Source: Neoconidiobolus thromboides FSU 785
Lineage: Eukaryota; Fungi; Entomophthoromycota
Direction: 5' to 3'
DNA: 64,000 bases
Assembly (NCBI GenBank): GCA_025603075.1
Contig: MU626258.1
Coordinates: 135,457 to 199,456 of the forward strand
The translations under genes and the position numbers were made by a program. Every line of letters starts with the position of its first letter. Within the stretch, counting starts at the first letter, position 1. Shown here one piece after another: positions 1-64,000 of the stretch. The notes beneath the pieces are model-generated. The model did not search any database. It was not told where the DNA came from and saw only the letters and a program-made list of their open reading frames with translations.

Positions 1-1657
1 TATATTCCTCCTTTAACTTGAAATTTTCCCATATCCTCTTGTTATCTCATCAGCATTACTGCCACTTTGCATCTTGATGAGATAGCTAGAAGTCAATTCT
101 ATTCAGTTAGGATTTATTTATTATTCTAAAGTTAATGGATACAGCATTGACTTTTTACTTTCAGTATAATTCTAAGCTTCCCATCTTATATTTTTTACGC
201 TTATCTAACAGTTCTTAATTTAAAAGTAGAGCAACTTCAATGTTAAAAACAGATAAGAGCATTAATTCAATAGTCAATAATCGATTTTAATGTTTAAAAA
301 ATGAATAAATAATGAAATAAAAAGATTACTTTGTCATTAATATGATTGAAAGCATAATCTTTAAAACTTACGCATACATTTTGTCCATTTATATTTAATA
401 TAAAATTCTGAAGGAAATCTCAAATACTGAGCAAATACTGCCATATCGCTTCATTTTAAAATAACAATTCAAAATTCAAATGAAATAATTAATCAAAAAG
501 AACAAATAGATAAATACTCAAACGAGGATCTAACTGTTTTTTTAATTTGTAATTTTTACAAAACAAATGAAATCACGTTAATATTAAAATCTTAATTTTG
601 TTATTACATTAATATCTTTAGGTTACAAATTTTAAAAAATGTAACTCTGTCTAAATTGAAAGAGAGATATTTGTTTCTGCTCAGTATTATTATTAGGAAT
701 GTTTTAATTCACCTTCTGCCCATTTTCAAGATCACAAGATTTTAAAGGGTTTTATTAAGTATCAAAAGATTTTATTAGCTTATTTTAAAACTAATCAAAA
801 ATTTCATTTTATTTTCACGGCTTTAGTCCAAAGTTCAACCTTGAAAATATTAAAAATAAATAAAAGATCAATTTTTGTTTATACTAACCCAGATTTATCA
901 AATGATTTGATATAAATTAAATGCAATTTCAAAGCATTTTAGAATCTATCAAAATAAAATAGGTAGTCAATTTATTTCAATAATTGTTAATGAAATGTCA
1001 TTATGTCTTATCAGCCCATTAGTCACAATATTGAATCAGCTCCCTCTTATCATATTTTTATAATCATTTCATCATACAGGTTTTGTTCAAGCAAAAGATT
1101 GTTTTTTTCTAATCCTTTTTTTAATCACAAAGAATCGCGCAATTTCAATTTTACGCTTAAAAATTTAATCCTTTAGAGTCGGAAAAATCCAGAACCCCTC
1201 TTTTTAACTAAGCTAACTCTTTACTAACTCTCTAATAGATAGTGAACATTATAATGTTGACAGATATCAAACTAAGACATTTATTAGAAAAGTACTTTTT
1301 TTGATAAGGAAGTTGGACTAAAATGCTATCTATTTTAACTCACTTGCTTATTAATCAATGGCTAGTTGACTCATCTATGAATTCATTTTGATCCAATTAA
1401 GCTTTTCTTATTCGATAATAACCAATGAAATTTCCTTCTTAACTAAATTATCGCTTTTTTCAGTAACCTTAAAATTTTTGCTTACCCCAAAACTAACAAA
1501 TAAAATATTTAAAAAAGCCCACCATCTTCAACGATGGGGCTAAAGGAAACACTAAGCGGTTTGACAGCTTTTATTTTATATATAAAAATAGATGAGATAT
1601 TATGACAAAAGAGAAATAATGTGATAAAGGGGGAGGGGTATCGGAGAAAAGAATAAC

Positions 1658-2263
1658 TTAACGGGAACTCTTTTCTAGTAAAAGAGAGCGTAACCATTTG
1701 TTTTCTTTTTCTAAATCTTTTACTTTTTGATTCAAGTCATCCACCTTTTCAGCTAGCTCTTTGGCATTCTTTTCAAGTTCTAATTCTTTTTGCTTCTTGC
1801 GAATACGGAAACGTGCTGAAGCCAATGTATTACGCCTCCTTTTATCGAGGACTGGGTCATCCAACCTGTTTTCATCATCATCTAAGAGTTCTTCTTCTAA
1901 TAATGGTTGAACACTCTTCTCTTTCTTTTTCTTGGATTGAGCCTGTGTTTGTTGTTGATGATGTTTAGCTTCGGCTTCAGCCTTTTGTTTACTTAAATCC
2001 ATAGAACCATTGTTCATATATTGAGATGCTAATAAAAAGGTTAATATCAATCCAAATATGAATCAAAAATAAAACATACGATTGCCACTATCTAAAGGAA
2101 GGTTAAACTGATCCAACATTGGGTTATTGAAGAAGTTAACATCGCCTTCGAAACCAAAGGTGGCGTTAATCCAAGGATCTTGTTCTACAACCGGAGTGGG
2201 AGTGGAATCATAGCTCGATATAAAAGGTAGAAAAGGATCAAGGTTATAATTATAATTTGACAT
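1658..2263 (-). CDS. metR: bZIP transcription factor, MetR/Cys-3/Zip1 type (2 exons: 2263-2080, 2028-1658)
   Basis: Basic region KRRRNTLASARFRIRKKQKE is followed by a leucine zipper and matches the sulfur-regulatory bZIP basic motif KRRRNTAASARFR. A GTATGT...AG intron at 2079-2029 joins the two track ORFs in frame. Confidence 0.8.
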
Positions 2264-4394
2264 ATTTAAATCAGAATCTGGAATTTATTTTAAGAACTAA
2301 ACAATATTGAGTGTTTTTTAGCTAATATTTATCTGTTTGGTTAAATTGATTGACTAGCAGTAGTCACTAAAGTTCAAATAATATTGAGATAAAAAAGAAA
2401 AGTCAAATTATTTATCATTTCCTTTGTAATGCTATTTATATTTTGAGAATGGATTACAATTATCATCCAATTAAAATAAACTTTTTTCTATTCTTTATAA
2501 TTAATTCGTGCAAAGTTTCAGCGATAAGAATATAATAGTGAAAAAACAAATCAATATCACCTAGTAATTAATAAAGAAATTATACTAAATATGATTAGAT
2601 TCGAACCCTTTGTTTCATTCATTTGGTAATTATACTGTTATTATTACATTATAGTTTTCTAGATCATCCATAAATTTGGAGTTATTTTTTAGTTTTGTTA
2701 TCTAAAATTAAACTGAAATTATGCCCAGATTGATGGGTAATTATTATTGGCTAAAATTAATGTCAGCACCAATTAATTAAGTTTGATCATAAAAACCATG
2801 AGTTGATTTGAATCCAGTATCTAACAGAAAGTTGAAAAATAAAGGGACTACTGTTATTAAGCCGAAAATATATCAAGTTATCTAAATGAATTAGTAATAA
2901 CAATCAACATCAGATTTTTAATTACTAATAAAAAATAAAAATATAAACTTCTAATATAGAAATAATGTAATAAATTAAAAACAAAATATAAAATCATATC
3001 TAATATGCAACAGAGTAGTAATACACGAGTCAACTGTCATTTTTGCTATATTTATTAACCACTATCCATTATTACAAGTCCTATTCTACAAATCTTAGTA
3101 CTTTTTTCGATTCAAAGCAAATTAAATATCGTCTATTTATATTAGATGCAATTCATTTGTTAAATTAAATATTTTTATTTGTTCTATATTTTGTCATAAT
3201 TTTTAAAGTTTTGGCATATATTTTTCAAAAATAATAATTTTCAATTCAATTTGTTCCCTGTCTTAATTATTAGTAAGAATAGTTAGGTTATATTTCATTA
3301 CTTTTTTTTGCCACATTTGCGCATATTATTACTATTTATTTCAGCTTTAAGCTACAGCCTGTGGTGAATTGATAATGGTTCTATTAAATGGTTTACCTTG
3401 TACTCTTTTTAATTTATTTTTTGATAGATTTTAGATTTGTCAAACAATTTCTAGAAATTTTTAATGATTTATATGGCTTTAATTGAGTTTGATAGAAGCT
3501 AACTAAACATCGAATAGTAGCAATGTGGGGGTATTTGAGCTTTTTAAAGCTTTAAGTTATATTTAGTATTAGCTAAAAATAAATATTTGATGCTTTTTTA
3601 AAGGATAAAAAGTCGGGATAAATATTAATTTCAAAACTAGAACATGCTTTTGAATCAGTGAAAGCCATGGCGATGAATTTGCCCAAAATTACTAGTAAAT
3701 TTTAAGTTGTGCAAAAAGTTGCTAAAAATTTTAAGCCGATTCAGCTTTTCAAAAACATTCATTGATTCCAAGTAAATTTCAAAATGGAATTTTAAAATTC
3801 AAAATATTTATTTCTCATAAAATATCTTTATTTCAAAGTTGATTATACAATAATTAATCGTTATTAAAAATTTTGAATTTTGGACATTTTACTGAAGGTC
3901 AACAATAAACTGCTATACAAATATTGGGCTTCAATTCTATAGAAATAATAATAATAATAAATAGATATAAATAATGATACACTAATATATTAAATTTAAC
4001 TATTAAGCATAACCAATCAAAAGTAATACATTAATGCCAAAGTTAAGATTAAATATGCCAATAAATAATAACTTAGTGATTAATAATCAATTTAGTTATT
4101 GATTAAAGATGGCTTCATTGTTTGATGCAATATGTTATTACATTGAGATTAATATTTCAAATAAGATTCTATAATAGAGTTATAAAGATTAAATTATAGT
4201 CAATCTTAAAAGGTTTGAAAGGTTTGTATACTGAATAAGATTCTTTTTTTAATGACTGTTTATAGTTTATGTTTTATGATCACTTTATAATTTATAATAA
4301 GTAATGTAAAATGTATTGAGTTTTTTTTGAAATTTTATCAATTTTACTAAGATAAGTTTAACTTTTAATTCTTTTACAAAAATGACAATCATAT

Positions 4395-4486
4395 GGGAGT
4401 GTTTTTGACTCTATTATTTTTTCCATTTTTTAAGCGCTATTTGAGTGGAAATTTATTAAAGTTCTTAAGCACAAAAATACATCCCC
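4395..4486 (-). mobile_element. MITE family M, copy 1
   Basis: GGGAGTG...CATCCCC termini, ATAT/ATAT flanks, AGCGCT core. Confidence 0.9.
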
Positions 4487-4979
4487 ATATGTCCAATAAT
4501 TGACCAATGTTTTTATAATGTTGCTTAATTGAAAGTGATTTTATTGATGATTTGAAATTTTGAAAATTCTGAAATCTGAGTTAGTTTCATATACTCTTTA
4601 ATTGTTTTTCTTTGCTTTGTTTTAATAACAAACATTAATTTGAAATAGTGTTAATATCTTTATTTATTAAATCAAATTTCATAAATAAAACACTAAAAAT
4701 ATATTCATACTTTAAATTAAATCTAATAATTTAATATTAATTTAATGCTATGTGTATTTGAATTTCTACGTTGAGTCTTTTTAAAATAATTGAATAATAT
4801 AATTTACTTTCTAATATAAGTTATAAATTGATTATCTTTAAAATAATCACTAATTTATTAGGAGTATACATAAATAGATAATAAATTACTATCATATTGT
4901 ATAAATCACTATCAGTCAACTACTTAACTTAATTCAATCTAACTTCACCATCTTAACTAACATTATAAAATCAAAATAT

Positions 4980-5073
4980 AGGATGTATTTTTGTTTAAGA
5001 ACTTTACTAACAAATTTTTCGCTTAAGTAACACTTAAAAGATAGAAAAAGTGATGAAACCAAAAAAAAATCCG
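4980..5073 (+). mobile_element. MITE family M, copy 2 (degenerate right end)
   Basis: Reads AGGATGTATTTTTG...GAAAAAGTGATGAAACCAAAAAAAAATCC. Confidence 0.85.
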
Positions 5074-5173
5074 AAATTATAGAATATAAAACATTTAATA
5101 TTATTACTGCTATTCCTCCTCTTATTCATACTACTACTAATAAAACAAAAATATCCTAAACTAGTCCTAAAAT

Positions 5174-7261
5174 TTAATCTTTTGAAGTCAATTTTTCAAA
5201 TGCTTCTAAAAGGAATTTTTGAGAAAAACCTGGATTAACATGCTCCATATTTAAAAAGGAGTCATTGAGTTGATTCAATCCTTCTTGTACTTCCTTACTA
5301 TTCGTTTCATTTAACATCTATTTAATAATAATAATAAATTGAAATTTAGTTATTAGTATATAATTTGTATAATTTATTACCTGTTCTAACACTGGTTTAA
5401 TGATACCACCATAGACAGTGGGCATAGCTTTAACAGTCTAATAAAAATACAAAAAATTAAATTAAATTTAATACTAGAATAATAGAAAGTTACCTCGTTC
5501 CCATCCACAAAGTGATCAGCTGAAGTAGAAGTAGCAGGTGGAGAAGGAATTGGACGATTTGGAATTGCAGGTGGAGATCTTACATTTGAATTTTGTTTAA
5601 CAGTATCATCAACAGGTTTTTGTTTCCCATGATTAACTTGATTATTATTACTTATTTCTTCAACCTTAGGTAATTCATGACGTATAGTATCAAAGTCCCA
5701 TGTTGTAGTTGAAAGTGGATCAGACCTATAAATTAAAATTAAATAAGTATGACTTTTATATCTTTAAATAATAATTTACTTAATCCTTGAACTTGAATCA
5801 ATATCTTCATCACTATCTGATAAATTATTAACTGCTGCCCAACGTTGATGACGTTCAATTAAATCAACTAAATAACTTGTTTTTTTAGCTGACTTAACAA
5901 AGCGATGCTTTAATAAATCTTTAGCTGACCAACGCTAATTTAATAGAAATTAATTATGTTTATAATATTCAAAATAAAAATTACCTGTCTAGGATCCCTT
6001 TGTAAACAACAGTTAACAAAATCTTTAAAGGTTCTTGAAAAGTTACCAGTTAACTGAGGTGGGTCACTTTTTGGTATTAAAAATAATACTTTCATTGGAT
6101 GTAATTCGGAATGGGGTGGACGTTGAGTTGCTAATTCAATAGCTGTAATTCCTAATGACCAAATATCTGCCTAAAAATCGGAATCAATAAAAATAAGTTA
6201 TATTATAATATTCTTTTTTTATTCTTATTTTTATTTTTATTCTTACTTTATTATTATATCCAGATTGTTTAATAACTTCGGGTGCCATCCAAAACTAAAT
6301 TTTTTCATTAAGATGGATATAATTATTAATAAAATAAAAATTATACTGGAGTGCCAACAAAACTATTCTTTTTAGTTTGGGTAGCTGTGATCTAAAAGCA
6401 AGTTAATATCAGTTTAATTTTAATTTTTAGCTTTTAATTTACTTGTCCAGATACACCAAAATCGGCCATTTTAACTATAAAAATTATATTTCACTTAATC
6501 AATTTAAAAAATCTTACTAAATTAAAACTTACCATCTCCACTTGCACTTAATAATAAATTAGCGGCTATTAAAATTCATTTAAAAATGGAATATATTATG
6601 ATTTAATTGAAATACCCTTGATATCTAAAACATACTTAATTAACTTTCAATCAAAAAAGTAATCAAAAAAAGATACCTCGATGTAATTTATTCTCACTAT
6701 GTAAGTATTCTAGTCCCTTTAATAACTCTCTCATGATAATCGCAATATAAGGTTCTGAAATAGCACCAGGTAAAAGCTAAAATAATTTAATAATAGCAAT
6801 AATGATAATAATGAAGATTACTAAATCAGCACATGAACCACCTAAACAGTATTCCATAACAATCCATAAAGAAGAGTCTTTTAGATAAGTACCATAATAC
6901 CTTTTCTATTTTAAATTACTCTTTTTAATTATTAGTAAATAATTACTTAGTTATATATGGTGAGTTTAATTGTGATAAAAATTTAATTTCTAATTCAATA
7001 TCTTCAATTTCATCTTCAGCCAACTCTAAATCAATCACTTTAATTGCTACAGGGATCTTGGAACGTTTATCGAATCTTATTTTAATATCATGAATCTTAT
7101 TTTTTTTACTTTTTTTTATTCAATTACCCTTTATATACTTTTCCAAATGAACCTCGTCCTAGAATATGATCAATAAAATAAGATTTAAGTCATATTCAAT
7201 AGTTACCAATTTGGTTTTGTTTAACATAAAACTCTTCAGGATCTATACTATTTCTGGACAT
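5174..7261 (-). CDS. STE20-family GCK-III (MST3/STK24/25-like) Ser/Thr kinase, many small exons, missed by the ORF track
   Basis: Hand-spliced: [81 protein letters not shown]. The C-terminal exon ...[25 protein letters not shown] resembles the GCK-III dimerisation tail. Confidence 0.9.
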
Positions 7262-7554
7262 AGTTTTAATAAAATTTCGCTTTTAAATATAAGCTAGACA
7301 ACTTTATTAGATAATTATTTTTATAGATAATAAGAATTCATTTTACATTTGTTGATTTTAAATTAATTAATATTCAAAAAAATAAACTTTTAATTTAATA
7401 GATTTTTGTGGCTAACAAACGGACATTTAAATAATCAATATCTAAAATAAGTAAAATGAAATCATTACTAAATCTAACCAATAAAAGTCAAGATATAAAA
7501 TTAAGCTTTAAAATTAATATTTTATTTTCTATTTACTATAAAATCAACTATTTA

Positions 7555-8765
7555 TTAAATTAAATTGAATTGTGGAATTGGACCCAATTCTTTAGGAAAA
7601 TAAGTGCTTGCACTTTTAATATATAATTCTTCTAATTCATTAATATAAGTTTGGTGAATTTCTAATACTTTTTCTTCACTTGGGTTAATATCTTTTTCAA
7701 TAATAATAGGTTTACCAACTATAGAAAATAAAAATAAATCTTTAGACACAAATTAAATACAATTCAATTCAGTTCTCTTACCGATTGTAACTAATGGCTT
7801 TTTTCTAGGTAAATAACCTTTACTACCAGTCATAATTCCTGATCCGATATAAAGTGGGATTGATAAACCTAAACGTTGTTGAATGAATTTTCTTATAGCA
7901 TAAAATATAGATTTTTCATCAAATTCATATTGATCAGCTAGATAATTTTCACCAAGATTAATTACAGGTACTAAATGAGCACTAATTAAATAGAATTAAT
8001 TTGTTATTATTATTATATATTATTATATATTATTATATATTATTATATATATATATCTTACCCAGTAATTAAAGCCAATTTAATAAAACCCAATCTATTT
8101 TTTAATATCAAATCCATTTTACCTGGTCTAGCAAATAAAGCTTCCCTTGCGCCACCAATTGGTAAAACTACAATGTTACCTTGACTGTTATTTAAATTTA
8201 ATGAATTTAAAATGGAAGTTTTTGAACAAGAAATAAACCCCATTAATTGAAAGATCTCTCTATAAAAAGGAAGATAAAAATTTAAGGGAATAGTAGCTAA
8301 TCTTATATTAAATCCATCTAATATTTGTTGAATATTACAATAGTTAGTTAAAAAAGAAGAGAAAGCACCCAGAGCTAAGATACCATGAGGATGATAGCCA
8401 AAGATGTAACTTGAATTAGTAGAAAAAGTGGAAACATCCGAGATGATTAATTGAGTTGAAAAATAATCCGAATAATAATACCACATTTTTAAACTTTTAA
8501 AAAATTGATTACTTCTACCACCTAACTCCCATTGTTTATCTAAAAATAATATATAGATACTATATAATATTATTAATGGGAAACAATAACTGTTTCTTAA
8601 TAATAATAAATAAAGTATTATACCTAAAAATGGACCTAATGGGAATAAACTATGTATCATAAGTTGAGGTATCCAATTTAAATTTGTTTTTGTTTTCGTT
8701 TTTGTTAATACTCTCAATTCTTGTAATGGTGATTCATTTTCTTCTTTTAATATATTAAAATACAT
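7555..8765 (-). CDS. DGAT2: DGAT2/MOGAT-family acyltransferase, copy 1 (3 exons)
   Basis: Contains FGYHPHG, GGAREAL, RLGFIKLA, VPVINLGEN and VGKPI motifs. Introns lie at about 8059-7983 and 7783-7720. Confidence 0.9.
8011..8056. repeat. (TATTATATAT)4 plus TA microsatellite in DGAT copy 1 intron
   Basis: Direct reading. Confidence 0.9.
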
Positions 8766-8937
8766 GTTTTATCAAAGTTAAAAGTCTTTTTTTAATTATT
8801 ATTCTTGTATTTAATAAATTTTATTTTACTGCTGATCTCATTGTTAACCTCTTCAGCTGATCATAAGAAGAAAAGATAAAACTTAATTGGTCAATTTAAA
8901 AGTATATCTTAATTAAAAACTAAGTACTTAAATATAT

Positions 8938-9035
8938 GGGGATATGTTTTTTTGATTTCATCACTTTCTCTATTTTTTGAGCGCTATTTTTGAGCGGAAA
9001 GATTGTTAGTAAAATTCTTAAAAAAATACATCCCC
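8938..9035 (-). mobile_element. MITE family M, copy 3
   Basis: GGGGATATG...CATCCCC termini, ATAT/ATAT flanks; lies about 170 bp upstream of the DGAT copy 1 ATG. Confidence 0.92.
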
Positions 9036-9172
9036 ATATGTAATTTAAATCAATTTTTATATAGCTTTTAACTAAAATTTAAATGATATTTTAAATTAAG
9101 AAATTAATAATAAAATAATAAAGTAATATATTAGTATATTAATACTAAAATTTTATCAATATAAAATAAAAT

Positions 9173-10753
9173 TTATGACTTTTCTAAAGTTTGTTTACAA
9201 GAATAAGTACGTTTCGATGCATCTTTTGGCATCCAACCTTCTTTTAAACCAAGGAAGTAATCCCAATGCGGATTAATATGATTCTCTGTTTTAAAGTTCC
9301 AAAAGTACCAACCAATTCCATTTTCAAATGCATCCATTTGTTTTTCAGCAAATTGTTTTAAAAATTGTTTATACTCATTTGTAAATTTACTAACATCATC
9401 TTTACCCTCACAAGAACATTGTTCACAAATAGCACTATCTCCATCATAAGTACCATCATATCTAGATCCTAATTTAATCCCATTTAACCACTTCCCACAA
9501 TCATTAGATGCAACGGAAAATTCCCCACACATTGTCCATCCAAATTTCTCGGATGAAGTAGTAAAATCTTTAGCCCAAGCTGTACATGGAAAATCATTAA
9601 TATCATTTAATGATTTTGATATTAATTCTTTAGCAAATATAATATAATTATGAGAATCCAGAACTATATTTTTAAAATTCTCTTTTGGCATTTTATTATG
9701 CCATTTATCTAACCCTAAAAAACCTTCATGATATACAAGTAATGGTAAATTATTATCATTATTTCGATTTTTTCTAACTGATTCATATATTTGTTTATAA
9801 AAATTTAATATACCAATTTGATCATGAGTTTTATAAACAGCTGGTTCATTTAATACACCAATTTGAGTTACTAAATTGTTCCATTCTGGTGTACTAAAAT
9901 AATCTACAACTTGTAATAAAATATTACTAAATCTTTTAACATTCCCTTCACTCTCTGTAAAATTTTTATTTAAAAATCGAATATCACCAAATCTACCTGA
10001 ATGATTCCATCCATTTTGAGATCCTGGTGCTGCATGAAAATCAATCATTACTCTTATTCCATATTTTCTACACCATTGTAACCCTCTTAACAAATATTTC
10101 CAACTTCCATAAATAAAATTCTCATTATCTTGATTATCTATCATCCAGTAACCAATAGGAATACGTACATGATTTAAACCAGCATCTCGAATTATTTTAA
10201 TATCTTCTTCTGTTAAAAAAGTTTCATAATGTTTGATTAATCTTTTTGTACATTCTTTTTTACCAATAGTTTCACATAATGTCCATTCATCTAATACCCC
10301 TTCATCTATTTTATCTTCATAAATAGATGGGACAATAAAGGGTTCGGGTACTAACCAACCACCTAAATTAACCCCTCGAATTTTCATTTTTCCATATTCA
10401 AATACTTGATTTAATGCTGGTGTATTTTTATTGGGACTAATATTATCGTTAAATTCACCTAAATCTTTAGGTATTATTGTTAAATCTGGCTTTTCTACTA
10501 AGCCATTACTATTTATTTCAACTAAAGTTGGCATGAAGTTATTTGATTGATTCTGTTGCTTTGGTATTATTACTAAAAATACAATACATAAAGTAAGAGC
10601 AGTTATGATTAGAAATGATATTAAGCTTAATATAAACCATTTATATCGAATAAATATACTTTGATTACGTCCATTTAAACTTCGACTTTGATAACTTCGA
10701 TTCAATTCCTCTGTAGATGGATTTGCTGTCAATTTATATTCATTAATGACCAT
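9173..10753 (-). CDS. GH5 exo-beta-1,3-glucanase-like protein with N-terminal transmembrane anchor (copy a)
   Basis: Intronless 526-aa ORF with IRGVNLGGWLVPEPFI, NHVRIPIGYW, APGSQNGWNHSG, the acid/base motif LNEP, the nucleophile motif GEFS and GWYFWNFK. A hydrophobic helix sits at about aa 38-63. Confidence 0.93.
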   Translation of the reverse strand: MVINEYKLTANPSTEELNRSYQSRSLNGRNQSIFIRYKWFILSLISFLIITALTLCIVFLVIIPKQQNQSNNFMPTLVEINSNGLVEKPDLTIIPKDLGEFNDNISPNKNTPALNQVFEYGKMKIRGVNLGGWLVPEPFIVPSIYEDKIDEGVLDEWTLCETIGKKECTKRLIKHYETFLTEEDIKIIRDAGLNHVRIPIGYWMIDNQDNENFIYGSWKYLLRGLQWCRKYGIRVMIDFHAAPGSQNGWNHSGRFGDIRFLNKNFTESEGNVKRFSNILLQVVDYFSTPEWNNLVTQIGVLNEPAVYKTHDQIGILNFYKQIYESVRKNRNNDNNLPLLVYHEGFLGLDKWHNKMPKENFKNIVLDSHNYIIFAKELISKSLNDINDFPCTAWAKDFTTSSEKFGWTMCGEFSVASNDCGKWLNGIKLGSRYDGTYDGDSAICEQCSCEGKDDVSKFTNEYKQFLKQFAEKQMDAFENGIGWYFWNFKTENHINPHWDYFLGLKEGWMPKDASKRTYSCKQTLEKS

Positions 10754-10775
10754 TTTATATACTATATATTATAGT

Positions 10776-10822
10776 TTATATATTATATATTATATATTAT
10801 ATATTTTATATTTTATATTTTA
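10776..10822. repeat. (TTATATA)n/(TTTTATA)n heptamer tract just upstream of the GH5a ATG
   Basis: Direct reading. Confidence 0.85.
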
Positions 10823-11958
10823 TTTAATTGAAAAATAAAATTAATAAAAACCACTTTTAATTTATTTAGTTGAAATTTGAAAATTCTCGAAATTGTCTAA
10901 CTAATTTTAGAAATTCTAGTTGAAACTTTTAATGACTACATCTTTAACTTAATTGATTATTGGTTAAAATAATAATTCAATTGAAATGATTGGTGGTTTT
11001 AATAAATAAATAGTTCAAAATACTCAATCTTTTGTTGATTAAATATAACTTTCACATTTTGATTTCTGTCAGTCGTTAAAAATTGAAATATTAATTTTAA
11101 GATAATAAACTGTGATTTTTAAATTTTTTATTTACTTTGTTTTATCTTGAGCTGATGTTAACAATATTATTTAACTAAAAATCAGACAATTATTATTTAT
11201 AGAAATCGCGTTTTTAGAGAATGTTAATATCTATTCGAAAATTTATTCTGAATGAGATTAAGAAAAATAGTGCTTACTAAATTCAAAGTTAAATTTATTA
11301 TTTTTATCTGATATATTTAAAGATTACAATATATTAATAAACTAACTATAAAAATATAATATTAATTTACTGAAGTACATGATCTGATTCTATTAATATA
11401 AACACATACATGATAACTTTTATATTATCAATTGAAAATATCAATTTAATATTTTAAAATTCAAACTTGTGTAATAGTTATTATTCTATCGTTTTATTAA
11501 ATCTTAAATAATCCTACATCTAATTTTAAAAATATGATACTAAAAATAACTAGTAAAAGTATTATTTTAAATGATAAAAGATTCTAATTTCAATTTCAAT
11601 TTGATTGGCTAGAACCATATTAAATTTAATTAACTATTGGTTTTATGTGGTGCAATACTTTTATATAAAGTTAAAAATAAAATTATCTTCAGGAACTAGT
11701 AATGTAATAATACAATCAAAAAGTATTTAAAATATCAAAATAACATTATTTGATTTGTTGATATTATCAGAGAGGCTTCTTTCATTCATTTAATTTGTTA
11801 CAATTTAGAATTCTGATCACTAATTAATAAATAGTCTTTAGATCTTGACTATTGAATTTATAGATAAGAATAAATATATATAAATAGATGTTATTTAATA
11901 AAAAAATAATTTTGTTTTTTATATAATTTAATCTAATTAATTGTATATCATTTAAACA

Positions 11959-13479
11959 ATGAAGGACGCCTATCGCTCAGTACAAAATAATCGAAGAGAG
12001 AATTTATCCTTTTTTCAACGATTTAAATGGTGGATTATAGCAGCATTAAGTTTTATAGTAATATTAGTTATTGTACTAGTAGTTGTATTTGTAGCTGTTT
12101 TACCAAACCAAAATAAATCCAGTGGAACTGGAAATGTAGATAGTTCAGGATTAGTTCAAAAACCAGATCTTTCAGTATTTCCAAAAGATTTAAAGGTAGA
12201 TGATACAGCACAAGCTAATAAATATGTTCCACCTCTTAATGAACCATTTCCATATGGTACAGAAATGAAAATTCGAGGAGTTAATTTAGGTGGTTGGTTA
12301 GTACCTGAGCCCTTTATTGTCCCATCTATATTTGAAGATCATATTGATGAAGAGGTTGTTGATGAATGGACTTTGTGTGAGAAAATTGGTAAGAAAAAAT
12401 GTAGTGAACGTTTATTAAAACATTATGAAACTTGGGTTACCGAAGAAGATATTAAAACAATTCGAGATGCTGGTTTAAATCATGTACGTATTCCTATTGG
12501 TTACTGGCAACTTGATATTAAAGATAATGAACCATTTATTTATGGTGGTTGGGATTATTTATTAAAAGGGATTGAATGGTGTAGAAAATATGGATTAAGA
12601 GTGATGATTGATTTTCATGGTGCTCCAGGTTCCCAAAATGGATGGAATCATTCAGGTAGACTTGGTGATATTCGATTTTTAAATAAGAATCTTACCGAAT
12701 CTCCACAACATGTTGAGCGTTTTATGAAAATTGTATTAGATGTAGTCAAGTACTTTGATAAAGATGAGTATAGAAATATTGTTACTCAAATTGGTGTGCT
12801 TAATGAACCTGCTGTCTATAAGACAGATCAAAATCTTACTTTAGAATTCTATAAAAAGAGTTATGAAGAAATCCGCAAAATTAATGGTAATAGAAAAAAT
12901 AACCCCTTATTAATTTACCATGAGGGTTTTCTCGGTCCATCTAAATGGGAAGGTAAACTTCCAGCGGATCAATTTCCACGTGTTGTTTTAGATTCCCATA
13001 ATTATATTATCTTTGATCGTGGTCTTATCGTTAAACCATTAGATGAAATTGGTAACTTCCCATGTACTGCTTGGGTAAATGACTTCCAAAAGAGTTCCAA
13101 GAATTTTGGATGGACAATGTGTGGGGAATTTTCCGTTGCATCCAATGATTGTGGTAAATGGTTAAATGGGATTGGATTAGGTGCACGATATGAAGGTACC
13201 TATGAAGTAAAAACTCCAGCTTGCAAAGATTGTACATGTAAAGATGTGGATGATTATACTAAATTCACAAGTAAACATAAAACTTTCTTAGCGCAATTTG
13301 CTCAAAAACAAATGGATGCATTTGAAAATGGAATTGGTTGGTACTTTTGGAACTTTAAAACAGAGAATCATATTAATCCGCATTGGGATTACTTCCTTGG
13401 TTTAAAAGAAGGTTGGATGCCAAAAGATGCTAATAATCGTCAATATGGCTGTCCCCCTCCTGAAAAAAAGCAAAATTAG
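11959..13479 (+). CDS. GH5 exo-beta-1,3-glucanase-like protein with N-terminal transmembrane anchor (copy b), head-to-head with copy a
   Basis: Same GH5 motifs as copy a (LNEP, GEFS), with TM helix WWIIAALSFIVILVIVLVVVFVAVL. Confidence 0.93.
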   Translation: MKDAYRSVQNNRRENLSFFQRFKWWIIAALSFIVILVIVLVVVFVAVLPNQNKSSGTGNVDSSGLVQKPDLSVFPKDLKVDDTAQANKYVPPLNEPFPYGTEMKIRGVNLGGWLVPEPFIVPSIFEDHIDEEVVDEWTLCEKIGKKKCSERLLKHYETWVTEEDIKTIRDAGLNHVRIPIGYWQLDIKDNEPFIYGGWDYLLKGIEWCRKYGLRVMIDFHGAPGSQNGWNHSGRLGDIRFLNKNLTESPQHVERFMKIVLDVVKYFDKDEYRNIVTQIGVLNEPAVYKTDQNLTLEFYKKSYEEIRKINGNRKNNPLLIYHEGFLGPSKWEGKLPADQFPRVVLDSHNYIIFDRGLIVKPLDEIGNFPCTAWVNDFQKSSKNFGWTMCGEFSVASNDCGKWLNGIGLGARYEGTYEVKTPACKDCTCKDVDDYTKFTSKHKTFLAQFAQKQMDAFENGIGWYFWNFKTENHINPHWDYFLGLKEGWMPKDANNRQYGCPPPEKKQN

Positions 13480-14205
13480 CACCAATTTTTATATAAGAAC
13501 AAAATTATGATTTAATAAATTTATTACTTTTACCTATATTTCATTAATGAATTTTTAACTTATACAAAGCTACAATATCTAAATATAATTAATAGTAGAT
13601 AATCAGAAGGCCAAAAGTTCTTATAATAAATTTTATTTTTCTATATTTTGAATTAATGTAAATTTTGAACTAGAAATGCAATAGATAAACAATCATCAAT
13701 AATAAAAGTTCTTCAAGTGTTGTATAAAAACTCAGATATAAGCACACTTGTTCTTATTTCCGATCTATTTAGAAATATTTATTTTATGCCCTAAATATTG
13801 TTCATTTCTCAAGTTTAAAAATTGAAATAATTTAGGATAAAATTTTAATGAAAAAAACATCATCTACTGAGTTTACGTGAAGCAGTAACAAATTTTTATG
13901 AGTCTATCAAATGACTATCATGCTAACAAAAATAAATTTCATAAACTACAGAATTCAGATCAATTCGTTTTCCATTCTTTATACAATTTTCCTCCTTTTT
14001 TTACCTCCTCCTCCTATAGCCATTTACTTATCATTCGATTTTTATACTTTTACTTATCCCCAACAATAAACCACTTGGGAGTTTGTCTCCTTTAAAATTT
14101 TTAAAAAAGAAGCCACAGAATCATTCAAAACATCCTTTCATTAAAATATAAGCACATCATATATATGGATAGTAATTTTGATGATTTAATTTTTGATCTT
14201 AATAT

Positions 14206-14303
14206 GGGGATGTTTTTTTACGTTTGAGGATTTTACTAAGGATTTTTCCGCTCAAATAGTGTTAAAAGGTGGAAAAAGCAATGAAGCCAAAAAAAACACT
14301 CCC
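14206..14303 (+). mobile_element. MITE family M, copy 4
   Basis: GGGGATG...CACTCCC termini, ATAT/ATAT flanks. Confidence 0.92.
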
Positions 14304-16329
14304 ATATTTATTTTTATTAACGTTAGTTGTTCAGAAACATCACAAAAAGTGGTTTCAACTTGGGCCATTAGAAAGGAATTAGTAGATATCAGATAAACAC
14401 AATGTACCTATAGGACTTATAAAGTGTCACTCTTTTTATATAATACATACGTAGGCTTCTAATGAGGTTTTTTATAGAATGAATTCTTAATAACTTTTAC
14501 TATTAAAGATACCTATAACATTTTAGTTATATATTTGATCTATGAAATAATAATAAAGACTAACAATCGAATAATTTTATTTTTTAATAAAGGGTTTTAG
14601 ATGAATAAATAGTCTCAATAAAAATTCTTAAATAATTAATAATATTAATTTGAAAAATACAGAAGTTAATTATTAAATATACCATTTTATTAATTTACTA
14701 TGTATAGCAATTTTATTCCTTTGAAACATTCTTTCTATAATATTTAGAAATAACAGACAGTCTAATTATTTTGGGCATTATTGACTAGACTTTAACAAAA
14801 TTAAGTTATATATTGAATTAACTGATACAATTTGAATAGCTAAAAAGGGACTTAAATTACACATAAAAACAGTATCAAAGTCAAGACCAAAAAATGAGTT
14901 AAACTTTATACAACTCATCTTGTTTTTTTCAGATTAAATAAACTAAATGAGATTCATTTTAATAACCTAACGATTATTTTAAAACTAAAAACATTAGTTT
15001 AATGAGTCTTTAGAGGGGAAATCTTCCATTTCTAATAATAAATTACACTTTGTATTATCCATATTTTATTTATTATTTTAAGTATAGAGTTATTAATTTC
15101 AAGATACTTTTCAAATCGAATTAAATTTCTTAATTAGATCAAAAGTGTCTATATTTGTAACACTAAGAACAATTGGTAGTATGGTCTTTTTTTACACAAA
15201 ATCTTTTATTGTCAATAAAAAAAGATGTTATCTAATAGCTATTATTCGTCTATTGTATAACCATCAGACCCTTTAGATGCAAGGAATTGTATAATATTTT
15301 AAACTAAATTAAAACTCGATCTGCAGTTAAATTGAAGAGTAATTAATAAAAATTAATTTCTATTATTCTTAAAATAATTTTTTCAGCCTTAAAGTGCACC
15401 TATTGAAATAATAAATTATTTTTGGAACTCAGAGGTTTGAAAATTTTTACTACAAAACCCCATAGTTAATAGTATGATTGGAATTTAACTTTAAAATATT
15501 TCAAATAGGCTTTAACTTTGAGTTTGTTATTATTGCTAATTTCTGGAAAATTAATGTATTAACTTTATTTCATAAGCCAAAAAATATATATACATTTATT
15601 TAATAATTGAATTAATCACTATTTTACTTTTTTTTAGTTTAATTTTAAACTTTCATTTTAGTTTAATTTCTATTATTCATTGTTATTAACAGATCTTAAT
15701 AATTTATTCTATTTATTAATCGTATTTTTAAGGAAATAAGTATATTTAACCACAGTTTATACTATATTCACTAAAGTGTTTATAGTCAACAGATCTTCTA
15801 TTTTGCTAGAAACTTGGTCTTTGCTCTTAAGTTGTATATTACATGAAAAGTCAAAATTAACTACTTTTCTGTCAACTAATATTTCAAATTGAAATTGTTG
15901 GGAAAAAGCTGATGAATTTAATTGGGGATTACTATTCTAATGAAATAGTAAAACACTAATATTTTATGGAAATAGTAAAATTTTAATTAAAAAAATAAGC
16001 TGGGTAATTTGTACTACTAAAAAATATAAAATGTAAAAAAGGTTTAACATAGTTGAAATTAATAGTGAAGTAAACCCATTCATAAAGATACATCAATGAT
16101 ATAATCTAATATTAGGATCATTTGGACACTATTATACAAATTTAGAATATGTATAGATTTTTAATGTTCCAAATAGACTAATTTATATCACTTAATTTAC
16201 CAGAGAATTTTCTCGGCTTTACATTTTATTCATGAATAATTTGGGACTTAAAGATATAAATGAAAAAAACAACACTGTTTTTTAAATTTTATTTCTTTTT
16301 AAAAAATAATAATCTACTAGTATATAAAA

Positions 16330-17247
16330 ATGGAAGAACGTCTATCATACTTAGGGGAAGTACAAGATATATTGCTATCCAATGTGATTATTTTTATAGT
16401 ATCAATAATAGCCATTTTTCTAAATACCTTCTTACTTTTCTTAAACGCTAAAAGGCTGAGGTTTAGCTGGAGATCCGATAAATTGTTGATTTGTTTAATT
16501 TCTGTATTTGATTTGTTAGCTGCTTTATATATTTTTATTTTACAGGTAACTAAATGGAGTACTGGTTTAACATTAAAGGATGATTCTGAGTGGTGTCAAT
16601 CAAGTGCCATTTTCTTTTCTGCTTGTTCATTTTGTGCTTTGCTTTTAACTTCATTATTGTCAGTTGTAAGATATACTGTAATAGTCAAAAGGATACCATT
16701 TGAACCTGTTCTATTATATTTCGTAACTGGTTTTACAATAGTGAGTTCCTTTGCTGTATTTGTTGTAATTTCACAATTACATAATATAATCCCATTTCCA
16801 TCTGGATGGTATTGTCTACCATTGTTGGCTGAAACAAACACATCTTCAATTATTTATGCTATTTATTTAAGTATTGTATTTGTATCCACACTTGTTGTTT
16901 TACCAGTATGCTACTCACTCTTAGCCCTCCATTATAATAAAATAATTGAGGAAGTATATGGTACTAAATCATCTAAACCACCTATTGCTTTAAAGAGAAA
17001 TATAATAAGATTAATAATAATATTAGTGGCTTATTATATTCTCATATTTCCAGAGATGATAAATGTGATGCTTTCAATGGGATTCAAAATCGTAAGAACT
17101 GCTACTTCAGATGGTTTAACACTAACCTTATTATTCGGTACTTCTATTTTAAATCCATTGTTCGCTATGTTTCTACATGATGAGACAAGAGAAGAGTTGT
17201 ATGATTTGGTTGATACAAGTCAAAAATGGTTTCAATTATCTAAATAA
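16330..17247 (+). CDS. Seven-transmembrane receptor with rhodopsin/class-A GPCR-like motifs
   Basis: Seven hydrophobic segments. TM1 Asn (FLN), TM2 Asp (FDLL), Cys at the top of TM3 (WCQ), VRY at the end of TM3, Cys in ECL2 (WYCLP) and TM7 NP (ILNPLF). Confidence 0.8.
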   Translation: MEERLSYLGEVQDILLSNVIIFIVSIIAIFLNTFLLFLNAKRLRFSWRSDKLLICLISVFDLLAALYIFILQVTKWSTGLTLKDDSEWCQSSAIFFSACSFCALLLTSLLSVVRYTVIVKRIPFEPVLLYFVTGFTIVSSFAVFVVISQLHNIIPFPSGWYCLPLLAETNTSSIIYAIYLSIVFVSTLVVLPVCYSLLALHYNKIIEEVYGTKSSKPPIALKRNIIRLIIILVAYYILIFPEMINVMLSMGFKIVRTATSDGLTLTLLFGTSILNPLFAMFLHDETREELYDLVDTSQKWFQLSK

Positions 17248-17580
17248 AGTATATCATGATATATATATAATAACATTTTATTGCCTTATAGTATACTTTT
17301 TGCAATAGCTTATTTCGTCCCATTTTACTTCACCAAAATAAATTCGTTTTTAATTCTAATTAAATTTAAATTGATTTAAACTTGTATATTTAATTCTTAT
17401 TTTCAATCACCTGGTTTAACATCGAATCAGCGATTTTCCATACAGAAAATCCTAAAGTGAGATTTTTGGTCAATTAACAATGATATATCATAGCACTATT
17501 TCAATGTATGGATCAAATTTACATGGTTTTTCAGACTTGAATTTTACATAATAGTATCATTTGTAGATGAAACTAAATTT

Positions 17581-17677
17581 GGGGATATATTTTTTTGTTT
17601 AAGAATTTTACTACCAAGTTTTCTACTCAAATAGCGCTTAAAAGATGGAAAAATAATGAAGCCAAAAAAACACTCCC
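17581..17677 (+). mobile_element. MITE family M, copy 5
   Basis: GGGGATAT...CACTCCC termini, non-palindromic ATTT/ATTT direct flanks. Confidence 0.92.
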
Positions 17678-18034
17678 ATTTGTTAAAGTGAGTTCTATAA
17701 AACTGCACAAAAGTAAAAGGTAACTTTCTATATATAGCTCATTTCAATCTGAACCTTGTTTTTTATCAAATCAGATAAAACTTATTTATTGATAGTTAAT
17801 ACATTTGGACATCAGTTTCTAAAATAGTCAAATTTTGAAAATTAATTAATGGAGTTAAAGATTAACAGATTAATTAAATAGAACCTTAATGATAATTTTT
17901 TCTACTTTTAAGTACTCTCGTATGGATCAAATCTGGTTAACATAAGAGCTTTTTATACTTTATATAGATTGCTATTCTTTGTAGTTTCAAAAGATAGAAC
18001 TTTGATACTCGATTTATTACAATTTACATCATAT

Positions 18035-18131
18035 AGGATATATTTTTTTGTTTAGGAATTTCACTAGCAAGTTTTTCTACCTAAATAGTGCTTAAAAACA
18101 GGAAGAAAATAATGAAACCAAAAAAACACCC
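18035..18131 (+). mobile_element. MITE family M, copy 6
   Basis: AGGATAT...CACCC termini; shares diagnostic variants with copy 5. Confidence 0.88.
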
Positions 18132-18534
18132 AAATATGCCATTTTTAATCCAATACTCTTTTATAGCAAAAAATTGCTTTAGTAACTTTTTTTTAAATAT
18201 TTAATATTATATATGACAAAGACTTAAAGGTTATTACAAATATCACTTAAATATCACTTTTTTCAATCAAATGTCTGATTATCTAAATTAAAAATGAATT
18301 TACTATAATTATATTGCGTTATCTAAGATTTTGGTATAACATAATAAAAATGAAAAATGAAAATTCAACTTAAAATATTTAAATTATATCATGTCCACTA
18401 AAGTGAAATTAAATTAAAAGCATCTTATATTGCATATTTTTCAAATTTATATAACAAAGAAAATAGTTTTAAGTTGATGAATAAATCTATTTATTAATTT
18501 AAGTTAATAAAAAACAGCTAGATTTTTTTCTATT

Positions 18535-21500
18535 CTAGTTAGCAGTTACTGGAGGAGTTTTTGATTTTTTCTTTTTTAAATTTTTGTTTTTGTTTTTACC
18601 TGATCCATCGATATATTTGACAAGGTAGTCAACTGGTAAGTGACCTTTGGATCCTCCTTCCTCTTTTTCTTTACTTTCCTTTAATCGTTCTTCTTCTTGC
18701 TTTAATAATGCCTTTTGTTTTTGTACTAATTGACGATATTCAGGGGTCTTTTCAAGCTTCTCTTGACGTGCTGATTTAACCGCATGGAAAGTATATTCTT
18801 GAAGAGCTTGGGTACTGCGAAGGGTAAGGTTCTTATCAGCTCCAAGTACTTTAGTGAATATTTCGTTCGTTGCTTTCTCGAGAGCAATAGCTGTTTTAAA
18901 GTCTCCCTTTTCAGCATAGATACTTGCAAGCGCATGTTGGCTGGATCATGATAAATAAGAATAACTATAAAATAAAAAAATAATTACCATCTAGCAAATT
19001 GGAAATCTTCAGTTCCGACAATAGCTTCAAGTACTTTAAGAGCACGTTGGTAAAAAGAAGTAGCAAGGTCAAGTTGCTTATATTTTTGGAAAATACCGCC
19101 AAGGTTAAACTAAAATAATTAATATATATATATATAATAAACATATGATTCATACGTCAATAAAGGCCATATTAATATTTGGAATGTCATAGATAGTATA
19201 CCATCTGTCTAATGCAAATCTTATATATTTAAGACCTTCATCTGCCCTTCCGAATGATAAAAGGAAGAACCCATATTGAATCTAAAAATATTAATATTAA
19301 CATATAAGGTCATGAAAGATAATTACATAAGATTGAATAGTTTCTGGATGATCAATTCCTAAAGAACGTTCACATATTATCAATGATTTCTTTTGATACT
19401 CTTCTGCTTGCGCTGTATTATCCATTATTGAGTGAACGCTAGCGATATTTGCATAACAGTGAGCAGTATCTGGGTGAATGGTTCCGAAAATTTGCTCAAA
19501 AAAGTTAATCGATTCAGTCATGTGTTCTAAACCAAGTGGACGATGACCATCGTTAAATATATTGCGTCCACCTTCAAGGATATCTTCAGGATAAGTTGGA
19601 GGTATTAAAGTATGCTTAAGTTTGGGTACAACTGCAACAACATCTGATTCTTTGAAAATTGGTTCAGTAGGAGATGAGGCCCCATTTGTTACTGGAGTTT
19701 GCTTTGGTTGGCCGTTTAAAGTGAAATCTCTTGCATTGAGCTGAATACCCATTACTAAACATATTTCACGTAATAAGGTTCTTTTAGATATATCGTGGAA
19801 TTGTTCAGTGGTAGCCTTGTATCTAAATCTTGTAGAAATGATATTTAAAATGGTTTCTAATAAAGATTTTTGCTCAAGTTTTTGATACAAGTAATCTTCA
19901 CCGTTTATCTTTTTTTGTTTAGATGGTTCTGGTTGTACAGGTGAGAATAATAAGTTTAAGAATGTAGAGATACAATCGCCAACTAAAGTCAATGGTACTT
20001 CTGAAAGAGCTTTACGGAAAACGTGTTTGATGGCACGAACAAACATTTCAATAATAAACAATTGTTTAGCAACTTTACAGCGTGCATTTTCAGATTCACC
20101 AAGCATAGTACATATTTTACCAATATATCTGATGTTAATACCTTTAGAATGTAAGTATTTTGTTAATGCATTACTATCAGATAATATTAAACTATCGGAA
20201 ATATCTGTTATTAAGCTTGAGATTTCAACATTAAGGATGTAATTTGATGCTTCACGAACAACTTCCTCATCAGCCTTAACCTTTTCTGCAAACTTTCCTT
20301 CACGTGCAATAGGAAGATCAGTAAAAACATCGGGGTTGAAGTTAAGTTTATACTCTTTTCTTAATTCTTCTTCACGTTGTAATCTCTCTTCAAAGGTTTC
20401 TTTTAATTCAGCTTGATCAACTTCGCCTTTTTCATTCTTCTTGACTACAATTTCATCTAGTTTTTCTTTTTTATAGATTGAAAATTTGTGTTCCCAGAAG
20501 CGTGCAAGTAATTCAGGTCTCAGTAAGGTAAGGGAATGAGGGTATTCGTTAAATATATCCTTTTCTTTAGTAGCAGTTTCTTGGAAAGAAATGTCAACAG
20601 GGAAAAGACGATGGAGATCAACAAGATAATGTCTTCCTTCAGTGCCCAATATGCCCTTAGTATCAACTGAGAGATTAAGCTCTATTTCTTGATCATTCTC
20701 TAAAACAGTATGTGGGGCAAGGTGAAGCTTTTCTGAAACTTGGGATGCAAGTTCGTGAAATTTTTCGTCTGTAATAATACCTTTTTCTGAACCTGTGGCA
20801 CCATATCGAATCATCTCATGCATACGGAAAAGACCAGGAATAATAGCTTGAACGATATAACGCTCACCTCTATAATCAATAATAACTGAACCAAATACAT
20901 AAAGGTCTTTTAAACCTAAAGAGTTCAATATCTTAACACCTTGAATGTCCTTACTAGTAGCAACATAGGCAGCTTCATCACCACCATAGGAGTCAAATTG
21001 TTCAGTAGAATCATAAGGTCTTGTGATGAAAAGATTATTTAATGCCCACATATAGCCTTCTGGACCATCAGTAGGGTTTAAAGGCATTAAATTGCCTTCT
21101 GAAACTAAAACGATGGCTTGAATAGCTGATTCATAAAAATCAGAATAAGTTTTTGATAAAGCACGGTCACGGAGTGATTTTTCTTGTAGTGAATTATATG
21201 GTAACTCTGTAAGTACTTGGATCTCTTCGTTCCAATCTCTCAAACCTTCAGCAGCTTCTGTCCCCTTTGAAAGATATGGCTCGGTAGTGCGGGAAATATC
21301 ATAAGTGTGGGATTGGGGAGTGACTAGCCAAGGATATATAATATTTTGAGTGTTAGCGGGTATAGCTTGCATAATTTCAGAAGAAAGGAGTATTTGTTGA
21401 ATTTTGGATAATCCAGAACGGAATTGAGGTGAGAGTTTTTGCAATAAATGTACTAAAGAGTGGGCTTGATTACTGTGAGCTGGAGCCTTTGGGGTTGGGT

Positions 21501-22528
21501 CAAAATGTTCAGTTGTTGAGTTATTAACGTAAAAACCTTCAGTATTTGATGTAATTTCATAGGTTTTACCCTCTAAAGTGGTAATAGCAAGGTAAAAGAA
21601 GTCGCCTAAAATTTTTTAGTTATTATCCAAATATTAATCAATGTATATACCTTTTAATTTACGAGTAGGTGGCACTGGGCACCAGCCAGAGAAATCAAAT
21701 AGTTTCAAACATTTAGGAGCAGTTGGTGGAGGACAAACCGGTAAATGTGTATCAAGTGAAATATAAGGATGTTCAAAATCATAATCAACAAATGCGTGAG
21801 CGGTCAAAGTAGTAGGTGCCTTGGATTCTTTACTTTCCTTTTTCTTTGATTTCTTCTTTTGGGATCCTTTATTAAAATTAGACAACGTTGTTTTTCTTGG
21901 CAAAAAAAATTACCTGGTACAATACTTTGAAAGCAGGTAGCGTTTTCATCATAACCCAATTTTGCTCCTGATTTTTGATAGCACAATAGCAATTCTTTGA
22001 GTCTCATAATATGAAGTCTGGCCTCACGATCAGTATAAGTATCTATTATTAAATTAATACAAAAAAATATAGAATCTTAATTGTTATACCTTGCTTTAAA
22101 TAAATTTCAGGATTTTCCTTAAGACCTTCAATAGTCGAAATTTCTTGATAATCTTCTAATCTCTTACCATTATGCTCCATATAAAAGCATGAGAAATAAT
22201 AAGTGAAAGGGTTTTCACTTATATTTTGGCGTAAATCAGTTGTATTATCAGTAAGGGCTACCTAGAAATAACAGTGAATATTACTTAAATCATGATTGCT
22301 ATGCTTTCTTACCCTAACTTTAATCTTGTGTGGCTCATGAGGTAAAATAACGGTTAACTGTAAGATATCTATTTAAACAATAATTCAACAAATCCGTTTT
22401 TAAACATTAAGCTTTTTACCTATTGAGGCTTCTTCATTGTTAAATTCTTGGTCTACTTCCTCGTTTTTCACAACGCTTGGGTTTACTTCCAAGTTTTTTG
22501 GGTCTTGCTCAACCTTTTCAATTGACAT
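18535..22528 (-). CDS. CLU1: Clustered mitochondria protein CLU1/TIF31 (multi-exon)
   Basis: Contains GLRDWNEEIQ, GGDEAAYVATSKDI, IIDYRGERYIVQAIIPG, GTEGRHYLVDLHRLFP, LRPEL and HSKGINIRYIGK, a TPR-like C-terminus, and KGHLPVDYLVKYIDG before the stop. The N-terminal exons were read by hand from the ATG at 22528. Confidence 0.93.
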
Positions 22529-23768
22529 TCTACCACACTTGATTAGGAATTTGTTCGAAAGTAAAATTTCTAAAATGTTTTTTGTGCTTACTTTAAATTT
22601 CTAAAATAAATTGATTATAATGAATTATAATTGTAGTCCTTTAGAACCTATTCTATTTTCTAAACTCTCTTTTTTTAAAATAAAATAAGAGCTAATTTAG
22701 TTACGCAACTATATAAGTCCCTTTGAGTTTGGTAATTTTTGATTTTTTTAAATTCAATCCAAACTTATGATTGGCTGGAGATGCTTTCCCGATCTTCTTT
22801 AATTTTTATTAACCACAGCTTCTAATTGGTATAGCACTTTTGGGGCTTGTTCTAAGAAATTTATCCAATAAAATTGGTTATAAGCATTGTTAAAAAAGCT
22901 AGTAATAGTTTATTACTTAAAGTCAATAAGTTTTACCCTTCCGGGAAAACATGATTCTTAATACATGAAGGCCAGTGTTGGGATTGAAGTCACTTTGGGC
23001 TATTATAGTCCACCTGAAGCTTGGTTTTTAATCCTTATTTTGTACTTTGCACTTTAGGATATTTTCTTGTACCGTTATTTACTAGTTTTGTTTTTATTAA
23101 AGTAGACGGGCATTAAAAAATTAAGGGTTTAATTCCAATCAAATGTACTTAGAATATCAAAACATCGCATTTGAAATTTACTTTCAAAAATAGGAGCTAA
23201 ATTCTTAGTGAAATGAATTTGAGTTTAAATTATTGCTGCCAATAATTTTAAAAGATCATATTTAGACAGTATTTTAATTTATGTTACAAAAAAAATATTA
23301 AGTATAATGAACTTAGTTTAAAGCTTTATCAAATTTTCTTGGTTATCAAGGGATTTAATCCTAGCTTTTAACCTATTGTAATATTATAATCTACTATATC
23401 TTTATTATAAAAGAAACTAAATGGGATGTTAAAAATAAATCTAGTTTTTAGCTATCTATATTAGTTTGTGCTCTATCGTGCTTAAAACTAATTAGATGAT
23501 GCTAATGAAATGAATTCACATTGAACTTTACAATAAAAAAACATGGAATCGACTATGTAAATATGAAATACTTTGAATTCAATATATGCTTTATTGTAAT
23601 TCCAAACTTTGCTTTCGATTGAAATCATTAAAATGATACATGTTCAACTATTTTCATTAAAATCAATATAAAAAGCGATAATTTGAAACAGTTGTGTTCT
23701 TACATTATTATTTAATTTAAAAAGCTGCTCTGATCCATTTTTATTTTGACTCTTTAACAAAGTATAGT

Positions 23769-24428
23769 CTATTTTTTTGCGAACTTATGTTTTTCTTTTT
23801 GCGCAAACTGCGTCATTGGTTTCCCACTATTGATGACCCCCACTTTTGAATTGGGATTATCCGCTGTTGAAAACATGGATTTTTGACTTACCGCCCGATT
23901 TTTAATACTCTTTTTGTTACTGAATTTCAACCAAGCATCCTGTTTTTTCTTTTGCTCTACCTCCATTTTTGATGGGCCCTCTGATTTTGGTACAATCTTT
24001 CTTTTTTTTTTCTTCTTACGTTCTTCATCATTCTCATTACTTGGCTCTGGCCTGTTGGCTTGTGGAACAAATACTTTCAAATCTTCCGGGCTATATACTT
24101 CCACATTATTATAACCTACAAATATAACTGAATATTTGACCTCCCCACTTTCATTCGATTTTGCTGATACCACTGCTTCATAAAATTCTCCATCCTCTGC
24201 CCATTTAGCTAAACAGTGGTCCCCAATCTCAAACTTTGGTACCGCTTTTTTACTTTCTGTTTTTTTAACATTACTAGTTTGAGCGTCCAATACGCTTTTA
24301 GTCAGTGAAATTAACTCAATCAGGTCTTTTTTCAAATTTTCTAACTCTGGATTATCTGGATCCTTCGAGATTGCCAAGTTTACTTGTTCTAGTTGAATAT
24401 TATAGGATTCTAACTCTTCTGGTGTCAT
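23769..24428 (-). CDS. SPF30: Tudor-domain splicing factor SPF30/SMNDC1
   Basis: N-terminal LESYNIQLEQVNLAISKDPDN, Tudor domain (GDHCLAKWAEDGEFYEAVV...FVGYNN) and C-terminal SMFST...SKVGV...GKPMT. Confidence 0.9.
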   Translation of the reverse strand: MTPEELESYNIQLEQVNLAISKDPDNPELENLKKDLIELISLTKSVLDAQTSNVKKTESKKAVPKFEIGDHCLAKWAEDGEFYEAVVSAKSNESGEVKYSVIFVGYNNVEVYSPEDLKVFVPQANRPEPSNENDEERKKKKKRKIVPKSEGPSKMEVEQKKKQDAWLKFSNKKSIKNRAVSQKSMFSTADNPNSKVGVINSGKPMTQFAQKEKHKFAKK

Positions 24429-24913
24429 TGATTGTGGTTAGTTGATGTTAAAAGTAATAAAGTGGGTTTTTATTTTTTGAACAGTAAATTTCATTGATTC
24501 TTATTCTCATGAGATATTAAATTAAATTTTGATTGGCTCTCTTAAGATTTATTCATCATGTTTATAAATCTCACAATTTAGTATAAGAGAATTTAGATTT
24601 TATTAGACCATGGATTAGATAATAAATAATTATTATTTTTTAAAGTAGTTTCGTCTTAAGGGTTAAATAACTCAATTTTTAAAAGCTTATATGGAATTTA
24701 TTATCTTATCTGAGGCCTTCGCCTTCATGTTTATTATAGGATAGTCAACACTGTTTAAAAACTATCTTTATTTAAACTAAAAACTAGTCAAAGAATTGAA
24801 GCGATTTTGTTTTAACCTATCCAACTTCACTTGCCTGATTTTGCAAAAAAAGTGAGTTTAACTCAAAATCAAACTAAAATTGACTTTGTCTTTTAATTTA
24901 TTAATACTCAAAA

Positions 24914-25561
24914 ATGGATCGTATTTCTCAATTACAAGATGGAGTTGATCAAGTATTTTTTATCCGTTTCAACTACCATTAAAATTAACCTGAGAAACTT
25001 TACAAAGCTACTTTACATGCTAATCACCAGTATTGACTACTTAAGCTCTACCGCTCCGTTTATGAGTACTAACGAAGATGTACCAATCACTCAAAATAAT
25101 CGTAAATTGATTAAATATATATTGTAATGCTTTTTAACCCTGTTTCTAAGCAAATTTCATAAGTCAAGAGGAGCTAGAAAGTAAGAGATATAAAAACTGA
25201 ACAAAAATTGACAATTTAATGTGTATTAGATTCTAAAAGAGAGCTAGCAAAAAGCATTGTTCGACGAATTAAAGATAACGATGAACTAATAATGTCTTTG
25301 CCTCAGTCTAAAACAAGCAGTGTTCAAAAAGTAATAAGATAAAAATGGTGAAAATAAATTCTAATTCTAATTTATAGAGTGAGTTAGTAGACTTAAAAAA
25401 ACAAAATGGGGTTGATTTTGAGGATTTAATGACCTATGTCCATGATTTAGGTAATCGCTATATAATTACCACTATTTGTAGCTAATTCGCAATTCATAGA
25501 AAAAGTAAGTGATGACATAACAGCTGCCTTAGATGATATTGAATCTGATTTACTTGCATAA
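24914..25561 (+). CDS. MED21: Mediator subunit MED21/SRB7 (about 6 exons), mis-framed in the ORF track
   Basis: Hand-spliced MDRISQLQDGVDQ|LLYMLITSIDYL...ELAKSIVRRIKDNDELIMSLP...ITAALDDIESDLLA*. It matches the Med21 N-terminal DRLTQLQD motif and the LIxSLP motif. Confidence 0.8.
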
Positions 25562-25626
25562 ATTATTTAAATAAAAGATAAAAACAAAAACTAATTGGAA
25601 TTATGTTTATTTATAAAAGAATACAT

Positions 25627-26034
25627 TTATAAACGATCTCTTGAGTATCTAATATAACGTTAATCGCTTTTCTAATATAAACAAATTAAAACTTACGATT
25701 TTGGGAAATCTTTGCTAATTGAGAACATTTTAATATTGGTATCTTGGTCAACGTTTTGCCATGGATGAGGATTGTTTTTTCTGTTATTATTTATTAAACT
25801 CAAAATTTTATACTTTGCTATGACTGTTTACCTATCCCATACAACATCAACTCCACGGGCTAAACGGGAAACATACCAGCCGGCACCCCCTAAGGCACCA
25901 CCAATGATAACTACAATTGGTAAAACCTAAACCCAATTTTAAATATTGTTTAATATATATCATCAATTTACTATTACCTCAAGACGGTACCAAGTTTGTA
26001 AAAAAGTTTTTTTAGCGAGATGAGAAGCAGCCAT
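25627..26034 (-). CDS. NDUFA4: NDUFA4/MLRQ-like small mitochondrial membrane protein (4 exons), missed by the ORF track
   Basis: Hand-spliced MAASHLAKKTFLQTWYRLE|VLPIVVIIGGALGGAGWYVSRLARGVDVVWDR|KNNPHPWQNV...; the DVVWDRKNNPHPW motif is characteristic of the family. Confidence 0.85.
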
Positions 26035-27125
26035 TGAAGGGATTAAGAAACAAAAAAGTAGAGAAGGTAAACTAAAAAAATTTATTTACTTGGTCTGAAC
26101 TTATATATCTTCAATACACACTCTCATTGGTATTTTAAGTATAAGTTATTCCTTAGTAATAGCTTAACCTACAGTTCCAGCATGGTGGTTAAATTAAGTG
26201 TTTACATTAAGAGTAATTTATTTAATTTGGGCATCGAACCAATGAAAGGCAATGGCTTGAGCTAAGCTTATGGGATTTAGTTAAATTTAGCCACTTTTTT
26301 TATCGATTTTAATTCAGATACCATCAAGAATTTTAACTTAAATTTAGGCCTGAGCTTGATATCTTCTTTAATGTTACCACTTTATGCAAAGTTAGTAATA
26401 CTCCACTTTTCAATTGAATATTATGCAAAGTTATTTTAATAAAAACTAAAATATTTCATCCCCTATTTTTTTATTACTATGATTTTTCATTACTTGCCAA
26501 CTTGAAACCGTAAAATTTTAAATTAAACCATCTAAAATTTTCTTTCTAAGTTTGGCGCTTAAAATGAGGACTGCGTTTATTTAACTTTAAATAAATATGC
26601 TAAATTTCAATTTCAGGAGTAGCAACTGTTTGAATTAGATTTACTTAAATCCTATTTCTTATATTAAATAAATTTAAGATAAGATTTATAAAGAGAGTAA
26701 TAACAGTTAATAAAGATCATGATTACAAAATAATAAGTCTGAAAGTTTAATAGGCTCTTTATTTTTGTTTTATTTAATAAATTCGAATGCTTTTTGAGTC
26801 ATGTTTTTTAGAGTGATAGACATAAACTGCTGCTCATTTTAATTATATGATAGGTAGTGATAACTATGAATTTTAGTCTGTTTCTTTTTAACTATAAATA
26901 ACGAAAAGATTAATTTCCATCCTTAATGAATGGAAAATTTTTAACGTACTACTAAGAATTGAACAAGGGATAAATTTTACTTGATAACTTTTGAGTCTTA
27001 CATCATCTTAAAGAGCATTAAGATCAGAATTAAGGGATAAAAAATACAATTGGTGGCATTAAAGATATATAAATAAAAAAAGGGTGAATTTGATTCTATT
27101 TTTTTATTCATTGTTATTGAAAAAG

Positions 27126-28303
27126 ATGCGAAATACCACCAATAAAGCTCTACAACTCCTGTTTAACTGGATAGTCATTTTCAATGACATCAACCTTAAA
27201 GCTATTCAATGGAACTTAATCCTTGAAGAAATAACTCATTTTTTAGTTTCAGTGTCGATAGCTGCCCTCCCGCTCCTTTATATCTGTTTTTTCTTTTTAA
27301 ATTATTACTTTAAACTTTTTGTAGCTATATACACTATATACATGCTCCTCGACCCCTCCCCAAAGCGGGGTGGAAGAAGCAACTATTACTGTAAAACTAG
27401 TGCGTACTGGAAATATTACGCTACCTATTTCAACAGCAAGTTGATCAAAACCTGTGATTTAAATCCTGATAAAAAATATATCTTTGGATATCATCCCCAT
27501 GGATTAATTGGACTTGGTGCTTTGTGTAACTTTGCTTCTAATGGGACCAATTTTATGGACCTATTCCCAAACTTAAGTTTAAAAGTGGCTACTTTACCAA
27601 TCAACTTTTATCTGCCTTTTTATAGGGACTTCTTTTTGTTGATGGGCTTAATTGATTGTGATAAAAAATCCTTGAATTTTGTTTTAAATGAGTTGAAGCA
27701 ATCGGTTTTAATTGTAGTTGGTGGTGCTAAAGAAGCGATGATCTCTAACCCTGGTAAGGCTGATCTTATATTAAATGATCGTTATGGGTTCATCAAATTG
27801 GCTATTGTTAATGGGTAATTTATATTATACTATGTAATACTGTAACATAATACAATTTAACAATATGTAATTTATAGTGCTGATTTAGTACCAGTGTATA
27901 ATTTTGGCGAGAACCATTTATATTATATTTATGAGTTAAATCAAAATAAAATATTAAAATGGATTCAAACATATTTAAAAACGACGTACGGATTTTATCT
28001 ACCTCTGATTCAAGGACGTACCCCATTCACTGAGAACTGGGGGTTTATGCCAAGGAGAGTACAGTGTACTACCATAGGTAATCATAAAATATTATATTTT
28101 ATTATGCTGATAACTATCGTTTGCTTTATTTTTTGATAGTGGGCAAACCTATCAAAGTCAAACAGGAAGATGAACCTTCAGTTGAAACAATTAAGTATTA
28201 TCATGAGTTGTATACAAATGGATTAAAGGAAATCTATGAGGAATACAAAGAGCAATATCCTCCAGAAAAAGACATGCCCGTACCTGAATTGAAATTATAC
28301 TAA
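27126..28303 (+). CDS. DGAT2: DGAT2/MOGAT-family acyltransferase, copy 2 (3 exons)
   Basis: Contains FGYHPHG, VGGAKEA, RYGFIKLA, LVPVYNFGEN and VGKPI motifs, with the same two intron positions as copy 1. The ATG is at 27126, whereas the track starts at a GTG. Confidence 0.88.
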
Positions 28304-28674
28304 TATTTATTGTTTTTTATTAAATTATTGTGACATAAGATTTAGTACATCATAGTAATTTTTTCATGCTGCTTATTTTACTAGCATTTATTATTCTGAA
28401 CCAACATGTTTGATTCATAACTTATATTAAATTAGACTTAAATTGAAACAAAAAAGTACTTTTTGATAGATTGGATGTTTTTATTTAACTAAAATTGCTA
28501 ATAAAAATTTAATGAAATATTTTAATCTTATCAACAATCACAACAATTTAACTCAACATTTTATTTTGTTACATTAAATGACTTCCAACCAAATTAAGCA
28601 ATAATTAATTGGATCAACCTAACCTAGGAACTAGTTTTTATCGTTTAGTGTTAATAACATAATATAAATATATA

Positions 28675-29690
28675 ATGACTCAACAATATCATTAGTCTTA
28701 CCAACGAACTAAAATGAAACTCGAAAAAGAGCTAAGCTATGTATTAGCACCAAGTTTACTTTCTTTATAGAAACCTTGACCCATGCTATCTTTCCACTAA
28801 CTTACTTTGTTGCTTTATTTTTGTATTTACTTTTGATCTATTATAGTTCAGCCACAAGAATTCTAATGCTGTATGATAAGCAATGGGAATGAAGAGGGCA
28901 GAGCATTCGCTCTTTCTAAGACCTAAAATTCTGATATCGTTTAATCTTCGAAGAAGGGTTTGATCTTAATCATAGTTATATACTAGGCTACCTTCTCGAT
29001 CTCATCTTAGACGTCAGTGCCCTTTGTACCTTCATTACAAATCGTATTAAAAAGAAAACATCTTTGAAAGATTTTAACATAAAGATGGCTATATTGAATG
29101 TCGATTTTTATATTTCTTTTACAAGAGAGTTTTATTATAGGATGGGCTTGATTTCATGCTCGGAATTGTCTTTATTATATTTTTTAAACCTATTTGAGGG
29201 CAGTAATTGTTGTGTCTTGCCTATTAGTGGAGCTGAAGAGTCTTTACATGCGGACCCTACCAAGCTTAATTTAGTGTTAAAAAATAGCGCCGGGTTTGTT
29301 AAATTGGGTATTGAAATGAAGTAAGTTGCTCTTATAGATATGGGACAAATTAGTAGTTTATTTCGATATTTCATAGCATGTATTTAGTGCCCATCATCAG
29401 CTTTAGAGGAAATTATTTTACTGAGCCAATCAAGCTTGAAGATGAACAAGCTTGAAAAAGTTAAGAAATTTGCTCAAGGAATATATTGCTACTACTATTC
29501 CTTTATGTCACGGTTCCGATTTCGTTCATAGTAAAGGCTATTTGTCTAAAAGAAGGCAGCTGATCGTCATTGATCAGTAGTCTTTATTTTTTGTTTATCC
29601 TCACTTATTATTTCAGTTGGGAAATTCATTTCCATTGAGAAAGAATTGAACCCAAATAGAGAAAAAGTTGAATAAGATAATTTATATTGT
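28675..29690 (+). pseudogene. Degenerate DGAT2-family pseudogene
   Basis: Recognisable fragments (DKQWE*, YILGYLLDLI in place of GYHPHG, VLPISGAEESL, LVLKNSAGFVKLGI, VGKFISIEKELNP) are broken by stops and frameshifts. Confidence 0.8.
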
Positions 29691-30071
29691 GAGAAATTGA
29701 AAGGATTGTACTTGAAATATGCAGTAACATATCATCTTAAAGAGTTTGAGGAGACTCCTCAGTTGAATGTTATTTGAGTTATAAAATAAATTTTGCTTAT
29801 ATGAAATGGTTTTTAAAGTTAAATCTATGTGGGCTGGCCTATCATTGATCGTTTTATTTTCCCATATAATTAATATTATGTTGTTCAAAATATTCCTGTA
29901 CGAACATTTAAAATAATCATTTTTGTTTGATTCAATTACAATTTTATACTCCATTCTTTGGAATTTTAAACTTTTTAAACTTCCTAAACCAAATATTAAA
30001 CAATAAAATCAATGAAAACTTGTATGATAACAATATGCGAATATAAATTTCCTTTATTAATTATATTAAAC

Positions 30072-31628
30072 TTATTTGCTATTCTTAACCATTGCACAGG
30101 AAATCTCTCTTTTACCAGCATCTTTTGGAATCCAACCATTCTTAAGACCAAGTGAGTAATCCCATCCTGGATTAACACCATTTTCAGTTCTATATGTCCA
30201 AAAGAACCAACCACTACCTTCTTCAAAAGCATCCATTTGTGCTTCAACAAAGCTCTTTAAAAATTTCTTATAGTTATCAGTGAACCCTTTGTAGTTAATA
30301 AATTTATCGCATTTACATGTTGGGCAAGCAGGTTTGGCATCAAAAAAGGTGCCATCGTATTTAGCTCCATTACCAACCCCATTCAAATTCAAACCACAAT
30401 CATTTGGTGCTAACGAAAATTCGGCAGACACAGTCAAAGCAAAGTGCCCCTTACTTTCAATAAACGAATCTCTCCATCCTTGACAAGGAAATGCTATCAC
30501 ATTAGCTTCTGGCGCAGTTGCAAAGTTTGGATCAAAAGCTACATAGTTATGGGCATCAATCGCAATATTATTATAGGTAGGTTCAGGTAATTCCTTAGGC
30601 CATGTTTGCAATCCCTTAAATGCATCGTGATAAGATATGATCAAATCCTTATTATCTCCTGTAGCTTCTCTTATTAGCTTATAACTTTTTCTATAAAAAT
30701 CAGCAATCCCTTTAACGTTATTAGTTACAAAAGTATTTGGTTCATTGATAACGCCAATCATTGTAACCACATTACGGAACTCTTTTTTATTGAAATAAGT
30801 AACTACATCTTTAAGTACCTTTAAAAACCTTTCTTCATTCTTTGAACTATCTGGATCTTCAGGGTTAAGGAAACGAACCTTACCAGCTCTACCTGAATGA
30901 TTCCAACCATTTTGAGATCCAGGAACTGCATGAAAATCAAGCATTACTCTTATTCCATATTTCCTACACCATTGAATACTTCTCAATAGATATTTCCATC
31001 CACCATAAACAAATGGCTCGTCTTCTTCAATATCAATAGCCCAGTGACCAATTGGAATACGGACATGATTTAAGCCTGCATCTGCAATATCCTTAATATC
31101 ATCTTCAGTTATAAACTTATTGTAATGATTAGCCAACACTTTTTGGCACTTTTCTTTGCCTAACTCAGTACACAAAGACCATTCGTCTTCTACCGGTTTA
31201 CTAGTATGGTTGGAGTACAATGAAGGCACAATAAACGGTTCAGGCACCAACCAACCACCCAAGTTAACACCTCTCACTTTTTTAGTAGTATAATCAAATT
31301 TATCTTTTAATGCAACCGAATACGAGTTTGCCACAGCATCATTATCAAAATCACCTAAATCATTTGGTATTTTGGTCAAGTCAGGTTTTGTAAACACATT
31401 CATCTTAACGTTATTTTGAGTACCCTTTTTGGGGTCACTGCCACCATTATCCGAGTCTGGGGTTTCACCATCTTTACCGCTATCAATATTTGAGCTTGAA
31501 GTAGGAGAGTTCTGGTTCGGAATTACAACACCGAAAACGACCCCTAAAACAATGGCTAATACAACTACCAAGGCTACACTGCCTATTATCAACCATTTAA
31601 AACGCTGAATACATGTTCTTTGTCCCAT
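30072..31628 (-). CDS. GH5 exo-beta-1,3-glucanase-like protein with N-terminal transmembrane anchor (copy c)
   Basis: Contains VRGVNLGGWLVPEPFI, INEP, AEFS and GWFFWTYR, plus TM helix WLIIGSVALVVVLAIVLGVVFGVVI. Confidence 0.93.
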   Translation of the reverse strand: MGQRTCIQRFKWLIIGSVALVVVLAIVLGVVFGVVIPNQNSPTSSSNIDSGKDGETPDSDNGGSDPKKGTQNNVKMNVFTKPDLTKIPNDLGDFDNDAVANSYSVALKDKFDYTTKKVRGVNLGGWLVPEPFIVPSLYSNHTSKPVEDEWSLCTELGKEKCQKVLANHYNKFITEDDIKDIADAGLNHVRIPIGHWAIDIEEDEPFVYGGWKYLLRSIQWCRKYGIRVMLDFHAVPGSQNGWNHSGRAGKVRFLNPEDPDSSKNEERFLKVLKDVVTYFNKKEFRNVVTMIGVINEPNTFVTNNVKGIADFYRKSYKLIREATGDNKDLIISYHDAFKGLQTWPKELPEPTYNNIAIDAHNYVAFDPNFATAPEANVIAFPCQGWRDSFIESKGHFALTVSAEFSLAPNDCGLNLNGVGNGAKYDGTFFDAKPACPTCKCDKFINYKGFTDNYKKFLKSFVEAQMDAFEEGSGWFFWTYRTENGVNPGWDYSLGLKNGWIPKDAGKREISCAMVKNSK

Positions 31629-32159
31629 AGTAAGTAGCTTTGAGGTTTAATCAAATTAAAAGCATGTTTTCTTAATAAGCCTTTTATATTAGAAGAAAAT
31701 TCTATAAATAAATTTGTATTCTATAATTATCATAAAATTGTATTCAATTGAAAGTGTTAAATTTTGTCTACTTGGGTTTTATTGGCTAATAAAAGCAAAA
31801 GGTTGACTTTTCTCTTTTGGAAATATATTTTTAAAAAATTAAAACTTTCTGTTTTTAATTCTTAAAGTACTTTGTATAATTTAACTTTAATTTTTAAAAG
31901 AATTCTATGTTGTAATACCAGATTCATAGTTCTCATATATTTGTAAAATAGTCATATATGCAAAAAATTTTGCCCTAAATTTTTTGAAAGTGATAAAGCC
32001 TTAAATGAAAACTGAAGTTAAATGTAAAACTAAAAGATACATATATTTAGTAGTATGATAAATAGTGATATTACTTACATGGGAGTCTAATATACCAATC
32101 GGATAATCTTTGCATCATTAGTTTATAATAAATTAACGGAATATTAATATACAATATAT

Positions 32160-32257
32160 GGGAGTGTTTTTTTTGACTTCATTATTTTTTCCATTTTTAA
32201 GCGCTATTTAAGCGGAAAAATTGCTAGTAAAATTCTTAAACATAAAAATACATCCCT
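32160..32257 (-). mobile_element. MITE family M, copy 7
   Basis: GGGAGTG...CATCCCT termini, ATAT/ATAT flanks. Confidence 0.92.
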
Positions 32258-32880
32258 ATATTATTGTTATTGTAATTTTTTAATTTTAGATTTGGATTTC
32301 GGTTTCAGAATTAAATGAAAAGGAGTTCTATAAAAGGCTAATAATGAAATCAAAAGAAGACTAATAAGTTTTAATAAAATAAAGATATTAAAATTTTTAT
32401 AATAATATAATATTTTGAATTCCCCTTTATTTGTTCTTGGCTTGATCAGTGAATCAAAAATATAAATTTCATGTAGCATATTTAGAATTGCTCTTTGCCT
32501 TGAATATTTTTTTGTTTGAGTGAAAAAACTATTAGTAAAATCCTTAAAAAAATGTATTGCTATATATTTATTCATTTTTGAAAAAGCTGTATCATATTGA
32601 AGTATGACTAAACTGTATAAACTATATTTATTAAACATCATGAATTTGTTGAAAAGTAGGTTAAATAGTGTAACCATAGGTTTTTAAAACAATAAAATTT
32701 TACTGTTATTAGCAACTTAGTATAAGGTAATCATGTTTTGTGATTTTTGATATCATGAATTGTGAGTTAAGGTTGTTTATTAGATAATAAATAAAAACAA
32801 AGACTAAATAAATCTTCATATTCAACAATAATAGTCTTTATATAGAGCAACGTATTAAAATTTATAGTAAATTAGAAATT

Positions 32881-32981
32881 GGGGATGTGTATTTTTTGTG
32901 CTTAAGAATTTTGCTAATAATTTTTTCGCTCAAATAGCGCTTTAAAGATAGAAAAAGTAATGAAGTTAAAAAAACACCCCC
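32881..32981 (+). mobile_element. MITE family M, copy 8
   Basis: GGGGATGTG...ACACCCCC termini, AATT/AATT flanks. Confidence 0.92.
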
Positions 32982-33545
32982 AATTATTGCTTTTATTTAA
33001 TAAAATTTATAGCTTTAATTAGCTATTACTTTTATAGTTACTTTAAATTATTATATGACTTATAAAGAATTAGTTTTTTATTGTTTACACTAAAATGCTT
33101 TTTATACACTTTTCAATATTTTATTACTGTATTACTTTATAAAATGTGTTTATTATAATTTTTATACTTGGGTTATAGTTTTTCATCCTACTCTAAAACA
33201 CATCTTAAGTGTCATTTTAATCAAAAAGTTTTTTAGCTCAAGCTCCAAGCTCTTTACTGAAAACAGGAATTAAAAAGAAATTTAGAAATAAGTAACTAAA
33301 GATTTTTTCTGATATAATTTTAAAATTACAAAGTAAAATTAGCAAGAATGTTCTATCTACTTGTGTAAACCACTCTCTTATTTATATGGTAAGATATATA
33401 TCTATATTAAGCAACTATATTAACAAAGCATTGCTATAATAGCGTATTGTTAGTAAACAAAAACCTGAACTTGAGATTCTAACATATGATCTTTCAACTA
33501 TCAGTTAATAAGTTAATGCGTAGATAATTCTAATGATGAATAAAA

Positions 33546-33606
33546 ATAAAATATAAAATATAAAATATAAAATATAAAATATAAAATATAAAGTATAAAA
33601 TATAAA
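33546..33606. repeat. (AAAATAT)n heptamer tandem repeat, about 8-9 units
   Basis: Direct reading. Confidence 0.9.
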
Positions 33607-34346
33607 CATTTAATATTGTTTAAATAACCCAATCATCATTTTCTTATAAAGAAATCCGGATTTTCAAGTTTATTGAACCAATGTTTTTTAAAGCAGGTTT
33701 TTGTATTGGAACATTCAATTTAATATTGTAATGAACTGAGTTGATATACTTTTAACATATATTGAAACTTTTTTACACCAGTTTTTCAATAGTTCATATA
33801 AATCTTAGAGAATAAAAAACTCGGTGACTATAAATTACCTTTTATCAACAGTATTATCCGTACTTTAATGTGTTGAAATTATAATATTATGTTATCGAAT
33901 TTCATTTTGTAATAATCAAAAATAAGCAACTCCACACTTAAATTAGTTTAAATCATTTTATTTTATGATGCATTAAATTATATAAAAATTCAATATCTAA
34001 GGATTAGGGATAATTCGTCTTTAGCAATATAAACCTTACTATATAATTAAGTATAATAGGTATAAGTACATTTATATAATCATAAGTATTCAAACAATTA
34101 AATCAGTTTATTAATAAATCCTTCAGTATCAAGCTTTTAACTTAATATATAAATTTACCCTACCTTAATATATTAACAAGGCCATTTAATTATATGCGAT
34201 TTTTTCAGTGGTTAATCAGGTGATAATGTTTGATTTTATTGGACCAAGTGCGTTTAAGGTTGGTGGCTTCAAATTAGGGATAGCACCCTTTTATAAGTAT
34301 AAATAGAAACAGAAAAAAATGTTAATAGAAAAACTTTTAAACAACT

Positions 34347-34919
34347 ATGGCAGAGAAATCTTTACCTTATGAGCTTGTAATTCAATGCCTTATAAACTTG
34401 AACTATGATGTTTTATGGAACTGCAGCAAAGCAACAAGCCCAAAAGAAACTATATTTACAGAAGCTATAAGAATTAAATTATTGATGGAAAAGCCTTCCA
34501 TTAAGTTCCGCTATCGCCTAACTAATTTATGTCCTAGAGGAAACTGCTCTTCTTCATATATAAATAAGCCTTTTTGTAGCTGGGAGAAGGGAGTCCACTT
34601 AAAGTTTGATTCTCAGCATCAAAATTTAGAAATAATACCTGAGTGCCACTATTCTTCATTGATTAAGAAAGAAAAATCTAGCTTTAGGATAACTGCTAAC
34701 AATATCCAAAACGAAGAGTTAATTTTTAATCCACTGGTTGGCAATACACTAAAATTTGAGCCCAACAATCAATTTAATATGACATTGATGGTGGAATCCT
34801 GTAATATTGCTTCGGGAGAAGATATTCGTTTAAGGATAAATAGTATCAATGTCACACCAGAATTGCTGTTCTCAAATCCAGAGTTGTATGATCTTCAAAA
34901 TAATTGTTTTTACCTTTAG
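34347..34919 (+). CDS. Hypothetical protein with a possible N-terminal F-box-like motif
   Basis: 190-aa intronless ORF. LPYELVIQCLINLNYDVLWNCS resembles an F-box start; the rest is unrecognised. Confidence 0.55.
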   Translation: MAEKSLPYELVIQCLINLNYDVLWNCSKATSPKETIFTEAIRIKLLMEKPSIKFRYRLTNLCPRGNCSSSYINKPFCSWEKGVHLKFDSQHQNLEIIPECHYSSLIKKEKSSFRITANNIQNEELIFNPLVGNTLKFEPNNQFNMTLMVESCNIASGEDIRLRINSINVTPELLFSNPELYDLQNNCFYL

Positions 34920-35172
34920 TTATGTTTAATATGTACTTAATTTTTGATATCTAATATACAGTGGTTTATTTAATTGTGTTTTTTAATTTAATGTTATATT
35001 ATTGTTGAAATCTTTATCTAATATAAAAATCAGTCTTTAAATTTTGAGTTAATAGTAAAAGAATCAATTATCAAAAATAGTAATTAAAGCTTTATTATTT
35101 ATCAAAATTAAATATATTAATATAAATATTGAAATAAAAACATTTGATTTAAACTTTTCAAATACATTAATT

Positions 35173-38100
35173 TCAAGCAACAAGAGGTGGATAATTCTTA
35201 TCAAACTCTTCCTTTTCGGCTTGGTAGTTATTAGTAATCTTTTGCCACTCTAAAGCAGACTTTTTAGCTATTATTTGGAATACTATTACTACTACACATA
35301 CGCGTAGTTTTTTCCTGGCTTTTGCGGTTGTAGGGCTAAAGGATGGAGGTGGATCCTTTGTCAGAGAAGAAAAAATATTATATGATGGTTTTCCCATATT
35401 CCCAACTGGTTTATATATATTATCATCAGCGTCGAAACCCATATCTCTCAAATGTGCAATCATTCTTTGTTCTCCTTTTTCAAACCTTCGTATAATTATT
35501 GAGTGATACTTCTTTTGGAAGGCTAGGCTTAAACGAAAATCTCTTTCCCTATTCAGCTTTTCTTTTGCATATTTACTTTCTATCAGAAACTTGTAAGCTA
35601 TATCCTTATATGGGCGTCGATATGTGTATACTTCAGGTTCATCAGCTATACTAGAGCCAGGTCCCTGAGGTTGTGAAGTGAACGAACTTTTGGAATCCAA
35701 TATTAGTTGAGGCGTACTATCTTTAGGGGATGAAAGTATACTTTGGTGTAAAATTAAATATTGGTCATTAATCTTAAGACTACTTAATGACATATATAAG
35801 CGTTCGCCAAATTCAACTAATTCCTGATTAAACTGAGTGGTATTAACAATTTGGAGTAATTGGTCATGAAGTTGGCTACTAGATTTAACGACATTCATAA
35901 AATTTTCCAGCAGATTTCCTCCCTCAGGTAGAGTGCTCACATTATAAAGTTTATTTAGAGCTTTAGGCTTTCTTCCGTTATTTAAATAACCTTTCTTTTT
36001 AGATTGCTCGATGAGGGCGATATTTATTTGTTTGAGATCATCTAAATCTGTTATATTATTTATATTTTTTGCTGCTTCTACATCAAGTTTGAGCTCAAGA
36101 TATTTTACTCTATCTAGCAAATCTTTATTTTCGGCAGCTATCTTTTTGAAATCAGCTAAATTTATTAAATTATTGGCATTTTTTGTTGCTTTTTCGTCAA
36201 GTCTAAGTTCAAGATACCTTACTTTATCTAGCAAATCTTTGTTCTCTTTACTTCCTTTTTCTAAATTTTTATCCTTGATAATATTTTTCATTACTTCTTC
36301 ATTGATTCTGGCTTCAAGATAATTCACTTTATCTAACAAATGCTTATTTTCACTAACCACTTGCTTGAAATCATCCAAGCTTGTTAGGTCATTGACATTT
36401 TTTACTGCTTTTTCATCAAGTCTAAGTTCAAAAATCTTTATTTTGTCTAACAAATCCTTATTTGCTTCACCCTTTTGTTCCAAATTTCTATCATTGATGG
36501 TGTTTTTCAACTCTTCTTCGCTGATTCTAGTTTCAAGATGCTTTACTTTATCCAGTAAATCTTTATTTTCATTACTTTCTTTTTCCAAAGTTGCAAACAT
36601 TTCTTTATTTATATCTACCAGTTCATCTCTCTGTCTTTTATAAAACCTAATTACATTATCAGCAACTTTCTTTGCTTTTTCAAATTCTTTTACTTTATCT
36701 TCAATTTTTTCAGTCTTAGACTTATCCTCACTCGATAAAAATTTTACTGGTGGGTTTTTTTTATCAAATTGGGCTTTGTCCAATTCGGATTTCAAACGTA
36801 TAATTTCTTGATTTAATGAAATAACTTTAAAGTTCAATTTAGAATACTCCTCATTTGTTACAATCCCTTCTTGGTTTGTTAAACTTTCCCTTTTTTTAGT
36901 AATTTCATCTTTATTTTTTTGCATCTCGAAATTAAGTCTTTCAATCTCAGCCTGATACTTTTCTAAAATTTGGTCTCTCTTTTCAAGATCCTGGTTTAAA
37001 TTTTCTTTCTCGAGCATTAAAAAGTAAGCTTTCTTTTCCGCTTCTATCATTTGATGAAATTCTTGAGTATGAGTGGTAAGTAGTTGACATAAATCATCAA
37101 TCTTCTTTATAGTTTGTTCATCACCTTTTGGTGCCTTGTTTAAACTTTCTATATTCCGAGCCAAATTTGCCATCGATTTAGAATTCATTAGACTATTAGA
37201 TTGATTGTCCCTTTGAATTTCCATTGCTTTTAAATCAAGACATGCGTTTAGCCTTTGAACCAAGATTTCTAATTCTGCTACTCTGCTCTTAGAATTGAGC
37301 AACTTATCATTTAAATCCTTCAACTGTAAGTTTTCCATAACTAAGTTGTGATCATCGTTTTCCAAATAACTAAGCGAAGGCATATCAAATATCGATGAAT
37401 TGAAGGATTCTTCTTTTTCAGTCATTGACTCAAGCTTTTCCTTACTGTTGAATTCTTCATTTATCATAGCAATGGACTTTCGTTGTTTATTTGGGGTAGA
37501 CATTAAAGGAAATGTTTGCTTATTGCTTTCTTCTGTAAAAATATTTGATCCGGTTGGCAAGGTTCGTATCGATTTTTTCCCACTTGATAAAATAATTGTC
37601 TTTAGGCTACCAATATCCATATCCAAGGCTCTTCTTTGTTTTAAGAGCTCACTTTTGAGATTAAACATATTTGTAATTTCATCTTGGAGCATTTTATTAG
37701 AATCCTGTAGCTCTTTTTGCTTGCTTGTTAAAACTTGATCTTGCTTAACTAAATTTTCATAGTTTAATCCTGCCTTATTTAACTTAACGTCCATAGCCTT
37801 CGTTTTACTTGATAATGAGCGATATTGAGAATTAAGCTCACTATGCTTTAAAGTTAAATCTTCAAGCTCCTTTTTAAGATTAAGGTTCTGTGAATAAACG
37901 TTCTGGTATGCATTCCCATGCAATAAGTTCCTTATCTCCGATTCTCTTTGTGATTTTAATACTTCAACCTGATCCTTTAATTCTTTGTTTTCTTCTTCTA
38001 GGTAGTTGTTGCGCTGGCTAAGTATTGATCTAGCTTTATTTTCAGGCTCATATTCTCCTTTTAACCTGTTTAGCTCCTTTTCTAAAGAATCCTTCTGCTC

Positions 38101-39468
38101 TTTAAAATAATTCAATTGCTGATAATATGAATTCTGCTTCAAAAGTGAAAAATTATTTTCTTTATTTAATCTCTGGTTTTCTTCTTCTAATACAGTGATG
38201 GATTTTCTAAGTACCTCCATTTCATCATGAGTATTGTCCTTACTTTTGTTTTGAGATTTAAACTTTATATCTTGCTTATCTGTTTTCTTATCGATTATAC
38301 TATTAGAATCAGCTAATATTTTGTTGTTGTATTTAAGAGATGCGTTTATATTTTCAAGCTCATTTATTTTTTTAAAAAGGGATTCTCTATCTTCACTCCA
38401 ACTTTCTTTTATTCTTTCATTTTCTTCGTTGATATTACTAAGTTGAATGCCCAAATTTTGGTTTTCCTCCCTTAGATTATTTATGTTTTCCTCCAATTCG
38501 GCTATTCTTTCGTCTGAACTCTGATAAGCAATGCCATACTGGTGCTCTTGCCCATTATTGACTCCATTTTCTTTGACTCTATTATTAAGTTCACTTCTAG
38601 CATCGTTTAGGCTAGATTTTAATAATACTTGGCGTTCTTTAAAAAGCTCATTATCCTTTTCAAGATCAGAAATCCTATCTTGAAGCTGCCAATTAAGCTG
38701 AGTAATGGCTTCATGACTTTTGGATTGATGTCGAAATTCTTCGTTTATTTTCTGATATTCATCTTTAGCACTATTCAAAAAATTAATGATGAAATCAAAG
38801 TCATGGATTGATAATTGTAAAAACTGGTTTTTTCGTGGTGGTAATGGATCACTTTGAACCCCCTTATCATTTTCAGAAAATATCGAATCTTTTGGTAAAT
38901 TACTATACTTTAGATTTGGAACAGCAGTGCTTTTAAACTCATTTAGCCTTGTTACTATTTGCTCCATTGTGTTTAAAACATCTGTTTCTATACTATATGT
39001 AGGTGGGTCTACTCCAGGCAACGGGGGCATGAATTCTAATCCATTGGCATTCAGCCCCGAATGGATTGAAATATGATTCGGAACTACAACTCCTTCGTTT
39101 TCTTTGAAAATCTGTAATGCCGATGTACTTTGGGATTTATTAGAGTTACCTGGTGTTATTTTTATACGTTCTTCAGAAGATCTATCTCCTTCATTTTTAA
39201 AAATTTGTGATTCAAATGCACTTTGAGATCTACGCCCATCACCAGATACTATCCTTATATGTTCCACAGGAGAATCTGTAACTGTATTAAGAGGCCCTAA
39301 CTCCGGCGAGCTATATGGTATTGGAGGCGGCAAATCATGCCTTTCGAGATATATACCTGATATACTTTTCGAGCTATCATTAAGCATTTCTCGGAGATAA
39401 GGGGGCATATCATCCATAGAATCTTCTATATCCATGGCATCATTGTAATAGTTTGGTTCACTAGCCAT
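35173..39468 (-). CDS. pcp1: Long coiled-coil protein with a C-terminal PACT domain (pericentrin/Pcp1/Spc110-like spindle-pole scaffold)
   Basis: 1431-aa ORF that is mostly heptad-rich. The C-terminal RERDFRLSLAFQKKY...EQRMIAHLRDMG...RKKLRVCVVVI...EW matches the two-part PACT pattern. Confidence 0.75.
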   Translation of the reverse strand: MASEPNYYNDAMDIEDSMDDMPPYLREMLNDSSKSISGIYLERHDLPPPIPYSSPELGPLNTVTDSPVEHIRIVSGDGRRSQSAFESQIFKNEGDRSSEERIKITPGNSNKSQSTSALQIFKENEGVVVPNHISIHSGLNANGLEFMPPLPGVDPPTYSIETDVLNTMEQIVTRLNEFKSTAVPNLKYSNLPKDSIFSENDKGVQSDPLPPRKNQFLQLSIHDFDFIINFLNSAKDEYQKINEEFRHQSKSHEAITQLNWQLQDRISDLEKDNELFKERQVLLKSSLNDARSELNNRVKENGVNNGQEHQYGIAYQSSDERIAELEENINNLREENQNLGIQLSNINEENERIKESWSEDRESLFKKINELENINASLKYNNKILADSNSIIDKKTDKQDIKFKSQNKSKDNTHDEMEVLRKSITVLEEENQRLNKENNFSLLKQNSYYQQLNYFKEQKDSLEKELNRLKGEYEPENKARSILSQRNNYLEEENKELKDQVEVLKSQRESEIRNLLHGNAYQNVYSQNLNLKKELEDLTLKHSELNSQYRSLSSKTKAMDVKLNKAGLNYENLVKQDQVLTSKQKELQDSNKMLQDEITNMFNLKSELLKQRRALDMDIGSLKTIILSSGKKSIRTLPTGSNIFTEESNKQTFPLMSTPNKQRKSIAMINEEFNSKEKLESMTEKEESFNSSIFDMPSLSYLENDDHNLVMENLQLKDLNDKLLNSKSRVAELEILVQRLNACLDLKAMEIQRDNQSNSLMNSKSMANLARNIESLNKAPKGDEQTIKKIDDLCQLLTTHTQEFHQMIEAEKKAYFLMLEKENLNQDLEKRDQILEKYQAEIERLNFEMQKNKDEITKKRESLTNQEGIVTNEEYSKLNFKVISLNQEIIRLKSELDKAQFDKKNPPVKFLSSEDKSKTEKIEDKVKEFEKAKKVADNVIRFYKRQRDELVDINKEMFATLEKESNENKDLLDKVKHLETRISEEELKNTINDRNLEQKGEANKDLLDKIKIFELRLDEKAVKNVNDLTSLDDFKQVVSENKHLLDKVNYLEARINEEVMKNIIKDKNLEKGSKENKDLLDKVRYLELRLDEKATKNANNLINLADFKKIAAENKDLLDRVKYLELKLDVEAAKNINNITDLDDLKQINIALIEQSKKKGYLNNGRKPKALNKLYNVSTLPEGGNLLENFMNVVKSSSQLHDQLLQIVNTTQFNQELVEFGERLYMSLSSLKINDQYLILHQSILSSPKDSTPQLILDSKSSFTSQPQGPGSSIADEPEVYTYRRPYKDIAYKFLIESKYAKEKLNRERDFRLSLAFQKKYHSIIIRRFEKGEQRMIAHLRDMGFDADDNIYKPVGNMGKPSYNIFSSLTKDPPPSFSPTTAKARKKLRVCVVVIVFQIIAKKSALEWQKITNNYQAEKEEFDKNYPPLVA
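36025..36570 (-). repeat. Intragenic coding repeat in the PACT protein: five units starting (E/A)NK(D/H)LLD(K/R)
   Basis: Two unit types of about 35 and 38 aa in the order a-b-a-b-b, visible at both protein and DNA level. Confidence 0.9.
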
Positions 39469-40156
39469 TTTATTCGAATTTTTGATACAAACCCTTTGCT
39501 ATCTAACTTTATAGTTAAAAGATGCAATATTATAAAAGAGAACAGATTATGATTAAATAGTCTTCCTGTTTTTAATTCCCAAAAGATGAATTATCCTCTG
39601 TTATTTCAATCATGATTTAATCAAATCAAACACGGCTATTTCTTAAATAGTCAGATATTATTGGACTTTGCAAAGTAGAACAATAAAAAGAAGTCGAAAA
39701 TAACTGATAATATATAAACAATAAAAATTATCACCAATTTATTACATTTTCTATATAATCGAGTGGAAATATCAAACATAGATTATACATTAAAAGCAGC
39801 ATTACACTTATTTTGGACTTTTTGAGCTTAATAGTACTAGAGTCAAACTAGAACTACCTTCAAGTAATAGGAATGCCAATATTAAAAATATATCACAATC
39901 TTTATAAAATGCGACCAAAAATATTGAAATACTAGCAAAGATATTATAAGTCAAAAATCAATCACTCACTATAAATTAAAATTAGCATCTTAGAAGTTAA
40001 AACTTATCCTCCGTATAATTATTTAATGCAAGTTAAGTTGATCTTACGATAATTATTTTTACTTTATCTAAAAAATGTTATAAATAATAGAATTAAACTA
40101 ATAGTATAAATTTTTTTGCTCGCTCATTGATAATAATTTATTTTAGTGTAACTAAT

Positions 40157-40637
40157 TCAATCTTCTTTAATTATCCCTCTAGAAATCACTTTTTCCTCTT
40201 CTTCTTTTATCATAATTTGTTCTTTAATAGCTTTTGTTTTACTTTCATATAAAATCGCTGAGTGCTTAATTACGTTTGATACCGGTATTGCCAATCGTTC
40301 AGAAATTTCCTGCCCTAAATCTTTATTAATATTCATATCTTTTAAGTCTTTTAATAAATACAATCTTTTGATTCTTTGATACCAGAATTTAAGAACTCCC
40401 ATAATATTGCTTCTTTTTCTTTTGTCCAGGTCTGCTAAAAAGTTCGTATTATACAATTTATTATATATATATTTATATAACCTTATCGGGTGGAACATAG
40501 GATTCTGGTCGCTTAAAAGGAAGCTTTATTATAACATTTAGAGATTTCATGCCCTCAATTGCATCATTCTTTATGCTATTTACTAATGAGTTATCATCTA
40601 TATTTTCGGATGATGTATTTTTGTTTACTGGATCCAT
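40157..40637 (-). CDS. ATG29: Atg29 N-terminal-domain protein (3 exons)
   Basis: Hand-spliced ...VIIKLPFKRPESYVPPDK|QTWTKEKEAILWEFL...KD|WQEISERLAIPVSNVIKHSAILYE... matches the Atg29_N pattern (RVPFPR...W...LW...DW.E.A.RF.V...LYE). The track ORF is in frame only for the last exon. Confidence 0.7.
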
Positions 40638-41329
40638 ATATTCTTTGTTCTGAGTTCTTAGGTAAGGCCCTATGTATATTTCTACGTATATAATTCGAGA
40701 AATGTTTATAAATATAAAAGATGCATAAAAAGGCTTTGGTTCATTTTTAAAGATACCAAATTTAATCTAGATTATCAGATTTGCCCAATTTATTTCCAAG
40801 CTTAACAAATCTTGACACTAGGCCACCAGATTAAAAAAGTTACAGTCCTCACGCTATGGTTACAAGAGAATATAAAATACTACAGTGAGTATAATCAGTA
40901 GACACATAAATAGGATTATAATTTAAAGCTATGTATGCACTGTAGAGGTTAGGTTTCATATTTATTTAAAGTATTCTAGAATTTAAGTAGTTTACTGTCT
41001 AAAATCAATTTAATTTATATATGTTTATCATTGTAGTATCTATATTGCCCTTCATATCCTAAATATTAATACCTTGTTGATTTTGGTTTATACGAAGCCT
41101 ATAGGATATATAGACGCTTAAGTAGTTAACAAATTACTAATTATTTATTGTATGGCAATTTCAATCTTTCATTAAATCGCTTTAATGTTGAAATATTTTA
41201 ATTCAAAAAAATAATTTTACTATAATGAGTCAAAGTATATATGATTAACAAATTTAATAAGAATCATTTTTTCTAAAAAGATAAAGAATTAAGATTAAAT
41301 ATTGTTTAGCCTTTATAGTACATCATTAT

Positions 41330-41909
41330 TTAGTTCTTTGGTGGAAGAATTACTGCTCCAACTAATCTTCCTTCTTCGATTAAAACATTATATGTCGAGC
41401 ATGCATTTCTCTATATAAAATTAAAAAATGAAAATACTCAAAAAAAACGAAATTTACAGTATCCATTATCTCGATTTGGATTCCAAGAGAATTAAGATAA
41501 GATGTTATTGATTTACCTAATGGTACCATACTTTTACCCATTCCAAATATCATCAGCTCTTTACAAAATTAGTAAAAACTATATAAATTTCAAAAAAAAT
41601 ACCAGGCTTTGGGCGTACAATTTCAAATACTTTTAAACTTTCCAATGGTAGATCATCATCAAAAACTGGCCTTTCAACCTTCCATTGAAAAGGTAGCCCA
41701 TGGATTAAAAGCATTGGACCATCTGAGTTATAGCCTCCAGTTGTCGTAAAACCCTTGCTATTAAACCTTTCTATATAAATTGGAGCTTGTTGTTGATCCT
41801 CAAAAAGTGATGGGAAATTGAGACCACCATCCAACAATCTTCTACTAAGACCAAAGCATCTTTTTTGGTAGAGCAATGATCCTCTGAGTAATTTTGCAAC
41901 TTTAAACAT
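41330..41909 (-). CDS. NDUFAF3: Complex I assembly factor NDUFAF3 (Mth938 domain, 3 exons)
   Basis: Contains LFQW-like LPFQWKV, FEIVRPKP|ELMIFGMG, LGIQIEIMDT|RNACSTYNVLIEEGRLVGAVILP. Confidence 0.9.
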
Positions 41910-42169
41910 TTAAAAAATAGTAGTGTGAGATATTTAGAACTATGTCCAAAGCAAATTAGAATCCTTTTGGGCAAGGGAAGTTTTCTCATTAACTCTTCAT
42001 TTAAAGTTTTAAATTTGATTGGTATTTAATTCTAGATATCCAATTAAACTTATACAAAAAAACTGAGCTTTATAAGTGACCTTGAGACTAATTTGGTAAA
42101 TTAGGAGCTTAATCCATTTAAATCCAACTTTAGCTATTAATCGAGAATCTCTCTTTAAAAGTTTTAAAT

Positions 42170-44227
42170 ATGGTTAGGAATAATCGATCCGTTCGTGGGC
42201 CAAGATCAGCATTAACAAGTTTTTTAGAAGTATTAATTGAATTATACCTAAAAATTAATCTAATCTGTATCTTAGGAACGTGGTATTAGAAACACCAATC
42301 CAGCACCTACTGCACAAAGAAATAGAAATGGTAGTGAAAGCACAACTACAGAAATTCAACAAAATAATCGAGAAGCTACCATCGTTGAAGGAGATGAAGA
42401 GGAAGCTAATCAAGAAACTGCCGAAGTATTTGTAATTGCAAACCCTGGAGTTCAAGAAGTAGAAGCTGAGCCAAGTGGTGTTGTAACAGAATCAAGAGCT
42501 AGACAAACTACGGATGATATAATAATTGAAGGACCGAGCACTAGCAATAGACGACCAAAACGTAACTTGAAAAAAAAAAAAAAAGCGAATAGTGACGATG
42601 ATGATGATGAATATATACCGGATTTAATTCCTGGTGGGGATGATCCTAAGGCGAAATTTAGTACTAAGAAAAAGCCTAATCGCAATGAAGATCGTGATTT
42701 TGAAGGGGTAACTTTTTGTGCTAATTGTCAAAAACGGTTTGTTGTAACTCAAGCCTGTCGAAGAGATAATGGCTCTATTTTTTGTGAATCCTGTACTAAA
42801 AACCCAAAAAATGGTGAGAAAAATAAGATTAATAAAATGAATGCAAAGCAGACTAAAAAGCGACGCCGCAATAATGCATTAACAGGTGGTATTAATTTCT
42901 TTGATAAAGATGAGCTTCCGACATTAATGAGTGTGTGTATACAAGTAAGTTTTTATCTTTATAATTATACCAAATTTATAATATGAATAGATTATTTCTG
43001 ATAATATTGATGACGTCGACTCTTTTGGCGGCATTTCGTCATCATCACTAGTTCAAATTTCTAGAATCTTATCAAAACATAGACGTTTAGATGATTTAAC
43101 GTTGCCATTATTTCTTTCGTCAAATCCGAGTATCATTCATTTATATGATACAGCAAGTAATTTTTATATTGTTCAATAATGATGAAATATTTATATTTTT
43201 AGAATTAAATGAAAATAGTTTATTGAAAATAGCAGATCTAGGAGCCGAAGTCCATGATCTAAAGTTACAATTTTGTGGTCGTATGAATGATGAAATCCTA
43301 TCAACTTATGCTAGTAGCTTCACCAACCTTACTTCATTTACTTTGCACGGGTCTTTTTTAGTCACTGAAACAGGCTTCTCGACTTTTTTTGGAAAACTTG
43401 GTAGCAAGTTAAACCATTTATCAATTCATTTTGCCCCTAAATTTTCATTAAATGCTATGAAATCAGTGGTTGACAATTGTAAGGAACTGAAATCCCTTTC
43501 ATTAAGTTCATGTAGTAAGTTGACGGATGAATGTATTTCATTATTGGTTTATAAAGATGAAATAAGTACCGAAAATAGTAAAATGCTACCAAGCTTACCC
43601 AATTTGGAAAAGTTAGACTTTAGCGATTCTGGAGAACTTTGCTCAGATGAAAGTTTGATTTTGACATTACCAATAATTGGAAAGAAGTTGACTACTTTAA
43701 ATCTTTCAGGATGGAAGAATTTATCCGACGATGCCATTATTTGTGGAATCAAAGAGCATTGTACAAATCTGGGTGACTTAAACTTAGCGAAAGCAGAAAA
43801 ACTTACATCAGAAGGTATTGTAAACCTTTTGACTGGCTTATGTAAAGAAGAATCTATTGGCTTAGGCTTAGATGTGCTAAACTTAAGTAACTGTAGCATT
43901 TTGCTCAATGATACTGTAGTTGAATGTTTATTCAAGTACCATCATTTTAGTATCAAACATTTATATTTAAACGGTTTGGATGGTCTTACTTCTAATGGTT
44001 TAAAAAATGCAATCAATACATATAAACCAAGATTATTAACTACATTGAACGCTTCTTGGGTTAGAGCAATCAGTGACCCTCTCTTGGAAGGCGTTTTTCC
44101 AAATTTAAATTCACTCAAGGATCTAACTGTTTGGGGCTGTCACCAAGTTACTGAATCTCTTACTGTACCAATAGCTATGGAAAATTCCAAGTTTAGGATC
44201 ATTGGGAGAGAATGTGATACACTCTAA
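42170..44227 (+). CDS. RAD7: Nucleotide-excision-repair LRR protein Rad7/Rhp7 (multi-exon)
   Basis: N-terminal VRGPRSALTSFLE, a CxxC...CxxC segment (CANCQKRF...FCESC), LPTLMSVCI, and RNI-like LRRs ending in LTVWGCHQVT...IIGRE. Confidence 0.88.
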
Positions 44228-45175
44228 ATATATATTATCTATGGGGATGAAATCTAATTTATACTCATTCTGTATTTTTCCTAGTAAGCTTAAGAAATCA
44301 TATACCATAATAAATCAATTCAGGTTAGTTTTCTATTCAGAACTTACTCAAGTTTTTATATATTAAAATTATATCAAATTAATGATATTAATCCCATATA
44401 ATTCATTTTTGTCATTGAAAGTTTGGTATATTATTCCATATATCATTTATTGATAATAAAAGCAAACAAATGGTTAAAAAAAACTAGGAGCCTTGTATAA
44501 TTTAAATGCACCAAGGATTTTGGGTTATAAGTTAACAGTATCCTTAAAAGTATGAAACAGAGATTTCAATGTACTATAAAAGTTGATGTAAGCTTATAAC
44601 ATCAAACTTGTTTTTCAACTTTCCAAAGTTATAAAAATTTATTAAATATCAACCAAGCTAAAGACTATCTGTAAAAGAAACCTGAACTCTCTCCCTTTGC
44701 TTAGCCAAAAATATCTTCATTTGACAAAACCAATATGGAAAAAGAAGCTTTACTTTCGAAAATAGCAACTCACTGCGGATTAGATGATTAGCAATAAAAA
44801 TTTTATTGTTTTGGCAATTATTTGAATTTGTAGAAAGTTATAAAATTATTTTACCAAGTAGCCCATTATAGACTGTATCAGCTGTGCCAATTCAAATATA
44901 AAGATATGCAACTATAAACTTGTTTATAAAGAATTAAAAGAACAATAATACTATAAATTTATTGAATTTTAATTGAAGAAAATTTAATAATGAATAAAAA
45001 CAGTAACAAAATAGCTGTACTATTTAGCGAGTTTCATGCATCCTTTAAAGAACATTCGTAATCATACTTCAGAAACCCTTGATTTTATATGAACAAGATA
45101 TAAATAATTTATTTAAAGATTACAAGCTAAAAAACGTTTAACTAAAATTTGTAAAAATGGAAAAGAATTACCTTT

Positions 45176-46272
45176 TTAATGGAAGTGTATTGGACAAGAT
45201 GTATTTTGGAAAAACCATTCTTGGATACAACTTCTATGAAAGCAACATAAACAGTTAAGTCTTGCAATTCTGTCAGCTATTTACAATATATTATTACTGA
45301 TTTAGTATAAGTGTCATAAAACTTTACCTTGTTTGAACTCTTCTAAGCAAATAGTACACTCCTGCCTCAACATTGGAGAATCTTCTTCAAGGGTAAACAC
45401 TGTGATTTTTTAGTTGTTATTAAAATTCAAAAAATAGAGCGTACCTAAATAGCGTGAAGAATTATTCGTCCCATCGAAAGAATTGCCTTCTAAGCAGGCA
45501 TTGATATGTGTTTCATGGTCCTCTTTATTTGCTGAGATAGCAATAAGCCTTTTAGAGCATACAGGACATTCAGTAAGTATACTTGCTTGACTATCTGTTC
45601 GTTTTAATAATACAGGTATTTCAACCGGTGGAAGCCTAGGGCCAGAGCGGATAATTTTATAACATGGATCACAAACTCTTTGAGGAGTGGGTGCCTCTTC
45701 TTCAGAATTTATAGATCCAGAGAGATCGTAAGTTAAATGATAATTTTTTAAATCAATTCTTGCGCTTGAACAACTGTCACAATAGATTAATCCACAACGC
45801 CTTAAATAAAGCATTAATCGCATCAATTATTTTATAAAAAGTAAAAATGTTACCTGCAATGATGACGCCTTACAAATAAACTAAAGGGTTTCTGACAGGA
45901 GCGACATCCTGATACATCACTATCTATTTCCCAAAATTGGCTTTGTAAGGAGATTGGGTTACTATTCTTGTTAGAGTTAATTAATCGTGTAAAGATAGGG
46001 GAGCTTGTTGAAAAATTTGGGTTAAAATAAACTGGATCTGTTTGAGACATACAAATAGAATCTGTTTCATATAGCCTATTATCCATTGTCTCGTTTGAGC
46101 CTTGATTCATATTAATTTCAGTCCTTGTTCTTTGAATAGTAGTTGATGAATTTGTTTCGGTTGTGCCTAAAGATCTTCCTAAATTACCAGTTCTTTGGTC
46201 TCTACTTAAAGAGTTATAATTAGGAGCACTTGAAGATAAGTTAAAGTTTAAATAATTAAATTGATCAAACAT
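45176..46272 (-). CDS. PIB1: FYVE plus RING-H2 E3 ubiquitin ligase, Pib1-like (4 exons)
   Basis: FYVE signature WEID...CRSC...RRHHCR|RCGLIYCDSC...RVCDPC, followed by ECTICLEEF and IARLNCLCCFHRSCIQEWF...CPIH*. Confidence 0.85.
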
Positions 46273-46785
46273 AATATAAAAAGTAAATGTAATAAGTTTT
46301 TAAAAAATGGCTTAAATTGGCATTGTTTTACATTTCACCACAAAAATTAAATTTATTCAATCATTTATAATTTTATTTAGCAAATACTGTAAAAAGTTGC
46401 TAATTTTCCTAATTTGATCCTTTGAAAAAAACGTTTTAAGCATAATTTATATTTAACATTAAAATAAAGCAACAAGACTTCTGAAAAGACTCAATTTGCC
46501 TAGTATTATAATTTAATAAATAATACGCTTACCCTCTCAAGCTATAATTTTATTATACTTTATTAAGTATTGTTTCAGATTAATATAAAATTAAATAGCT
46601 TCGTTATAGCTTTAATATATTAAAGAGCATATAGGCTTTTCATGAGAAATTTTAATTAGACCTAGTTTTTTACACCATATTGGCTATTTTTTAAAATAAA
46701 AATACTTTCAAAATAGCCAACGTTTATTCTCTTACCAGTTATCTGGATAACTCGTCATTTTTCTTGGCAACTATCTTATACATAT

Positions 46786-46882
46786 GGGGATGTATTTTTG
46801 TGTTTAAGAATTTTACTAATAACTTTTCCACTTGAATAGTGCTTAAAAATGGAAAAAGTAATGAAGTTAGAAAAACACTTCT
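46786..46882 (+). mobile_element. MITE family M, copy 9
   Basis: GGGGATG...CACTTCT termini, ATAT/ATAC flanks; lies in the PIB1/C2H2 divergent intergenic region. Confidence 0.9.
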
Positions 46883-47172
46883 ATACACTATTGTTACTTC
46901 TTAAATAGGAATCTTTATTAGTCAAATAAATTTATATTTGTGATAGTTAAGGCTACCAACCCAGAAAAACGCTTAAATAATCTAGACCTTTATCTTATCT
47001 CTTATTATTATAAATAACTTTTTACTTTGGCTCTTATAAATTTTATTGATAAAGCCACTACTTAATTTTTTACTTCAGCTGTTTTTTAAAACATAATGCT
47101 TTGGTTTAAATGTCATAAACTTTTTTGAAACTTGATAACTTAGTGCGCATGATAAGTGTAGGAAAAAGGAAG

Positions 47173-47347
47173 AATAGCGATAGTAGCATTGAAGCAGAAA
47201 GCAAGAAACGAGGGCTGATTACAATAATTTTACAATTAAAAACAAAAATAACAAAATAGCGACAGAAGCATTAGAAAAAAAAAACGAACGAGTGCATATA
47301 GATGTATGTAGGAAATAAAAAAAGGACAATAGCGACAGAAGCATTGA
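47173..47347 (+). repeat. Three spaced copies of AATAGCGA(C/T)AG(A/T)AGCATT upstream of the C2H2 gene
   Basis: Copies start at 47173, 47255 and 47328, with non-repetitive purine-rich spacers. Confidence 0.85.
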
Positions 47348-47368
47348 AACAAGAAATATAGAAAATAG

Positions 47369-48127
47369 ATGAGGAATATAAATATATTAAACAACGTCTC
47401 CATAAAAATGTTTTTTTTGAACTTATTTACCCTTTCAATTATAAAAATAATGATTTTTAATGATTTTTATTTTTCAGACTCTAATCTAATCGATTCTCAA
47501 CAAAACATAGCATTTATAAATGGCACATTAATACAGCATAAAACTAATATTGTATCTTCGGACATGCCTAATGACTCAATTGATCGAGAAGGAGTAAGAT
47601 ATTTAAACCCAAATTTGGTCACATCTTCAATAAGTACTGAGCTTAACCAATGGGGGCTTTTAACAAATACCACAAACAAAACAAATGATGATACTATAAA
47701 TAACTGTATCAATAGTGTTGTGATTGATCATAAAATTGATCGTAGTATCAATCCCAATAATTCTATTGAACACCTAATTAATAAAATTCCAAGCTCAAGA
47801 TCACTAAATGCAAAACGTTGTCCTACTAATAAATGTGAGTGTAAAGATAAAAACAAATGTACTAAAGAATGTATAAAGTCGATAGGGTGCCATCAATGCC
47901 CAGTATGTGGATTAGAATTTTCAAGGAAAAGCTCGATGCGAAGACACGTATTGATTCATATCAAAATAAGGCCTTATCATTGTAAAGATTGTGAGAAATC
48001 TTTTTATAGGTTGGATATTTATAAAAAGCATTTAAATTCCAAACGATGTAAAAGCAATGTTGCTTATAATCATTTGTTAACCATATCACAACAATCACCT
48101 AAACACCAACATTTTACATATTTATAA
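47369..48127 (+). CDS. C2H2 zinc-finger protein (two fingers); the true start may be a downstream ATG
   Basis: CPVCGLEFSRKSSMRRHVLIH, an IKIRPY linker, then CKDCEKSFYRLDIYKKH. Confidence 0.8.
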   Translation: MRNINILNNVSIKMFFLNLFTLSIIKIMIFNDFYFSDSNLIDSQQNIAFINGTLIQHKTNIVSSDMPNDSIDREGVRYLNPNLVTSSISTELNQWGLLTNTTNKTNDDTINNCINSVVIDHKIDRSINPNNSIEHLINKIPSSRSLNAKRCPTNKCECKDKNKCTKECIKSIGCHQCPVCGLEFSRKSSMRRHVLIHIKIRPYHCKDCEKSFYRLDIYKKHLNSKRCKSNVAYNHLLTISQQSPKHQHFTYL

Positions 48128-48461
48128 AAGCAGTTATACTTTTTTATTCAAAAAAATCTTTGATTTAATTATATTACTTTAGTTTTTATTTTTATCTTTT
48201 ATCTATCTTTATTTTTTTTGAAATTTAGTTCGTAGCCTAAAAGTTGTTGTATAAAAACATATATTATTGTAAGAGCGATAGGGTTACATAAAACCTTTTA
48301 ACTTATACATTTTGCTTATCTGCTCTATAATTGAACACTTACATTATTTTTATTATAAACCAACTAGGTAAGTTACAAAAAAAATCATAAAGTCTGCTAA
48401 ACATAATTAAAATTAAAAAAACTATTCATGATCTTGATTTTAGTTTTTCAAACGGACATAT

Positions 48462-48559
48462 GAGGATGTTTTTTTTGATTTCATTACTTTTTCATTTTTT
48501 AAGCGCTATTTCAGTGGAAAAATTGTTAGTAAAATCTTTAAACAAAAAAATACATCCAC
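48462..48559 (-). mobile_element. MITE family M, copy 10
   Basis: GAGGATG...CATCCAC termini, ATAT/ATAC flanks. Confidence 0.9.
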
Positions 48560-48792
48560 ATACTATAGAATGTAAAATGTTGCGAATAATTGAATGTAAG
48601 CGTCCTATAAACATTTAATAAACCTTTTCTTTCATATACATTAATATATATATGATTTTTTTATATTCTTGAAAGAATGTTGGTTAGCTTCCAAGTACTT
48701 TATGTCAGAAATGAACGAACAAATAGATAAATTAAGATAGAGAAGATAATCACCATAAAGTGAGCACTCATGTCTTTTTTGTTTTTATATAT

Positions 48793-48891
48793 GGGGATGT
48801 ATTTTTGTATTTAAGAGTTTTGCTAGTAATTTTTCCACTCAAATAGCGCTTAAAAGATGGAAAAAGTAATGAAGCCAAAAAAAACAATCCC
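48793..48891 (+). mobile_element. MITE family M, copy 11
   Basis: GGGGATG...AATCCC termini, ATAT/ATAT flanks. Confidence 0.92.
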
Positions 48892-48902
48892 ATATAATAT
48901 AT

Positions 48903-49001
48903 AGGGATGTATTTTTAGGTTTGAGAATTTTACTAATAATTTTTCCGCTCAACTGAGCACTTAAAAACTGGAAGAAGTGATGAAATAAAAAGAACATCCC
49001 T
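48903..49001 (+). mobile_element. MITE family M, copy 12 (11 bp after copy 11)
   Basis: AGGGATG...CATCCCT termini, ATAT/ATAT flanks. Confidence 0.92.
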
Positions 49002-49208
49002 ATATAGTAAATTGATATTATAAGGTTGAAATTTTTAAAAATTTAATACTTAATTATTTAAACATTAAATGTGTTTCTTAAATTAATAGTTTCTTTAATA
49101 AATTTAAGACTAAAAATTTAAAAAAGATTTAAAACAAGTAATTAGTTGTTAACTATTATTATTTGTTATTTTGAAAATCATTTATTTATACTAGAACTTT
49201 GTATATAT

Positions 49209-49307
49209 GGGGATGTATTTTTTGGTTTCATTACTTTTTTCAGTTTTTAAGTGCTAATTGAACGGAAAAATTATTAGTAAAATTCTCAAACCTAAAAACA
49301 CATCTCT
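49209..49307 (-). mobile_element. MITE family M, copy 13
   Basis: GGGGATG...CATCTCT termini; inverted sister of copy 12. Confidence 0.9.
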
Positions 49308-52099
49308 ATGCATTTTTTGCTATAATTTATCTTTTCGCAACTTAGCTATTTCCTGACTTTATTATATTTTTAATTTTTATGAAATTTTATTTGACTAAAT
49401 TATTAACTATTTTTACCTATTACCTTTTTATATGCTAAAACATATTTAAGCTTATATTTCCCTTATATTTATTTTGTAAACTAAGGTTTGATGTACACCA
49501 TTGTTTCGTTTTTATGAATGTACTTTCTAATATTTTCCAAAAATCAACATTATACAATAGTCATTGTTTTTTACTTTGAAAAGGCAAAGCCCTCAAGGTT
49601 TTCAGAAATGAAAACGGAAAAGAGTAAGTGTTAAAAATAATTGTTTTGTGATTATGAAGTCTGTATATTTAGCTATTTCTTCATATCTTCTTTTAGTATA
49701 GTACTTTAAACTATCAAGCCTTATAGCCTTTATTTGAAAAAAAAGCTAATTTACAGAAATTTTAAATTTAAGCTTGTTTAAACCCAAGGGTCATTTTTTT
49801 CAAAGATTATAAAAAGCACAAATGATATGCAAAAAAGAGTTTTAATTCCATTTTAAAATAAGCCTTATGATAATAGTTTTGTTTTAGTATTTATTTAATT
49901 TTATCTTTTATCTTATATTCCATAGAAAATAATAAAATAATAAAACAAAGATTATCCACGAATAGATTTTGTAAAGTAAAACTTAAACTGGGCTGTAAAA
50001 TTTCATTTCTAGTCTTAACTGGATTTTTGAATTTATCCATATCCTCAATATTCAAAGTAACGTCTTGATAAACTCACTCTTATTAAGGCTTTAAAATATT
50101 TTAGATTTTAGTATTTTGTTAATATAAAGTAAATCCTCAGGATTAACTCAACCTTATTTTACGTAGGACAAGAATTCCTAGCATTTTTGATCCATATATT
50201 TTAAGCTGCTAAATATAAATATTGTATGATTTTAAATAATAGTTGTAGGTTTATTTATTCTAAATAGAGGGGAGCTAAGAATATAATAAAAACCGAAGGT
50301 GGGAAATAGCATATATAGTAATTAATAAGTTGATATATAGAACAGCAAAAAAACGGATACAATTTCAAATATAACTTTTGATTTTTAAAATAAATACATA
50401 AGTAAAATAAAAATATATTAAAAATTTTATTTGAAAATTATTTAAATTTATTTAGCCAGACTTCCTTGCATAAATAAAGATAAGCTTTATCTTGACAAAA
50501 TTAGTCAAGTGCATTTATATTTTTTAAAAACCCACTTTAAATTGCTGAAAAACTGTATTTTGTAGGGGGTGAGAATATTATAAAATTGTACCATTTTAAT
50601 GATATTTTTTATCATGGGTTGGAATTTTGCATCATTAGAAGAGTCAGCTCTCTCGTATTTTTGAAAGTAACTATAATAAGTAATAACCTTGCTATTTATA
50701 ATTAGTAATTTTCATTTTGTCTTTATTATCAGTAAGAATTTCAATTAACTATTTAATATCTTGAATTTCTGAACAGGAACTATGGTACTTTAACAACAAT
50801 ATTTTATAAAAAATTCAACTTGTTTTAAAATTTTATGAATACTTTTATTATGAATAATAAATCATTACTTTTCAAGAAAAATCTATTAATATATTGAACA
50901 ATACTATTATAAGCCTAATTATTTCTCTAATTTATTAATCCATGTATTTATTTGCAATATTAATAATGCGCCAACTATGGGGAATAAGTCCCTACATCTC
51001 TCTTATCGTAAAAGTAAGCCGAGTTTACTATGTTTCACGAAAACAGGTTTCTTACATAAAACATCACCATTATGTTATTTCAGTTTTTATTTAGAAAGGT
51101 ATAACTGGTAGATAGGCTTTTTGAGTTGAGCCGAAATTTTCTTATCAAATTTGGCATGAGAGTAAATTCTCAATTTATTAATATTTGAGATAGGGGATTA
51201 AAATACCCAATTTTAGCTTAATATCATTGTTTAATAAATGAATTTTAAATCAAATTTCGCCTTTTAATAACACTGCAGGTTATTATTTATAAAACTTAAG
51301 GTTATCTCATTATGATGACTAACCTTTTATTGGAACTTATTTATAGTTCTATTAATAATGTGATCGTCTAACTTTAGGTTTATGGTCTAAAAATATCGAA
51401 AACTGTTCCAATAAATAATTAACGATCCATATTATTATAAAGAATAATTGGACAAAAAATCATAACGTGGAGTATCAAATTTAAGCTTAATAATATGTCA
51501 AACTTTATTTTTAATGTTGAAAACACGAGTATTAGTTTAGTAATAATATAAAATATTGCTATTTCTATCAGCTTTACCTAGTCTTTATATTTCTAATATT
51601 ATCATAATTAAAGTTATAATATCCTTTTACCTCTTTATTTCGTTTACTTGCTTGTACGACTTTAAGCCAAATAATCCTTTATTATCCATCTTGGCAAAGC
51701 CAATCAAAATAATTCATTATACCATGCTAAAAGAATAAAATGGTTACTCAATAATTAATCCATCACTATTACCAACCATAAAATAGTAACGAAGAGATTA
51801 GGCTTAATAATTCGAACTCAATAATAAACATTAGAAAATATTGCATTTCTAACATATAGAGTAGAGGATCTGGATCTGGATATTATATTGAATAAGCAGA
51901 AATCGACATTACATTGATTATAAGGAATTAATATTAAATTGAAGATCATAATAAATAAAAACTAATATACAAATTTGTCTTTATTTATATTTATATTTAA
52001 TTTAAGAAAACTTTTTTAAAATGGGAATGGTAATAAATTATTAAAACGGACGATAATTGATTATCGGTAATGGAGCTATATATCCGCTTTAACTCCGAC

Positions 52100-52435
52100 T
52101 TAATTTTTGAAAGCAGAGCCTTTCCATGCTGAGGGATAAATCGTTAGTGATTCCTTATTTAATTGTTTATGAGTAAATGTTGGAGCAGCAGAATCAAGAT
52201 TGAATGCTGGGGGTGACAAACGAGGATTCCATGATTTAAAATAAGGTGATGGTAATTTTAAAGCTCCAATAAGTGGAGATGGGCAGTCTGTTGGTTCTGT
52301 TGGTGAAAGTTTACCATTATAACTTTTATCTAAAACTGGGACTTCATCATTCTTCTTGCATGCTTCAGAGCAGTAAAGGTCATCATCGGAAAAATCGATA
52401 TGTTGAAAGCAAACGGCGCACCAGTTGTTATCCAT
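52100..52435 (-). CDS. ECL1: Ecl1/2/3-family small zinc-binding protein
   Basis: N-terminal WCAVCFQHI...LYCSEACKKND is followed by an S/P-rich tail, as in the Ecl1 (life-span regulator) family. Confidence 0.75.
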   Translation of the reverse strand: MDNNWCAVCFQHIDFSDDDLYCSEACKKNDEVPVLDKSYNGKLSPTEPTDCPSPLIGALKLPSPYFKSWNPRLSPPAFNLDSAAPTFTHKQLNKESLTIYPSAWKGSAFKN

Positions 52436-55400
52436 GTTAGTATAATTTAATTGAATTCTAAAATAATAGTCTAGAAAGTACAGAGATTGTTTAGTTTTAA
52501 ACTAAATTTGAAGGTGATTAAAAAAAGTAGGGAATTGGGTGGTTTATATACTTTTTTTCGAACTCAGTTTTTAGTTAAAAATTGTTACAACTAAAAATAA
52601 TTCCATTGATTTTACTTTGCTAGGGTGGGCTGGCTAAATTAGGTAAGTTTAGAGTACAGCCACTTTTTCGCATAAGTAAATTGAATTACTCCTGAATTAT
52701 CACCTAAGAATGACCTTAAAAAAATGGAAAACGCTTAATCTTTGGTTCAACGTTGTTCCTAAAATAGACAAAGGTTAATACAAAATTCGACTAATCAGAT
52801 CTTAAGATGGTATCATACTTTTAAAGATTTAACCAATAAAATCATGAGTTGGATCAGCCCATTTATTAAAAAATTTATAATTTATGAGTCAGATTTAACA
52901 ATCCACTTTTATCAAAGAGTCCTCCCCTTAATCCCCAAATGGAAAGGGTTATAGATTAACGTGATTTAGTTGGCTTAAACTACACCAATGAAATTTTAAC
53001 CAATAATCAGTTAAGATGGCATCTGATATAGCAAAATTATTGTCTTTCTAATTAGATCATTCTGGATGAAGCTCAATCTCAATGAGTAACACTAAAACTA
53101 TATTACTAATTTGTTGAGTAGAATGTGAAAGAGATCAAATTTATTAGTTCTACATGATTAATACAATTATTAATTTGAGTAGCTAATTTCAAATCGAAAT
53201 AAAGTCATTTCAATAAAAGTTTGGTTCATAATGATGAACAGTTTTCTATACATCAAAACAAGTTTAATAAGTTATATTATTAATTTATTAGCTAATTTTA
53301 TTTGGTGTGTTGTATTATGAAAGTTATATTAAACTGTTATAAGTTTTGGGATAACGCAAATATTAATTTTCTCACCCCTAAAATAAAAATTGATCCTTAC
53401 ATTCCTGCCATAGCATTTCTTGATAAAGGAGTGAGAATAGAGCGTGATATCTCGCTAAAGTAAGATTTAATTACAATATATACTCACCCATAATTTTTTG
53501 GAGATGAAGGGGGAGATTATTATAATCTTTTTTACTAAATTTTTAAATTTCTATAATTGTAATGTTTGAATATTCGAAAAGTTTAAATTGATAATTTTAA
53601 TATTAAGTAGAATCGATTACTGTATTATTATTCAAATATGAAACAACAGTGATTAAAATAAACTATATGAATATAGTATTTAATATAAATGCTACAGGAT
53701 AAACTTAATGTGTTTTATTTTTATTATTAATTAATGGTTAAAAAATTAATAAAATTTTTATATTAAAGCCCATAACAAACTACTAAAAATAAACTATTTA
53801 AGCTGTAAATAACTGAAACTTAAGATTTTTGAGACTCTTTTTTATCCCCAAAAAGCCAGAAGTCAAAAAAGTACAAAAATAAATTTATATTTGAGTAACA
53901 TGAATTAATAAATTTGAAAAATAAAACCTCTCTCTTATGTTGGTAACTAAAAAAAGTATATTGTATACATTTATTATCTGTTTGTATTTATTTATACTAA
54001 TGAATTAAAGCTAATGAATCTTGGAGACCCTCTTAAAAAGAGTTGAGAGACCATGTGGACTAATAAATTGGGCTAGTGAGCTTTTATTATATTAAATGTT
54101 ACCAATGCTATCAATGATTGGTTGTTTCTACCAAGTAATTTAAATATTGTAATAGGAAGTATTTTTAATATAATGAACTAATTATAAAGGTAATATAATT
54201 TTTATGCTATATGTGGTAAAATATATCTAAATGTTTACAAACTTTATTTTTAACATGTGTAAATTTACTGCTGCTATAGCATATACTTATTATTATTTGA
54301 ATTTAAAATAAATCCATCAACTTTACAATTTACTTCCTTTTATTCTAGTTATTATATACATTATGTAATTAGCTTATGGATGTAAGTAGATGATAAAATT
54401 AGGCGTGTGTCTGTTGAGATAGGTATGCTGAAGCATGCGCTTCTTTCTTACATCAACTCTAATTCCATTTATATCACGTATTTATAAATAGGAGAATATT
54501 TGATGTTTGATGTAAAGTTCAATGAATGCTATTGTCTTAGTATAATTTTGGTATACATAAATCCTATCTTTTTTGTAAAATTATTCCTTCTGTTTAACGG
54601 TTTAATATACTATACTTTTTGTTATATTTTAATAAAGAATTCTTAATAACAGAAGCAAAACCATCTTAAAACCATACATTTATCGCACATGGCAATTGGA
54701 GTGCATGGTGGTGTGTCCATTTCCTTATTAAAAAGAAAAGATTTAGTATGTTTTAATTCTTATATTTGATCAATTTAAACGGATAATAAAGTTATGAAAT
54801 ATGATTCATGTATAAATAAATAACAACTTGGACAAATAGATACACTGCTTATTGCTTGTTAAAAATTTAGCCTGTTTTTTAGCTCAATTGAAATCGCCTT
54901 TTTAAAATATTTCCACATTAAAACTTAATAAAATTATAGGGTATTCTCTAAAGTAAGTTGACTTTTTGGGCAAAAATTAATTTGAAAATTATTGATTACA
55001 ACAGTAAATAAATATCTAAAAATTCATTCTTTTGTTACAACTCTATACCTTTGTCAGAACATGTCTGCTCAAAAAATCAGATTACTTTAGAAAATACCTT
55101 ATATAAAACAATAATAGTAGTTTATTGTTTAATATTACTGTAAAATTTTATATTATTACTTTTTAAACCTATACTATAAATTATAATAGTGGTGTTATTG
55201 TTTTTTTTTGAATAATATTGAATATTGTTTGAAATTCGTCTGAGCATGAAATAAAGTTTAGTCAAAATGACATTTATGGGAAGGAATCAAAAAAAATAGA
55301 CTATAATAATAATCTCGTTTTTTTCGATCTCTATTATAAATAAACTTCAATTTAAAGATCAAAATATATTGTCATTATTAGCAATAATATACAGTATTTT

Positions 55401-56604
55401 TAAAATACTCAATAATTATTTTATCATATAATAGTTATATAAAGTTATTTATAAAAATGGTACAATACAGTAAAAAAATGATACCATTTTTAGGAAAATT
55501 GTCTAATACTTTTGATAGATTATTCTCGATTATTTTTTACCAATCCAATAAATTTTTATTAGAAAGAGGAACCTTAGCAATAGTGAAATCATTGTCATTT
55601 CTCAAAATAAGCTGTTCTTAAATCTTTATCTGATAAAAAAAGAAGCTATAGAATTAGTAATTGCTAATAATAATAGAACAACACAGGCGCAAATTGAAGA
55701 ATACTATTTAATAGTTGCTGCGAAAAAATAAGTTATTATTAGGTCCTTTTTCTTGGTTAATCGGATAATTAAAAAATAAGTTGGTTATTTTTGCAAAACT
55801 AAAAAAACATAAGAATTTTCCATTGTTTAGTAATATCCTCAGGTTCTTTGTTTATAACTTGGTTTCTATTTTAACCGAGCTTATAAGATTTTTCTGAATT
55901 GCTTTAATCTTCAATTTAATACCCAACTTATACTACAGCTATATTAAATACACCTATCCGGTAAATCGATGTATCCGATATGTTGATTATTCATAGATTA
56001 AGTTATCAGATACATATTATTTAAAAATATGTAATTGTTAGATAAATACGCCATTAATTGAATATATATAATTATCAGATATGTATAATCTAACAGTATA
56101 AAATTATCAGATTATTTTTTACCCTATAAATATTTTTTAAAAATGTTAATTTAATATTAGATATTACAAGTTTTTAAGTAATTCAAAATAAATACCATAA
56201 TAATACAATCAAAACTTCTTAAAGTCAATTATGGCATAGATTTAATTTCATCTATAATTGATAATAAAGTTAATCTGGTATTAATTTAAATACAAATTTA
56301 CACTAATATAAGTAATATTATTATAAATTAAAATTAGGAAAGTATTTTTTACTGATAATTTACATTCGAATTTGGCAACGATTTGACCCTATTTTTTATA
56401 AAAGCTGATTATATGCTAAAATAAATTTAAAATTTATAGCTTATATATATAATATATGATAAAGTTACATAAGAAATAAAGGTAATTGAGCTTAATAAAT
56501 ATAGAGATCACTATAGTTTTCATTATTTCTGAATGGTCGTAAATGTGATTAAATAATCAACTAATTTGTTTCATTAATAATTAAATTTAAAATTTTGAAA
56601 AAAT

Positions 56605-56702
56605 AGGGATGTATTTTTATGTTTAGAATTTTACTAACAATTTTTCTGTTCAAATAGCGCTTAAAAGATGGAAAAAGTGATGAAGCTAGAAAAAGCATCC
56701 TC
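56605..56702 (+). mobile_element. MITE family M, copy 14
   Basis: AGGGATG...CATCCTC termini, AAAT/AAAT direct flanks. Confidence 0.92.
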
Positions 56703-56945
56703 AAATGTAAAATAGGGAAACTTTGCATAAACAGAAGCGTGTAACGGTTGTTTTACATTGGAGCTGTATTAAGAGATTCTGTTTTATTATAACAGTGCTA
56801 TAAAAGTTTGGCTTTATCTTTATTTTTAATTTAAAGTGGATTAATTAATAAATAATCTACTCACCATCTCATATTCTATTTAGATTAATGTTGTAAAAAA
56901 CAGTGTCATAGATTAATTGATTTTGATTAAGTGAATTTTACAAAT

Positions 56946-57043
56946 GGGGATGTGTTTTTGTATTTAAGAATTTTACTAGCAATTTTTCCACTTAAATAAC
57001 GCTTAAAAGATGTAAAAATAATGAAATCAAAAAAAACATCCCC
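56946..57043 (+). mobile_element. MITE family M, copy 15
   Basis: GGGGATG...CATCCCC termini, AAAT/AAAT direct flanks. Confidence 0.93.
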
Positions 57044-57098
57044 AAATGTTATTAAAATGCTTAAAATAAACTATTTCAATAATTTATAAATACTATAT

Positions 57099-57196
57099 AG
57101 GGGTGTTTTTTTGGTTTCATCACTTTTTCTACCTTTTAAGTGCTATTTAAGTGGGAAAATTATTAGTAAAATTATTAAGCACAAAAATACATCCCC
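57099..57196 (-). mobile_element. MITE family M, copy 16
   Basis: AGGGGTG...CATCCCC termini, ATAT/ATAT flanks. Confidence 0.92.
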
Positions 57197-57481
57197 ATAT
57201 ATCTCTTTTATTCAAAAATTTTATTAACAATTTCCTACTCAATAATATTTAAAAATAAAAAAATAAAAAAAATGAATTTTTGATAAAATCTATAAATATA
57301 AGTTTTTTTTACAAATAATATTCTATTTTAAATATTAAAATTTTTTCATTAAAGGAACAATAATTTTGGAATATAAATTAGCCTAATGTTTTTTATAATT
57401 TCTGTAATTTTTAATTTTATTTAATAATAGTAAATAATTTATAATTGTAATAATGCCTTAAAATTAATATTATGTATACAT

Positions 57482-57576
57482 GAGGATGTTTTTTTGTTTA
57501 AGAATTTTACCACAATCTTTCCACTGAAATAGCGCTTAAAAAATGGAAAAATAATGAAACCAAAAAAAACAGCCCC
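57482..57576 (+). mobile_element. MITE family M, copy 17 (abuts the left end of element E)
   Basis: GAGGATG...CAGCCCC termini, ACAT/ACGT flanks. Confidence 0.9.
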
Positions 57577-57723
57577 ACGTTGTGAAATCTGGTACTCAGT
57601 GATTGGAGTCAAAAGCAGTTCTTTGCTTAATTGGCTAGCCGTGAGTCGAAAGGTCTTAATTTATGCGGCTAGATAGACTTGAATTACGAAGAACAGAACG
57701 TAGTAGGCTATGGGCTATGTAAG

Positions 57724-58185
57724 TGTGAAATATCGCTTTGTCAGTCTCATGGTCAATTATAGCATAATAATCCCCTAAGCTGTTGTGTTCTTGAGTTTAG
57801 AGACAATTAATTTCATGCTCTTATTTTGATTTGCTATGAAAATTTCTATCTTCGTCTCAAAGAATATTATCCTCTCGTTTTGATATATATACTTGTCGAA
57901 GTATAAAGGAGATTCTAAAATATAGTAGCTCAAGGCTTTTTAACTGAATTATTCCCTGATATCTCGAACATTTAATAAAGCCACTAAGTTTACTTAATAG
58001 TATTTTACGTAGATTTACTTAGTATTGTCTATTCTATTTGTCTTATATAGTCTGTAGCCTATTACGTGGTATTCTTCGTAACCCAAGTCTATCTTAGTCA
58101 CATAAACTAAGACCTTTCGACTTACAGTGTGGTCAACCAGGTAGTAGCTGTTTTTGACTCCAATCACTGAGTATCAGATTTCGCA
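57724..58185 (+). mobile_element. Element E, inner copy (462 bp; solo-LTR-like), intact
   Basis: TGTGAAAT...ATTTCGCA termini flanked by TAAG/TAAG. Internal TATAAA at 57902 and AATAAA at 57974. Confidence 0.82.
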
Positions 58186-58410
58186 TAAGACAAACAGAAT
58201 AGACAATACTAATGTAAAATCTACATAAAATACTATCAAAAAGATTTAGTGGTTTTATTAAAGGTAAAATATGAAAGGATAATTCAATTAAAAAGCTTTG
58301 AATTACTATGTTCTAAAATGTCTTTTATATTCCTACAAGTATGAATATCAAAACAAGAGGATAATATTCTTTGGAATGAAGTTGGAAATTCTTATAACAA
58401 ATCAAAATAA

Positions 58411-58510
58411 GGGGATGTATTTTTGTATTTGAGAATTTTACTAACAATTTTTCCACTCAAATAGCACCCAAAAGATGGAAAAAATAATGAAGCCAAAAAA
58501 AAACATCCTC
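58411..58510 (+). mobile_element. MITE family M, copy 18 (inserted inside the outer copy of element E)
   Basis: GGGGATG...CATCCTC termini, ATAA/ATAA direct flanks. Removing it restores colinearity with the inner E copy. Confidence 0.93.
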
Positions 58511-58978
58511 ATAAGAAGAGCATGGGATTGATTGTCTCTGAACTCAAGAACATAACTTAAGCGATTATTATGTTATAATCAATCATGGAGCTAACAAAGC
58601 GATATTTCACAGTATACATGAATATATAATATTAATAAGATAATAAAATTATAACATGTATTATGGTTCATTTTATTTATAGATATAATAATAATTAAAA
58701 GTAAATAGATAAATTGTATTATAGCAAAACTTAAAATTGTAAATAATATAAAGTTTTTTTTAAAGAAATTTCTAAATTATTGTTACGAAAAATTAAAATG
58801 AATAGGTCATATAATTAGCAAAAGATATATATAATATTATTTATAATAAAAAAACAAAACGTTATTTAAAATTTATTAAACCTTTTGACTTTAAAAATAA
58901 AAAGCTAAAAGAACTATCAAAAAATTTAAAAATAGTTCAAAAAGTTGAAAAATTATAATAAAATTAATTAAAGCATAT

Positions 58979-59076
58979 GGGGATGTATTTTTTTATTTGA
59001 TAATTTCACTAACAATCTTTCCACTTGAATAGCACTCAAAAAATAGAAAAAGTGATGAAACCAAAAAAACATAACT
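58979..59076 (+). mobile_element. MITE family M, copy 19 (degenerate right end)
   Basis: Reads GGGGATGTATTTTTT...GAAAAAGTGATGAAACCAAAAAAACATAACT. Confidence 0.85.
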
Positions 59077-60263
59077 AAAAAAGCTTAAAGTAAAAAAATT
59101 TAAACCATATTTAGAAAAAGTATGTGAGTATTGATAGGATTTAACAATATTAAAAGTTATAATGTAGCGATATAAAAATAGAATGTTTATATACTAAAAT
59201 TCATTATATATCAGTTATCATACAGTATATTAATAGAATTACTTCAAGTTATAAGAACTAAAGCACATAAAGTATAATTTAAATAAATCTCTTTTTTTAT
59301 AAACAATTTTACAAGTATGATTACAATATATTAATAATAGAGTAAAAGATGATGAATGTAGCATCCAAATTAGACAATAATAAAACCGAGTTCTTTAAAC
59401 ATCTAAACATAGATAAACGAATAACAACAATAATAAATTATTGATTTCTAAGATTATTTGTAATCATCATTGTAAAATTTATATATGCATCTATTTCAAC
59501 ATTTATATTATTCCAGAATCCTTTTACACTCTTTACAAATTTTAAATGTATCGGTATATGACTAATAATGATAATGACAAAAACAGTAATAACAATGTCA
59601 GCCCTGACTATTGTTATTATTGCTATTATTATTGTTGTTATTTATTTATTATCATTTCATATACAATACAAAATCAACATGTTTATTTTTATCTATTATT
59701 CATTTCTTTATCTATGATAGTATATATCATAAAAATAATCAGAATAAGGCTAAAATAATAATTATAATACAATTATTATTTATTATTTATTACATATCTC
59801 ACTTAATGTACTTTCTTTTAATTAGATACTCAACTGCAATTTAACTATTAATAAAATTAACTTATTGGTTTAGTTTTATTCAAAATTGTAGTCACTTGAT
59901 TAGTAATTTTCAAATCAAAAATCAAAAAATTGAAAAACTGAAATTAAGGATTATCTTATTAGTTAATATAGATTTAAAATAAAGCTTAAAAAATTACTAT
60001 TTTATTATATAATATATTCTTTACTATTATTATCCTTTATATATGTATGAATTCACTGTATTTTATCTTATTATAACATGGTTATAATATTAATATTAAT
60101 ATTATCATTAAAGTCCCGGACTTTTTAAAATTAACTAAAGCTTTACTAGAATTTAAGTCAGGGAGAAAAAAACAGGTATTCTTAAATTTCCAAAATTCCA
60201 TTGAAAAATCAAAAAAATTCTAAAAATCTAATGTATTTGAACAAATTCTCAGGCTCTTTTAAT

Positions 60264-60317
60264 TGATTGGTTGAAATCTCAATTTACGTCAAACTAAGAT
60301 AAAAAGTGGGTATAAAA
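60264..60317 (+). promoter_or_regulatory. Putative hmgA core promoter: inverted CCAAT box, CRE-like TTACGTCA, TATA box
   Basis: TGATTGGTT at 60264, TTACGTCA at 60284 and TATAAAA at 60311; the ATG is at 60370. Confidence 0.5.
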
Positions 60318-60369
60318 AGACAAGTTTAGTACATCACATACGAAAAAATCCATTTTCAAAAAAATAAAG

Positions 60370-62066
60370 ATGAGTGACAATTATAAATATCAACCCGGTT
60401 TTGGTAACCATTTTGTAAGTGAAGCATTACCCGATGCTTTACCTAAAGGAAAAAATAGTCCACAAAATTGCCCTTATAATTTATATGCTGAACAATTATC
60501 AGGTACTGCATTTACTGTAGATAGAGCTGGAAATCAAAGAAGGTAAAATCAAGAATTTCAATTTTAAATGTTAAAAATAAAAAAACCATTTCATTTTTTA
60601 AATACTAGAAAATTAATTCTTTTGTCTTTATTAGTTGGTTATATCGTATCAAACCTTCTGCTGTCCATAAACCCTTTGTTAAAGTAGAAGACAAAAAATT
60701 AGTCGGTACTTTTTCAGATGAATCCAAGTTACATATTACTCCTAATCAATTAAGATGGAAACCATTTATTATACCTGAAAATGAAGAATTAGATTTTATT
60801 GATGGATTGCATACAGTCTGTGGTGCTGGCGATCCAGTAATTAGAGATGGTTTAGCTATTCATGTTTATCTTTGTAATAAAGATATGAAAAATAAAGCAT
60901 TTTATTCCGCTGATGGTGATATGTTAATTGTTCCCCAACACGGTTCTTTAGACATTCAAACTGAATTTGGTAAAATGTTGGTTAATAGCAATGAAATTTG
61001 TGTCATTCAAAGAGGTATTAAATTTAAGGTCATTCTTCCTGATGGCCCAAGGTAAATATATTATAATTGATTAAGTTTTTATTTATCTTTAAATTAGTCG
61101 TGGTTATATTTGTGAAGTTTATGGACGTCATTATGAATTACCCGACCTTGGTCCAATTGGTAACTTTAATTTGGTATTATAATAAAAAGAATTTAATTTA
61201 ATTATAATAATTAGGTGCTAATGGATTAGCTAATCCAAGAGATTTTGAAACTCCAGTTGCCCATTATGAAGATCTCGATGAAAAATGGGAAGTTTTTAAT
61301 AAATTCCAGGGGACTTTATTTAAATGCGAACAAGTAAATAATAACAATATAAAAAGAAATTAAAGATTGATTTTTATTTTAATTTAGGATCATTCCCCCT
61401 TTGATGTAGTAGCATGGCATGGAAATTATGCTCCTTATAAATATAATTTAGCTAACTTTAATACAATTAATACTGTTAGTTTTGATCATCCAGTAAGATA
61501 GTCCTATCTCATTCATAATCAACTAATCTAATTAATATTTTACCTTTAGGATCCATCCATTTTCACAGTATTAACCTGTAAATCGGAATCCCCAGGAACC
61601 GCCATAGCTGATTTTGTTATCTTTCCGCCACGTTGGATGGTAGCTGAAGATACTTTCCGTCCTCCCTTTTTCCATCGTAATGTGATGAGTGAATTTATGG
61701 GTTTAATTAAAGGAGAATATGATGCTAAAGCTGATGGTTTCAGTCCAGGTGGTGCAAGGTAATTTATTTTATCTTATTAATGATTCCTTATAATAATAGA
61801 TTAATTAATCATAACTTCTATTCTTTTAATTTAGTTTACATAATTGCCTTACCGGTCATGGACCTGATGCTACTACGTTTGAAAAAGCTACTCAAGCTAA
61901 ATTAGAAGCTGTACGTATGCCTAATAATACTCAAGCATTTATGTTCGAATCCAGTTATATGTTACGTACTACTAAATGGGGTGTTGAACAAAGTCAAGTT
62001 TTAGATGATAATTATTATAAAGCTTGGTTAGGGATTCAAAAAGTATTTACGCCAAATCAAATTTAA
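60370..62066 (+). CDS. hmgA: Homogentisate 1,2-dioxygenase (7 exons)
   Basis: Contains [97 protein letters not shown] and HGPD. Confidence 0.96.
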
Positions 62067-62167
62067 ATAGGAAAGCAAGATGAGCGTTGGGTTTAACTTT
62101 TATTAAATAAAATATTTTTTTATAACTTTAATTATTTTGATAGATGAATAAATTGAATTAACTTTTT

Positions 62168-63695
62168 TTATGTTGATAATAAACATAATAATGATAATAA
62201 TTGAATATAAACTTTTATAGGGAAGGTAGGAAGGAACTAAATATAAAAAGGTTAAAGTTAGTTAACTATATTATAACACAAATAAAAAATATTAATATTA
62301 ATATTTCAATATCCTTATAGATTATATTAATTTTAAAATTACCTTAATTTTCCCTACTGCTTGAATAATAAAACAAGGGGAAGCAAAACGATTAATAATT
62401 AAATCATTTAAATAAATTCCAATACAAGTTTTAAAATGACAATTTATCCTTTCTAATAACTCAAGACTTATTAATTTAGGCTCTTTTTTATAAGTTGGAA
62501 TTTCATAATATCTAAAAATTAAAAATTAAAATGAATTAATTTCAATTAAATATAGTTAATTAAATAAACTTTTGTTTCAAAAATTCTAAAAATATCTTAC
62601 ATTTGTCTCCAAATGGTAGATAAATCCAACCATGGAATACTCAGTGATACAAAATTAATCCCTTGCTTTCCTTCTCCTTCATTAAAATACTTGTTTGGAA
62701 ATTCAAACTTAAATTCGGCAGGTAGAAGCTTCTTATCTCGATTATAATGATTGAAATCTTTTAATACAACTTCCATAACTAATTGAATCACTTGATTTAA
62801 TTGATAAGGTGCGAGAGAAAATTGGTGGATTCTACAAAGGTTTGAGGATTCAAGATGCCGAAGACATAATGATTGAAGGTGGGTATTACCTTTGCTTAGG
62901 ACGAGATGATATTGAGGAAGAGGTTGGGCTAAAATTAAGAGAAGATTTAATGAAATTAGTAAAATAAAATAAAAATGATAAAAATAATAATAAAAATAAA
63001 AATAATAAAAATAAAAATAATAAAAATAATAAAAATAACTTACATTTAGTTAATCGAGTAACAACAACAATATTAACTTTCATCTCTTTTTCATTATTTG
63101 TATCTTCTTTAATTCCTGATTTATTACTAGTTTCATAAATACTTGAGAATAAATTAGATGTGGTATTCACTTGTTGTTGGGCATTGTTATTTGCTTCTAA
63201 GATTAATTTATTGGGTTTAAATAGTAGATCATAACCACAAAGGAGGAGATATTTATCTAAAAAATAATAATAAAACTTAATGATTCTTAATTCTATTGTT
63301 ACTCAAAGTAAATTTATTTGATGATAGATAACCATTATATTATATTGATTAAATAATCAAACAAAAATATTTAAAAAAACTTTACCTTGTTCATTGCTAT
63401 AGCTTTTGGACCATGTTTTAATTTCTTCAAGTCGAATACTACCATCATATAATTGTTCTGTACTTAGATTTACACTATTAAATAGACTGGTTTGTAAACA
63501 AGGTAACTCTAAAGTGAGATAAGTTTGAAATACCGGAATAGTAGTTTCTAATTTTGATTGAATAAAAGATTCTATTGTAGATTCTAATCGATGCTTATTA
63601 GACGCAGTGAATATTGTCTCTAATTCATTGGTGAAATAACAAGTTAATGGTGAACTTCGATATAGATTATATGTTTTATTAAATAAGAATTCCAT
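62168..63695 (-). CDS. CENPL: Kinetochore protein CENP-L/Fta1-like (multi-exon)
   Basis: N-terminal LFNKTYNLYRSSPL, VSLSIPWLDL, and C-terminal IYLNDLIINRFASPCFIIQAVGKIK|F match the CENP-L/Fta1 pattern. The terminal exons were read by hand. Confidence 0.65.
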
Positions 63696-64000
63696 AAATT
63701 GAGTTTTAAAAGTTATTAAAAAATATAAAAAAATTAGGATTTTTTTTGCAAATTTTGTTTGATTTTGAAGTTGGGATCATCATATTTTTTTGTTCCCTTT
63801 TTTTCAAAATATTCAATGTCTATTCGTAAAAAAAAACTTAATGTCCTATCAACTACAACACAAAATCCCTCAAAACTCAATCATTCTTTCAATCTCAACA
63901 CTCTATTTTCAACTCCAATATCATTACTACCTTTATTCTTAATATTGTTATTTGTTAGAGTTACTTCTGTATTTTATTCCACAATACAAGATTGTGATGA

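Follow-up and report, generated by a model that had tools for sequence, protein, structure and literature searches.

How did a single short module come to lie in two orientations, and to be interrupted twice, within about 1.1 kb of non-coding DNA in the insect-killing fungus Neoconidiobolus thromboides FSU 785? The block in question occupies 57474-58619 of the window, by which we mean the whole 64-kb stretch that was analysed, starting at base 135457 of contig MU626258.1 (assembly GCA_025603075.1). Such an arrangement could reflect independent insertions that happened to meet, an element steered into its own copies or into other transposons, or a local rearrangement that merely resembles nesting. 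Our analysis resolves the block into four stacked mobile-element insertions, in agreement with an earlier note that had counted at least four such events from the sequence. Two are copies of an element of about 460 bp, here called E, and two are MITEs of a family here called M. We consider it very probable that the block is a fossil pile-up, to which two old families, both of them non-coding and high-copy, contributed four independent insertions with no special targeting needed. The block lies in a gene-poor spacer about 1.8 kb upstream of a homogentisate dioxygenase gene. The window has a G+C content of 26% and carries fungal genes that include three GH5 glucanases, CLU, DAGAT and the homogentisate dioxygenase, and the nearest other relatives of one of its proteins come from Entomophthora muscae. 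Our literature search found no paper describing the repeats of Neoconidiobolus thromboides.

The anatomy of the block is collected in Table 1. Its coordinates and strings agree with those of the earlier note, which had removed MITE 18 together with an ATAA duplication and had arrived at E copies of about 461-462 bp. The outer copy, outer E, has the ends TGTGAAAT...ATTTCACA and is split after its base 143 by the inner copy; rebuilt from 57581-57723, 58190-58410 and 58515-58611, it measures 461 bp. The termini previously assigned to E hold for this outer copy, whereas inner E ends in ATTTCGCA, with one mismatch to the inverted end. MITE 17 had been described as abutting the left end of E. The two are indeed neighbours, with a gap of 4 bp between them that is filled by the right duplication of MITE 17 (ACGT), and this duplication in turn directly abuts the TGTG end of outer E. 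On the other side of MITE 17, the final 4 bp of the left GTATACAT (ACAT) double as its left target duplication. Excision of MITE 18 with one ATAA leaves outer E three bases (AAG) longer at that site (58511-58520) than inner E and the third copy described below; this surplus is either a separate small slippage indel or an insertion footprint.

Table 1. Features of the nested block, in window coordinates.
Feature	Position	Strand	Remarks
Left 8-bp direct repeat, GTATACAT	57474-57481	.	Brackets the whole block
MITE 17, 95 bp, family M, GAGGATGT...CAGCCCC	57482-57576	+	Flanked by ACAT 57478-57481 (left) and ACGT 57577-57580 (right)
Outer E, left 143 bp, TGTGAAATCTGG...CTATGTAAG	57581-57723	+	Last 4 bp (TAAG) are the left duplication of inner E
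Inner E, complete 462-bp inverted copy, + strand TGTGAAATATCG...CAGATTTCGCA	57724-58185	-	Flanked by TAAG 57720-57723 and TAAG 58186-58189
Outer E, continuation, starts TAAGACAAAC	58186-58410	+	Opens with the second TAAG (58186-58189), closes with ATAA (58407-58410)
MITE 18, 100 bp, family M, GGGGATGTAT...AAACATCCTC	58411-58510	+	Target duplication ATAA 58407-58410 / ATAA 58511-58514
Outer E, last part, ends CGATATTTCACA	58511-58611	+	Begins with the second ATAA (58511-58514)
Right 8-bp direct repeat, GTATACAT	58612-58619	.	

The nesting of one E copy within another can be read against copies that were never interrupted. Walking the contig via exact single-exon gene products added 33 kb to the window, for 97.8 kb read in all, and yielded a third complete copy of 466 bp, E3 (L003:6062-6527, corresponding to MU626258.1 211157-211622), which lies outside the window, about 11.7 kb past its end, and is separated from the block by about 17 kb. 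Both inner E and E3 are uninterrupted at the two sites where outer E is broken, carrying a single TAAG (…CTATGTAAGACAA…) at one and a single ATAA at the other. The insertion reading is secure because these two copies act as empty-site references, and they bear out the proposal that an intact inverted E flanked by TAAG on both sides had entered an older E. Taking out the insert and one duplication rejoins outer E at its full length and colinear with inner E and E3, and the insert itself has both complete termini and a host-derived duplication (TAAG|TGTGAAAT...ATTTCGCA|TAAG). Inner E and the rebuilt outer E are 81% identical from end to end, with 66 transitions, 21 transversions and 11 gap columns, which falls within the 75-85% that had been judged by eye. 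The three homologous E segments give BLASTN E-values of 3e-58, 9e-27 and 2e-23, far beyond chance.

The differences among these copies also bear on their relative age. Outer E, inner E and E3 are roughly equidistant from one another, at 80-82% identity, and carry 51, 37 and 41 private changes, respectively. Family contigs that reach 80% identity number 4-29 per sequencing run on the parts of outer E, compared to 50-90 on inner E. Both the private changes and the smaller number of family contigs fit outer E being the older copy. The MITEs diverge from the M consensus by 18% over 95 bp (MITE 17) and by 12% (MITE 18), so that outer E, at about 11%, is nominally less diverged than MITE 17. This would fit an order in which the MITE arrived first, but that order leaves four bases unexplained, as set out below. 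Transitions outnumber transversions by about 3:1 between the E copies of the block and by about 5:1 between the family contigs and the window copies in 56200-59800, the latter in all four runs and symmetrically in direction. RIP-like mutation was considered as the cause of the divergence and rejected, as the transitions run in all four directions.

The order of events can be approached from the flanks of the block. Removing MITE 17 and one of its duplications leaves outer E flanked on both sides by GTATACAT, an 8-bp match with a chance of about 1e-4 at the local base composition. This 8-bp repeat, in place of a 4-bp one, had been missed by the earlier note, as had the tendency of E ends to abut MITE ends, which is the more striking non-random feature. 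We tried every order of insertion that uses 4-bp duplications only, and none reproduces the flanks. If the MITE came first and E second, four bases (GTAT) are left unexplained; an E with a GTAT duplication followed by the MITE cannot yield ACAT...ACGT; and a composite unit of MITE and E with TG...CA ends would give a 7-bp duplication. The flanks are reproduced only by an 8-bp duplication on insertion of E, followed by entry of the MITE into ACAT. The empty site rebuilt from 57463-57481 and 58620-58636, ATTAATATTATGTATACATGAATATATAATATTAAT, is an AT-rich near-palindrome in which pairing around CATG extends to 16 of 18 positions, and it includes the perfect 10-bp palindrome ATGTATACAT. The unique flanks of the block belong to no other repeat family.

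From these flanks we infer that a first E copy entered the centre of the near-palindrome, leaving the 8-bp duplication. Three later insertions, listed here in arbitrary order, would have followed: a second E would have entered the first at base 143/144, inverted and duplicating TAAG; MITE 18 would have entered the first E, duplicating ATAA; and MITE 17 would have entered the ACAT that immediately adjoins the first E on its left. The 8-bp duplication of outer E, an exception to the 4-bp pattern, counts against this account and needs an aberrant integration or some other event. Occasional longer duplications have been described for the integrase-related GingerRoot, in 6 of 77 copies (PMC6839031).

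Beyond the block, E behaves as a dispersed family, as shown by its contigs, its sequencing depth and the third copy 17 kb away. We compared Logan contigs of four public DNA runs (X1-X4) with 56200-59800 at a likeness of at least 80%, taking the unique flanks as the single-copy reference (depth about 460 in X1, 23 in X2, 24 in X3 and 45 in X4). In these runs, the summed contig depth over the E region is 350-1700 times the single-copy depth, a figure that conveys an order of magnitude rather than a copy number, and the contigs that map to inner E are distinct from one another. The 97.8 kb of readable sequence holds 3 E and 34 M copies, consistent with the magnitudes from contig depth, and extrapolation to 30 Mb gives about 1000 copies of E and about 10,000 of M. 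In the 64-kb window itself, no E copy was found besides those of this locus. The earlier note had named a lack of further E copies and of any target-duplication pattern as an outcome that would tell against its reading; instead, the family is high-copy and E3 is flanked by a clean 4-bp duplication (AGAG|TGTG...CACA|AGAG).

The E copies share their termini. TGTG...CACA ends are present in all three, with TGCG at one end of inner E, and the inverted terminal repeat extends over only 8 bp. The target duplications have no fixed sequence (TAAG for inner E, AGAG for E3, and for outer E the 8-bp repeat, with no 4-bp match), and the three target sites lack a common motif. No open frame in E is longer than 57 codons. 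A tRNA- or SINE-like identity for E was rejected on a search of the window, which returned zero tRNA or Rfam matches. E is an old, non-coding, high-copy family, and one that is probably inactive.

Family M, to which both MITEs of the block belong, is shorter and more numerous. Its members are about 100 bp long, with GG-starting inverted ends (GGGGATGT...ACATCCCC), and diverge from their consensus by 9-25%. About 19 of the copies noted above lie in the window (for example 56946-57044, 48789-48894 and 48904-48999). Their summed contig depth is 2500-5000 times single-copy, which suggests thousands of copies, as an order of magnitude only. The 4-bp duplications flanking M are dominated by ATAT, with ATTT, AAAT, AATT, ATAA and TTAT also seen. 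The occurrence of the non-palindromic pairs ATTT, AAAT, ATAA and TTAT proves that the 4-mer was duplicated and does not belong to the inverted end. We considered M as an element with TG...CA ends that duplicates 2 bp and rejected this in favour of the 4-bp AWWT form, since the outer bases of the 4-mer agree on both sides, including in ATAA.

Sola1-derived MITEs are characterised by AWWT duplications of 4 bp and GG... ends, and M has both (PMC3845634). Judged from its termini and duplications, M is probably moved by a Sola-type transposase. It resembles the Sola1_NA MITEs of Bombyx and Rhodnius in its AWWT duplication, GG ends, high copy number and lack of coding capacity, but it is about 100 bp long compared to 194-709 bp, and its end sequence is unrelated (GGGGATGT in M, GGACCGTT in Sola1_NA) (PMC3845634). 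A survey of fungal genomes reported Sola1 in Rhizophagus but no more than single occurrences in Dikarya, and it registered hardly any cut-and-paste elements in the related Conidiobolus coronatus (PMC5751038). In view of that survey, E and M are probably undescribed families of known kinds.

The ends of E point to a different chemistry. Because E has TG...CA ends, an 8-bp inverted repeat, no coding capacity and 4-bp duplications, its mobilisation would be of the integrase type, with a retroviral-type DDE integrase joining the E ends across a 4-bp staggered cut. The 8-bp repeat around outer E raised the further candidate of a hAT-type non-autonomous element, which was rejected on account of the 4-bp duplications of inner E and E3. 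Within the integrase group, E may be what remains of an LTR retrotransposon later reduced to a solo LTR, or else a non-autonomous element resembling Ginger1, and on the ends, from which alone the class is read, the two are about equally likely. TG...CA ends are common to LTR retrotransposons and Ginger elements, and duplications are 4 bp in Ginger1 and 5 bp in most LTR elements (PMC6839031). Ginger elements are reported to be widespread in fungi (PMC5751038).

Each of the two assignments has likenesses in its favour. The non-autonomous derivatives of Ginger1 (Bao et al. 2010, as described in PMC6839031) are, in that description, likewise bounded by TG...CA ends, and they make the 4-bp duplications seen at two of the three E copies. 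Unlike Ginger1, E has a terminal inverted repeat of only 8 bp and one copy with an 8-bp duplication. Among the called genes of the 97.8 kb, we found no gene with an rve domain and no integrase-like transposase with matching ends. With solo LTRs of the Ty3/gypsy-like or BEL-like kind, E shares the TG...CA ends and short inverted repeat, a length that is uniformly about 460 bp, the lack of coding capacity and the many dispersed copies. In addition, its 4-bp duplication falls in the 4-6 bp range of solo LTRs, with 4 bp at two of the three E copies and 8 bp at the third. The same 97.8 kb yielded no full-length LTR element, internal region, primer-binding site, pol gene or pair of E copies in direct orientation.

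The insertion of E into its own copy had led the earlier note to suggest that E may target its own sequence or its own chromatin. Given 400-1000 E copies of 462 bp inserted at random, in 25-30 Mb or in the insertion-tolerant part of it, roughly one third, the computed expectation is 1.5-22 E-in-E nests per genome. Self-targeting is thus unnecessary because chance already predicts several such nests, and the suggestion is not supported by our data. To meet one nest in one of several hundred scanned windows is in line with chance. One of the three readable E copies is nested in E, and E3 is not: it lies in plain spacer, where the nearest M copy is about 140 bp away. The E-in-E nest would follow from copy number together with the survival of insertions only in non-genic, repeat-filled DNA. 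In rice, MITEs are known to form nested multimers, including by insertion into themselves (PMC5172404, citing Jiang and Wessler 2001). As that account presents the rice and maize multimers, they too are short non-coding elements inserted in one another, own family included, with each insertion independent and bearing its own target duplication and with the nests concentrated in non-genic DNA. Here, by comparison, the self-nested element is a 462-bp TG...CA element and not a Tourist- or Stowaway-type MITE, and the host is an early-diverging fungus.

A broader form of targeting survives better than any other alternative to the fossil pile-up, and we regard it as possible though unlikely. It holds that the enzyme of E is steered to MITE ends or to E itself as a safe-haven strategy, and that both the nest and the abutment record this targeting. 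One argument for it is the position of outer E, of which the end is separated from that of MITE 17 by exactly 4 bp; at the local density of M, an E end would fall within 4 bp of an M end by chance in about 0.7% of copies. At other loci, too, contigs of single-copy depth connect the terminus of an E with that of an M (56944 to 57724), with 5 such contigs in X1 and 6 in X4. A second fixed offset between E and M (56950 to 57724) recurs in 3 contigs of X1 and 2 of X4, also at single-copy depth, and extra single-copy contigs cross the junction of M end, 4 nt and E start with A instead of G at 57579. However, the contigs that provide these E-M joints are short, and the flanks of the present locus fit an arrival of E before M. 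The E-in-E component is weakened by the several cases per genome expected by chance, the placement of E3 in plain spacer counts against targeting, and no motif is common to the three target sites. The recurrent abutment of E and M ends is more frequent than chance would suggest and points to a real preference, of E for M or of M for E. A further version would make E an uncharacterised integrase-mobilised family of about 1000 copies, with no known autonomous partner, whose integration is directed at the ends of other transposons, namely Sola-like MITEs, and perhaps at E as well, with the 8-bp duplication at this MITE-adjacent copy as the footprint of that mode; we consider this unlikely.

It is very unlikely, and already largely refuted, that the block arose in a single event of local inverted duplication or rearrangement, or that it is an artefact in which repeat copies were wrongly joined during assembly. 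The case for an artefact is that short-read contigs break at every repeat boundary, with none of those listed spanning the block, and that X2 has none of the four sampled 31-mers in an 81-nt stretch across 57723|57724. Against this, both interruptions are exact, with complete insert ends and exactly 4 bp of host duplication when compared with the two uninterrupted paralogues. The same 81-nt stretch has three of its four sampled words in X1, two in X3 and three in X4, which comes from a different study than X1. In X1, 70% of the 31-mers sampled across the block are present, mostly locus-specific since the E copies differ by about 20% from one another and from E3. A recent local duplication is also at odds with the 19% difference between the two E copies of the block and with their about equal distance from E3. 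Exact contigs cover 57163-57515, from the flank into MITE 17, in several runs, and 58520/58563-58993, from the outer E end into the flank, crossing 58611|58612 in X1-X4. Assembly support for the block is partial, consisting of compatible short-read contigs and words, with no single read or contig shown to span it.

One of the runs differs from the others in this region. X2 bears the same species label as X4 and contains both outer flanks exactly, and has no contig matching the window bases at 57629, 57643 or 57694. The junction words missing from it (57685-57765) may represent a strain polymorphism or a gap in coverage.

Equally remote is the idea that the inverted E-in-E pair serves as a source of hairpin RNA, a Mu killer-like locus that would feed RNA interference against E when transcribed through: RNA interference is known in zygomycete fungi, the block contains a pair of inverted repeats, of 143 and about 320 bp, that interleave and are about 80% identical, and RNA runs contain 4-13% of its words, but the arms are 81% identical with longest perfect stretches of 22, 18 and 18 nt and would yield few matching small RNAs, the E family is old and probably inactive, and the small RNA-run signal may stem from MITE words in other transcripts.

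With the fossil pile-up as the preferred reading, the block has no demonstrated function and is an ordinary nested transposon cluster. Taken alone it is of little weight, yet its insertions are clean, textbook cases of nesting that let events be dated relative to one another in a genome that had gone unstudied. Two apparently undescribed repeat families of Neoconidiobolus thromboides are documented along with it, one a Sola1-like MITE present in thousands of copies and the other a 462-bp TG...CA element in about 1000; outside Rhizophagus, reports of Sola-type elements in fungi are scarce. Only the abutment of E and MITE ends could gain wider interest, as it would, if true, mean integration targeted to the ends of other transposons and a safe-haven strategy of that kind in an early-diverging fungus.

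Two further features of the region concern its genes. Just past the right end of the window lies an array of small genes (L003:2664-16091) that encode proteins of 90-196 aa with signal-peptide-like starts and a conserved FKG motif, and that have no Pfam match. A profile search of 1.84 billion representative proteins gave strong E-values only for the local array members, which marks the family as private to the locus. Paralogue searches for a GPCR and for the small secreted-protein family matched only local genes, apart from one weak match from another genome. Within the window, three diverged GH5 exo-beta-1,3-glucanase paralogues (9173-10753, 11959-13479 and 30072-31628) are 47-49% identical to one another. 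The GH5 paralogues share a span of 25 kb with several DAGAT gene pieces, a clustering that suggests birth and death of genes on a local scale.
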